Source of the DNA: an uncultured Pseudomonadota bacterium
GTDB taxonomy: Bacteria > Pseudomonadota > Alphaproteobacteria > Rhizobiales > Xanthobacteraceae
Assembly (NCBI GenBank): GCA_963707705.1
Contig: CAVPRD010000003.1
Span: 10,306-74,305 of the forward strand
Direction: 5' to 3'
DNA length: 64,000 nt
Shown here: positions 1-64,000 of the stretch, piece after piece
Layout of the letters: each line of letters begins with the position of its first letter
How positions within the stretch are numbered: position 1 is the first letter of the stretch
Translations under genes and position numbers: made by a program
The notes under the pieces: generated by a model
What the model saw: the letters and a program-made list of their open reading frames with translations, nothing else
Databases searched by the model: none
Told to the model about the DNA's origin: nothing

Positions 1-1815
1 CTTGAAGACGCTGCTGCGGCGGATGTCCCCACGAGCCCGGCCGCGGCTCGCTCGAGCGATCGTCGCGATCGCGTCGCGTGGGCGCTCGTTGCAGTGTTGG
101 TGTTGTTGCTCTTCGGACTGACCGGATACGTTGCGCTGAATTCGACTCCTGCCCCGGAGATCACCCGGTTCGAGGTGAATCCCCCGCCCGACACCGTCTT
201 TGGCTCACCGTTCGCCCGCTATGCGGCCGGTGCCGTCTCCCCTGATGCCACGCGCCTCGTCTTCGTCACCACGAGCCGAACTGGCCAAGTACAGCTCTGG
301 ATTCGATCCTTCAACTCATTCGATGCGTTCCCGCTGACCGGCATTCAGGGCGCGCAATTGCCCTTTTGGTCGCCAGACTCCCGCTGGGTGGCGTTCTTCG
401 CCGCTAACAAACTGATGAAAGTCGATGCCGCGGGCGGTTCGCCGCAGGCAATCTGCGATGTGCCCGGCGAACTGCTGCGAGGCGGAACGTGGGGGGCCGC
501 GGGCGACATCCTCTTCAGCAGCGGCAATCCGCCGACGCTGTACCGCGTCTCAGACCAAGGGGGTGCGCCAGTACCATTGCCGGCGCCCAGCGACCAGACT
601 GTTTCCGACATCACCTCGCCCGTTTTCCTGCCGGATGGTCGCACCTTTCTCTACTGGAGGCAGACTTCGAGCGAAGGCCCGGGTGTGTACGTCGCGTCGA
701 TCGCCTCGGCGAATGCGCCGAAAAGACTTGTCTCCACCGACGCCGGCGCGCTCTATGCCTCCGGGTTCCTGCTGTTCACGAGACGAGGCGCCCTCGTTGC
801 GCAGCGATTCGACGCGGATCGTATAGAACTCAGCGGCGAGGCGAGAACGGTCGCTGAGCGAGTGGCCATGACGGCCGGCAGAATGGCGGCTTTTTCTGTC
901 TCGACCAACGGCGTCCTGACCTACCAGGCGCAAACCGGCGACGCATCGCAATTCACCTGGTTCGATCGCGCCGGCCGACTGCTGGAAAGGATCGGTGCTC
1001 CAGGCCGCTATCGCGCTCCCCAGATGTCACCCGACGAAACCCGCCTCGTGTACGAGGACCTTACCGATAACAACCTGTGGGTTCTCGATATGAGGCGAGG
1101 GCTCGCTTCGAAGTTCACTATCGGCCCTGGAGTAAAGATCTCTCCAATCTGGTCTCCAGACGGGGGGACGATTTACTACGGGAAACGCACGGAGTTTTCT
1201 GGCCCCGCAGCCATCTTCGAAAAGCGCGCCAGCGGTAATGAGAACGAAAAGCTCTTCTTCAAGGGACCAACGACCGATGGCCCCGCCCAGATTTCGCGCG
1301 AAGGAAAGTGGCTGCTCTACTTCGTCAGTCCTGAAGGACAGACCCTCGGCGATGTGTACGCTATTCCCGTGACAGGCGACAGGACGCCTCGACCGATTGT
1401 CCGATCACCGTTCTCTGATGTCGAACCGAACTTGTCGCCCGACGGCAAGTTCGTGGCGTATGTATCGACCGAAACCGGACGATCGGAGGTATACGTGCAG
1501 CCGTTTCCTACCGGTGAACGACGCCGGATTTCCGACGCAGGCGGCCGTCAGCCGTTCTGGCGACAGGATGGTACGGAGCTGTTCTTCGTGAGTCCGGAGA
1601 ACAACAGTCTATATGCCGTCGCAGTCAAATCAGGACCGAAGTTCGACTCCGTCTCGCCGAAGCTCTTGTTCGAGTTGCGCGCGAACGTTATGTTCGTGCG
1701 CAACAGCTACATACCGAGCCGGGATGGGCAACGCATCCTTGTCAATATGGCGCTCGACAGCACCACCCCTCCAATCCGCGTGATCAGGAACTGGACAGCG
1801 GTGCTGAAGCACTGA
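1..1815 (+). CDS. 5'-truncated membrane-anchored PD40/TolB-like beta-propeller protein, probably the C-terminal part of an Acidobacteria-type Ser/Thr kinase
   Basis: Frame is open from base 1 (LEDAAAAD...RVAWALVAVLVLLLFG, a TM helix), followed by repeated PD40 motifs (VSPDATRLVF, FWSPDSRWVAF, WSPDGGTIYY, LSPDGKFVAY) and the typical ending PIRVIRNW. The kinase domain is inferred to lie upstream of the window. Confidence 0.75.
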   Translation, partial: LEDAAAADVPTSPAAARSSDRRDRVAWALVAVLVLLLFGLTGYVALNSTPAPEITRFEVNPPPDTVFGSPFARYAAGAVSPDATRLVFVTTSRTGQVQLWIRSFNSFDAFPLTGIQGAQLPFWSPDSRWVAFFAANKLMKVDAAGGSPQAICDVPGELLRGGTWGAAGDILFSSGNPPTLYRVSDQGGAPVPLPAPSDQTVSDITSPVFLPDGRTFLYWRQTSSEGPGVYVASIASANAPKRLVSTDAGALYASGFLLFTRRGALVAQRFDADRIELSGEARTVAERVAMTAGRMAAFSVSTNGVLTYQAQTGDASQFTWFDRAGRLLERIGAPGRYRAPQMSPDETRLVYEDLTDNNLWVLDMRRGLASKFTIGPGVKISPIWSPDGGTIYYGKRTEFSGPAAIFEKRASGNENEKLFFKGPTTDGPAQISREGKWLLYFVSPEGQTLGDVYAIPVTGDRTPRPIVRSPFSDVEPNLSPDGKFVAYVSTETGRSEVYVQPFPTGERRRISDAGGRQPFWRQDGTELFFVSPENNSLYAVAVKSGPKFDSVSPKLLFELRANVMFVRNSYIPSRDGQRILVNMALDSTTPPIRVIRNWTAVLKH

Positions 1816-1935
1816 TACGCCGTTCCAATGCCACCGCGGGCTTCGCGCGCCGCGTCGGTCACCAGGTGTTTCACCAGATCCCAACGAACGGGGCGCCCCT
1901 ACACGCTTAACTAAATTGGAAGGGATTATCCGTTC

Positions 1936-2103
1936 GGCACGGAGCGGTCCAGAGCCGCACCCCATTTTTATTGGGTTGTTGGGTGAGGCTCCCCTCCGTG
2001 ACCGCAACTGGAAGGTGGAGACAGCGCGGGAGGATGCCGCTTCGGCGTCCCTGACCCGTCTGCCGGAACGGGTGCGCGGGCCGACAGTCCCGGGGCCGAC
2101 TGT
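1936..2103 (+). ncRNA. Candidate structured RNA (unassigned family)
   Basis: Nested stems: CACGGAG(1938-44)/CTCCGTG(1994-2000) enclosing two hairpins; GCGC(2024-27)/GCGC(2074-77) enclosing GGATGCCG/CGGCGTCC and ACCCGT/ACGGGT hairpins; ACAGTC/GACTGT hairpin. Strand is assumed from the flanking genes. Confidence 0.3.
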
Positions 2104-2305
2104 GTTCTCGAATTCTGAGTTCCACTTGTTGATATGGGGCAAGCAGGATGGAGCGCCAGCCCAACGGCATATGTCGATTCTTTAACTGATCTCTTTGTTA
2201 ATAGAGTAGGGTTGGTCTCCGTTCGTTCTCCCATCGCACGCACTGGCCATCTCGTTGAAGTACATACGCGACGAAGAGGCTGCTCCCGGGATGTGCAGGC
2301 AATTC

Positions 2306-4280
2306 ATGAAAAGACTCTGCGCCGTCGTGCTTCTTTGCGTCAGCCTCGCACCGTCCACGAAAGGCCAGGCTGACGACCAGAAGATCCTCTACGACTTTTG
2401 CTATGCCGACCCGTGGGATACCGGGGATCTCGTATGCGAGCTCGGCATTACCAACGCCGACGGATACACGCCAACATCAGTGGTATATCGCCCGTCGAGC
2501 ACCAACTGGTTGACCGGCGGCCCCCACGACGCACGATCAACGCAGCCCGCACCGTCGCCCGACGGGTCGAGGATCGCGTTCGTTCGCGGCGCGTGGTTCC
2601 CGCAGGAAGGCCATCCCAGCGCCGACGTCGATCTGTTCCTGTTCACGATCGCGGACGCCTCTCTCGTTCAGCTGACCAGCGGACCGGCGAACGATGCCTC
2701 TCCGGCCTGGTCGCCGGATGGAGGAAAGATCGCCTTCGCCAGCGACCGTGATGGGCCGCTCGACCTGTATGTCATGAACGCGGATGGAAGCGGTATCACA
2801 CGGCTGACCAGCAACGTCGGATTCGCCGGCGCCCCCGCGTGGGCGCCAGACGGCGAACGCATCGCGTTCGATTGCCGCCCGACAGCAGGCGCGAACACCG
2901 ATATTTGCGCCAGCAACAGCGACGGCAGTGGTTTCGTCCGCCTCACGACTCATCCCGCCGACGATTCGGGCGCCGCGTTCGCACCGACTGATGGCCGTAT
3001 CGCATTTGCCACCAGACGCTTTGGCGCCACATTCGAGCTCGTGATCGGCGCGCCAGGAGGGCAGGTCCAGCGGGTCGGCACGGGAACGCCTGGAGTGCAG
3101 CCCGCGTGGTCTCCGGACGGCACCCGGCTCGCCTACATGGATCCCGATTCGGTGTCATACACCGGGCGGTGCTACTTCGATGGAGGGGCGAACAACGCCG
3201 ACGACTTTTGCGTGCCGGTGAACGACCTCTTCGTGGTGAACGTCGACGGTTCGGGCAAAGCCCAATTTGCCAGCGGAGCACACGCGCGCTGGATGGTGCC
3301 GCGGAGCGCCGGTTCGTCCCCGTACCTGGCGCCCCGGTCGCGGTACCCGGCAGGATCGAGGCTGAGAACTACGATAAGGGAGGGCGCGGTGTTGGATATG
3401 CCGACCTCACTGCGGGTAACAGCGGGGGGGAATACCGGCCCGACGATGTCGACATCGAACGCGTCACCGGAAGCGCAACCGACTACAACGTCGGCTGGAT
3501 GGTCGCGGGCGAGTGGCTGCAATACACGATCGACGTCGGCAGGGCTGGCTCCTACACGGTCGAGGCGCAAGTGGCGTCGCACGGCGGTGGTGGGACCTTC
3601 CACCTCGAAGTGAATGGCGCCAAATCCGGTTCGATCCAGATCCCCGACACTGGCGGCTGGCAACAATGGCAGACAGTCACGACAACGCTGACGGTCGCGG
3701 CCGGGGTGCAGCAGCTGCGGGTCGTCCTCGACACCAACGGCGCGTCGGGAGGAGTGGGCAATCTCGATTATCTGCGGCTCTCGCGCGCGGCAGGCTCAGG
3801 ACCAGCTCCGCTCGGTTTCACCGTGAGGGCCGATAGCTTTGCCGGTGGTGCGCAGGGCTGCTGGCCCGGGCCGTTCGAGTGCGGTGGCGGATATTACGAC
3901 GAGACACCAGGCAACTGGGGAGACGCACAGGTGCGTCCCGGGACTGATGTCGATCTCTGGTACGACGACGGGGGTATCGTGATCGGCGGTCTCGACGGTC
4001 TCGAGTGGGTCACGTTTCCGGTAAGGGTGCCGCAGGCTGGCAACTATGCCGTAAGGTTCCGGACCGCGAGTCCTTCGGACCGACCGGCGGACAGCGGCGT
4101 GATCAATGTCGGCATCCACGGCGTGGACGGCAGCTGGGTCGGCAACCAGTATGTACCCGTCACCGGCGGTCCGGGCGAGTGGCACACGTACGTGAGCTGG
4201 GACGCGCCGCGCACGATCTATCTTCCGGTTGGACAACAAACGCTGACGATGTGGGCATCGGGCGGCTGGTACAACGTGCA
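2306..4280 (+). CDS. Secreted TolB/PD40 beta-propeller + two CBM6-like carbohydrate-binding modules; 1-nt deletion at about 3327; 3' end cut at the junction
   Basis: Signal peptide MKRLCAVVLLCVSLAPSTKGQA; PD40 repeats (PSPDGSRIAF, WSPDGGKIAF, WSPDGTRLAY). After the frame change: PGRIEAENYD...VGWMVAGEWLQYTIDV...PDTGGWQQW (CBM6) and a second similar module ending GGWYNV. Confidence 0.75.
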
Positions 4281-5235
4281 GGACCAGCGCCTCGTCCACA
4301 AGATCGGCACGCAGAAAGGAAGCCGAAAGCGTCGGTCCAGCCTCGACCATTAGACGCGTGATCCCGCGCGTGCCGAGCGCCTCTACAACTGCATGAAGAT
4401 CGAGGCCGCCCTCACCCGCTTTCGTTCGCAGCACCACGATACCCATCTCGCCAAGCGCCTGTTCGCGATCCGTTGCCGCTTTCTCGCCGCAGAACACCCA
4501 GACCGGCACCTGCTTTGCGGTCGTTGCCAGTGTCGCTGTTAGTGGCAGCCGCAAATCCCGATCCAGTACTACCCGGACCGGCGACTGGCCTGCCATGCCC
4601 GGTAACCGGCAGGTCAGCTCCGGATCGTCCGACTGCACGGTACCAATACCGGTCAGGACGGCATCATTCATCGCGCGCATCAGGTGCACACGCGCCCGCG
4701 TCTCCTCGCCGGTGATCGGCGCTGGTCTCCGTCCTGATAGGCCTGCCTTGTCGTCCGAGGACACCGCGAGCTTCAGCGTGACGTGCGGGCGGCCATCGAG
4801 GATACGGCAGATATGACCGGCGTGGGCGCGACGCGCATCCTCGGCGCACACCCCGGTCGTCACCACGATGCCGGAAGCGCGCAGCATTTCGTCGCCGCGG
4901 CCCGCCACTTCCGGATTGGGGTCCTCGATCGCCGAGACGACCCGCGCAATGCCGGCCGCGACGATGGCCTCAGCGCAGGGCGGCGTCTTGCCGTGATGCG
5001 AACAAGGTTCGAGCGTGGCGTAAAGTGTAGCGCCACGCGCGGCCTTGCCGGCACGCCGCAACGCTTCGGTCTCGGCATGTGGACGGCCGCCCGGTTGCGT
5101 CCAGCCGCGGCCGATCACGGCGCCATCCTTCACAATCACCGCGCCGACCGCGGGATTGGGCCATGCATTGCCGAGTCCGCGCCGACCGAGCGTCAGCGCA
5201 AGCTGCATGAAGCGCAGATCGTCGGCTGTGGTCAC
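4280..5235 (-). CDS. ribD: Riboflavin biosynthesis deaminase/reductase RibD, C-terminally truncated at the junction
   Basis: [27 protein letters not shown] deaminase motifs and reductase motif LMVEAGPTL...LVDE. After LVDEALVLH the frame reads into the antisense of the CBM gene. Confidence 0.9.
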
Positions 5236-5718
5236 TTGCGCAGCGGCAGGACGGTCTTGGCTTCTTCGTCGCCGGACAATTCCTTGACCGCGTCCTGAAA
5301 ATCCTTCGGCTCGCGGAAATTCTTGTAGACCGAAGCGAACCGCACATAGGCGACGTCGTCAAGTTCGCGCAGATGCGTCATGACATTCTCGCCGATGGTA
5401 TCGGTGGTGATTTCACTTTCGCCAAGACTTTCCAGTTCGCGCACGATCCTCGAAACCATCTGCTCGACCCGTTCGGGCTCGACATTGCGCTTGCGCAGCG
5501 AAATCTGCAGCGAGCGCATCAGCTTGTCGCGGTCAAACGGCACCCGGCGGCCGTTGCGCTTGATCACCACCAGCTCGCGCAATTGCACGCGCTCGAAGGT
5601 CGTGAACCGGAACTGGCAGGTCAGGCAAACGCGCCGGCGGCGGATCGCAGCTCGAATCCTCGGTCGGACGCGAATCCTTCACCTGGGTATCGAGACTGGC
5701 GCAGCTCGGACAGCGCAT
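5232..5718 (-). CDS. nrdR: Transcriptional repressor NrdR; +1 frameshift at about 5649
   Basis: MRCPSC...VKDSRPTED joins [22 protein letters not shown] and the ATP-cone after removing one base. Confidence 0.92.
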
Positions 5719-5744
5719 GACGTTCCCCTGCCCCTCGCGGAGGC

Positions 5745-7046
5745 TTATTGGTAAATCGGAAAGCGCCCGACCAATGCCTTCACCTTTTCGCGCACCGCGG
5801 CTTCAATAAGCGAATCCGCTTCTGCCTGTTTCTGAGACAATACGTCCAGCACTTCGGCGATCATCTCGCCGACCTCTTTGAATTCAGCGATGCCGAAACC
5901 GCGCGTAGTGCCGGCCGGCGTGCCGAGACGGATGCCAGACGTGATCGTAGGCTTTTCGGGATCGAACGGAATACCGTTCTTGTTGCAGGTGATATGGGCA
6001 CGGCCGAGCGCCACTTCGGACACCTTGCCGGTCAGGCGTTTCGGGCGAAGATCCACCAGCATCAGATGGGTATCGGTGCCGCCCGAACTGATGTCATAGC
6101 CCTTCGACTTCAGCGTCTCCGCCAGCGCCTTGGCATTCTCGACCACATTCTTCGCATAGACTTTGAAGGACGGCCGGAGCGCCTCGCCGAACGCCACAGC
6201 CTTCGCCGCGATCACGTGCATCAGCGGACCGCCCTGCAGACCCGGAAACACTGCCGAGTTGATCTTCTTGGCGATCTCCTCGTCATTGGTCAGCACCACA
6301 CCGCCGCGCGGCCCGCGCAGGGTCTTGTGTGTTGTCGTGGTCACGACATGTGCATGTGGAAAAGGCGAAGGATGCACGCCACCGGCAACGAGTCCTGCGA
6401 AATGCGCCATGTCGACGAACAGATAGGCACCCACTTCATCGGCGATCTCCCGAAAGGCCTTGAAGTCGATGATCCGCGGATAAGCCGAGCCACCGGCGAT
6501 GATGACTTTCGGCTTGTGTTCCTGCGCGAGCTTTCGCATCTCCACAAGATCGATCCTTTGATCGTCTTGCCGCACGTTATAGGCGACCGCGTTAAACCAC
6601 TTGCCGGAATAGTTGATCTTCATGCCGTGGGTCAGATGCCCACCGGCCGCGAGATTGAGACCGAGAAAGGTATCGCCCGGATTCATCAACGCAAAAAATA
6701 CCGACGCGTTTGCCGACGCGCCGGAATGCGGCTGCACATTTGCAAATTTGCACCCGAACAATCTGGTGACGCGGTCGATCGCTAGCTGCTCGGCGATATC
6801 GACGAACTGGCAGCCGCCGTAATAACGCCGGCCGGGATAACCTTCGGCATATTTATTGGTCAGGACCGAGCCCTGCGCCTCGAGCACGGCGCGACTCACG
6901 ATATTTTCCGAAGCAATCAGCTCGATCTCGTCGCGCTGGCGGCCGAGCTCGCGGCCGATCGCATCCGCAATTTCAGGATCGCTGTCGCTGAGCGTCGCCG
7001 TGAAAAGATTGGCGCGTTCGGCGGCTGCCGCGGAAGATGCCGACAT
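5745..7046 (-). CDS. glyA: Serine hydroxymethyltransferase
   Basis: [34 protein letters not shown] motifs. Confidence 0.98.
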
Positions 7047-7188
7047 TTCAAATGCTCCTGGCTGCCCGGAACGCGCCGACTAGCATATTGAAAGGGAACC
7101 GCCAAGCGGTGGGAAATATTTGCCCTTAAACCGCAATATCTAGCGTTCGTGAGAGTTTAGGCGGTGTTTCAGGAGCAAAAGCGCCCGT

Positions 7189-8475
7189 TCAGCCTCGGCT
7201 GGTGCCGCCAATGCCGTCGCGGCCGTAAATGTCATCGCGGAATTGCACGATGCCGTCCGGCGTGGCCCAGGCCGTCACATAGACCCAGTAGAGCGGCACC
7301 GGCCTCGACAGCCGCGCATCCTTGCGATCGCCGGCACGGATCACGTCATCGATCTGCTGACGCGTCCAGCCCGGCGTGTCGTGCAGGAGCCAGGTCACCA
7401 ATTCGCGCACATTTTGTACGCGAACGCATCCGGACGAGTGGAAGCGGAAATCCTCGCCGAACAGATTCTTCGACGGCGTGTCGTGCATATAGACGCCGTG
7501 CGAGGACGGGAAATTGATCCGGATCGCACCGAGCGAATTGGAATCGCCGGGATCCTGCTTGAACTTGTAATTGACCGCCTCCTCGGTATTCCAGTTGACC
7601 TGCTGCGGCTGCAATTCATTGCCGCGCTGATCTATAATGCGGATGCGCTGCTTGGTCAGGTAATCCGGCTCTTCCTGCATCTTCGGGATCAGGTCGCGCT
7701 TGACGATCGAGACCGGCACTGTCCAGAACGGATTGAAATTGACCTCCACGATCCGGCTCTGGATATCGGGCGACGCCCGGTCGGGTTTGCCGACCACCGC
7801 AGTGTGGCGCGTCACCGCGACGCCATTCTCGATCGCCTCGATCTGCGCCGCTGGTATGTTGCACATCACGAATTTCGGCCCGAGATTGCCGGTGAAGCTG
7901 CGCAGCCGCACCACATTGGTCTTGAGCTGGGCAAGGCGTGCTTCCGCCGGGACGTTGAGCGCTGCGAAGGTCACTTCGCGCACGATGCCGTCGGCGGTCA
8001 GCCCATGCCGCGCCTGGAAGCGCTTGACCGCGGCCTCGACATAAGAGTTGAACACGTCGGAAGCACCCGCGCTGGTGGCAAGGTCGCCGCCCGCGATCAG
8101 CCGCCGGCGAAGTCCCACTACCGATGCGTGCCGATTGCCGAGCCGCAGCCGGTCGGTCGGCGGCACAAGCGCCCAGCCGCCCTTTTGCACCGCCTGCTCG
8201 AATTGCGGAATTGCGGCCTCTGTGGTTTGCAGGGTCTGCGGCGCCAAGGTGGGCAGTGACGCCTTCGGCATACGCACGGTGCGGATGCCGTTGTCGTAGC
8301 CCTGCCCGAAATCGCTGCGCTGACCCTGGTCGATCAGGTTCTGCAACGTCTGATCCTGAGCGAAGGCGCGTGCCGCGAATACCGTGCCCGCGACTGCGCC
8401 GCCCGCACGGGCAAGTTGCCGAAGCACCGAACGACGGTTCAGCGACGTCGAAATCTTCGGACGATCCGCGGCCAT
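7189..8475 (-). CDS. L,D-transpeptidase (YcbB/LdtP-like) with Tat-type signal and PG-binding domain
   Basis: NRRSVL twin-arginine signal, AVKRFQARHGLTADG PG-binding motif, YMHDTP...SSGCVRV catalytic motif. Confidence 0.92.
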   Translation of the reverse strand: MAADRPKISTSLNRRSVLRQLARAGGAVAGTVFAARAFAQDQTLQNLIDQGQRSDFGQGYDNGIRTVRMPKASLPTLAPQTLQTTEAAIPQFEQAVQKGGWALVPPTDRLRLGNRHASVVGLRRRLIAGGDLATSAGASDVFNSYVEAAVKRFQARHGLTADGIVREVTFAALNVPAEARLAQLKTNVVRLRSFTGNLGPKFVMCNIPAAQIEAIENGVAVTRHTAVVGKPDRASPDIQSRIVEVNFNPFWTVPVSIVKRDLIPKMQEEPDYLTKQRIRIIDQRGNELQPQQVNWNTEEAVNYKFKQDPGDSNSLGAIRINFPSSHGVYMHDTPSKNLFGEDFRFHSSGCVRVQNVRELVTWLLHDTPGWTRQQIDDVIRAGDRKDARLSRPVPLYWVYVTAWATPDGIVQFRDDIYGRDGIGGTSRG

Positions 8476-8577
8476 TCTGGAACCTTGGGATTGCTTGAAT
8501 CGCATTAAAGCGCAAGCGCCCAGATTGGCAACCGGTCTGGCGATATTGTGACCGCGAATAAGGTCCGTGGGGCGGCC

Positions 8578-8856
8578 TTATTTCACGCGTGGCGGCAAGC
8601 TCTCCGGCATCAAAGACGACGCGTACAGCACGCCGATCGTGCAAACCATGATGCAGAACCACATGAACGCCTTCGCCGCCTTACCGTATGGCGAGAGATG
8701 GACCACGGCGGCAAATGGAACCAGGATAATCGCGCCAGCGACGAGCATCGAGGCTCGACCCGTGAAACCCGAAAACAACATTCCGGCAAATGCGAGCATC
8801 GCCGGGATCGGCATGAAAATCGGAATTGCGGTAATCGCAAACGCCCATTTGCGCAT
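8578..8856 (-). CDS. Small membrane protein (about three TM segments)
   Basis: 92-aa hydrophobic ORF filling the gap between ldtR and the transpeptidase. Confidence 0.6.
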   Translation of the reverse strand: MRKWAFAITAIPIFMPIPAMLAFAGMLFSGFTGRASMLVAGAIILVPFAAVVHLSPYGKAAKAFMWFCIMVCTIGVLYASSLMPESLPPRVK

Positions 8857-9005
8857 CGCCCTGCTCCGCGTTTTTCAAATTCCTGACAGCAGCGCTTCGA
8901 TCGGACCCGTGAACTTATCGGTGCATCTCGGAAAACAACCCGTGTTGAATTCTCTTGATCCACCTTTACCATCGGTCGCCGCTTCGTCTAACGACCACTC
9001 ATCGA

Positions 9006-9030
9006 CAAAAGCCCCGGCTTTCGCCGGGGC
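9006..9030 (-). terminator. Rho-independent terminator after ldtR
   Basis: GCCCCGGC-GAAA-GCCGGGGC-TTTTGT on the minus strand. Confidence 0.8.
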
Positions 9031-9066
9031 CAGTCAGGTCGGTACTCAGCTTCAATGTTTCAATTG

Positions 9067-9582
9067 TCAGAGGCGATAGAGTATCTGGTCGGTCCAAAAG
9101 CGCTCAAGCCGATGCAGCGATTTATTGAGCGTCGCGAACTCGTCGGACGCAATGCCGCCGACCTGCTCCACCGTGCGAACGTGCTTCTGATAAAGCGCCT
9201 CGACAATGTCGCGGACCTCGCGGCCCTTTTCGGTGAGCTTGATGCGCACCGAACGGCGGTCAACGCGCGAGCGCTGATGATCCAGGAACCCCATCTCGAC
9301 GAGCTTCTTCAAATTATACGAAACGTTCGAGCCGAGATAATAGCCGCGCGTGCGGAGCTCGCCTGCGGTCAGTTCCTTGTCGCCGATGTTGTACAGCAGC
9401 AGCGCCTGAACCGAATTGATGTCGGCGCGGCCTCGTCGGTCAAATTCATCCTTGATCACGTCGAGCAGGCGCCGATGAAGGCGCTCCACCAACGTCAAGG
9501 CTTCGAGATAGAGAGGCCGGATGTGTTCGAACCGCTGCGCGTTCTGCTCGTGCTGCTCGACCGGTTTTACAACGGCTTTCAT
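9067..9582 (-). CDS. ldtR: MarR-family regulator LdtR
   Basis: LVERLHRRLLDVIKDEFDR...RGYYLGSNVSYNLKKL; lies upstream of the L,D-transpeptidase as in other Rhizobiales. Confidence 0.85.
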   Translation of the reverse strand: MKAVVKPVEQHEQNAQRFEHIRPLYLEALTLVERLHRRLLDVIKDEFDRRGRADINSVQALLLYNIGDKELTAGELRTRGYYLGSNVSYNLKKLVEMGFLDHQRSRVDRRSVRIKLTEKGREVRDIVEALYQKHVRTVEQVGGIASDEFATLNKSLHRLERFWTDQILYRL

Positions 9583-9780
9583 GCGACGCCTTCCTGACTG
9601 TATTTTTATGTTTGAACGGGGCCCTGTTATCCCCGCTTGTGTCCGTAAATTACGCGCAACGATCTAAAATCGGCTTAAACAACAGCATAAAGAGAACGTT
9701 TATTTGGCACGGTGAACATTCAATTGATCGAGGAATTACAGGCATTTTCGTAACGCATATTTCACCCTCACGGCACCCGG

Positions 9781-9981
9781 CTACGTCGGTTTCGGCCAGG
9801 ACCGGACTTTTACTTCTCGCAAAACTGAATTGTGGCGGGACCAGTTATGCGTTTGTCCGCAAATCTTGCAGTGAACACGGGAGATGACGTCGGGCATCGT
9901 CGCGAAAGTCTCGGCATCGGTCTCGACACCGGTCGAAATCTCGCGCCCCGAATTCGGACAGGTCGTACAGATCATGGCCAT
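9781..9981 (-). CDS. Small Cys-rich (zinc-ribbon-like) protein
   Basis: MAMICTTCPNSGREISTGVETD...VHCKICGQTHNW; CP-x-x-G...CxxC pattern resembles small Rhizobiales hypothetical proteins. Confidence 0.65.
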   Translation of the reverse strand: MAMICTTCPNSGREISTGVETDAETFATMPDVISRVHCKICGQTHNWSRHNSVLREVKVRSWPKPT

Positions 9982-10077
9982 CGCGCAATCTCGCGCCTCC
10001 AGCCCTGATCCTAGAGAACGGCATCTCTGCAAAATATCAAATTTGACGTAGTCAGCGTGAAGATCGCTGCCACAATT

Positions 10078-10875
10078 TCAGAGAAACGGCCGCTTGCGCG
10101 GGCCGGACATCTCGAATTTCGCGATTTGTGCCAATGCCTCGCGATCGAGAATTTCAAACACCTTGCCCTTCCAGCGCATCGTACGGGTCGCCGAAAGCTT
10201 CTTCAGGGTCTTGTTCGCATGCACGAGCGACATCCCGAGCGTGTCGGCAATGTGCTGCTGGGTGAAGGGAAACTGAATGGTGTCTCCCTTGGTGAGCCCC
10301 ACCTCCTCCGCGCGCGTGAAAAGGTGCAGGAAAAGATACGCCATGCTCTCGATCGCAGTGCGGCGGCCGACGCTCAGTAGGCTTTCATCGAGGATCTGCT
10401 CTTCGCGAGCGGCGAGCCATGTCACGTCGTAAGCGAGCGCGGGAAATCTGGTGAACAGGTCCCATAATTTCTCGCGCGGAAAAATACAAAGTGTCATATC
10501 GGTCAGCGCCTCGACCGAATGCTGCATCTCGTTGGCGACGGTGCCTTGGAGGCCCAAGAAATCCGACGGCACTGCGAAATTCAATATCTGCCGGCGGCCG
10601 TCCGGGAGACTCTTGTGGCGGAATGCCCAGCCCACCAGCACGGTGTAGAGATAGGCGCTGTTCGTCGCTTGAAGCAGAATGCTGGTGCCGGCTTCGATAT
10701 TGAGTTCGCCCGACTTGAAAGTGCTGACGAAGGAAAGTTCATCCGCCGAGAAATCGCGCAGCACTTCCATGCCCCGGAGAGGACAGCGCTCGCAGGGCAC
10801 CTGCCGGCCAGGAATTGCGACAATCCCGGTGCCGGGCTTGTTGTGCGAGGCCGTCCGCCTCTTGGAAACCGGCAT
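10078..10875 (-). CDS. Crp/Fnr-family transcriptional regulator
   Basis: cNMP-like domain (GRRQILNFAVPSDFLG) and HTH (FPFTQQHIADTLGMSLVHANKTLKKL); N-terminal CERC. Confidence 0.92.
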   Translation of the reverse strand: MPVSKRRTASHNKPGTGIVAIPGRQVPCERCPLRGMEVLRDFSADELSFVSTFKSGELNIEAGTSILLQATNSAYLYTVLVGWAFRHKSLPDGRRQILNFAVPSDFLGLQGTVANEMQHSVEALTDMTLCIFPREKLWDLFTRFPALAYDVTWLAAREEQILDESLLSVGRRTAIESMAYLFLHLFTRAEEVGLTKGDTIQFPFTQQHIADTLGMSLVHANKTLKKLSATRTMRWKGKVFEILDREALAQIAKFEMSGPRKRPFL

Positions 10876-10953
10876 GCCTGGAATGTGCTCGCGTTGATTT
10901 CAGCGCGAGCTAACGCACGAGGCGACTTTCGGTTTCAGCGCGGCCGTAAGATT

Positions 10954-11842
10954 CTATTCGCCACGAAGGAAGCGGAAGATGCCGGAAAAGTCGCGTCCGC
11001 CATCGCCGCCATCAACATATTGCGTGTAGATCGCAGCAGCGCCCGCGCCGAGCGGGGTTGCCGCGCGCACGCCGCGCGCCGCTTCCTGCGCGAGCCGCAA
11101 GTCCTTCAGCATCATGCTGGCGGAGAACCCGGCTTCATAATCGCGATTGGCGGGCGATGTCGGCACCGGCCCCGGCACCGGGCAATAGCTCGTCATCGAC
11201 CAGCATTGGCCGGAAGATTTCGACGAGATATCGAACAGCTTCTGCGCGTCGAGGCCGAGCTTCTCAGCCAGCAAAAACGCTTCCGACACCGCGATCATCG
11301 AGATGCCGAGAACCATATTGTTGCAGATCTTGGCGGCCTGGCCGTTGCCGGGGCCGCCGGCATGCACGATGGTCTTGCCCATGGCCTCGAGGACCGGCTT
11401 CGCCATTTCGAAGGCCTCGTCGCTGCCGCCGACCATGAAGGTGAGCGTGCCGCCCTGGGCGCCGCCGACGCCGCCGGAAACCGGCGCATCCACCATCAAT
11501 ATGCCTTTGGCTTCGGCGGAGGCCGCAACATTGCGCGTGGTCTCGACATCGATGGTCGAGGAATCTGATCAGGAGCGAGCCCGGCTTCGCATGCGCAAGA
11601 ACACCGTCCGCACCGAGATAGATCTCGTTCACCTCCCTGCCCGACGGCAGCATCGTGATAATGACGTCGGCCTCGGCAGCGGCAGCGCCCGGATCGCTGG
11701 CAGACTGGCCGCCGGCGGCGACCAGCTGCTCCACCGCCTGCGCATTGACGTCGGTGCCGATCACCGTGTGTCCCGCCGTGATCAGGTTCTGCGCCATCGG
11801 CCCGCCCATATTGCCGAGTCCGATGAAAGCAATTTTCGCCAT
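10954..11842 (-). CDS. mmsB: 3-hydroxyisobutyrate dehydrogenase; +1 frameshift at about 11566
   Basis: IAFIGLGNMGGPMA Rossmann motif, (LI)DSSTID split by one extra base, DAPVSGG, AKICNNM. Confidence 0.92.
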
Positions 11843-11888
11843 TCAATCCTCCCGTTCGGGCATTGCGTTATTGTTCTTCATCGCGTCT

Positions 11889-12377
11889 TCAATGCGGATG
11901 CTCTCGCGCCGATTGCAGCGCGAGCACAAGATAGCAGCAGAGCAGGATCAATTCGATCACGACCACGAGCATAGAGCCGCCATAGATTTGCGGAAAAAAC
12001 ACTTCGACTGCCGCCATCGATACGCCCGCGGTGAGCCACACCACGGCGCCCCAAACCGCGGCGAGCCAGAGCCCGACGGCCGCCACCAGATCGATGATTG
12101 CGAAATAGACGGTCGCGGTCTGCCATGGCACCGACTGGGTGCTGAAATTCGAGTCCGGGCCTTCGCCGATCCCGAGCACCACGCTCCAGTGATACAGACC
12201 CTTCATCATCGACACGACCGCCATGACGCGCAGAAACAGGACCAGCCAGCGCGTCCAGCGGTACTGGTCCTTGTTTTCGTCCGCCGCCTGCACCGGCTCG
12301 AGCGCAGGCCGCTGGACCGCGATGATGCGCTCGCTGGCCACTGCCTCGGTTGCGTGTTCTTCAACAGTATCGTTCAT
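11889..12377 (+). CDS. Membrane protein, DUF6163-like
   Basis: WTRWLVLFLRVMAV...GLYHW...DLVAAVGLWL; about four TM helices; usual neighbour of ldtR/hemB in Rhizobiales. Confidence 0.75.
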
Positions 12378-13459
12378 GCGATCGCCAGTTCGCCATCCGG
12401 CAGGTGTTCGAAATAGCCTTCAATCAGGGTCTCAGGCACATCGCCAAGGGTAGAAGGCGACCAGCGCGGATTGCCGTCCTTGTCGATGATGACTGCGCGC
12501 ACCCCCTCATACATATCGTGACCATAGACGATCCGCGACACGATGCGAAATTCGGCGCCCATGCAGCCCTCGAAGGAATGGATGGCTCCGAATCGCATCT
12601 GGGCCAGCGCCAGTTTCAGGCTGGTCGGGGATTTGCTGCGGATGGTCTGCGCGGTCGCGGCCGACCATTGCGACTGGTCGGTCCCTTTCTGGGCCTCCCG
12701 CTCGAGAGCGCCCAGGATCGCCTCGACCGAGCCCTGAGAAAACGTCCGATCGATGGTACGCCGCCGCGGCATGACCTCCCCGGCCCCCGGCTTTTCCATG
12801 AAATCGGCGAGCACGGCGTTGACTGGATCGCGGGCCGAGAGCGCCGACAAAAGCGCATCGAAACGGGCCGACTTCACGTAATGGGTGGCAGCCCCCGACA
12901 GCACGGCATCGCTTGCCTTCAGCCGCTCTCCGGTCAGCGCCGCGTAGGTACCGATCTCGCCTGCAAGTCGGGACAGTGCATAGGTGCCTCCGACATCCGG
13001 GAAAAATCCAATGCTCACTTCCGGCATCGCAAACGCATAGCGGTCGCCCGCAACCCGATGCGACCCGTGAATGGAGATCCCAACCCCGCCGCCCATCACG
13101 ATGCCGTCGATCAGCGAGATATAGGGCTTGCGATAGCGCTTGATCTTGGCGTTCAGCACGTACTCTTCCCGAAAGAAGCGCAGCGCCTGTTCTTGCTTCC
13201 CTGCCTTGCCGAGTTCGTACAAGGCGCGGATGTCGCCGCCGGCACAGAAAGCGCGATCGCCGTTGGCGGTGACGATCACCCGCGTCACGGCGTCGTCATG
13301 CGTCCAAAGGTCGAGTTGCGTCGACAGCGCATGGACCATCTCGTGGGTGATTGCGTTCAGCGCCTTCGGGCGGTTGAGCGTAACGACGCCGGCAGCGCCG
13401 CGCCGCTCGAACAGAATGTCCCGATTGAGATGAGTGTCTTGCAAATCAGTTTTCCACAA
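12374..13459 (-). CDS. 3-hydroxyisobutyryl-CoA hydrolase (enoyl-CoA hydratase/isomerase family); start uncertain
   Basis: LNRPKALNA, AFCAGGDI, GIVMGGGVG, MPEVSIGFFPDVG, EGVRAVIIDKD. The start is probably a TTG at 13459 or 13444. Confidence 0.88.
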   Translation of the reverse strand: MWKTDLQDTHLNRDILFERRGAAGVVTLNRPKALNAITHEMVHALSTQLDLWTHDDAVTRVIVTANGDRAFCAGGDIRALYELGKAGKQEQALRFFREEYVLNAKIKRYRKPYISLIDGIVMGGGVGISIHGSHRVAGDRYAFAMPEVSIGFFPDVGGTYALSRLAGEIGTYAALTGERLKASDAVLSGAATHYVKSARFDALLSALSARDPVNAVLADFMEKPGAGEVMPRRRTIDRTFSQGSVEAILGALEREAQKGTDQSQWSAATAQTIRSKSPTSLKLALAQMRFGAIHSFEGCMGAEFRIVSRIVYGHDMYEGVRAVIIDKDGNPRWSPSTLGDVPETLIEGYFEHLPDGELAIA

Positions 13460-13460
13460 G

Positions 13461-14600
13461 TCAGTTTTCCAGGAGATCACGGCTGACGATGAGCCGCATG
13501 ATTTCGTTAGTGCCTTCGAGGATCTGGTGCACGCGCACGTCACGCAGCACGCGTTCGATCGGATGATCGCGCAGATAGCCATAGCCGCCGTGCAATTGCA
13601 GACAGCCATTCACCGCCTCGAAACCGGCATCGGTCGCAAAGCGTTTCGCCATCGCTGCAAGCCGCGTCGCGCCAGGCTCGCGGTGGCTCACCGCATGGGC
13701 GGCGCGCCGCACCATCAATCGTGAAGCTTCGAGCTCGGTCGCGTAGTCGGCAATCCGAAACCGCAGCGCCTGAAAGTCCGACAGCCGCGATCCGAATTGC
13801 TTGCGGTCACGCATATAGTCGATCGTGCGGTCGAGACAGAATTGCGCCCCGCCGATCGAGCAGGCCGCGATGTTGAGCCGTCCGCCGTCGAGCCCCATCA
13901 TCGCAATCTTGAAGCCGTCGCCCTCGTTGCCGATCAGATTCGCCACCGGCACGCGGCAATTCTCGAACATCACCATCGCTGTCGGCTGGGATTTCCAGCC
14001 GAGTTTCTTTTCCGGGGCACCGAAGGAAAGACCAGCAGCACCCTTCTCTACCACGATGCATGAAATGCCCTTCGATCCCGCGGCGCCCGTGCGCACCATG
14101 CAGACATAGACATCGGACGTGCCGCCGCCCGAGATGAAGGCTTTGGCACCGTCGAGGATGTAATGGTCGCCATCGCGCCGCGCGCGCGTTGAAAGGCTTG
14201 CGGCATCCGAGCCGGCGCCTGGCTCGGTCAGGCAGTAACTTGCGAAATGCTCCATGCTGCAGAGCTTCGGCAGAAAGCGCGCGCGCTGAGATTCGTTGCC
14301 GAAGCCATCGATCATCCAGGCGGCCATGTTGTGGATCGAGATGTAAGCCGCGGTCGAAGTGCAGCCCTGGGCCAGTTCCTCGAAGATGATCGTGGCATCC
14401 AGGCGCGACAATGCCGACCCTCCGACATCTTCCTTTACATAGACGCCGCCGAAGCCGAGCGCGGCAGCTTCCCGCAAAGTTTCGATCGGGAATATCTCTT
14501 TCTCATCCCATTCCGCGGCCTGAGGCATCATTGCCTGGTGCGCGAATTGGCGGGCGGTGGCCTGAAAGGCGCGCTGATCCTCCGAAAGGGCGAAATCCAT
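13461..14600 (-). CDS. Isobutyryl-CoA / acyl-CoA dehydrogenase
   Basis: [42 protein letters not shown]. Confidence 0.93.
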
Positions 14601-14709
14601 GCGGTATCGATAGGTTATCCCGGCGCCGGCAACAACCGGGATAGCGCTACAATTACCTCCATTCGCGGGCCGTGGTACTCAAAGGCCTTCGCATCCGGGA
14701 GCCAAGCAG

Positions 14710-15000
14710 ATGAGCGCCTTTGTGATCTTCGACGTCGATATCCGCGATCCCGCCCGCTATCAGGAATTCATGAACGGGGTGAAGCCGGCTCTGGAACAAG
14801 CCGGCGCGAAATACCTCGCTCGCGGCGGCGCTCACAAGGTTTACGAAGGCGATTGGGAACCACGCCGCATCGTGCTTTTGGAGTTTCCATCGGTCCAAGC
14901 TTGGGAGGATTTCTATTACGGCCCGGTCTATCAAGGGCTAAAGGGCATCCGCGACGAATGCAGTTCGGCGCGGCTCGTCAGCGTTATCGGTATGGCCTGA
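14710..15000 (+). CDS. DUF1330 family protein
   Basis: GAKYLARGG...EGDWEPRRIVLLEFPS...FYYGPVYQ pattern. Confidence 0.8.
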   Translation: MSAFVIFDVDIRDPARYQEFMNGVKPALEQAGAKYLARGGAHKVYEGDWEPRRIVLLEFPSVQAWEDFYYGPVYQGLKGIRDECSSARLVSVIGMA

Positions 15001-15047
15001 TCGGCCCGCCAAAACGGCGGATGGCCGCGCCGCGCCGAAAGCGCTAA

Positions 15048-16130
<1,083 letters not shown>

Positions 16131-16228
16131 GCGCAGTCGACAATGTGGCGCTTGTTTCTGCGCTCTCCCCCTGTGCAGGGGAGAGCTGCATTTATCCGCA
16201 TCGTTTTGCGGGTACGCTCAAGAGAGGC

Positions 16229-17143
16229 TCAATTTTTCCTGAACATTCGCCGCCACCCGGTCTTGTCGGATCGCGCGGCCGGCTGGGTATTCACCGGCGG
16301 CAGCCAGGCCTTGTGCAATTCCTTCCTCAATTCCGGATCAGTATTGGGCAGGACCAGCCTTTCAAAGGCGTTTGCAACCTGCTGATATTCGAATTCGCAA
16401 CCTTCTGCACGGTCCTTCGGCAACTTGCCGCTCGCAACAAAGTCGCCAAACAGCACCGGGTCGGCACCGTAAGCGAGGCAAAGGACGTTGTAATAGCGCT
16501 GCGACGGCGTGCCATGCACATCCGAAAATTTCCGCATCGATTGCACAACCACCGGCGAGCGGACATCGCCCTTGTATTGGTACGCGTTTCCCAGAATAAG
16601 CCGCCGCGCCTCGTTCTTGTCGAACTGAAGCATGATGTAGGTCGAGAACATGTCCGCTGCGTCCTCCTCTCGACCGAGAAGCGGCGTCTTCCAATAGTCA
16701 AACACTGCATGGCCTACCTCATGCAGGAACACGTCGATCAGGGGGCCAAGCAGCGCGTCGACCGGCGCAATCTCCGCGGTCGATGCCGCGGGCACATTCT
16801 TCCAGATGTCGTCCAGGAATTCATAGCAAATCGTAACCGCATCTTCTTCGTACCACGCGTTGGATACGCCATCGCAACCTTCGGTCTTGATCAGCAGCCG
16901 CCGTGGCAATAGCAGCGGAGCCAGCAACGTCTGGATTTTCTCCAGGGCATTGGCCTTCCTGATCTGTTCGTAAACCGGGCGCAGCGCGGAATTCTTCGGT
17001 TCGACATATTGAATATCGACCTGCTTCGGCTTCATTTCTTGCGCCGGCGCCGTCGAAGAGACGGCACATGCAAGGCAAGACAAAATCACGACATATCGAG
17101 TTGCGCGCATCGCCCTTCCTCCAGCGTTTTCATCTCCAGTCAT
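16229..17143 (-). CDS. Secreted DUF4344-like HEXXH metallopeptidase
   Basis: Signal peptide, CDGVSNAWY, FLHEVGHA, REEDAAD, HGTPSQRYYNVLC. Confidence 0.8.
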   Translation of the reverse strand: MTGDENAGGRAMRATRYVVILSCLACAVSSTAPAQEMKPKQVDIQYVEPKNSALRPVYEQIRKANALEKIQTLLAPLLLPRRLLIKTEGCDGVSNAWYEEDAVTICYEFLDDIWKNVPAASTAEIAPVDALLGPLIDVFLHEVGHAVFDYWKTPLLGREEDAADMFSTYIMLQFDKNEARRLILGNAYQYKGDVRSPVVVQSMRKFSDVHGTPSQRYYNVLCLAYGADPVLFGDFVASGKLPKDRAEGCEFEYQQVANAFERLVLPNTDPELRKELHKAWLPPVNTQPAARSDKTGWRRMFRKN

Positions 17144-18360
17144 CCCCGCACGTCGCTTGCATTGATACGCACCGGGCTGTAACCGTCGGCGCCAAGTGCC
17201 GCGATGATCTCCTCCGCGTGGGCGCGGTCGCGGGTCTCCACCGTCACATCGAGACGCGCGCCTTTCGCGGGCACATCCAGAAACAGCCGCTTGTGATCAA
17301 CTTCCAGTATATTGGCGCCGAGCGCGCCGATGCGGCTTGCGATCTGACCCAGGATACCGGGCCGGTCGGGAATGGTGAGGCGAAAAGATACGACCTGCTC
17401 GCCGCGTTCAAGTTCGCGCACCATGATCGACGCGAGAATGCGCGGATCGATGTTGCCGCCGCACAGGATGAGCCCGACCTTCTTGCCGGCAAAGCGCTTC
17501 GGCTCTTTCAGCATCGCCGCGAGACCCGCCGCGCCCGCGCCCTCCGCCATCGTCTTCTGCAAGGTCAGGTAGGCGTTCACCGCACGTTCGAGCTGCGATT
17601 CCGAAACCAGCACGATGTCTGAAACTTTTTCCCGGATCACCGGCAACGCCAGCTTGCCGACATTCTTCACCGCGATGCCTTCTGCGAGTGTGGCCCCTCC
17701 GCAAGGGCGATCCTCCCCGTTCAAGGCATTCCACATCGAGGGATAAAGTTCGGATTCGACGCCTACGATCTCGATGCTGTGGCGGATCGATTTTGCCGCG
17801 ATCGCATTGCCGGCGATCAGGCCACCGCCGCCGATCGGAATTACCAGCGCATCGAGATCGGAGCGATCGGCGAGCATCTCGACGGCGATCGTGCCTTGTC
17901 CTGCAATGATCCGCGGGTCGTCGTAAGGATGGATGAAGATCAGGTCCCGCTCGGACTGCATGGCCTCAGCGCGCGCCTGCGCTTCCGCAACGGTTTCACC
18001 GTGCAGCACCACCACGGCACCATGCGCACGAGTTGCCGCGATCTTCACGAATGGCGTTGTCACCGGCATCACGATGGTGGCCGCGATCCCAAGCCGGGCA
18101 GCATGATAGGCGACCGCCTGCGCATGATTGCCCGCCGACATCGCGATTACGCCGCGGGCGCGGTCGGCCGCGGGAAGGCTCGCGAGCTTGTTCAGCGCGC
18201 CGCGCTCCTTGAAGGAGTTGGTAACCTGCAGATTCTCGTATTTGACGAAGACCTCGGCGCCGGTCAGCTCCGACAATTTCGGCGCCGGCAGCATCGGGGT
18301 GCGCAACACCCGCCCCTCGAGGATATTCTGGGCATCCTCTATGTCGGTCAGCGTAACCAT
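17140..18360 (-). CDS. Threonine ammonia-lyase with C-terminal ACT domain
   Basis: KYENLQVTNSFKERGA, SAGNHAQ, PIGGGGLIAG, DRPGILG ACT; start placed at MVTLTDI. Confidence 0.92.
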   Translation of the reverse strand: MVTLTDIEDAQNILEGRVLRTPMLPAPKLSELTGAEVFVKYENLQVTNSFKERGALNKLASLPAADRARGVIAMSAGNHAQAVAYHAARLGIAATIVMPVTTPFVKIAATRAHGAVVVLHGETVAEAQARAEAMQSERDLIFIHPYDDPRIIAGQGTIAVEMLADRSDLDALVIPIGGGGLIAGNAIAAKSIRHSIEIVGVESELYPSMWNALNGEDRPCGGATLAEGIAVKNVGKLALPVIREKVSDIVLVSESQLERAVNAYLTLQKTMAEGAGAAGLAAMLKEPKRFAGKKVGLILCGGNIDPRILASIMVRELERGEQVVSFRLTIPDRPGILGQIASRIGALGANILEVDHKRLFLDVPAKGARLDVTVETRDRAHAEEIIAALGADGYSPVRINASDVRG

Positions 18361-18530
18361 TGGCTCTCCTGCGGAGCGCACTATAGGCCCGACTCGGCCA
18401 AAGGCGCACTCGTCCGGCAGAACGGTCGGCCGGTGGGCTAGGCCAATGGCCGATTCTTGTCCTTCTTGCCCGCTCCTGACTTGGTTATGATCCGCAACCG
18501 GATTCGGGTAACACGTTTTGCAGGTGGCCC

Positions 18531-19076
18531 ATGGCGGACGAAAAGGCGCGCATTGGCGCTCCCTATGACGTAAAGCCGCATGCCTATGATCCGGATCAGA
18601 ATCCGGAATTGTTTGACGGCGTCCCGGCGCGGCGCCTGGTCGCCTTCCTGATCGATCTGGTGGTGATCTCAATACCGCTCGTGCTGGTCGCGATTTTCAT
18701 TTTCGCCGTTGGCATCGTGACGCTCGGGTTGGGCTTCGCCCTCTATGGGCTGATGCCGGGCATTTCGGTGCTATGGGCCCTGTTCTATTACGGCTCTACC
18801 CTGGGAAGCCCAAGCTCGGCGACCATCGGCATGCGGGCCATGGATATCGAAATGCGCACCTGGTATGGCGACCCGGCCTATTTCGTATTGGGCGCCGTCC
18901 ACGCCATCGTTTTCTGGGTGACCGTGAGTGCGCTAACCCCTTTCATCCTGTTGATATGCTTCTTCAATGCACGAAAGCGCCTGCTGCACGACTTCCTCGT
19001 GGGCACGGTAATTATCAATAATCCCGCCAGGGCCCAGTCTTTGGCCGGGACATTGCGCCCCACTCCAAATGTTTGA
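18531..19076 (+). CDS. RDD family membrane protein
   Basis: RRLVAFLID, ATIGMRAMD, RKRLLHDFLVGT. Confidence 0.88.
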   Translation: MADEKARIGAPYDVKPHAYDPDQNPELFDGVPARRLVAFLIDLVVISIPLVLVAIFIFAVGIVTLGLGFALYGLMPGISVLWALFYYGSTLGSPSSATIGMRAMDIEMRTWYGDPAYFVLGAVHAIVFWVTVSALTPFILLICFFNARKRLLHDFLVGTVIINNPARAQSLAGTLRPTPNV

Positions 19077-19127
19077 CGAAAGTGCCGTGACGGGAGAAAT
19101 TCGGGGCCGGACCGGTGAGAACGGCTC

Positions 19128-19871
19128 GTGACCCAGCATTCGCGCGACACGCCGCAATTCTACCTGACTGCCCCGTCCCCCTGCCCGTACCTGACTGGCA
19201 AGGAGGAGCGGAAGGTCTTTACCCATCTGGTGGGCGACCGGGCACCGGGCCTGAACGACCTCCTCACTCATGGCGGGTTCCGCCGCAGCCAGTCGATCGC
19301 CTACAGGCCGGCCTGCGAGACCTGCCGGGCCTGTGTCTCGGTGCGGGTGGTGGCGGAGGATTTCATGCCGACGCGCTCGATGAAGCGGGTCGAGCAGCGC
19401 AACGAGGACGTGACCGCCGAAATGCGCTCCGCGGTGCCGAGCTCCGAGCAATATTCGATCTTCCGCGCCTATCTGGATTCGCGACACCGCGACGGCGGCA
19501 TGGCCGACATGACCGTGCTCGACTACGCCATGATGGTGGAGGACAGCCATGTCGAGACGCGCGTGGTGGAATACCGGTTGCACTCGCCATCGTCTTCGGC
19601 GCGACGCGCCGGGCCATTGATCGCGGTCGCCCTCACCGACGTGCTCAATGACGGGCTGTCGATGGTCTATTCGTTCTTCGAACCGGAGCAGGAAAACCGC
19701 TCGCTCGGTACGCTGATGATCCTCGATCATATCGAGCGTGCGCGGCGAATGAAGCTGCCTTACGTCTATCTTGGCTATTGGGTACGCGGCTCGCGCAAGA
19801 TGGACTACAAGAGCCGGTTCCTGCCGCAGGAGCGGCTGTCGTCGCAGGGCTGGGTTCGCGCCGAGATGTAA
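19128..19871 (+). CDS. bpt: Arginyl-tRNA-protein transferase-like / Asp-Glu leucyltransferase (Bpt/Ate family)
   Basis: CPYL...[43 protein letters not shown]. Confidence 0.9.
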
Positions 19872-19887
19872 TTCCCCGGAAGGACGA

Positions 19888-22140
19888 TCAACTGATCGTT
19901 TTGCCGAAATGGTTGCTCTTCGGAAATCCCTTGGGCGCAAGCCGTCCGGCATCGGAGCGATTGCCGCGCCAGTCCGACAATTCTTTCGTCGTCATCACAA
20001 AGCTGCGGCCGGCACTGTCGAGCCAGGTCAGCCCCTCCTTTGAGTCGAACGTGATCACGTCCGACAAATTGCCGTCCTTGTAGCGCTGCAGCCGGACGCC
20101 CGCGCCGCGCATCATGTCCGGCACCTGGTTGAGCGCGAAAATGAGCATTTTGCGGTTCTCGCCAATCGTCGCCGCGAGATCGCCTTCGATCACGCACATC
20201 GCGACCGCCTTGTCCGGCGCCTTGACGTTCAGCACCTGCTTGCCCTTGCGGGTATTCGCCAGGCACTCGTCCTCCGGCACCATGAAGCCCTTGCCGTCAC
20301 CTGACGCGATCAGGAATTTGCGGCCGCCCTGATGCTTGAAGGCGGCAACGATATCGGCGTCCTGTTCGAGATCGATGAACAGTCGTACCGGCTCGCCATG
20401 TCCGCGCCCGCCGGGCAGCTTCGAGGCCTCGATGGTGTAGAACTTACCGTTGCTGGCAAAGAACACACATTTCGATGTGGTCTCGGCAGGGAAGGAGAAT
20501 TTCAAAGCGTCGTCGGATTTGAACACGACGCCCGACAGATCGGTGACGTGGCCGCGTAGCGCCCGCACCCAGCCCTTTTCCGAGACCACGACCGTGATCG
20601 GCTCGCGCTCGACCAGCACCTCGGCGAGTTCCTGCTCGACATCGCGCACGGTGCCGAACGTGGTGCGACGCTTGCCGAGCGGCGTTTTCGGCCCAAACGT
20701 GTCGCGCACTTTCCTGATTTCGTCTGCGACCGTCTTCCATTGCTGGTCGTCGGACTTGAGCAACGCCTTCAGCTTCTTGAGTTCTTCGCGAAGATCCTTG
20801 TCCTCGCTCTTGATCTCCATTTCCTCGAGTTTGCGCAAGTTGCGCAGGCGCATGTTGAGAATGGCATCGGCCTGCACCTCGGTGAGCTTGAAGGTCTTGA
20901 TCAGGACCGGCTTCGGCTCATCCTCGGTGCGGATGATCTTGATCACCTTGTCGAGATTCAGGTACGCGATCAGATAGCCGCCGAGCACTTCGAGCCGATG
21001 CTCGATAGCGTCGACCCGATGCTTGCTCCGCCGCACCAGCACATCGCGGCGATGGTCGAGCCATTCGCGCAGCGCTTCGGCGAGGCCTACGACCCGCGGC
21101 ACCTTGCCCTTGATCAACACATTCATGTTCAGGGGAATGCGGCTTTCCAGCTCGCTTACCTTGAACAGGGATTCCATCAGCAGCAGAGGATCGACGGTGC
21201 GCGATTTCGGCTCGATCACGATCCGGATATCGGCGGCCGATTCATCGCGAATATCGGCAACCAGCGGAAGTTTTCGCTCGTTCAGCAATTCGGCGATGCG
21301 TTCGATCAACCTCGACTTTTGAACGAGCCACGGAATCTCGGTGACCACGATCTGATAGGAACCGCGGCCGCCGTCTTCCTTGCTCCAGCGCGCGCGAATA
21401 CGAAATCCACCACGACCGGTCGTATAGGCTTCGGCGATCGCTTCCTTGCTGTCGACCACGACGCCGCCGGTCGGGAAATCGGGGCCCGGCACATATTTCA
21501 AAAGTGTCTTCGAACGCGCATTGGGATTATCGATCAGGAACAGGGCGGCTTCGCATAGTTCCGCCGCATTGTGCGGCGGGATCGAGGTCGCCATGCCGAC
21601 TGCGATGCCCTGCGAACCATTGGCCAGCAGGTTCGGAAAGGCGCCTGGCAGCACCACCGGCTCTTCCGAAAGACCATCGTAGTTCGGACGGAACTCGACT
21701 GCGTTCTCGTCGATGCCATCGAGCAGAAGTCGCGCGACCTCGGTCATCCGCGCTTCGGTGTAGCGATAGGCGGCGGCGTTATCGCCGTCGATATTGCCGA
21801 AGTTCCCTTGCCCATCGATCAGCGGATAGCGCGAGGAGAAATCCTGCGCGAGCCGCACCAGCGCGTCATAGATCGCCTGGTCGCCATGTGGATGGAAATT
21901 GCCCATCACGTCGCCGACAATCTTGGCGGATTTCTTTGGTGTCGAACCGGGGGCCAGCCGCAGAAGATTCATGCCGTGCAGAATGCGCCGGTGAACCGGC
22001 TTCAGCCCGTCGCGCGCATCCGGCAATGCGCGATGCATAATGGTCGACAGCGCATAGGCCAGGTAGCGCTCCTCGAGCGCGTCCCGCAGCCCGATCTCCT
22101 GCACATCCTTGTCTGGAGGTGGAATCAGTCGTGTGCCCAT
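19888..22140 (-). CDS. parC: DNA topoisomerase IV subunit A
   Basis: [47 protein letters not shown]. Confidence 0.97.
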
Positions 22141-22481
22141 GCCAATTCGGTACTGCGCAATCGCGGCGTGAACAAGCGATGAACGTCGAAAACAGTCGCG
22201 ATTCCTTGGCTGTCAGGTGAAGTCTCGTCGCGTGATACGGCCACCGCGTCGCACAAATCGCGCGTTCGCGGACACAGACCGATCGAGCTGAAAACGAGGT
22301 CAATCTCGAATGCCGTTGCCGTCGAGGTGGCCCCAATTCTGTCGACGTTCACTCCTCGTCATGGACGATTTATGTCGCGGGCCTGAAATTTCGAGGGCAT
22401 CCCGCCGTATTCAGTGCAACTTTACCATCGTGGCCGCGCAGGGGTCCATTAGGCGGCAGGGATCATTCTGGTTCCAGAGGG

Positions 22482-22513
22482 GCCGGTCCGAAAGGACCGG
22501 CATCTTTGTTTTT
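22482..22513 (+). terminator. GAAA-tetraloop hairpin with T-rich tail on the plus strand
   Basis: GCCGGTCC-GAAA-GGACCGGC-ATCTTTGTTTTT between recO and parC. Confidence 0.55.
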
Positions 22514-22530
22514 AGGCAACCCGAATTGCT

Positions 22531-23268
22531 CTAGGCGGCGCCGGGCAAGGTCCGGCATACCGCCTGGATGAAATGCGCCCGCGCGTCGGGAAGAGTCATC
22601 CCGCGCGGCTCCAGCACGTGACGGGAAAGGAAGAAGCCGGTCAGGCTGAAGCCGTCGGCAATATCGCGGGCGCTCGCGCTCCATCCAGCGCCGTTCGAGA
22701 CATAGGCCGGAAGAGCGAGCAGCCGATCATGCCAGGGCGCGCCCGCCTCGCGCGAAACCGCGCGCCCCGATTTTGGCGAGACATAGATGAGATCTGTGTC
22801 CGCGCCGGTGGCCGCACAGGATTCGAGGTCGAGCCCGAAGCCGAGTTCCGACAGCATCAATATCTCGAACCGTACGATCAATGCCGCGCAGGCCTGCGCA
22901 TCCGCGAGATGCCCGACAATGGCTTCCAGTCCCTCATACACATTTTCATGCGGATCGCGTTCCGGCAGCAATCTTGCCAGCGTCGCAAGATGCGTCACGG
23001 CGAACACGGCATACGCGTCGGAAAAGAAACTCCCGGCTCGAAGCGCCAAAGGTTCGATTGTGTAGGTGCCAAGATGCTCGTCGAGCCGCGCGCTCCACTG
23101 CGCCCGCACGGCATTGCCGGGTTGCAGGACCGGCCGCATCCGCGAACCCGCGCCGCCGCGCACCAGACCGAGATGGCGGCCGTGGCTGCGTGTCATCAGT
23201 TCCAGAATGGCGTTGGCCTCGCCATGACGGCGGATGCCAAGGACGAATCCTTCGTCGCTCCATTGCAT
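22531..23268 (-). CDS. recO: DNA repair protein RecO
   Basis: [47 protein letters not shown]. Confidence 0.95.
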
Positions 23269-23424
23269 GGCGGCAGATGAGCCGATCCGTTGGGCAAAGT
23301 CGAGACCGTCAGTTTGGCCAAACAGTCCCACAAACGCCGTTCGTTCCCCCCGAAAGTGGGAATTCAGAAAACATGCGGCCCGTTTCGCGGGGACGAACAG
23401 CGGAAAGACATCCGCGCGAAAGTG

Positions 23425-24351
23425 TCAGCGCTCACCCTTGGGAAATTCCAGTCCCATCTGGCGATAGCGCTCCGGGTCGTCGCCCCATCCTTCGCGCACC
23501 TTCACGAACAGGAAAAGATGCACCGGCGTTTCGGTGACCTCGCCGATCTCCTTGCGCGCTTCAGCCCCAATCGCCTTCAGGGTCTGTCCGCCCTTCCCGA
23601 TGACGATCTTCTTCTGGCTGTCGCGTTCGACGTAGATCGTCTGCTCGATCCGAACCGAGCCATCCTTCATCTCCTTCCAGTCTTCGGTCTCGACCGTCGC
23701 CTGGTAGGGCAATTCCTGATGGAGCCGGTGATAGAGTTTCTCGCGCGTGATCTCGGCCGCCAGGATACGGAGCGGAGCATCCGAGATCTGGTCTTCCGGA
23801 TAATGCCACGGGCCAGGCGGCACCTCGCGCGCAAGCCAGGAGCGAACGTCGGCTACACCGTCACCAGTCAGCGCCGAGACCATGAAGGTCTCCGAAAACT
23901 TCGTGCGCTCGTTGATCGCTGTCGCAAGTGCGAGCAGCGCAGGCTTGTCGATCAGATCGACCTTGTTGAGAATCAGAAACACTTTGCCGCGAAGTTCGGC
24001 GATCTTTTTCAGGATCGCTTCGGTTTCGCCGTCGAGTCCCTTGCGGGCATCGATCAATAGTCCAGTCAAATCGGCATCATGTGCCCCGCTCCAGGCACTC
24101 GTCACCATCGCGCGATCAAGCCTGCGCTTCGGTGAAAATATGCCGGGCGTGTCGATGAAAACCAGCTGCGAGGCGCCCTCGATCGCAATACCGCGCACCG
24201 GCATCCGCGTGGTCTGCACCTTGTGGCTGACGATCGAAACCTTGCTCTGAACCAGCGCGTTGATGAGCGTCGATTTGCCCGCATTGGGTGCGCCAATCAG
24301 CGCGATGAAACCGCAACGCCTCTCGCCAGTGGGATCCTGCGTATCAGGCAT
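23425..24351 (-). CDS. era: GTPase Era
   Basis: GAPNAGKS, DTPG, NKVD, KH domain (IVIGKGG, HLFLFVKV). Confidence 0.96.
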   Translation of the reverse strand: MPDTQDPTGERRCGFIALIGAPNAGKSTLINALVQSKVSIVSHKVQTTRMPVRGIAIEGASQLVFIDTPGIFSPKRRLDRAMVTSAWSGAHDADLTGLLIDARKGLDGETEAILKKIAELRGKVFLILNKVDLIDKPALLALATAINERTKFSETFMVSALTGDGVADVRSWLAREVPPGPWHYPEDQISDAPLRILAAEITREKLYHRLHQELPYQATVETEDWKEMKDGSVRIEQTIYVERDSQKKIVIGKGGQTLKAIGAEARKEIGEVTETPVHLFLFVKVREGWGDDPERYRQMGLEFPKGER

Positions 24352-25147
24352 CGGCGCGCACCCCTTCCCGGGCCAGTAACGCCGCAGCCGCAGCCTGCTC
24401 GGCGGCTCGCTTGGAGCGGCCGCGGCCTTCGGCAGGCTCGCGTTCCGGCAACAGCACGGCGACACGGAAAAGCGGGTCGTGATGAGGCCCCGTACGCTCG
24501 ACTTCGCGATACGACGGCGTCGGAAGGCCGCGCGCCTGCGCCCATTCCTGCAATACGGTCTTGGGGTCGCGAAGCGGCCGGGCCGGCTTTCGCATCCGGT
24601 CGGCCCAATAGCGTTCCACGAAGGCCTTGGCGGCCTGATAGCCGCCATCGAGGAACACCGCGCCTATCAGCGACTCGCATACATCGGCGAGGATCGCGAT
24701 GCGGGTACGACCACCGGCGCGAACTTCGGAAGCGCCAAGCCGCACCGACGTCCCAAGATCAATCGCGCGTGCCACCTCGGCGCAGGATTCGCGCCGCACC
24801 AGATCGGCAAGCCGCCGCGACAATTCACCCTCCTCCGCCTTCGGAAAGGCGGCGAACAGCATTTCGGAGACCGCAAGCCCGAGCACATGGTCGCCGAGAA
24901 ATTCAAGCCGTTGATAACTGCCGATGCGGCCCTGCCCCTTCAGGGCGGAGATATGCGTAAGCGCTCGCTCCAGCAATTCGGCGTCGTTAAAGCGATAATC
25001 GATGGTGGTTTCGAGCGCGGAGGCAGGCGGCACCTTGCGGCGGGGCTTGCGCGGCTTGTCGGCAGCGGTCTTCGGCTTTGCGGGTTCGGCCGTCCGCTTC
25101 GCGCGCGATGGCGCTTGCGAATTCCCGCCCTCCGCCTTGCGGCTCAT
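24344..25147 (-). CDS. rnc: Ribonuclease III
   Basis: YQRLEFLGDHVLG signature and dsRBD (DPKTVLQEWAQ); basic N-terminal extension. Confidence 0.96.
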   Translation of the reverse strand: MSRKAEGGNSQAPSRAKRTAEPAKPKTAADKPRKPRRKVPPASALETTIDYRFNDAELLERALTHISALKGQGRIGSYQRLEFLGDHVLGLAVSEMLFAAFPKAEEGELSRRLADLVRRESCAEVARAIDLGTSVRLGASEVRAGGRTRIAILADVCESLIGAVFLDGGYQAAKAFVERYWADRMRKPARPLRDPKTVLQEWAQARGLPTPSYREVERTGPHHDPLFRVAVLLPEREPAEGRGRSKRAAEQAAAAALLAREGVRADA

Positions 25148-25896
25148 CTGACGATCTTGAACAGCCGGTTCCACCGGATCGACCAGGGCCAGCGCCAGAA
25201 CTGCCAGGCGCGTTCACCCTCGGCAACGGAGAAGAAGATGATCTGCGCGCGGCCGACCAGGTTGGCGAAGGGTACGTAGCCGACCTGACTCAGCACGCGA
25301 CTGTCGGTGGAATTGTCGCGATTGTCGCCCATCATGAAAAATTGGCCCGGAGGCACGACATATTCCTGCGTGTTGTCGTAGAAGCCGTTGTCCTGCAGAT
25401 CGAGCGTGGTGTAGCTGACACCATTGGGCAGCGTCTCGCGCCAGCGCTTGACGCGGATGGCCCGGTCGCCTTCCTCAGTCTCAATATAGTCGTCGATGCG
25501 CTCGCGCTTTACCGGCTGGCCGTTGATATGGAGCAGACCGTTGATCATTTGGATGCGGTCGCCCGACAGCCCGATCACGCGCTTGATGTAGTCGGTGGAG
25601 TCATCCCTCGGCAGACGGAACACCACGACATCGCCACGATCGGGCGGCGACCCGAAGATGCGGCCGGTAAAGATCGGCGGCGAAAACGGCAGCGAATAAG
25701 CGCTGTAACCGTAGGAATATTTCGACACAAACAGGTAATCGCCGACCAGCAAGGTCTCCTTCATCGAACCGGAGGGGATGTTGAAGGGCTGGAACAGGAA
25801 GGTGCGGATGACCAGTGCGATAATCAGCGCATGAATGATGACGCGGACGGTCTCGCCGAAGCCGCTTTCCTTCTTCTTGGTGCTGGTCACGCTCAT
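25144..25896 (-). CDS. lepB: Signal peptidase I
   Basis: IPSGSM, DYIKRVIG, GDNRDNSTDSR. Confidence 0.96.
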   Translation of the reverse strand: MSVTSTKKKESGFGETVRVIIHALIIALVIRTFLFQPFNIPSGSMKETLLVGDYLFVSKYSYGYSAYSLPFSPPIFTGRIFGSPPDRGDVVVFRLPRDDSTDYIKRVIGLSGDRIQMINGLLHINGQPVKRERIDDYIETEEGDRAIRVKRWRETLPNGVSYTTLDLQDNGFYDNTQEYVVPPGQFFMMGDNRDNSTDSRVLSQVGYVPFANLVGRAQIIFFSVAEGERAWQFWRWPWSIRWNRLFKIVR

Positions 25897-26015
25897 CGGC
25901 CTCTGGTCCTGATATGTCGCGCGACCTTGTAGCGGCTGGGGCGCGGCCACGCAATGAAACCCTCATTTGACGTAAAGTTTTGAAATATCTGATGAAATTC
26001 CATTTTTATGGCGTG

Positions 26016-26423
26016 TTATCGCGGGCTTAGAGGCGCCGCGGAGATGATGACAATGGCTTGGGCGAGCGGATATTCGTCGGTCAGGCTAACATCGATTCGG
26101 GCCTCGAGGCCTGCCGGTGTGATCTCCTTCAACCGCGCCAGCGCGCCACCCGTCAGTGACATGGTGGGCCGGCCGGAAGGCAAATTCACGACGCCCATGT
26201 CGCGGAAAAATACCCCCTTGCGAAATCCGGTACCGAGCGCCTTCGAGCATGCTTCCTTTGCGGCAAATCTCTTGGCGTAGGTATCTATTCGGGTAGCTCG
26301 CTGTTCGGCCTTCGCCACTTCTACGGGCGTGAAAATGCGCTGGATGAAGCGGTCGCCGTGCCGCGCCAGCACCTTCTCGATGCGGCGTATATCCACAAGG
26401 TCCGAACCCAGCCCGAGGATCAT
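26016..26423 (-). CDS. acpS: Holo-ACP synthase
   Basis: [26 protein letters not shown]. Confidence 0.96.
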
Positions 26424-27181
26424 GCGGTTGCGCCTTCGCGGCGGCCGCGATCCATGGCGCCACGCATCGTGCGGATCGCGTTGTCCAGCCCGACAAAGAC
26501 TGCCTCTCCGATCAGGAAATGACCGATGTTGAGTTCGACGATTTCCGGGAGCGTCGCGATGGTCTCCGCGCTCGCATAATCAAGCCCGTGTCCGGCGTGG
26601 ACTTCGAGGCCGAGTGCTTTTGCCAGGCTTGCCGCTTTGCGAATGCGCTCGAATTCGCGTGCGGCCAACTCCCGGCGATCGTCCAGGAGTGCTTCGCACC
26701 AAGCGCCGGTATGGATTTCGATCACCGGCGTACCGACCGCCTTCGCCGTCTCGATCTGCGCGGGGTCCGCTGCGATGAACAATGACACGCGCATGCCGGC
26801 ACCGCCGAGGCGTTTCACAGCTTCGCCAATCAGTGACTTCTGGCCAACAACGTCGAGCCCGCCTTCCGTGGTGCGCTCGGCACGCCGCTCAGGAACGAGG
26901 CAGGCGGCATGCGGCCGGGTACGGATAGCAATCGCGATCATATCGTCGGTCGCCGCCATCTCGAAATTCAGCGGCTTGTCGATCTCGGCCTTCAATCGCT
27001 CAATGTCCTCGTCACGGATATGGCGACGGTCTTCGCGCAGATGCGCGGTGATACCATCAGCGCCGGCCGCGACCGCAAGCTTTGCCGCGCGCACCGGATC
27101 GGGATGGCGGCCGCCGCGCGCATTGCGGATGGTCGCAACATGGTCGATGTTCACGCCAAGACGTAAGAAAGGTTCCGCCAC
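26420..27181 (-). CDS. pdxJ: Pyridoxine 5'-phosphate synthase
   Basis: [36 protein letters not shown]. Confidence 0.97.
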
Positions 27182-27192
27182 GTCGTGTCTCG

Positions 27193-29508
27193 TCAGCCGT
27201 TCACGCGAGCCACGCTCGCGACCATGGGCTTGGCCCGCAATTGCGCGATGATCGCTGTGAGATGCTTGAGGTCGTAAACTTCGAGGTCGATCGTGATGGC
27301 GGTGAAATCCGGCGACTGCCGGCTCATGTTGATATTATCGATATTGCCGTCGTTCTCTGCGATCACCTGTGCGACCTGCGCGAGCGAGCCCGGCTCATTC
27401 ACCGATTGCACCACGATCTGCGCCGGAAAGCGCTGCGGCTCGTGGTCGTCCACGTCCCAGCGGAGATCGAGCCAGGTATCCGGCCGGTCCTCGAAATCCT
27501 TCAGGGACGGCGACTGGATCGGATAAATGGTGATGCCCTCGCCCGGCGTCAGGATGCCGACGATGCGGTCGCCCGGAACCGCGCCGCCATTGGGGGCAAA
27601 GCGCACCGGCAGATCGCTGTTGATGCCGCGCACCGGGATCGCCCCGGAGCCATCCGCGACCTTGGCCTTTATCGCCTTGGCGCGACCGAGCCCAAACCAG
27701 CTTCCATCGCCCTTGGGAGCCGCAAGATTGGCGCGCTCCTCGCGGTAATCCGGATACATGGCGCGAGCTACGTCGGAGGCCTTCATTTCCCCGCGACCCA
27801 CCGCCGCCATCACCTCCTCGACAGAAACACGTGCCAGCCGTGGCAACGCGCCTGTCAGGGTCTCGTCCGAATATTCCTTCTTCGCCCGCTGGAACAGCCG
27901 CTCCACGATGCGGCGCCCAAGACCGGCATATTGGTCGCGCACCGCAACGCGGGTCGCACGCCGGATCGAGGCGCGCGCCTTGCCAGTGACCACGATGGAT
28001 TCCCAGGCGGCGGGCGGAGCCTTCTGCGCCTTCGAGGTGATGATCTCAACCTCGTCGCCATTTTGTAATTCGGATGCGAGCGGCGCGATCTTGCCGTTGA
28101 TCTTCGCGCCGACCGCCATGTTGCCGACATCGGTATGGACCGCATAGGCAAAATCGATCGGCGTCGCGTGCCGCGGCAACGCGATCAGCTTGCCCTTCGG
28201 CGTGAAGCAGAAAACCTGATCGTGAAACAGTTCGAGCTTGGTGTGTTCGAGGAATTCCTCCGAATTCGAACCTTCCGACAAAAGCTCGATGGTACGCCGT
28301 AACCAAGCATACGCGTTGGATTCGCGCGACAGCATTTCCGATGGCGAGACGCTCGCATCCTTGTAGAGCGCATGCGCGGCGATGCCGTATTCGGCGATCT
28401 CGTCCATTTCCTGCGTGCGCACCTGTAACTCGACGCGCTGCTTGCCGGGACCGATTACCGTGGTGTGGATCGAGCGATAGTCGTTCTGCTTCGGAGTTGA
28501 AATATAGTCCTTGAAGCGACCGGGCACGACCGGCCAGGTGGTGTGCACGACACCGACGGCCTGGTAGCAATCGGCCACCGCATTCACGATCACGCGGAAA
28601 GCGAAAATATCCGATAATTGCTCGAAGCCGACAGACTTGCGCTCCATCTTGCGCCAGATCGAATAGGCGCGCTTCTGACGGCCTTTGACCCTGGCGGCGA
28701 GACCACGATCGGCAAGCTTGCGCATCAATTGCTGTTCGATGTCGAGGGTCAGATCCTTGTTACGGAGCGCTAGATTGAGCAGCCGCTCGGTTACGACATT
28801 GTAGGCATCCGGATAGAGCTGCCGGAACGACAGGTCCTCGAGCTCCTCGCGCATCTCCTGCATACCCATGCGGCCGGCCAGCGGCGCATAGATATCAAGC
28901 GTCTCTTCCGCCATCCGTCTGCTCACATCCGGAGTCACGTGATGCAGCGTGCGCATGTTGTGCAGACGGTCAGCGAGCTTCACGAGCAGAACGCGCACAT
29001 CGTCGGCGATAGCAAGCAGGAGCTTACGCAAATTCTCCGCCTGCTTGGCTTCCTTGGTGACGAGATCGAGCTTCTTCAGCTTGGTCAGGCCCTCGACCAG
29101 TACGCCGATCTCCTTGCCGAACAGTTCGTCAATCTCCGCGCGTGTCGCCGGAGTATCCTCGATGGTGTCGTGCAAGAGCGCTGCGGCCACCGTCGCGTCA
29201 TCGAGCTTGAGGTCGGTCAGGATCGCGGCGACTTCAAGCGGATGCGAAAAATACGGGTCGCCCGAAGCGCGCTTCTGCTCGCCATGCGCCTTCATGGCAT
29301 ACACATAGGCGCGGTTGAGCAGGGCTTCGTCAGTATTCGGATTGTAGCGGCGGACCCTGTCGACCAACTCGTATTGCCGCATCATCTGGGGCTTGGCCCC
29401 GCGCGCCGGCTTTTCGACCGGGGTCGGCACTGCAGCCGAAAGGTCCAGCGGCGCGCGGGTGCGCGCCTGATTCTGCATCCTCGGCAATTGCGGGCTCGAT
29501 CGCGCCAT
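27193..29508 (-). CDS. relA: Bifunctional (p)ppGpp synthetase/hydrolase (Rel/SpoT)
   Basis: HD domain ([18 protein letters not shown]), synthetase (RFKDYI, YRSIHTT), TGS and ACT domains; start uncertain. Confidence 0.96.
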
Positions 29509-29601
29509 ATCCGCTCCGGCCGGCGGAAAAACCACCGCCTTAACCCTGCAATGCTAACACGGTGCGTCGCTTCACCGCCAAGGTTGCGTCACAGGGTTAA
29601 G

Positions 29602-29632
29602 AAACAAAAAGGCCCGGCAGAGCCGGGCCTTC
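29602..29632 (-). terminator. Terminator after rpoZ
   Basis: AAGGCCCGGC-TCT-GCCGGGCCTT-TTTGTTT on the minus strand. Confidence 0.75.
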
Positions 29633-29654
29633 GCTACGCAGACGATAGATCGCC

Positions 29655-30041
29655 TTATTCCTCTTCCTCGGGCTGGGCCTCGGGGGGGGTGAGACCCTCC
29701 AGCCCCTTGAGCAACTCCTCCTCGCTCATGTGTTCCATGGCGACATCGGTATCGTCGGCGTCGACCGAGCCCGACGCCCCGATCAGCGGCGCTTCCGGTT
29801 CCGGCTCGTCCACCTCGACATACTTCTGCAGGGAATGGATCAGGTCCTCTTTCAGGTCCTCGGGGGAGATTGTGGTCTCGGCAATCTCGCGAAGTGCAAC
29901 CACCGGGTTCTTGTCGTTGTCGCGATCGACGGTAATCTGCGAGCCTGAGGAGACCATCCTGGCGCGATGGCTCGCCAGCAGGACGAGTTCGAAGCGATTT
30001 TCAACTTTATCGATACAATCTTCGACGGTGACGCGGGCCAT
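29655..30041 (-). CDS. rpoZ: RNA polymerase omega subunit
   Basis: [28 protein letters not shown]...[12 protein letters not shown]. Confidence 0.97.
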
Positions 30042-30393
30042 TGGCTCGGCACTCCTCAATCATGAGTTTTTCGACTGGAATTAGCGCAGTTGGTACCCAC
30101 ATGCCCCTAAATTCGCAAGAACTAAATTACACTCAGCGCATTAGCTTTTTTGCTTGGACCACACGTCAGACATCTGTAAACGACCCCGCCGGAATCAAAC
30201 GGGCCATTCTGGCAAATTACTGAAAACGCAGATTTCGCAGGCTCAAAGTCGGCTTTTTCGAGGCAACTGGCCCGCTTTCGCATTCAGCGCATGCGGATGT
30301 CGACGCGTAGAGCCTTTAAACGCCTGACGTAAAAATTGTCGGTAGCGGGGTCAGGCGATCGCCTCGGCCTCCAACAAGAAGGAAATGGAATTG

Positions 30394-31054
30394 ATGACGG
30401 GTTCCAACAAAGTCGAGAAAGACCGCACTATTCATCGACGGCGCAAATCTCTATGCGACCGCAAAATCATTGGGCTTCGACATCGATTACAAGCGGCTGC
30501 TGCGCGAATTTCAGTCGCGCGGCTATTTGCTGCGCGCCTTTTACTACACCGCGGTTATCGAGGATCAGGAATATTCGTCGATCCGGCCGCTGATCGATTG
30601 GCTCGACTATAACGGTTACACGGTCGTGACCAAGGCGACCAAGGAATTCGTGGATCAGACGGGTCGGCGAAAGGTCAAGGGCAACATGGATATCGAGCTT
30701 GCCGTCGATGCCATGGAGCTGGCGGGCTCGATCGACCACATGGTTCTGTTTTCCGGTGACGGCGATTTCCGTTCGCTGATCGAGGCGGTGCAGCGCCGTG
30801 GCGTGCGCGTGACTGTAGTGTCGACCATGACCTCGCAGCCGCCGATGGTTGCCGACGAATTGCGCCGCCAAGCCGACGAGTTCATCGACATTGTGCAACT
30901 TCAAAGCAAAATCGGCCGAGACCCGACCGAACGCCCGGTTCGCGAGCCGCGCGAAGGCGGCCGTGAACCACGCCCGCACACTCCGCAATTCCTGCAGCGC
31001 CCGGCCGCGCAACGTGCAAATGTCGGCCACGATGGCGACGATTTCGACGACTGA
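30394..31054 (+). CDS. NYN-domain (LabA/DUF88) protein; +1 frameshift at about 30418
   Basis: MTGSNKVE joins KTALFIDGANLYATAKSLGFDIDY after one extra A; KGNMDIELAVD, LFSGDGDF. Confidence 0.88.
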
Positions 31055-31733
31055 GGATTCGAGGAAGACCAAGGCCGGCCCCGCCTTCCTTCGCGACAGC
31101 GGAAAGCCCGGGCGCGATTGCGCGCTCTGCCCGCGCCTAGCGGCTTTTCGCGAGGTGTGCCGACAGCGCGAACCGGGGTGGTTCAACGCGCCAGTCGCAT
31201 CTTTTGGTCCGAAATCAGCCGGTCTTCTTATCGTCGGGCTTGCCCCCGGTCTGCAGGGCGCGAACCGCACCGGCCGACCCTTTACCGGCGACTATGCCGG
31301 CGACCTCCTGTTTCCGACGCTGATCGAGTTTGGTTTCGCACGCGGGCGATTCGAAGCGCGGGTGGACGACAGCCTGGAGTTGATCGAAGCGCGGATCACG
31401 AACGCAGTACGCTGCCTTCCGCCCGAGAACAAGCCGACACCGGCGGAGATCGCCACCTGCCGCAGCTTTCTCGAAGCCACCATCGCCGAAATGACAGAGT
31501 TGCGCGCGATCGTGGCGCTAGGCCGCATCGCACATGATGCGGTTGTGACCGCACTCGGAAAAAAGAAATCGGCGGTGAAATTCGGGCATGGAATGCGCAG
31601 CGACCACGGCCACATCGCGCTTTTCGACAGCTACCACTGTTCGCGTTACAACACCAATACCGGCGTGCTTACGCCGGAGATGTTTCGAAACGTATTCGCC
31701 GCTGTACGAACGCATCTCGACGCCGCTTCCTAG
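31032..31733 (+). CDS. Uracil-DNA glycosylase (family 4/5-like)
   Basis: CALCPRL, GLAPGLQGANRTGRPFTGD, NAVRCLPPENKP, SYHCSRYNTNT. Confidence 0.9.
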   Translation: MATISTTEDSRKTKAGPAFLRDSGKPGRDCALCPRLAAFREVCRQREPGWFNAPVASFGPKSAGLLIVGLAPGLQGANRTGRPFTGDYAGDLLFPTLIEFGFARGRFEARVDDSLELIEARITNAVRCLPPENKPTPAEIATCRSFLEATIAEMTELRAIVALGRIAHDAVVTALGKKKSAVKFGHGMRSDHGHIALFDSYHCSRYNTNTGVLTPEMFRNVFAAVRTHLDAAS

Positions 31734-31847
31734 ATCACCATGATTTTGGATTGAACAAATTCAAAATTATAAACATGATCGATTCTAATCATTTAGAGCA
31801 TGATGTCGTTCGAAAAGCGCTTCACACTTTTCGGCATCATGCGCTAA
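31730..31847. repeat. Rhizobiales intergenic palindromic repeat (RIME/MITE-like), copy 1
   Basis: CTAGATCACCATGATTTTGG...GAAAAGCGCTTCACACTTTTCGGCATCATGCGCTAA; aligns end to end with the reverse complement of 36968-37084. Confidence 0.8.
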
Positions 31848-32746
31848 GTGGCGCTTGCCTCGTCGCACCGGCGCACCAATTTCTCGATTTTGACCAGGGT
31901 CGTTTCGTCATCGAGCAAAGGCGCGTGGCCCTGATCCGGCACCTCTACCACCTCGAGATCGGAGCGCCGCGTGCGCATCGCTACAACTGTGTCGAGCGAA
32001 AGAAGGTCCGACAACAATCCCCGGATAACCATCACGGGAACGCGTGGCAGCGCATCGAACTGCGCCCAGAGCGGCGGCGGCAATGTGTCGGGCGTCACCG
32101 CTTGAAGAGTGTTGCCAAGCTTTGGATCATAGCGCGCGGTTAGGATGCCGCCGTCTTCTATCCAGCTTCGCTGCGCCCAGGCCAGCCATTGCGCGTCGGT
32201 AAGCTTCGGGAATTGTGCACTGAACAGACGGCGGAGCACCGTGACCCCGTCGGCATAGTCGCGCGGACGCGGCGTCCGGCCGACATAGCCCTTGATCCGC
32301 AACAGGCCCTTCATTTCGATGATCGGCCCAATGTCGTTCAGCACAGCGCCGGCGATCAGCGATGGACGCGCCGCTGCAAGCAGCATCGTCAGAATGCCGC
32401 CGCGCGAGGTTCCGACAAAGATTGCCCGATCGATACCGACCGCAGTAGTGACGGCGATCACGTCGGCAAGTTCGATCCGAGGATCATAATTGCGCCATTC
32501 GGGGTCATGCTCGGAGAGGCCACGACCGCGATAGTCGAATGTGTATACGCGCCGCGGACTTGCAGGGTCCGACGCGAAACGGCTCGCCAGCGTCTCAAAA
32601 TCCGCCTCGGTGCGGGAAAGACCCGGCAGGCAGACGATCGGAAGGCGCGAATTCACCGCGCCGTGTGCCCGCACGTGCAGGGAAAGGCCGTCAGGCGCGG
32701 TGACGAACAGGCTATCGGAGCTTGCGGGCCGGGCAATATCGTGCAT
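31844..32746 (-). CDS. Alpha/beta-fold hydrolase
   Basis: CLPGLSR, DYRGRGLS, GTSRGG nucleophile elbow, GHAPLL. Confidence 0.9.
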   Translation of the reverse strand: MHDIARPASSDSLFVTAPDGLSLHVRAHGAVNSRLPIVCLPGLSRTEADFETLASRFASDPASPRRVYTFDYRGRGLSEHDPEWRNYDPRIELADVIAVTTAVGIDRAIFVGTSRGGILTMLLAAARPSLIAGAVLNDIGPIIEMKGLLRIKGYVGRTPRPRDYADGVTVLRRLFSAQFPKLTDAQWLAWAQRSWIEDGGILTARYDPKLGNTLQAVTPDTLPPPLWAQFDALPRVPVMVIRGLLSDLLSLDTVVAMRTRRSDLEVVEVPDQGHAPLLDDETTLVKIEKLVRRCDEASAT

Positions 32747-32780
32747 CGCCCGTTAGCCTACCGATACCGGCGAAGCGACG

Positions 32781-35267
32781 CTAGTTCGCCGCCATGCCGC
32801 GCCGGATATCGGCCTCGATCATCAGCTTCTGCGAACCGCCGAAGCGAACCCGGTATACCTGCATGTTCTCCATCACCCGCTGGACATAGTTGCGGGTCTC
32901 AGAGAACGGAATGCGCTCCACCCAGTCGACCGGATCGACCTTCGGGTCGCGCGGATCACCGAAGCGTTCGATCCATTCGCGCACGCGGCCACGACCGGCG
33001 TTATAGGCGACGAAAGCAAGGATATAGGAACCCCGATAGGCATCGAGCACGTCGCCGAGCTCGGCCGAACCGATCTGCACGTTATAGACGGGCTCCAGCA
33101 GGCGTTTGGCGTCAAAGGCTACCCCGTTCTTCTTGGCGACCAGCTTCGCGGTGGCCGGCATCACCTGCATCAGGCCTTGCGCCTTGGCACTGGATATGGC
33201 GCGCGGATTGAAGCCGCTTTCCTGCCGCGCGATAGCGTAGGCGACATGCGGCTCGACATCCTGCTGGCCGATCGGCTTGACGCGCGGCAGGCCGGCGATC
33301 GGATAGGCGTAATATTCGAATGGCAGGCCGCGACCGACCGCCGTACGGCCCAGAAGCGCCAGCGTGCGAGCGTCGCCCTTCTGCTCGGCAAGCGCGGCAA
33401 CGGCCGCAAGCCCTGCCGGGTCGACCGCGCGATCGGCGAGATCGGCGGCTGCCGAGGCAACCAGATCGCGCTCGTCCACGGCATAGAGCATTTCCATTGC
33501 GCGGACGATTTCGAGGCGAGCGCCCTGCGGATGCGGCGCTGGCGGGGGTGGCAGACGCAATTCCGCGCCGCCAAGGCGGGCATGCGCCATCTGGCCGTAA
33601 TAAGTCGTCGAGGCGCGCGCCGCGCGCTCATAGAGGCCGCGGGCTTCGGCATTCTGGCCGAGCGCCTCGGCCGTCCGCGCCTGCCAATAATAGGCACGCG
33701 AAAAAGAGGCCGGGTGTTCTGCAACTTGCGCGCAGCGCGCAAAGAGCGGTTTGGCTTCGGCCGGATTGTTCAGGAAACGAAACGCGATCCAGCCGGCGGT
33801 GAAGAGCTGCTCGACGCGGCCACCCTCCTTTTCCGGAAGCGCTGCGTCGCGCGCGATCTTGAAGGCGGTCTGAGGGTCGCCGAGATCGAGTAGTTTGCGG
33901 GCGAGCAGCCGCCGCTCGGACCACCATTCGTCCGGATCCTGCACTGCAGCCGGCGTGGTTTGTGCCGCCATCATCGCCTTGGCGGCATCCTCGATCTTGT
34001 CATTGCGCCGCAGCCATTGTGCACGGCTGAACAGATAGGCCGTATCGTTTCGCACCTCCGCTGGCACGGCGTCGAGCAGCGCCCTGGCCTTGGATGACTT
34101 GTCGATCACCGCTTCGGCGGCTTTGACGATCGCGACCTGGGAAGCGCCGAGTTTCTGTGCCGCACGAAGTGCAGCCGCGGTGTCGTCCGCATAGATGCGG
34201 CGGTCCATGCGCGCCTTGTGGTCGCCACCCGTCAGCAATGGAGCGAATCCGTCGAGTATCTGCGCTTCCATGTCGGTCGTAAGCGCATCGGTGCGCCAGG
34301 TATCGCGCACGAGGCTCTGCGCGGTTGCCCGGTCGCCTTGCGCGATCAGGGCGCGCGCCAGCGCCAGCTTGCCCTTGGAGGTGAGCGGCTTAGTCGTCGC
34401 GAAATAGCGGCGCACGACCGTATCGTTGACGCCATTTTGCCAAAGCGCCGCCTCGGCCTTGCGGCGAAACTGGGTGATGTTCGGCCAGCCCGGATTGGCT
34501 GCGGCGAAACCGGCATAGCGCTGGAAATCGAAATCCCCGGTTTCGGAGCGCAGCACCATCCATTCGATGAGCTTGGCCGCCACCGGGTCTGTAACAGCGT
34601 TGGCGATAGCGGTGGCCTCGTTGCCGCGACCGCGGCGCGCAAGGTCAATCGCTTTTGTCACCGCGGCGAGGTTTTCGGAGGATGGCGCTTCGCCGGGCGC
34701 AAGGACGACAGGTATCTGCTGTTGGGGATTGACCGATGCCAAGGCCGGCGCGAAGGCCGGCGCGAAGGCTTGGGGCCTTGTCTCGGCCGAGAGCACTCCC
34801 GAGGGTGGTGCGCCAATCGGGTTGGGAAACGCCGCTACCGCGACTGGAATACCATCAGCAGGCCGCATCTTCGGGAGTGGGACCGCACCGCTGTGCGCCG
34901 CTTTCGCTGCTTCCTTTTTGGTGGCCGCCTTCTTGGAGGCCAGCTTGGCGGAAGAAGGCTTGGCCGGCGACGCATTCGCGTTGGCCGGCCTGGAAGGAAG
35001 GGCTTTGGCCGCTTCCGCGCTGTCCTTCTTCACGTCCTTCTTGGGTAAGGCCGCCTTTTTCGAATCCTGTTTCTTCGAATCCTGTTTCTTGGGATCTTGC
35101 TTCTTCGCGGCCGCCTTCTTCTCAACCGGTTTCTTTGTGGCGGTCTGGCTGTCCGTCGACGCCGGTTTGGCAACCGGCTTGTCCTGCGTCGCCGCAGGAA
35201 CGATTGCCGCACCGGAAATTGCGACGGCAGCCGTCAGAACGGCGAAGAAACAGCCTTTGCGTGTCAA
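32781..35267 (-). CDS. slt: Soluble lytic murein transglycosylase (Slt70-like) with Lys-rich N-terminal linker
   Basis: AIARQESGF, GLMQVMPATA, AYNAGRGRV, IPFSETRNYVQRVMEN. Confidence 0.93.
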   Translation of the reverse strand: MTRKGCFFAVLTAAVAISGAAIVPAATQDKPVAKPASTDSQTATKKPVEKKAAAKKQDPKKQDSKKQDSKKAALPKKDVKKDSAEAAKALPSRPANANASPAKPSSAKLASKKAATKKEAAKAAHSGAVPLPKMRPADGIPVAVAAFPNPIGAPPSGVLSAETRPQAFAPAFAPALASVNPQQQIPVVLAPGEAPSSENLAAVTKAIDLARRGRGNEATAIANAVTDPVAAKLIEWMVLRSETGDFDFQRYAGFAAANPGWPNITQFRRKAEAALWQNGVNDTVVRRYFATTKPLTSKGKLALARALIAQGDRATAQSLVRDTWRTDALTTDMEAQILDGFAPLLTGGDHKARMDRRIYADDTAAALRAAQKLGASQVAIVKAAEAVIDKSSKARALLDAVPAEVRNDTAYLFSRAQWLRRNDKIEDAAKAMMAAQTTPAAVQDPDEWWSERRLLARKLLDLGDPQTAFKIARDAALPEKEGGRVEQLFTAGWIAFRFLNNPAEAKPLFARCAQVAEHPASFSRAYYWQARTAEALGQNAEARGLYERAARASTTYYGQMAHARLGGAELRLPPPPAPHPQGARLEIVRAMEMLYAVDERDLVASAAADLADRAVDPAGLAAVAALAEQKGDARTLALLGRTAVGRGLPFEYYAYPIAGLPRVKPIGQQDVEPHVAYAIARQESGFNPRAISSAKAQGLMQVMPATAKLVAKKNGVAFDAKRLLEPVYNVQIGSAELGDVLDAYRGSYILAFVAYNAGRGRVREWIERFGDPRDPKVDPVDWVERIPFSETRNYVQRVMENMQVYRVRFGGSQKLMIEADIRRGMAAN
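35056..35106 (-). repeat. 15-bp in-frame tandem repeat (KKQDP-KKQDS-KKQDS)
   Basis: TTCTTCGAATCCTGT repeated twice plus a degenerate third unit inside slt. Confidence 0.8.
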
Positions 35268-35536
35268 ATCAGCGCCCTCCGCAATCCGAATCGGGAAAAG
35301 GTTACCCGGTAAATGCCTTGAAAGTGCTGACGAACCGTTGATCGGCCGCTGCTACGCCGACGAATGTCCCTGCCAGCGGAAAGCGGCGGTAAGGGGGCAA
35401 GGAAAAAAGGGGCATGGCCGACGTATCAACAACGCCGATCAACCCCTTCAAGAACATTCACTTTCAAGCGCAGCGTGGACCGGCTATGGATCGCTTAAGG
35501 CCGCCGGCGGCACGGACGCGGCATCAGGGTTCGGTC

Positions 35537-36442
35537 ATGAGCGCAAATGGGAAGACGTCAAACGGCAAGTTCCGCGGCTCCTTTACCGCATTGGTGACCC
35601 CATTCCAGAACGGCCAAGTCGACGAGAAATGTTTCCGCGACCTGGTCGAGTGGCAGATCTCTGAAGGAACCGATGGTTTGGTCCCGGTCGGTACCACCGG
35701 CGAGAGCCCTACCCTCTCGCACGACGAACATCACAAGGTGGTTGAATGGTGTATCGATCAGGCCCGCGGCCGCGTGCCGGTCATCGCGGGCGCGGGCTCT
35801 AACGCGACCACCGAAGCGGTTGCACTGTCTCGGCATGCTGAGAAGGCCGGCGCCGACGCCGTTCTTGTGGTTACGCCTTACTACAACAAGCCGACGCAAG
35901 AGGGCATGTTCCAGCATTTCAAGGCGGTGAATGACGCGATCGGCATTCCAATCATCATCTACAACATTCCGCCGCGTTCCGTCGTCGACATGTCGGTCGA
36001 CACCATGAAGCGTCTGTTCGAATTGAAGAACATTGCGGGCGTCAAGGACGCGACCGGCAATCTTGCGCGCGTGTCGCTGCAGCGGGAGGCAATGGGGCCT
36101 GAATTCATCCAGCTCTCCGGCGAGGACATGACCGCGCTCGCCTTCAACGCCGCGGGCGGCCATGGCTGCATCTCGGTGGTGTCGAACGTCGCGCCGGCGC
36201 TCTGCAAGCAATTGCAGGACTTGACGCTGTCGGGCGATTACGTCGAAGGCATGCGGGTGCAGGACCGCCTGGTGCCACTGCACAATGCGATCTTCATTGA
36301 ACCCGGGCTCGCTGGCGCAAAATGCGGACTGACCATGCTCGGACGCGGCTGCGAGGAAGTGCGGCTGCCGCTGTTACCGGTCACACCGCAGGCCAAGGCC
36401 GCCATCCGCAGCGCCATGGTTCATGCCGCGCTGCTGAACTAG
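35537..36442 (+). CDS. dapA: 4-hydroxy-tetrahydrodipicolinate synthase
   Basis: [30 protein letters not shown]. Confidence 0.97.
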
Positions 36443-36478
36443 CAGCAATGCCTTGCCGGCGGGCATACGCTAAGGAAC

Positions 36479-36952
36479 ATGGCTGACAAGAACGAGCGGC
36501 CGCTCAAGATTGTCGCGGACAATCGCAAGGCGCGCTTCAATTACGAGATTGGCGAGACTTTCGAGGCCGGCGTTGCGCTCACCGGCAGCGAGGTAAAATC
36601 GCTGCGCGCCGGCAAGGCGACTATCGCCGAATCCTATGCCGACACCCGGGATGGCGAAATCTGGCTGATCAATTCCAACATCTCGGAATACAGGCAGGCG
36701 GGCCGCGACAACCACCCCCCGAAACGGCCGCGCAAGCTGCTGCTGCACAAGCGCCAGATCAACAAGCTGATCGGTGCAGTGGAGCGGCAGGGCTATACGG
36801 TGGTGCCGTTGAAGATGTACTTCAACGCCAAAGGCCGCGCCAAGGTCGAGATCGCGCTCGCGCGCGGCAAGAAGTTGCACGACAAACGCGACACTCTGAA
36901 GAAGCGAAGCTGGGATCGCGAACGCGGGCGACTGATGCGCGCCAAAGGTTGA
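36479..36952 (+). CDS. smpB: SsrA-binding protein
   Basis: [41 protein letters not shown]. Confidence 0.98.
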
Positions 36953-36967
36953 CCCGAAGCGCAGGCC

Positions 36968-37084
36968 CTAGGGCATGATGCCGAAAAGCGCGAAGCGGTT
37001 TTCGGACGAGATTATGCTTTAAACCATTAAATCGATCACGTTTATGATTTTGGATCGATTCGATCCAAAATCATCGTGATCTAG
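36968..37084. repeat. Rhizobiales intergenic palindromic repeat, copy 2 (inverted relative to copy 1)
   Basis: CTAG...CTAG termini; internal palindrome ATGATTTTGGATCGATTCGATCCAAAATCAT. Confidence 0.8.
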
Positions 37085-37139
37085 CGACTGCAGGTCCTCC
37101 TGCTGGCTATCGGCTACGATGCAGGCCGCGGATCGCCAA

Positions 37140-37877
37140 TCAGCCGATCGCGTTCTTGAAATTCTCGCCGGCCTTGTCCCAGTTCACCGTATTCCACCAC
37201 GCCTTGAGATAGTCGGCGCGGCGGTTCTGGTATTTCAAGTAATAGGCGTGTTCCCACACATCGACGCCGAGCACGGGCTTGGCCGCGAGTTCCATATGCG
37301 GCGTGTCTTGATAGGGCGTATTGACCACATCGAGCTTCTTGTCTTTGGTCACTACGAGCCAAGCCCACCCCGAGCCGAAGCGGCCGAGGCCCGCGGCGTT
37401 GACCTTGTCGATCATTTCATTGACAGACTTGAAGTCGCGGTCGATCGCGGCCTTGAATTCCCCCGACGGTTCCTTCGCTCCTCCGGGCGTCATTAGGACC
37501 CAAAAGAAGCTGTGGTTCCAGTGGCCGCCGAGATTGTTTCGCACACCGGTGCGCACATCGAGAGGCACTCTGGAAAGGTCGCTTAGCATCGCTACCGGCT
37601 CTGAGACCGCGCTTGTCAGTTCGGGATATTTCCCGACCAGCCCATTGAGCCCGGCGATAAAGGCTGCGTGATGCCGGTCGTGGTGGATCATCATGGTCTG
37701 GGCGTCGATACTGGGCTCGAGCGCCTCAAAGGCATAACCAAGCGGTGGCAGCTTGAACGGGCCGGCCGGTGCAGCCGGAGCGGTCTGCGCGAAAGCCCGG
37801 CCGGGGCCGATCAATCCGGATGTGGCGACGGCGGCTGTAGCGCCAGCAATAAGCTTCAGGCTGTGGCGTCTGTTCAT
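37140..37877 (-). CDS. sodA: Mn-type superoxide dismutase with twin-arginine signal peptide
   Basis: MNRRHSLKL...RAFAQ signal; HHDRHH, NNLGGHWNHSFFW (GGH is the Mn-type signature), DVWEHAYY. Confidence 0.9.
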   Translation of the reverse strand: MNRRHSLKLIAGATAAVATSGLIGPGRAFAQTAPAAPAGPFKLPPLGYAFEALEPSIDAQTMMIHHDRHHAAFIAGLNGLVGKYPELTSAVSEPVAMLSDLSRVPLDVRTGVRNNLGGHWNHSFFWVLMTPGGAKEPSGEFKAAIDRDFKSVNEMIDKVNAAGLGRFGSGWAWLVVTKDKKLDVVNTPYQDTPHMELAAKPVLGVDVWEHAYYLKYQNRRADYLKAWWNTVNWDKAGENFKNAIG

Positions 37878-38174
37878 GGGCGTTCTCCAACTGTCGGCGA
37901 ATATCTTGTTTCCCATACGAGCCCGCGCGGTTCGTGGGTACCCGTCGAAGCTCGGGGACTCGCGTCTCCGAGATCAGATTACGCTTCCGAACCTACAAAG
38001 TTTCAACATTGGTTCCAAAGCGGACCTGGTCACTTGGCGGTGAGCGAAGTGTCGTGTGGACCGATCTGCGCCCGGGGAGAAAGTGCGCGGGTCCAAGTAT
38101 CGAATAGATTTTCCAATAAGTTGGCTCAAGTCGGTTCCCGGCACGACCCTGACCTTCGGCTGCGAATCTCAGAC

Positions 38175-38206
38175 AAAGAAAAACCCCCGGCCTTTCGGCC
38201 GGGGGT
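38175..38206 (-). terminator. Terminator after porin half-copy
   Basis: ACCCCCGGCC-GAAA-GGCCGGGGGT-TTTTCTTT on the minus strand. Confidence 0.85.
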
Positions 38207-38242
38207 GTTCCAGTTCGAAGCTTGCGTGCTTCTGGGCCGATG

Positions 38243-39240
38243 TTATGGCCAGAAGCTGCGCTGCACGCGGAGAGTGGCAGACCACACGCCGATGTCGTTG
38301 ATGTTGTAGACACCGGGGGCGAGGCCTTGGTTGGTGTTACCGCTCGAGACAGCTGTACCCTCAAAGGCCGTGTTGACCTTCGTGTAGGCAACTTCAACAC
38401 CCACGTCGAGGTTAGCCACCGGGTTCCACATCGTGCGCGAAGCAACTCGCCATGACGACCAATCGGGGTCGCAAGCGAACGACTGCTTGGTGCCGCTGTT
38501 AACAGGCGTCCTCAGACCGGAAGCGGCACAGGTGCCAGCGCCGCTAGCCTGCAGAAGCGCCTTTACCTGGTCGCTGTATTCTACGCTCACGTAGCCGAAC
38601 ACCCATGAAGTGCGCAGCGCAGGCGTCCAGTAATGCTCGAAGGCAACTGTGCCGCCCCAAGTCGTCGTCAGCTCAATGTCGCCGTTGTAAGCTGCTCCAA
38701 CACTTGTTCCAGCGGGGCGCCCTGGGGCCGAGAAGATACCGTCGCTCCAGACGCCCTGGGCAATACCCTGTGACTTGTACAGGAAGTTATTGGTTTGGCC
38801 GAAAGCAACCGCCCTTGAGTTACCTTCCGCGTATGCGATGACGCCCGACAGGGTGTCCTTCGCATCCCACGGCATCTTCAAGGTCAAGCCAGCACCGACC
38901 GCCCAGCCCCACTTGTCGTCGGGATGAGAGCAATTGTTCGTATTGGGAACATTGCAAATGCTAGTGGCTTGGCCATTCGGGAAATCGCCACTGAAGTATC
39001 GACCGCCGACTTGATGCAGGCTGCCCATGATCTGAGCAGAACCCCAAGCCTGATCGACGCGAAGGTTACCGACGATGTCAGGTATCGCCTGTCCCTTGGT
39101 ATCGACCGCCGGGCCAAAATTAGGTGCCGCTATCAAGCCGGCGCCGGTAAGGTGAACTGGTCGATCCACGGACCCGCGCTGATCGAGCGAACGCGTCTTC
39201 CGCCGAAGAGGCTGACAGGGCGATAACGAGACTGCGCTGG
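38243..39240 (-). pseudogene. 3' half-copy of an alphaproteobacterial (RopA/Omp2b-like) porin, lacking promoter, signal peptide and N-terminal half
   Basis: PDIVGNLRVDQAWGSAQ...WSATLRVQRSFWP is colinear with 42648-43640; homology fades through many small indels at 39130-39240. Confidence 0.88.
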
Positions 39241-40179
39241 AGGCTTACCGAAGCGAGGGCGGCGCACTTGCTGAACGAAGGAGCCAAGCGCAACGAACTC
39301 TCATGTGCGTGCACCCGCAGCCCCCGCTGAGGGCGTTGTGAGTGTGCGACCGGGGGCCTCGATTTTCTGCGGTCGGCGGGCTTTGCATCACCGCACGGAC
39401 CGCAGGCAGGCGAAAAATTCCCCGCCATCATTTTGGGCCCCGGATGGGCGTTCGGTCACTCGAGAACCCGCCATTTTGCGACCAGTCCGATAGTAGCGTG
39501 CAAAGTTAGTTTCGGTCGGGGAGGTTTTTCCGCAAGAAACCGACTTTTCAGCGTCCAGCGTAGATCGATAAGCAAAATCAACATTAATCAGCATTCTCCG
39601 AGAGTTTTCCCGAATAGAACAGTGGTGAGACTATGAAGACACGACGAAGAACTAATCAGAGGCTAGAATAAGTTGAAGCTGACGCTATTAGCGAAAGCTT
39701 TGTCGATCACGCTGATGCTGAGTTTTAGAGCGCGGCGACGATCCGATGGTAGTTGCAATGGGCGGCATGCAGTAATGACCGCCGTGCATATTGATGCTGT
39801 TCAAATTATGAGCCAGCAAAGCACTGCACGGATTATGCGTGCTGCTGCTGATCAGAGTTGAACGAGCTTCCGACGCAAAGGAGGATAACGAAGCAATTGA
39901 AATTGATTTTAGTACTAAATTCGTGATATGACATTTAAATCGTTTGTGTCGCGAATGATTCGACGCCTGGCCGGACGGAGGTATGCTTGGAATCAGTCGC
40001 ACCGCTTGACCCTGATAGAGCGGGCGCAAGATCGAAGCGAGGCTTAAAGAGGATGGCTGCGCAAATGCAGCGGTCGAAGATCCCCAAACAATTCTGATCT
40101 TAAACCGGCAGGCGCTTTGGCGCCGCCAGCGTCTTAAGCGGCAGGGAAGCCGCAGGGATATAATACACGTGAGCAAACA

Positions 40180-41312
40180 TCTTGACCCAGTCAGTCGCAA
40201 ACCTCGCCGACCTCGTTGATGGCACTGCAAGACTTCAAAGACAAGTATTCGGACCGTCTTGACGACGTTGAAAAGAAATAAGACCGCCCCGGCATCTGTT
40301 TCGACCGGCAGCAGCAGCGGCAATGCGCGCGCTCTCGCCGAAGAATATCAACGCTCTCAGCCAGAGTTCGTCAAAGAGCGGCGACGAGCCGTGCGTTCAA
40401 TTCGTTGAGCAGTCGATTGCAAATCCAGATGGCGGATACCTCGACGCATCCGGAGATCGCTAAGCAGATCAAGCTTAAGCTGACGAATGCATCGCCTATT
40501 CGTCAGCTTGCCACGAGTCATTGAAATCGGATCGGGTGATTCGTTCTCCGAGCCTGTAGACGTTTAGCGACGCCGAATCTGGATGGGTAGGCGGAGACGA
40601 CAAGCCCGCCCGAGACTGACGCAGGCGACTCTGAAACAAACCGTCACGCCGCTTGGATGAGATTTATGCAAACGTGCTCGTGACGCAACGGCTTGCTGGA
40701 CGATAGTTAGTTTGACGTTGGAAATTGGATCGTAACGAAAGTGGCGCGGCGCTTTGCGGATGTGGAAGATGCTGCATTCGTGAACGGCAATCAACCGCAC
40801 AAGCCGAAAGGCATTCTGACATATGAGGTTGCAAGCGAAGGCGACTAGCACGCGGCATATTTGAAATTCCAATATGCAGCCTCCGGTGCTGTCAACCAGC
40901 CTAACTGCGGATAGCCTCATCGATCTAGTTTACTCATTGCGTCCTGCCTAGCGGCAGAATGCCGTGATCGTGATGAATTCGAACACCGCTCGGTGTGGTC
41001 CGTAAGTTGAAGGACGGCGACGGGAATTTCTTGTGGGCCCCGGGTCTGGCGGCAGATCAGCCTGACCGCTTGCTCGGGCATCGAGTCATTTTGGACGAAA
41101 ATATGTCCAGATGTGAGCGCGGGTACTATTCCCAGTCGTCATTGCAGACTGGCAACGCGCTTACAACATCGTTGAGCGGCCCGGCATCAAGTGGTTGCGC
41201 GATCCTTATTCGTCACAAGCCGAACGTTGGCTTCTATGCTTATCGTCGCGTCGGAGGCGGCGCATCCGGCGACTTCGATGCGGCCAAGTTCTTGAGGATC
41301 GGAACGAGCTAA
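40180..41312 (+). pseudogene. HK97-type phage major capsid protein, multiply disrupted
   Basis: Fragments DGGYL, PEIAKQIKLKLTNASPIRQLA, LLDDS*FDVGNWIVTKVARRFADVEDAAFVNGNQPHKPKGILTY, IDLVYSLRPA*RQNAVIVMNS, VRKLKDGDGNFLWAPGL, RRVGGG..DFDAAKFL. Confidence 0.85.
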
Positions 41313-41544
41313 ATGAATCCGAAGGGCGAGTATGGGACGGGGGACTCGCAATCAGTCCTTAAGCGATAGTGTCGCTCGCCAGGAGACTTTGCTGGTCTCG
41401 TCACTCGCGCACTATCGCACGATTGCACAAAACGACTCTCCCGGATTGCGCGTGGTGGCCAATCCGGAGATGAGTCAGCGTCAAGCGGGTCGGTTCTCGG
41501 ATGTACAGATCCGATCCGCAATATTTCTCAACGGAGATTTGACT

Positions 41545-41776
41545 ATGGATTTTGAGATCGGAATTGAGTCTGACTTAGTCAGCAGCAGATTCTTGCTGGA
41601 CGCGCTCGACGTGCTCGATAAGCTGTACGGCGGATCGTCGCGAGTTTAGATTCTTCGATGACGAAGATTTTATTTCATTTCGATTTGACGATGAATTGAA
41701 AGCCGAGAAATTCCGCTTTCGATTTTCTGGAACGCGATTGCCGACTCCAGCCGGCGTTGCGTGGTGGTCGATTTAG
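41545..41776 (+). pseudogene. Small hypothetical gene with an apparent frameshift at about 41645
   Basis: GGAGA RBS; MDFEIGIESDLVSSRFLLDALDVLDKLYGG continues in another frame as FFDDEDFISFRFDDELKAEKFRFRFSG. Confidence 0.4.
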
Positions 41777-41883
41777 ATTGATTTCAGCGGCCGAATCTCC
41801 CGGTCTGTCGACGAGCCTGTAAAATTCAAGATCGGGGCCGCGCTTACGTCAGCATACCGACCAGAAAGTCGCGTCGTAACTTA

Positions 41884-41939
41884 GCCGCCGCCGGAGTTCA
41901 CATGTCGACAGACGTGCCGGCGGCGGCCCTTTTATCTTT
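41884..41939 (+). terminator. Terminator-like hairpin inside the island
   Basis: 11-bp inverted repeat GCCGCCGCCGG/CCGGCGGCGGC followed by CCTTTTATCTTT. Confidence 0.5.
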
Positions 41940-42279
41940 CATCGCGGGTCGCGACACTCCGGGCTTTGCGATGGCGCGCGGACAAGTGAATGAGCGTGGT
42001 ACAGGTGCTATGCGCCCAATCGCGATCGGTCGCTTAGGGGGCGTCGATCGGGATGGTCATCGCCTTCGATGCGCGTTCCAAAGCGGCGGCCGCCCTGCCC
42101 GGCCCAAACCTAATTTTCGTCTTCCAACAGTGGATAGCGGGAGGATTTCCCCCTGCCTTGATCGTCAATATCGGTAATCACCTGAGACACGGCTTCAGCA
42201 GTTGGCGTCCAACTATTTTCCCGTCGCCATTTACGTAGCCCCAATATGCCGGAGATATCAGAAACGGAACCGTCTCTGT

Positions 42280-42570
42280 TTAACCGTGTCCTTCCCGAGC
42301 TATCTCGACACCGGCCACAATCGCCCCTAAATCGAGAACCCCATTGTCATCAAAGCGATAAATCGAACCGGCTATCTTCTTAGGCACGCCAGCGGGATCG
42401 AATGTTACTTCCAATATCGACTGGGAGGTCCCGGCGAAACGCTTGAATGAAACTCCCGCCAGCATTTGCTTGAACACCGATACCGGAATGCGTGCGGTGG
42501 GCCGCCCATCTTCGAACAAATACAGTCTTGTGGGATATCGGCGGGGTCGGCGTTGGACCATGGCGAGCAT
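42280..42570 (-). CDS. Hypothetical protein in the island
   Basis: 96-aa protein-like ORF (LYLFEDG..RIP...RFAGTSQSILEV...IYRFDDNGVLD); no function recognised. Confidence 0.5.
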   Translation of the reverse strand: MLAMVQRRPRRYPTRLYLFEDGRPTARIPVSVFKQMLAGVSFKRFAGTSQSILEVTFDPAGVPKKIAGSIYRFDDNGVLDLGAIVAGVEIAREGHG

Positions 42571-42582
42571 CGGGTGTGTTCC

Positions 42583-42617
42583 AAAAGCAAAAGCCCCCGG
42601 CTAGCTGCCGGGGGCTT
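42583..42617 (-). terminator. Terminator after full-length porin
   Basis: AAGCCCCCGGC-AGCTA-GCCGGGGGCTT-TTGCTTTT on the minus strand. Confidence 0.85.
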
Positions 42618-42647
42618 GAGTTAGGATCGCATTAGCTCAGACTTGGC

Positions 42648-52871: not shown

Positions 52872-53576
52872 TCATGTCTGCAGTTTGTCGGCGAGATCGA
52901 CAAAGTCTTTCGCCGCGACATCGACCTTGATGGACGGGCGCTTTTCTCCGGTGCCCGGTCCGGCTTCGTCCGGCCTTGCAACATGCGCCGTCCGCAACCC
53001 GCAATCGGCTGCCGCCTTCAGATCGTAGCTATGCGCCGCCACCATCATGCAAGCTTGCGGCTCCAGATCGAAAGCCGAGCAAGCCGCGCGATACACCACA
53101 GGCTTTGGCTTGTAGTCCCCCGCGATTTCGGCGCCGAGAATAGCGTCCCAGCGAAAGCCGTTGTGACGGGCTAGGTTCGCCATCAGCGAAATATTGCCGT
53201 TCGAAACCGGGGCGAGCAGGAAGCGCTTGCTCAGGCGCTTCAGTCCATCGGTTGCGTCGGGCCAGGCGTCCAGCCGGTGCCAACCGGTATTGAGACTTTG
53301 ACAAATCTCTTCGTCTAACGCGTCCAATCCGAATTTGGGCCGGATGCGATCGAGGTTGCGCCGGTGCAACTCATCGAGCTTGCTGAACGGGATGCGGCCC
53401 TCGCGCACCTCCTTCATTGCGGGCTGGTATTCGTTGCGCCAAGCCTGCGCGAAATCGATCCAGTCGAGTTCGTAGCCAAGTGGTTTCAAGAGCTTCTTGG
53501 CCTCGCGCGCAATGCCGCCACGCCAATCCACGACGGTCCCGAAAATGTCGAAAAACAGTGCCTTCGCTTCCACCAT
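52872..53576 (-). CDS. Haloacid dehalogenase type II (HAD family)
   Basis: FFDIFGTVVDWR, LAPVSNGN, YKPKP, MVAAHSYDL. Confidence 0.9.
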   Translation of the reverse strand: MVEAKALFFDIFGTVVDWRGGIAREAKKLLKPLGYELDWIDFAQAWRNEYQPAMKEVREGRIPFSKLDELHRRNLDRIRPKFGLDALDEEICQSLNTGWHRLDAWPDATDGLKRLSKRFLLAPVSNGNISLMANLARHNGFRWDAILGAEIAGDYKPKPVVYRAACSAFDLEPQACMMVAAHSYDLKAAADCGLRTAHVARPDEAGPGTGEKRPSIKVDVAAKDFVDLADKLQT

Positions 53577-53740
53577 TGCGATCAATCTCGCCGGCATTCG
53601 AATGTGGGCCGAAATCCAGGCCCGCAAGCCGCGTAAACAATTTTTTTGCTTCTCGGCATTGTGGGCAGCAATTTTTGTGTGCTAACTTAGAATGCTTAAA
53701 AATTCGACAGGCTACAACCCCCGCTGCAGGGAGGGGTGTG

Positions 53741-54763
53741 ATGCAATTGCTCGAAGGAGAATCCGGCCCGCTCGAAACTCTCCGATATCTCGAAGAAAAG
53801 GCAGGCGCCGGAATCTGGAGCCTAGATTTTGCTAGTCGCAAGATGGCGTGGTCGGATGGCTTTTTTGTCCTCCTCGGTCTGAAACCGGGATCAGTCGAAC
53901 CGTCCTACGCGGCGATTGTGGAATTGATGCATCCGGACGATCGACGGCCGGCCGGCGAATTCGACCGGATCCTTGGCGAGGGACTGCCGCTCGATCGCGA
54001 ATTGCGCATCATCCAACCGAACGGAAAATTACGCTGGATTTCCAGCCGCACCGAAGTTCATCTCGACAAAACGGGAACAACAACACGCGCCTATGGTGTC
54101 GCGCTCGACGTGACGTCGCAGCGCGAGATCGCGCTCGCTCGCGACGCCGCCGATTCACGCTTTCGGGCGCTCGTGGTCGCCACCAATTCCTTCGTGTGGA
54201 CAGCGGACGCCGAAGGCAACTTGCTTGATATTCGCAACTGGCGGGAATTGCGCGGCGAGAACCCGGCCGACCTGCTCGGCTCGCGCTGGATGGATATCGT
54301 TCACCCCGACGACCGCGAGCGCACTCTGAAAGCTTGGAACGCCGCCATAAACCTGAAGAACGAATATCAGATTGAACATCAAGTACGTCAGCCGGACGGC
54401 TCCTATCGCTGGATGATCTCGCGGGCGGCGCCGATCATGCTGGAGACCGGCGCGGTACGCGAATGGGTCGGCATGTCCTCGGACATTCACGACCGCAAGG
54501 TCTGGCCGGCGACATCAGGCAGCGAACAATCCGTCCTAACCGGCGCACAGCTTCGTGCAGGGCGAGGCGTGGTGAATTGGTCGGTACGCGAATTGGCCGA
54601 AGCCGCGCACATTTCGAGTTCCACAATCCGCCGACTGGAGGAATCAAACGGTCCGCCAGCTACGGTCGAGGAGTCCTTGGCTCCGCTTCAGACGGCGCTC
54701 GAAAATGCCGGCGTGGAGTTTCTGTTCCCGCCAAACGGCAGGCCCGGCGTCCGTCCGCGCTGA
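53741..54763 (+). CDS. PAS-PAS-HTH(XRE) one-component regulator
   Basis: Two PAS/PAC modules (MHPDDR...LRWI; VHPDDRE...SYRWMISRA) and C-terminal LTGAQLRAGRGVVNWSVRELAEAAHISSSTIRRLE. Confidence 0.85.
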   Translation: MQLLEGESGPLETLRYLEEKAGAGIWSLDFASRKMAWSDGFFVLLGLKPGSVEPSYAAIVELMHPDDRRPAGEFDRILGEGLPLDRELRIIQPNGKLRWISSRTEVHLDKTGTTTRAYGVALDVTSQREIALARDAADSRFRALVVATNSFVWTADAEGNLLDIRNWRELRGENPADLLGSRWMDIVHPDDRERTLKAWNAAINLKNEYQIEHQVRQPDGSYRWMISRAAPIMLETGAVREWVGMSSDIHDRKVWPATSGSEQSVLTGAQLRAGRGVVNWSVRELAEAAHISSSTIRRLEESNGPPATVEESLAPLQTALENAGVEFLFPPNGRPGVRPR

Positions 54764-54873
54764 CACCCTCGCCCGCTGCGGCATAGGCGCGGTGCGACCT
54801 GCTCGCATAGGTCCGCGCTTGACGGCACAACCTTTGCTGCCGCAGGTTTGCGGCGGGGCAAAGGAGCATATGG

Positions 54874-56073
54874 ATGCGCCGTTTATGCATTTGCCTTTTC
54901 GTCGTGATGTTTTTGGCCGCAGGCTCCGCCGCGCAGGCCGCAGGCTGCCGCGGCAGTCAGCCGTTCGGCGCCTGGATTGAGGAATTCACGAGCGAGGCAT
55001 TGGCCGCCGGCATTACGCGACAAACCCTCGCCTCCGCGCAGCCCTATTTCATTTTCGACCAGTCGATCGTGAACAAGGATCGCGGTCAGGGCGTATTCGC
55101 ACAAAGCTTCCTGCAATTCTCCGACCGGATGGCCGCCCCCTACCGCATCCAGAAGGCTGGCCAATTGATCCAGCAGCATGCGGCGGTGTTCGATCGCATC
55201 GAAAAGGAATTCGGTGTGCCGCCGCAGCCGATCCTTGCCTTCTGGGCGCTCGAGACCGATTTCGGCGCCAATATTGGCGATCTGCCAACCATCCGCTCGC
55301 TGGTTTCGCTCGGCTTCGATTGCCGCCGCTCCGAGATGTTCCAGAAGGAATTGATTTCGGCGTTGAAAGTCGTGCAACGAGGCGACCTGCGGCCCGACGA
55401 AATGCGTGGGCCTTGGGCCGGCGAGCTTGGGCAATTGCAATTTCTGCCGTCGCATTATTTTGATTATGCCGTCGACTATGACGGTGACGGCCGCCGGGAC
55501 CTGCTCAACAGCGCGCCCGACGCACTGGGCTCCGCCGGCAATTTCCTCTCAAAGCTCGGATGGAAACGTGGCGAGCCGTGGCTCACCGAAGTTCGCGTGC
55601 CGCAGAATCTACCCTGGGATCAGGCTGATCTTGCGATCCAGCATGCGCGCTCGCAATGGAGCAAGATGGGCGTCTCGCTTGCAAATGGGCAGCCACTGCC
55701 ATTTGACGAACTGAAGGCATCACTGCTTCTGCCGATGGGGCGGTTCGGACCGGCCTTCCTCGCCTACGACAATTTCCAGATATTGCTGAAATGGAACCAG
55801 TCGATCGTTTATTCGACCACAGTTGCCTATCTCGCCAATCGCATCGCAGGCGCCCCACCGGTGCAGCGCGGCACGCAACAGATCGCCTCGCTCGATGCAA
55901 AACAGCTTCAGGAACTGCAGAAGCTGTTGGCGGCGCGCGGTTTCGAGCCCGGCAAGGCGGACGGAAAAATGGGGTTCGATACCAAGTCCGCCATCAAGCA
56001 GGCTCAAGTGAAGCTCGGCCTGCCTGCCAATTCTTACCCCAATCTTGAACTGATCGAGCGCTTGCGCCGCTAG
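54874..56073 (+). CDS. Lytic murein transglycosylase (MltB/SLT_2 family) with C-terminal PG-binding domain
   Basis: FWALETDFG, GPWAGELGQLQFLPS, DYDGDGRRDL, ADGKMG..TKSAI. Confidence 0.92.
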   Translation: MRRLCICLFVVMFLAAGSAAQAAGCRGSQPFGAWIEEFTSEALAAGITRQTLASAQPYFIFDQSIVNKDRGQGVFAQSFLQFSDRMAAPYRIQKAGQLIQQHAAVFDRIEKEFGVPPQPILAFWALETDFGANIGDLPTIRSLVSLGFDCRRSEMFQKELISALKVVQRGDLRPDEMRGPWAGELGQLQFLPSHYFDYAVDYDGDGRRDLLNSAPDALGSAGNFLSKLGWKRGEPWLTEVRVPQNLPWDQADLAIQHARSQWSKMGVSLANGQPLPFDELKASLLLPMGRFGPAFLAYDNFQILLKWNQSIVYSTTVAYLANRIAGAPPVQRGTQQIASLDAKQLQELQKLLAARGFEPGKADGKMGFDTKSAIKQAQVKLGLPANSYPNLELIERLRR

Positions 56074-56305
56074 GGCGGCCATCTCGGGCGACCCATGCAG
56101 AATCGAGGCAACGAAAAGCCCGATTAGAAGGCGTTTTGCCCAATCTCGGTTCAATTGGCTTCAAACTTTAATGAAATGTGACCGTTATTATGCATTTCCG
56201 TCATGGCTGCATCGCAACATAGAAACTGTTGCAGCGCACAATATGCACCTATCTTGTTGTCAGAATCAGTTGGACTTCTGCTGATCTTTCAAAAGGATAA
56301 CCGCC

Positions 56306-56467
56306 ATGTTCCTCGCACATTTCTTCCGCTTCCTGCGGCAGTGGAAGGCTTATGGCAACAGCCTCCAGGAGCTTTCCCGTCTCGGTGACCGAGAACTCGC
56401 CGACATCGGCATCAGCCGCTCCGATATCCCGCGCATCGCGTGGGAGAATGCCGAACGCACCGCTTGA
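56306..56467 (+). CDS. DUF1127 small protein (53 aa), absent from the ORF track
   Basis: AAGGA RBS; MFLAHFFRFLRQWKAYGNSLQELSRLGDRELADIGISRSDIPRIAWENAERTA; the LxDRELADIGI motif is diagnostic. Confidence 0.9.
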   Translation: MFLAHFFRFLRQWKAYGNSLQELSRLGDRELADIGISRSDIPRIAWENAERTA

Positions 56468-56494
56468 TTGCATAACCCAATCAGCGCAACTGAC

Positions 56495-56519
56495 AACGCC
56501 CCCTTTACGGGGGCGTTTT
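56495..56519 (+). terminator. Terminator after DUF1127 gene
   Basis: AACGCCCCC-TTTAC-GGGGGCGTT-TT. Confidence 0.8.
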
Positions 56520-56565
56520 CATGTCTGGATTGCCCCTTGCTCCTGCATCGCCTAGCTAGTCCCCC

Positions 56566-57984
56566 ATGACCGGCCCGGCACCCATCCACATCATCGGCGG
56601 CGGCCTCGCCGGCTGCGAGGCGGCCTGGCAAATAGCCGAGCGCGGCGTCCCCGCTGTAGTCCACGAGATGCGCCCGCTGCGCGCGACCGCCGCTCACCGC
56701 ACCGACGCACTCGCCGAACTCGTCTGCTCCAATTCCTTCCGCTCCGACGACAGTGGTACGAATGCGGTAGGCCTCCTGCACGAGGAGCTTCGCAGGCTCG
56801 GCTCGCTCATCATGCGGTCGGCGGACGCTCATCAAGTGCCTGCCGGCGGCGCGCTTGCTGTCGACCGCAATGAGTTCTCTGCCGCCGTAACCGAAGCGAT
56901 CGAAACCCATCCCCTGATCCGCATCGAACGCGGCGAGATCGATGGCCTGCCGCCTTCGGACTGGGACAACGTCATCGTTGCAACAGGGCCCCTCACCTCG
57001 CCAGCGCTTGCCGATGCCATCCGTAAAGCGAGCGGTGAGGATGCGCTGGCCTTTTTCGATGCCATCGCACCGATCGTGCATCGCGAATCCATCGACATGT
57101 CGGCCGCCTGGTTCCAGTCGCGCTATGACAAGGCCGGGCCGGGCGGGTCCGGCGCCGATTACATCAATTGTCCGCTCGACCGGGCCCAGTACGACGTCTT
57201 CGTCGACGCACTGGTGGAAGCCGACACGGTGTCCTTCCACGAATGGGAAGCGACCACGCCCTATTTCGACGGCTGCCTGCCGGTTGAGGTGATGGCGAAG
57301 CGCGGGCGCGAGACGCTGCGGCATGGCCCGATGAAGCCGTTCGGGCTTACCAATCCTCACAACCCGCATGAGAAAGCTTATGCGGTGGTTCAGCTGCGCC
57401 AGGACAACAGGCTGGGCACGCTGTTCAACATCGTGGGCTTCCAGACCAAGCTGAAACACGGCGAGCAGGTGCGGATCCTTCGCACTATCCCCGGGCTCGA
57501 ACAGGCGGAATTCGCACGCCTCGGCGGACTGCACCGAAATACCTATTTGAATTCACCGAAAGTGCTGGACGAGACCTTGCGGCTTAAGGCTCTGCCCCGG
57601 TTGCGATTTGCAGGGCAAATCTCCGGCTGCGAGGGCTATGTCGAATCCTCCGCCATCGGGCTCCTTGCCGGCCGATTTGCCGCCGCCGAACGACTCGGGC
57701 AACCGAAAGATCTGCCACCTGCCACCACAGCGCACGGAGCGCTGCTAGGCCACATCACTGGCGGACATATCGAGACCATCGATGCCGGGCCGCGCTCCTT
57801 TCAGCCGATGAATGTCAATTTCGGCCTTTTTCCCCCGCTTGCGGAGATGCCGACCAGGGACGAAGCCGGCCAACGGTTGCGCGGCCCAGCCAAAACGATC
57901 GCAAAGAAGCGCGCCTTGACGGCACGGGCGCTGACCGATCTGGATGGCTGGACCCGCGGCGGATGTCTGATCGCTGCCGAATAG
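56566..57984 (+). CDS. trmFO: tRNA (uracil-54) methyltransferase TrmFO
   Basis: [49 protein letters not shown]. Confidence 0.96.
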
Positions 57985-57991
57985 CTCTCAC

Positions 57992-59065
57992 ATGACCGAT
58001 CTGGACACCATACCCGCCGAGCTTGTCGGGCGTTTCCGCAGCCGCCTGGTGCTGAAGCAAGACGTGTTTTCGACCGTGGAACGCGGCAGCTTCCTCACGC
58101 CCAACGGCGAGGTCGAGGCGGTCATGCGCCGGATCGATCTCGTGCCCTGGTGGAGCGCGGGCATTGCGAAGCACTTCCTCAAGCGCGAGGCGCGCGGTCT
58201 TGAGGTCGCTGGGGGCTTCGGCGTCGCGCCGCCGCTGCTTTATCACGGCAAGGAGGCGCTGGTCCGCGGCTGGATCGACGGTCTGCCGATGCACATCGCA
58301 AGACCCGAAGGCGACAATCTCTATTTCCGGTCCGCGCGGCGTGCGCTGCGCAGCCTCCACCGCGAATGCCTGACGCACAACGATCTTGCCAAGGAGCAGA
58401 ACTGGCTTCGCACCCCCACCGGCTATGCGTCGCTGACCGATTTTCAGCTCGCGACGCGTTTTGCTCGGCGCGGCGCCATGTTCCGCATGGCAGCCTATGA
58501 AGACCTGCGGCACATGCTCAAACACAAACGCCGCTATGCGCCGGATTTCCTGACGCCGTCGGAAAAGCGCGTATTGTCGCGCAAGACTTGGCCGACGCGG
58601 ATATGGATGGCGACCGGCAAGAAGGTCTATTACTGGATCACCCGCGGCCTTTTGAATTTCACCGATCGCGAAGGCTCCGGCCCGCGTTTCGTCAATGATG
58701 CTCCGCGTCTTACGGCGCGTCTCAAGCAATATGCCGGTGTACGCGACGCTGTGATTGTCGCCTTCCCGGATCGTCGCACCGGCACCGGCCTTTATGCTTT
58801 CGTGGAAGGCGACCGCCTGGCCGAGAACGATCTACAGCAATTCCTTTCCGATGATCCGCAAAAGGTTCCGGTGCCGGAACGCCTGCAGGTAGTCGAGCGG
58901 CTGCCGCGCGGGCGCTCTGACGAAGTGCGCACCGATATCCTGCAACTGGTCGCGATGAACCAGATCGATCTGATCGATCCCCTGATCGCAAGCGAGAGCG
59001 AGAAGGAAGTGGTGGCGCAGATTGTCGCCGGCCGGCAAAACCTGCGCGACCGATTTGCGTTTTAG
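57992..59065 (+). CDS. Kdo/RIO1-like kinase fused to an AMP-binding-enzyme C-terminal-like domain
   Basis: HNDLAKEQN catalytic loop and DFQLA; C-terminus GVRDAVIVAFPDRRTGTGLYAFVE...VPERLQVVERLPR resembles the ANL C-domain. Confidence 0.75.
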   Translation: MTDLDTIPAELVGRFRSRLVLKQDVFSTVERGSFLTPNGEVEAVMRRIDLVPWWSAGIAKHFLKREARGLEVAGGFGVAPPLLYHGKEALVRGWIDGLPMHIARPEGDNLYFRSARRALRSLHRECLTHNDLAKEQNWLRTPTGYASLTDFQLATRFARRGAMFRMAAYEDLRHMLKHKRRYAPDFLTPSEKRVLSRKTWPTRIWMATGKKVYYWITRGLLNFTDREGSGPRFVNDAPRLTARLKQYAGVRDAVIVAFPDRRTGTGLYAFVEGDRLAENDLQQFLSDDPQKVPVPERLQVVERLPRGRSDEVRTDILQLVAMNQIDLIDPLIASESEKEVVAQIVAGRQNLRDRFAF

Positions 59066-59156
59066 AACCCCGGTTCTGGAATCATATCGGAAGCTCTACT
59101 TTTTGACGCGTTTTCTTCACGCGAACCGGTATCCACTTCGCTCGAAAACGCTTTAA
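59063..59156. repeat. Second Rhizobiales intergenic palindromic repeat type
   Basis: ...TTTTGACGCGTTTTCTTCACGCGAACCGGTATCCACTTCGCTCGAAAACGCTTTAA with GCGTTTTC/GAAAACGC stem; recognised from similar elements in Rhizobiales. Confidence 0.65.
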
Positions 59157-59809
59157 AGCCACGCCGCCAGGTTCTTCGACGCCCGCCACAAAATCCATTG
59201 TTTGCGCCATTGCGGCAACGTCGCGCGATCGTCGACACTCAACGCGAGCGGCAGGAAAGCCGGCAGCACGTCCGGCGCCAAATTCGGGATCAGCGACTTC
59301 ACGGCATTGCGATGGTCCGCGCTCGCCTGCGGCTTGAGTGCCACAACGCCCGCGTGATGCGCGGCGAGCTTCGTAGCCTCGCTCGGTGTCCCACCAAGAA
59401 CCTGCGCCGCCATCAGATAGATCGCGCCCTCGGTCTGCGAGGCAAACAGCTCAAATTCAGCCTCGCTCTGGCTGCCGTTGTCGTATAGCGCCTGTCGCCT
59501 TGCATCGATCAGCGATAGCGCCAGCGTCGTGTCGATGCCGTAACGCGCGGTGGTATCCAGCATCGCGTCGGCGACCGGATTGCCGGGACTTTCCGAAATC
59601 CCGGCCAGCGCGTCGTGCCACCATTGCAGGCGAATCTCGCCAGCCGCCGGATCGCGTACCTTCTGCGCCACCCCTGCGGTTTCCTGGTCGAAGGCATAGA
59701 GGACGTACAGGTCGCTCCTGCTTGCCGTTGGCGCGAACAGGGTCGCGAGGAAACGGTCCTTGTCCGTATCCCGCACCAGGCTTTCGCAATAGTCGCTATT
59801 CGCGGTCAT
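59153..59809 (-). CDS. Squalene/phytoene synthase-like protein (NDUFAF6-like)
   Basis: DKDRFLATLFAP, LYAFDQE, GEIRLQWWHDAL, QWRKQWILWRAS. Confidence 0.8.
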   Translation of the reverse strand: MTANSDYCESLVRDTDKDRFLATLFAPTASRSDLYVLYAFDQETAGVAQKVRDPAAGEIRLQWWHDALAGISESPGNPVADAMLDTTARYGIDTTLALSLIDARRQALYDNGSQSEAEFELFASQTEGAIYLMAAQVLGGTPSEATKLAAHHAGVVALKPQASADHRNAVKSLIPNLAPDVLPAFLPLALSVDDRATLPQWRKQWILWRASKNLAAWL

Positions 59810-59828
59810 CCAGGTGACCCTACGTGAT

Positions 59829-60215
59829 TCAGTCGACTGCGATCAGTGCCGCGGCGACCCGGCGGCCCTCTTCCAGCAGAATATTATAGGTGTTGGCGGC
59901 CTGACCGGTCTGGCTGGTTTCGGCGGAGATCTTGTGCGTGGCGAAAGCCGAAAGCAGTTCCGCCGGCAGGCCCCAGCGCGCGCGGCCGGTGCCGATCAGC
60001 AACAGGCCGATACGGTCGGCTTCCGCCAGAACCGGCGCCAGCGTCTCGATCGTGATGCCGGCAGGCTCGCTCACCGGCCATCCATAAATGCCGCTTGGCA
60101 GGCACAGCAGCGAACCGCGATGCGACATGCCGGCGAAGCGAAAACCGCTGCGACCGTAGGACTCGATGACCACCTGTCCCGGAAAATGGGGCGTTCTGAA
60201 AAGGTCGTCTTCCAC
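59829..60215 (-). CDS. Mth938-like protein (NDUFAF3-like)
   Basis: IESYGRSGFRFA, LLIGTG, TGQAANTYNILLEEGRRVAAALI. Confidence 0.88.
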   Translation of the reverse strand: MEDDLFRTPHFPGQVVIESYGRSGFRFAGMSHRGSLLCLPSGIYGWPVSEPAGITIETLAPVLAEADRIGLLLIGTGRARWGLPAELLSAFATHKISAETSQTGQAANTYNILLEEGRRVAAALIAVD

Positions 60216-61269
60216 TCAGCGCTTGGCGGTCGCAGGCTTGCCGGAAGTTTTGCCCGTAGTCTTGCCGGCAGGCTTCGCCGGCGAATCTGGCTTTGCGGCA
60301 GCCGCGACCTTGGAAGCCACTTCGGCCTCGAATTTCGCCGGCGCCGGTTCGTCGGCTTCCTGACGGCCGAGGCCGACACCAAGATAGATCAGGATCGGGG
60401 CCGCGATGAAAATCGACGTATAGGTGCCGACCAGCACCACGCCAAACAGCATGGTCGCCGTGAACGAATGGATGGCATGGCCACCGAAGAAGAACAGCGC
60501 CAGCAGTGCCAGCGTAACGGTGACGTGGGTGATGACCGAGCGCGACAGCGTCGAATTGACCGAGATGTTCAACAAGTCTGCAATCGGCATCTTCTTGTAG
60601 CGCCGCAGCATTTCGCGAATACGGTCGTAGATGACCACGGTGTCGTTCAGCGAATAGCCGAGAATGGTGAGCAGGGCCGCGATGCTGGTCAGGTCGAAAT
60701 CGATCTGCGTCAGCGACATGAAGCCGATCGTCAGCACGAGGTCGTGGACGTTCGCGACCATCGCGCCGAGCGCGAATTGCCACTCAAAGCGGAACCACAA
60801 ATAGACAAGGATCGCGGAGATTGCGAACAACAGGCCGATCATGCCGTAGGCGAGCAACTCGGTCGAAACGCGAGGGCCCACCACTTCGGTGCGACGGAAA
60901 TCGACGTCGCTGCCGAGCGCATCCCGCACCTTTTGAGCGGCTTGCTGCTGCGCGCACTTCGCCGCCGGCCTGTTGAGGGATACGGATCAGCACGTCGGTC
61001 GGATTACCGAATTGCTGAAGTTGTATCTCGCCAAGACCGAGCGCGCCGGTCGCAGCCCGCATTTTCGCAAGATCGGCAGGACCTGACTTCGATTGGATTT
61101 CGATCAGGGTTCCACCGACGAAATCGACGCCGAAATTCAGCCCATTGAAAAAGAACAGCAGCATCGCGGCAATCGAAAGCACCGCCGACACGGGAAAGCT
61201 GATGCGCCGGAAGCGCATGAAGTCGAACTTGGTGTCGTCGGGAACGATTCGAAGGAGAGGAATATGCAC
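60216..61269 (-). CDS. secF: Protein translocase subunit SecF; +1 frameshift at about 60954
   Basis: LNFGVDFVGG, EVVGPRVS, GYSLNDTVVIYDRIRE, TLSRSVIT. Confidence 0.95.
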
Positions 61270-61283
61270 GTTTCTTCTTTCCG

Positions 61284-62888
61284 TCAGATCGGCACGGTGC
61301 GCGGGCGCCACCAGCGCACCCAGAGCGCGACCAGGAGGCGCGTGAAGGTGAAAGCGGTGAACACGGTCGTGATGATACCGATGCCAAGCGTGACGGCGAA
61401 CCCTCGCACCGGGCCGGTGCCGATATAGAACAGCACCGCGGCGGCGATGAAGGTTGTGATGTTGGAATCGAGGATGGTCGCAAGCGCGCGGGTGAAGCCG
61501 GCATCGATCGCATTCAGTGCCGAGCGGCCGGCCCTCACCTCTTCGCGGATGCGTTCATAGATCAGCACGTTGGAATCCACCGCGATGCCGACAGTCAGCA
61601 CGATACCGCAGATGCCAGGCAGCGTGAGCGTCGCGTTGAGCAGCGACAGGACGCCCATGATCATCGCGACGTTGATCGCGACCGCGATATTGGCGAACAG
61701 CCCGAACAGGCCATAGGTCGCGAACATGAACAGGACAACGGCGAGCGAGCCGATCCAGGCAGCTCGTATGCCCTTGTCGATCGAATCCTGACCGAGTCCG
61801 GCGCCGACCGTACGCTCCTCGATGATCGTAAGCGGTGCCGGCAACGCGCCGGCGCGCAACAGGATCGCGAGGTCGTTCGCGGCCTGCACGGTGAAATTGC
61901 CGGAAATCTGGCCCTGGCCACCGATGATCGGCTCGCGGATCACGGGTGCTGAAATCACTTCATTGTCGAGCACGATGGCAAAAGGCCGCCCGACATTATC
62001 CTGCGTCGCGGTCGCAAAGCGCCGCGCTCCATTGGTGTTGAACTTGAACGATACGACCGGCTCGCTGGTGCGCTGATCGAAGGTCGCCTGCGCGTCGGTC
62101 AGGTCTTCGCCCGATACCACCACTCGCCGTTCGATCACATAGGGCTGATTGTTCTCGGACTTGGTGCCTTTAAGAAGTTCGGATTCCGGCGGCACCTTGC
62201 CCTGCACCGCCTGCTCCGGCGTTGTGGTCTGGTCGACCATTCGGAAGGTGAGCTTCGCGGTCTTGCCGAGCAATTCCTTCAGGCGCTGCGGGTCCTGCAG
62301 ACCCGGCACCTGCACCAGCACGCGGTCGATGCCCTGCCGCTGGATCGAAGGTTCGACCGTGCCGAGCTCGTTGACGCGCCGCTCGATGATCTGGATCGAC
62401 TGCTCGACCGATTGGCGGATGCGCTCGACCAAAGCCGGCTCGGTGACGGTCAATCGGAACAGGCCGCCGGATTCGGAGATATCGACCGTGCGTTGCCCCG
62501 TCGCCTGCAACAGACCGCCGAGCGGCTGCGACAATTCACTGAGCTTCTGTGAGGCGAGCTTGGTATCGCCACCGTCGCGCAAACGGAACTCGACTGTGTT
62601 GCCGCGTACCGTTACGGCAGCGGGACTACCGAGCTTGTTCTCGCGCACGACGCGCCGGACGTCGTCGCGCAATGCCTCGACTTTTTCCTTGCGGACCGCG
62701 GCAGAATCGACTTCCAGCAGGATGTGCGAGCCGCCCTGCAGGTCGAGCCCGAGCACGACATGCCGCTGTGCCCATTTCGGCCACTTGTCGACGACTTCCT
62801 TCGGGAAGAAATTCGGAATAGCGAACGAGCAGACGACGAACGTCGTTGCGAGAATCGCAAACATCTTCCAGCGCGACATGTAAAGCAT
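61284..62888 (-). CDS. secD: Protein translocase subunit SecD
   Basis: LGLDLQGG, RRVNELG, LRAGALPAPL, AVDSNVLIYERIREE, GPVRGFAVTL. Confidence 0.97.
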   Translation of the reverse strand: MLYMSRWKMFAILATTFVVCSFAIPNFFPKEVVDKWPKWAQRHVVLGLDLQGGSHILLEVDSAAVRKEKVEALRDDVRRVVRENKLGSPAAVTVRGNTVEFRLRDGGDTKLASQKLSELSQPLGGLLQATGQRTVDISESGGLFRLTVTEPALVERIRQSVEQSIQIIERRVNELGTVEPSIQRQGIDRVLVQVPGLQDPQRLKELLGKTAKLTFRMVDQTTTPEQAVQGKVPPESELLKGTKSENNQPYVIERRVVVSGEDLTDAQATFDQRTSEPVVSFKFNTNGARRFATATQDNVGRPFAIVLDNEVISAPVIREPIIGGQGQISGNFTVQAANDLAILLRAGALPAPLTIIEERTVGAGLGQDSIDKGIRAAWIGSLAVVLFMFATYGLFGLFANIAVAINVAMIMGVLSLLNATLTLPGICGIVLTVGIAVDSNVLIYERIREEVRAGRSALNAIDAGFTRALATILDSNITTFIAAAVLFYIGTGPVRGFAVTLGIGIITTVFTAFTFTRLLVALWVRWWRPRTVPI

Positions 62889-62923
62889 GGGTCTACCTTG
62901 TCAGAAGAGGTCGCCCCGCCCCG

Positions 62924-63256
62924 TCAGCCTTCGTCCTTGACCGGCTCGCCCTTGGCGCGCACGTCGCTAATCATCTGCCGCATCTGCCGGATCTTCACTC
63001 CGTCAGAAACCTCCATCTCGAGTTGGTCGTCGTCCACCACTTTGGTGACCTTGCCGACCAGCCCGCCGGAGGTCACGACGGTGTCGCCGCGGCGCACATT
63101 CTTCACCATCTCCTGATGCATCTTCACCCGCTTCTGCTGCGGACGCAGGATCAGAAAATACATGATGACGAAAATCAGGACGAACGGGAGCAACGACACC
63201 AGCATCGAATTGGTGTCGCCGCCTAGGGCCTGCGCATAAGCGGGCGTAATCAGCAT
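62924..63256 (-). CDS. yajC: Preprotein translocase subunit YajC
   Basis: IMYFLILRPQQKR, GDTVVTSGGLVGKV. Confidence 0.96.
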   Translation of the reverse strand: MLITPAYAQALGGDTNSMLVSLLPFVLIFVIMYFLILRPQQKRVKMHQEMVKNVRRGDTVVTSGGLVGKVTKVVDDDQLEMEVSDGVKIRQMRQMISDVRAKGEPVKDEG

Positions 63257-63459
63257 CGAACGGCCTCATTGAGCGTGTCGTTCGGCACGCGCTTCGCGCC
63301 CGAAAACGGCGCGGACTATAGCGTTCGCGGCCCCAATTGCAATGATATGGGGAGCGCCGGCCAAGATGCCGCAATCGCAAAGCAAATCGCTGGTCTTGCA
63401 GGCTTTTTTGCGCCCAGCTAAGGGTGCGCGGATGCGAAGATCAAAGGACCTGCTGCCGC

Positions 63460-64000
63460 ATGCGTAAAGCCAGAAAGCCTGCCAAACCGGCTCGGACCGG
63501 CCGGCCGCAGCCCGCCAACTCTTACGATACGCTGAACCGAATCGCCACGGCCCTGGAGCGGCTGTCGCCTAGTCCGTACGCGCGCACCGACTTCAAGGCC
63601 GCGGATGCCTTCGTTTGGCAGGCGGACGGCCACAGGCTCACACCGGTCCCGCACGTCAACCGGATGGACCTTGCCCTGCTCAAGGGCATCGACCGCATGC
63701 GCGATACCCTGATCGAGAACACCGAAAGGTTCGCCAAAGGGCTGCCTGCCAACAATGCCCTGCTCTGGGGCGCGCGCGGCATGGGCAAGTCGTCGCTGGT
63801 CAAGGCCGCCCATGCCAGCGTCAACGCCTCTTCGAAGAAATCCGGCAGCCTCAAGCTGATCGAAATTCATCGTGAGGATATCGAGAGCCTGCCGGCGCTG
63901 ATGGCGATGCTGCGCGATGCGCCCTATCGCTTCATTGTGTTTTGCGACGACCTCTCGTTCGACGGCGACGACACCACCTACAAGTCCCTGAAGGCGGTGC
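63460..64000 (+). CDS. AAA+ ATPase (DUF815-like), runs off the window end
   Basis: AAAGGA RBS; NNALLWGARGMGKSSLVKA Walker A; FIVFCDDLSF Walker B. Confidence 0.9.
   Translation, partial: MRKARKPAKPARTGRPQPANSYDTLNRIATALERLSPSPYARTDFKAADAFVWQADGHRLTPVPHVNRMDLALLKGIDRMRDTLIENTERFAKGLPANNALLWGARGMGKSSLVKAAHASVNASSKKSGSLKLIEIHREDIESLPALMAMLRDAPYRFIVFCDDLSFDGDDTTYKSLKAV

Follow-up and report, generated by a model that had tools for sequence, protein, structure and literature searches.

The window, by which is meant the whole stretch of 64,000 nucleotides that was analysed, carries a complete HK97-family major capsid gene on its plus strand at 40170..41312, running from start codon to natural stop, and the three plus-strand frames of this interval jointly spell the complete protein. 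The preliminary description had held that an HK97-type capsid could be rebuilt across frames, and this was confirmed using Pfam, PHROGs and alignment to an intact homologue, P0001. The Pfam profile PF05065 (Phage_capsid) matched all three plus-strand frames, with HMM positions 7-131 at 40450-40854 (E 1.3e-16), 144-251 at 40895-41215, and 175-269 at 40989-41264 (E 1.2e-12). Two of the frames scored 62 and 49.1 bits against a curated cut-off of 24.2, read-through frames gave E values of 6e-16 and 5e-12, and membership of the family is far above chance level. PHROGs returned solely 'major head protein' families for the region.

A frameshift-aware protein-to-DNA alignment placed residues 25-366 of P0001 on 40255-41309, with 70-71% identity over 341 codons. 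A second homologue, P0004, aligned over residues 7-371 at 60% identity and extended the match to its residue 7 at 40188. Upstream of this, two further +1 shifts lead to a probable GTG start at 40170, where the gene reads VSKHLD compared with M/VSTFED in P0004 and P0001. The natural TAA stop at 41310-41312 coincides with the C-terminus of the homologues; the gene thus slightly exceeds the extent of 40180-41312 given earlier. The gene is colinear with intact HK97-family members over its full length, with every domain kept from start to stop and the N-terminal delta/scaffold-like segment included, and it resembles P0001 and P0004 throughout, from the delta-like N-terminus to the C-terminal ...RIGTS. 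In contrast to these two intact genes, its frame is broken about 20 times in this assembly; an uninterrupted frame is absent, and at least 17 single-base insertions and three to four stops were counted.

The island and its porin flanks

The capsid gene sits in a genome-specific island of 3.4 kb (39236..42647, no strand assigned), which was recognised by its composition and its absence in relatives and whose boundaries were taken from the alignment of the two porin copies, A and B, on either side. The GC content of the island is 0.47-0.57 versus about 0.60 in the flanks, and GC3 of the capsid gene is 0.61 versus 0.75-0.85 for dapA, SOD, and another capsid gene of the same genome (C19:22092-23129). 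By composition, the island is foreign. Its DNA had no match in 24 genomes of the same genus, and likewise none in the 40 related genomes searched. The three same-genus genomes whose locus was compared (G024, G017, and G016) carry dapA, smpB, SOD, one porin, tRNA-Ser, and GST with the island missing, and the backbone on both sides of the island is colinear with that of relatives.

The island is flanked by direct repeats of approximately 1 kb, which correspond to the 3' part of a Porin_2 gene and are 88% identical overall (up to 96%). Along the minus strand, tRNA-Ser is followed by full porin B (44328-42648), a terminator, the island, porin copy A (39235-38243), a terminator, and SOD. Porin B (42648..44328, minus strand) is a full-length Porin_2 gene, identified by PF02530 (E 6e-56) and by alignment to copy A and to the porins of relatives, and is split into two frames by one extra A at about 43170. 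Porin copy A (38243..39235, minus strand) is a displaced, promoterless 3' copy whose homology to B reaches precisely to the stop codon; the copy stays in frame between 39109 and 38246, and its 5' edge at 39110-39235 is rich in indels. The two copies differ in short, indel-rich, loop-like segments, and each has its own stop codon and its own terminator-like hairpin, located on the minus strand at 42591..42617 after porin B (at the right edge of the island) and at 38183..38206 after copy A. The tRNA-Ser(GCT) gene upstream of porin B (44772..44864, minus strand) belongs to the conserved backbone and does not mark a junction of the island. Elsewhere in the window, stretches of approximately 45-120 nt at about 36964-37019 (just past smpB) and, further upstream, about 31733-31860 recur at dozens of scattered places in related genomes with 75-94% identity, and look like a dispersed intergenic repeat family.

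Besides the capsid gene, the island contains a second conserved gene at 42148..42570 on the minus strand, recognised by homology to the 141-aa protein P0098. Its first 88 codons are in frame, and a net +2/-1 shift follows at 42272-42300. Pfam, PHROGs, and Atlas gave no usable assignment for it. A 129-aa protein, P0097, from a 613 kb ENA contig of a second assembly with a near-identical island, is the same as it for those 88 codons and thereafter departs from it, through one indel and several substitutions, exactly where the window copy leaves the frame. The two copies lose the frame at the same spot in different ways, and P0098, from a short contig, reads straight through. The ORF at 41332-41646 matched only itself among 1.8 billion representatives and was treated as orphan or spurious.

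The preliminary description had found no other structural phage gene, and this was upheld. When the island was read through in all six frames and compared with Pfam and PHROGs, the capsid was the only phage family to appear, no PF00589 integrase was present on contig C3, PF04860 (portal) had no match anywhere in the genome, and the only match to PF04586 (prohead protease) in the genome was on contig C19. For remnants of neighbouring head genes, a tblastn search with all ORFs around 16 capsid homologues gave noise only, and a frameshift-tolerant comparison of 255 neighbour ORFs of capsid homologues with both island flanks reached a real maximum of 80 against a null maximum of 100. The modules that a prophage would need to be intact or inducible (integrase, terminase, portal, tail, lysis) were not found beside the capsid gene, and no att-like structure was seen at the island except the porin repeat.

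Relatives of the capsid protein

Among 5.8 billion proteins, the closest intact relative was P0001 (366 aa), which originates from a JGI metagenome and was named HK97 family phage major capsid protein by JGI. It was followed by P0004 (371 aa), which is 63% identical to P0001. In a tblastn search of 50,697 phage records, the best matches of P0001 were proteins annotated as major capsid in phages of Pseudomonas, Klebsiella, and Yersinia, with 38-40% identity over about 95% of the length of P0001. By sequence, the solved structure closest to P0001 was the Rhodobacter capsulatus gene transfer agent (RcGTA) capsid (6TB9, E 3e-67, residues 16-364). The indication of an HK97 fold for the window gene is indirect, by way of the sequence match of P0001 to this solved capsid. 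The window capsid is about 40% identical to the capsids of siphophage isolates and of the gene transfer agent. The best matches are phage and GTA capsids, and neither of the outcomes that would have spoken against the preliminary reading, an encapsulin or no hits at all, arose. Encapsulin was rejected since Pfam gave only PF05065, and not Linocin_M18, for the window frames and for P0001 (which matched no other Pfam family), and no encapsulin cargo-like gene was recognised near the capsid.

The RcGTA major capsid protein, Rcc01687 (PDB 6TB9/6TBA), is alphaproteobacterial and by sequence falls in the same HK97 fold family as P0001, but it scores no better for P0001 than the capsids of ordinary prophages and phages (230 bits versus 241-274 bits). 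RcGTA possesses a head-tail cluster, whereas none is present at the capsid locus, and an RcGTA-like cluster (approximately 15 head-tail genes) was rejected, as neither the island nor the contig gave any other structural family.

Among 400 genomes of the order, no match above 44% identity to the capsid lineage was present among the best matches listed, and 400 genomes of the class gave nothing at E 1e-95 or better. A protein search restricted to 185-2000 residues gave no intact copy of the capsid at 90% identity or above, scans of metagenomes, genomes, and viral contigs with P0001 returned relatives at 36-43% only, and the island DNA was unmatched in phage records. As judged from the collections searched, the capsid lineage is rare. 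The same genome contains two intact HK97-family capsid genes, at C19:22092-23129 (plus strand) and C19:277232-278254 (minus strand). Because these are just 30-42% identical to the window capsid over the aligned pieces, the latter is not a recent paralogue of either. Integrase matches lie near the two C19 genes (C19:8688-9186, 15189-15527, and 280865-281383), as does the sole PF04586 match of the genome (C19:18978-19145).

Lesions in the capsid gene and in the assembly

Relative to P0001, the capsid gene has 17 single-base insertions and no deletion (binomial p 1.5e-5), in agreement with the several 1-nt insertions described earlier, and its N-terminus needs one or two insertions more. At least six of the 17 are impossible as homopolymer slippage or copying of the adjacent base, and the 1.14 kb of the gene contain no multi-base indel and no truncation. 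In-frame stops are located at 40279 (TAA), 40708 (TAG), 40846 (TAG), and 40949 (TAG); the preliminary positions were correct for three of these, and the one placed near 40856 is really at 40846. By hand reading, the stop at 40846 vanishes if it is assumed that a base was inserted at that point and another lost 9 nt downstream. The other three look like plain nonsense changes, namely TAA where P0001 has L and other homologues have M or V, TAG at Q, and TAG at a conserved Y. Stop-codon recoding and programmed frameshifting were rejected, since the stops hit Q, Y, and L/M/V columns and the 16 listed shift sites have no common motif.

Conserved genes elsewhere in the assembly (G000) were examined for comparison. 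Open frames of at least 200 aa from 365 kb of the intact same-genus genome G017 were aligned to the assembly, which provided 151 genes at 70% or higher amino-acid identity with 50,103 internal codons. Breaks were present in 22 of these genes, comprising 29 single-base insertions, eight single-base deletions, and nine in-frame stops; in a first pass in which more ORFs were kept, 18 of 30 insertions were outside homopolymers. Most of the 22 broken genes are located in three patches (C6:205-217 kb, C19:180-193 kb, and C15:9793-11440). The last of these is glmS (GATase and two SIS domains), a single-copy gene in this genome, which has six insertions and two deletions at 88% amino-acid identity. 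Conserved genes that are multiply broken in neighbouring clusters with their amino-acid identity unchanged cannot be natural pseudogenes. The consensus of this assembly contains errors that are patchy and biased towards insertions. The preliminary description had matched the insertions to an error signature extending over the whole window. This was correct insofar as the same signature breaks conserved and essential genes of the assembly, but the signature is patchy, and the core genes flanking the island in the window are clean, as are the first 264 nt of the neighbouring 141-aa-type gene. The capsid ratio of 17 insertions to no deletion has the same direction as the 29:8 of the core genes (Fisher p 0.046 for the difference).

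Two further observations were made on the assembly as a whole. Three tyrosine recombinase/integrase genes (C7:118796-119274, C19:8688-9186, and C10:276082-276574) are each split into two adjacent pieces lying in different frames. The assembly also contains 50 'ORF deserts' of 0.9-4.4 kb, mostly with a GC content of about 0.51-0.59 versus 61% for the genome (e.g. C9:155539-159410 and C2:171024-175347). One of them is an rRNA operon (C4:236.5-241.5 kb), and two others contain, respectively, only an N-terminal TctA fragment beside a Crp-like gene and a lone RHH_4 gene. Their use as a reference-free map of noisy regions was dropped, as one was the rRNA operon and the latter two had no multi-frame broken genes.

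In bacteria, natural pseudogene decay is biased towards deletions, involves indels of varied size, and falls mainly in homopolymers; a deletion bias was reportedly found by Mira, Ochman and Moran (2001). Decay of this kind would not leave the pattern seen in the capsid gene. The frame loss in the second island gene, at one spot but in different ways in the two assemblies, is a further hint of technical error. We infer that most, and possibly all, of the roughly 20 insertions and few stops are probably consensus errors of the metagenome assembly, so that the capsid may be intact in the cell and its status as a pseudogene is unproven. Some real decay on top of the technical noise is quite possible. 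The overall reading that we favour, with some reservation, is that of a genuine complete gene, a lone phage leftover in a foreign island, whose breaks are mostly assembly error. The earlier suggestion of a decayed prophage therefore stands as far as a remnant is concerned, given a phage-type capsid that is alone in a foreign, genome-specific island, and the decay itself is, probably, mostly not biological.

The main alternative is a true pseudogene, in which all or most of the frameshifts and stops would be real and would have arisen once a prophage had been inactivated and for the most part lost by deletion. It is favoured by the three clean nonsense substitutions and by the amino-acid branch, which is longer in the window capsid (about 0.18 changes per site) than in P0001 (0.125, with P0004 as outgroup), as relaxed constraint predicts. 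The indel density of the capsid gene, about 1.6%, is also well above that of noisy core genes, being about 3x that of the worst core-gene patch (about 0.4-0.5%) and about 60x the average, and the clean 264 nt of the adjoining gene indicate that noise is uneven over the island. In addition, the protein collection contains no near-identical intact protein of at least 185 residues, and since the search gave no intact capsid at the 90% level, the capsid of the second assembly is probably also broken, or else different, with the caveat that this assembly may derive from related reads. Nevertheless, 17 insertions without a deletion, all of one base, at least six of them outside homopolymers and with no truncation, are a poor fit to this alternative. 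With about 20 real indels, substitutional decay should be heavy as well, yet the conserved columns have fared no worse than in intact relatives: of 66 highly conserved family columns, 11 are violated in the conceptual capsid protein, compared with 10 in P0001, eight in P0004, and 14 in P0005. Lesions of the same type, moreover, break glmS, which is essential and single-copy, together with 21 further conserved genes. On balance, a true pseudogene is considered unlikely, while deserving serious weight.

Origin of the island and significance

The island is read here as the last piece of an integrated phage-like element whose other genes were deleted. Its layout, in which foreign DNA separates an entire target gene from a displaced 3' copy, resembles that of elements which insert into the 3' portion of a gene and supply it with a new end; a partial porin duplication followed by a later insertion would fit equally well. 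Integration of the former kind is that of e14 and phage 21, which sit at icd in E. coli, and it leaves cryptic prophage remnants beside a duplicated 3' end of the target. By analogy, the island appears to share with these elements a whole gene, foreign DNA, and a promoterless 3' copy ending at the stop codon, but neither an integrase nor an att core was identified in it, and the duplicated segment, at about 1 kb, is much longer.

A misassembly, in which the island or its placement between the porins would be a chimeric join through the porin repeat in a strain mixture, was judged improbable. The 1 kb repeats of 88-96% identity, the extremely indel-rich left junction at 39110-39235, and the patchy consensus errors of the assembly speak for such a join. 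However, each porin copy has its own stop codon and terminator, the copies show loop-like differences as in real paralogues, part of the island is also present on the 613 kb contig mentioned above, and the backbone on either side is colinear with relatives. There is also only a slim chance that the capsid is intact in the cell and kept as an orphan, forming with the 141-aa gene the cargo of a small element that inserted in the porin gene, gave it a variant C-terminal half, and displaced the original 3' half.

The preliminary description had also suggested a capsid-encoding satellite of the cf-PICI type. The cfPICI core consists of 11 components (integrase, regulator, primase-replicase, capsid, protease/decoration, HNH, portal, adaptor, connector, terS, and terL), of which at least nine are needed for detection (PMC10085698). 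Such a satellite, or another mobile element with its own capsid, is highly improbable: the island does share with cfPICIs an HK97-type capsid gene that has no tail or lysis genes beside it, but the capsid is the only one of the 11 defining components found and the other 10 are missing, the 3.4 kb of the island are far too small, and there is no integrase on the contig and no att-like structure apart from the porin repeat.

In the favoured reading of a lone phage leftover, the capsid most likely has no function. HK97 capsid proteins with a delta domain depend on a portal, a maturation protease, and a terminase, and because no portal, protease, terminase, tail, or integrase gene is nearby, the lone capsid cannot build or fill a particle. 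It is common for structural genes of phages to be left over as orphans in small islands. Under the improbable reading of an orphan cargo inserted into the porin gene, given above, a likely phage receptor would have been changed on integration, and a domesticated capsid-like shell protein could remain.

For the genome as a whole, assembly errors break about 15% of the conserved genes sampled, one of them essential. Since these insertion-biased errors break conserved genes in patches, frameshift-based evidence of decay is unreliable in this assembly, and calls of 'pseudogene', 'decay', or 'frameshift' in this genome and its windows should not be relied on without a check of the reads. The biological weight of the locus is small and lies in the capsid itself, which adds a rare HK97 lineage to the known capsid family, and in what may be the insertion of an element into a gene for a porin.
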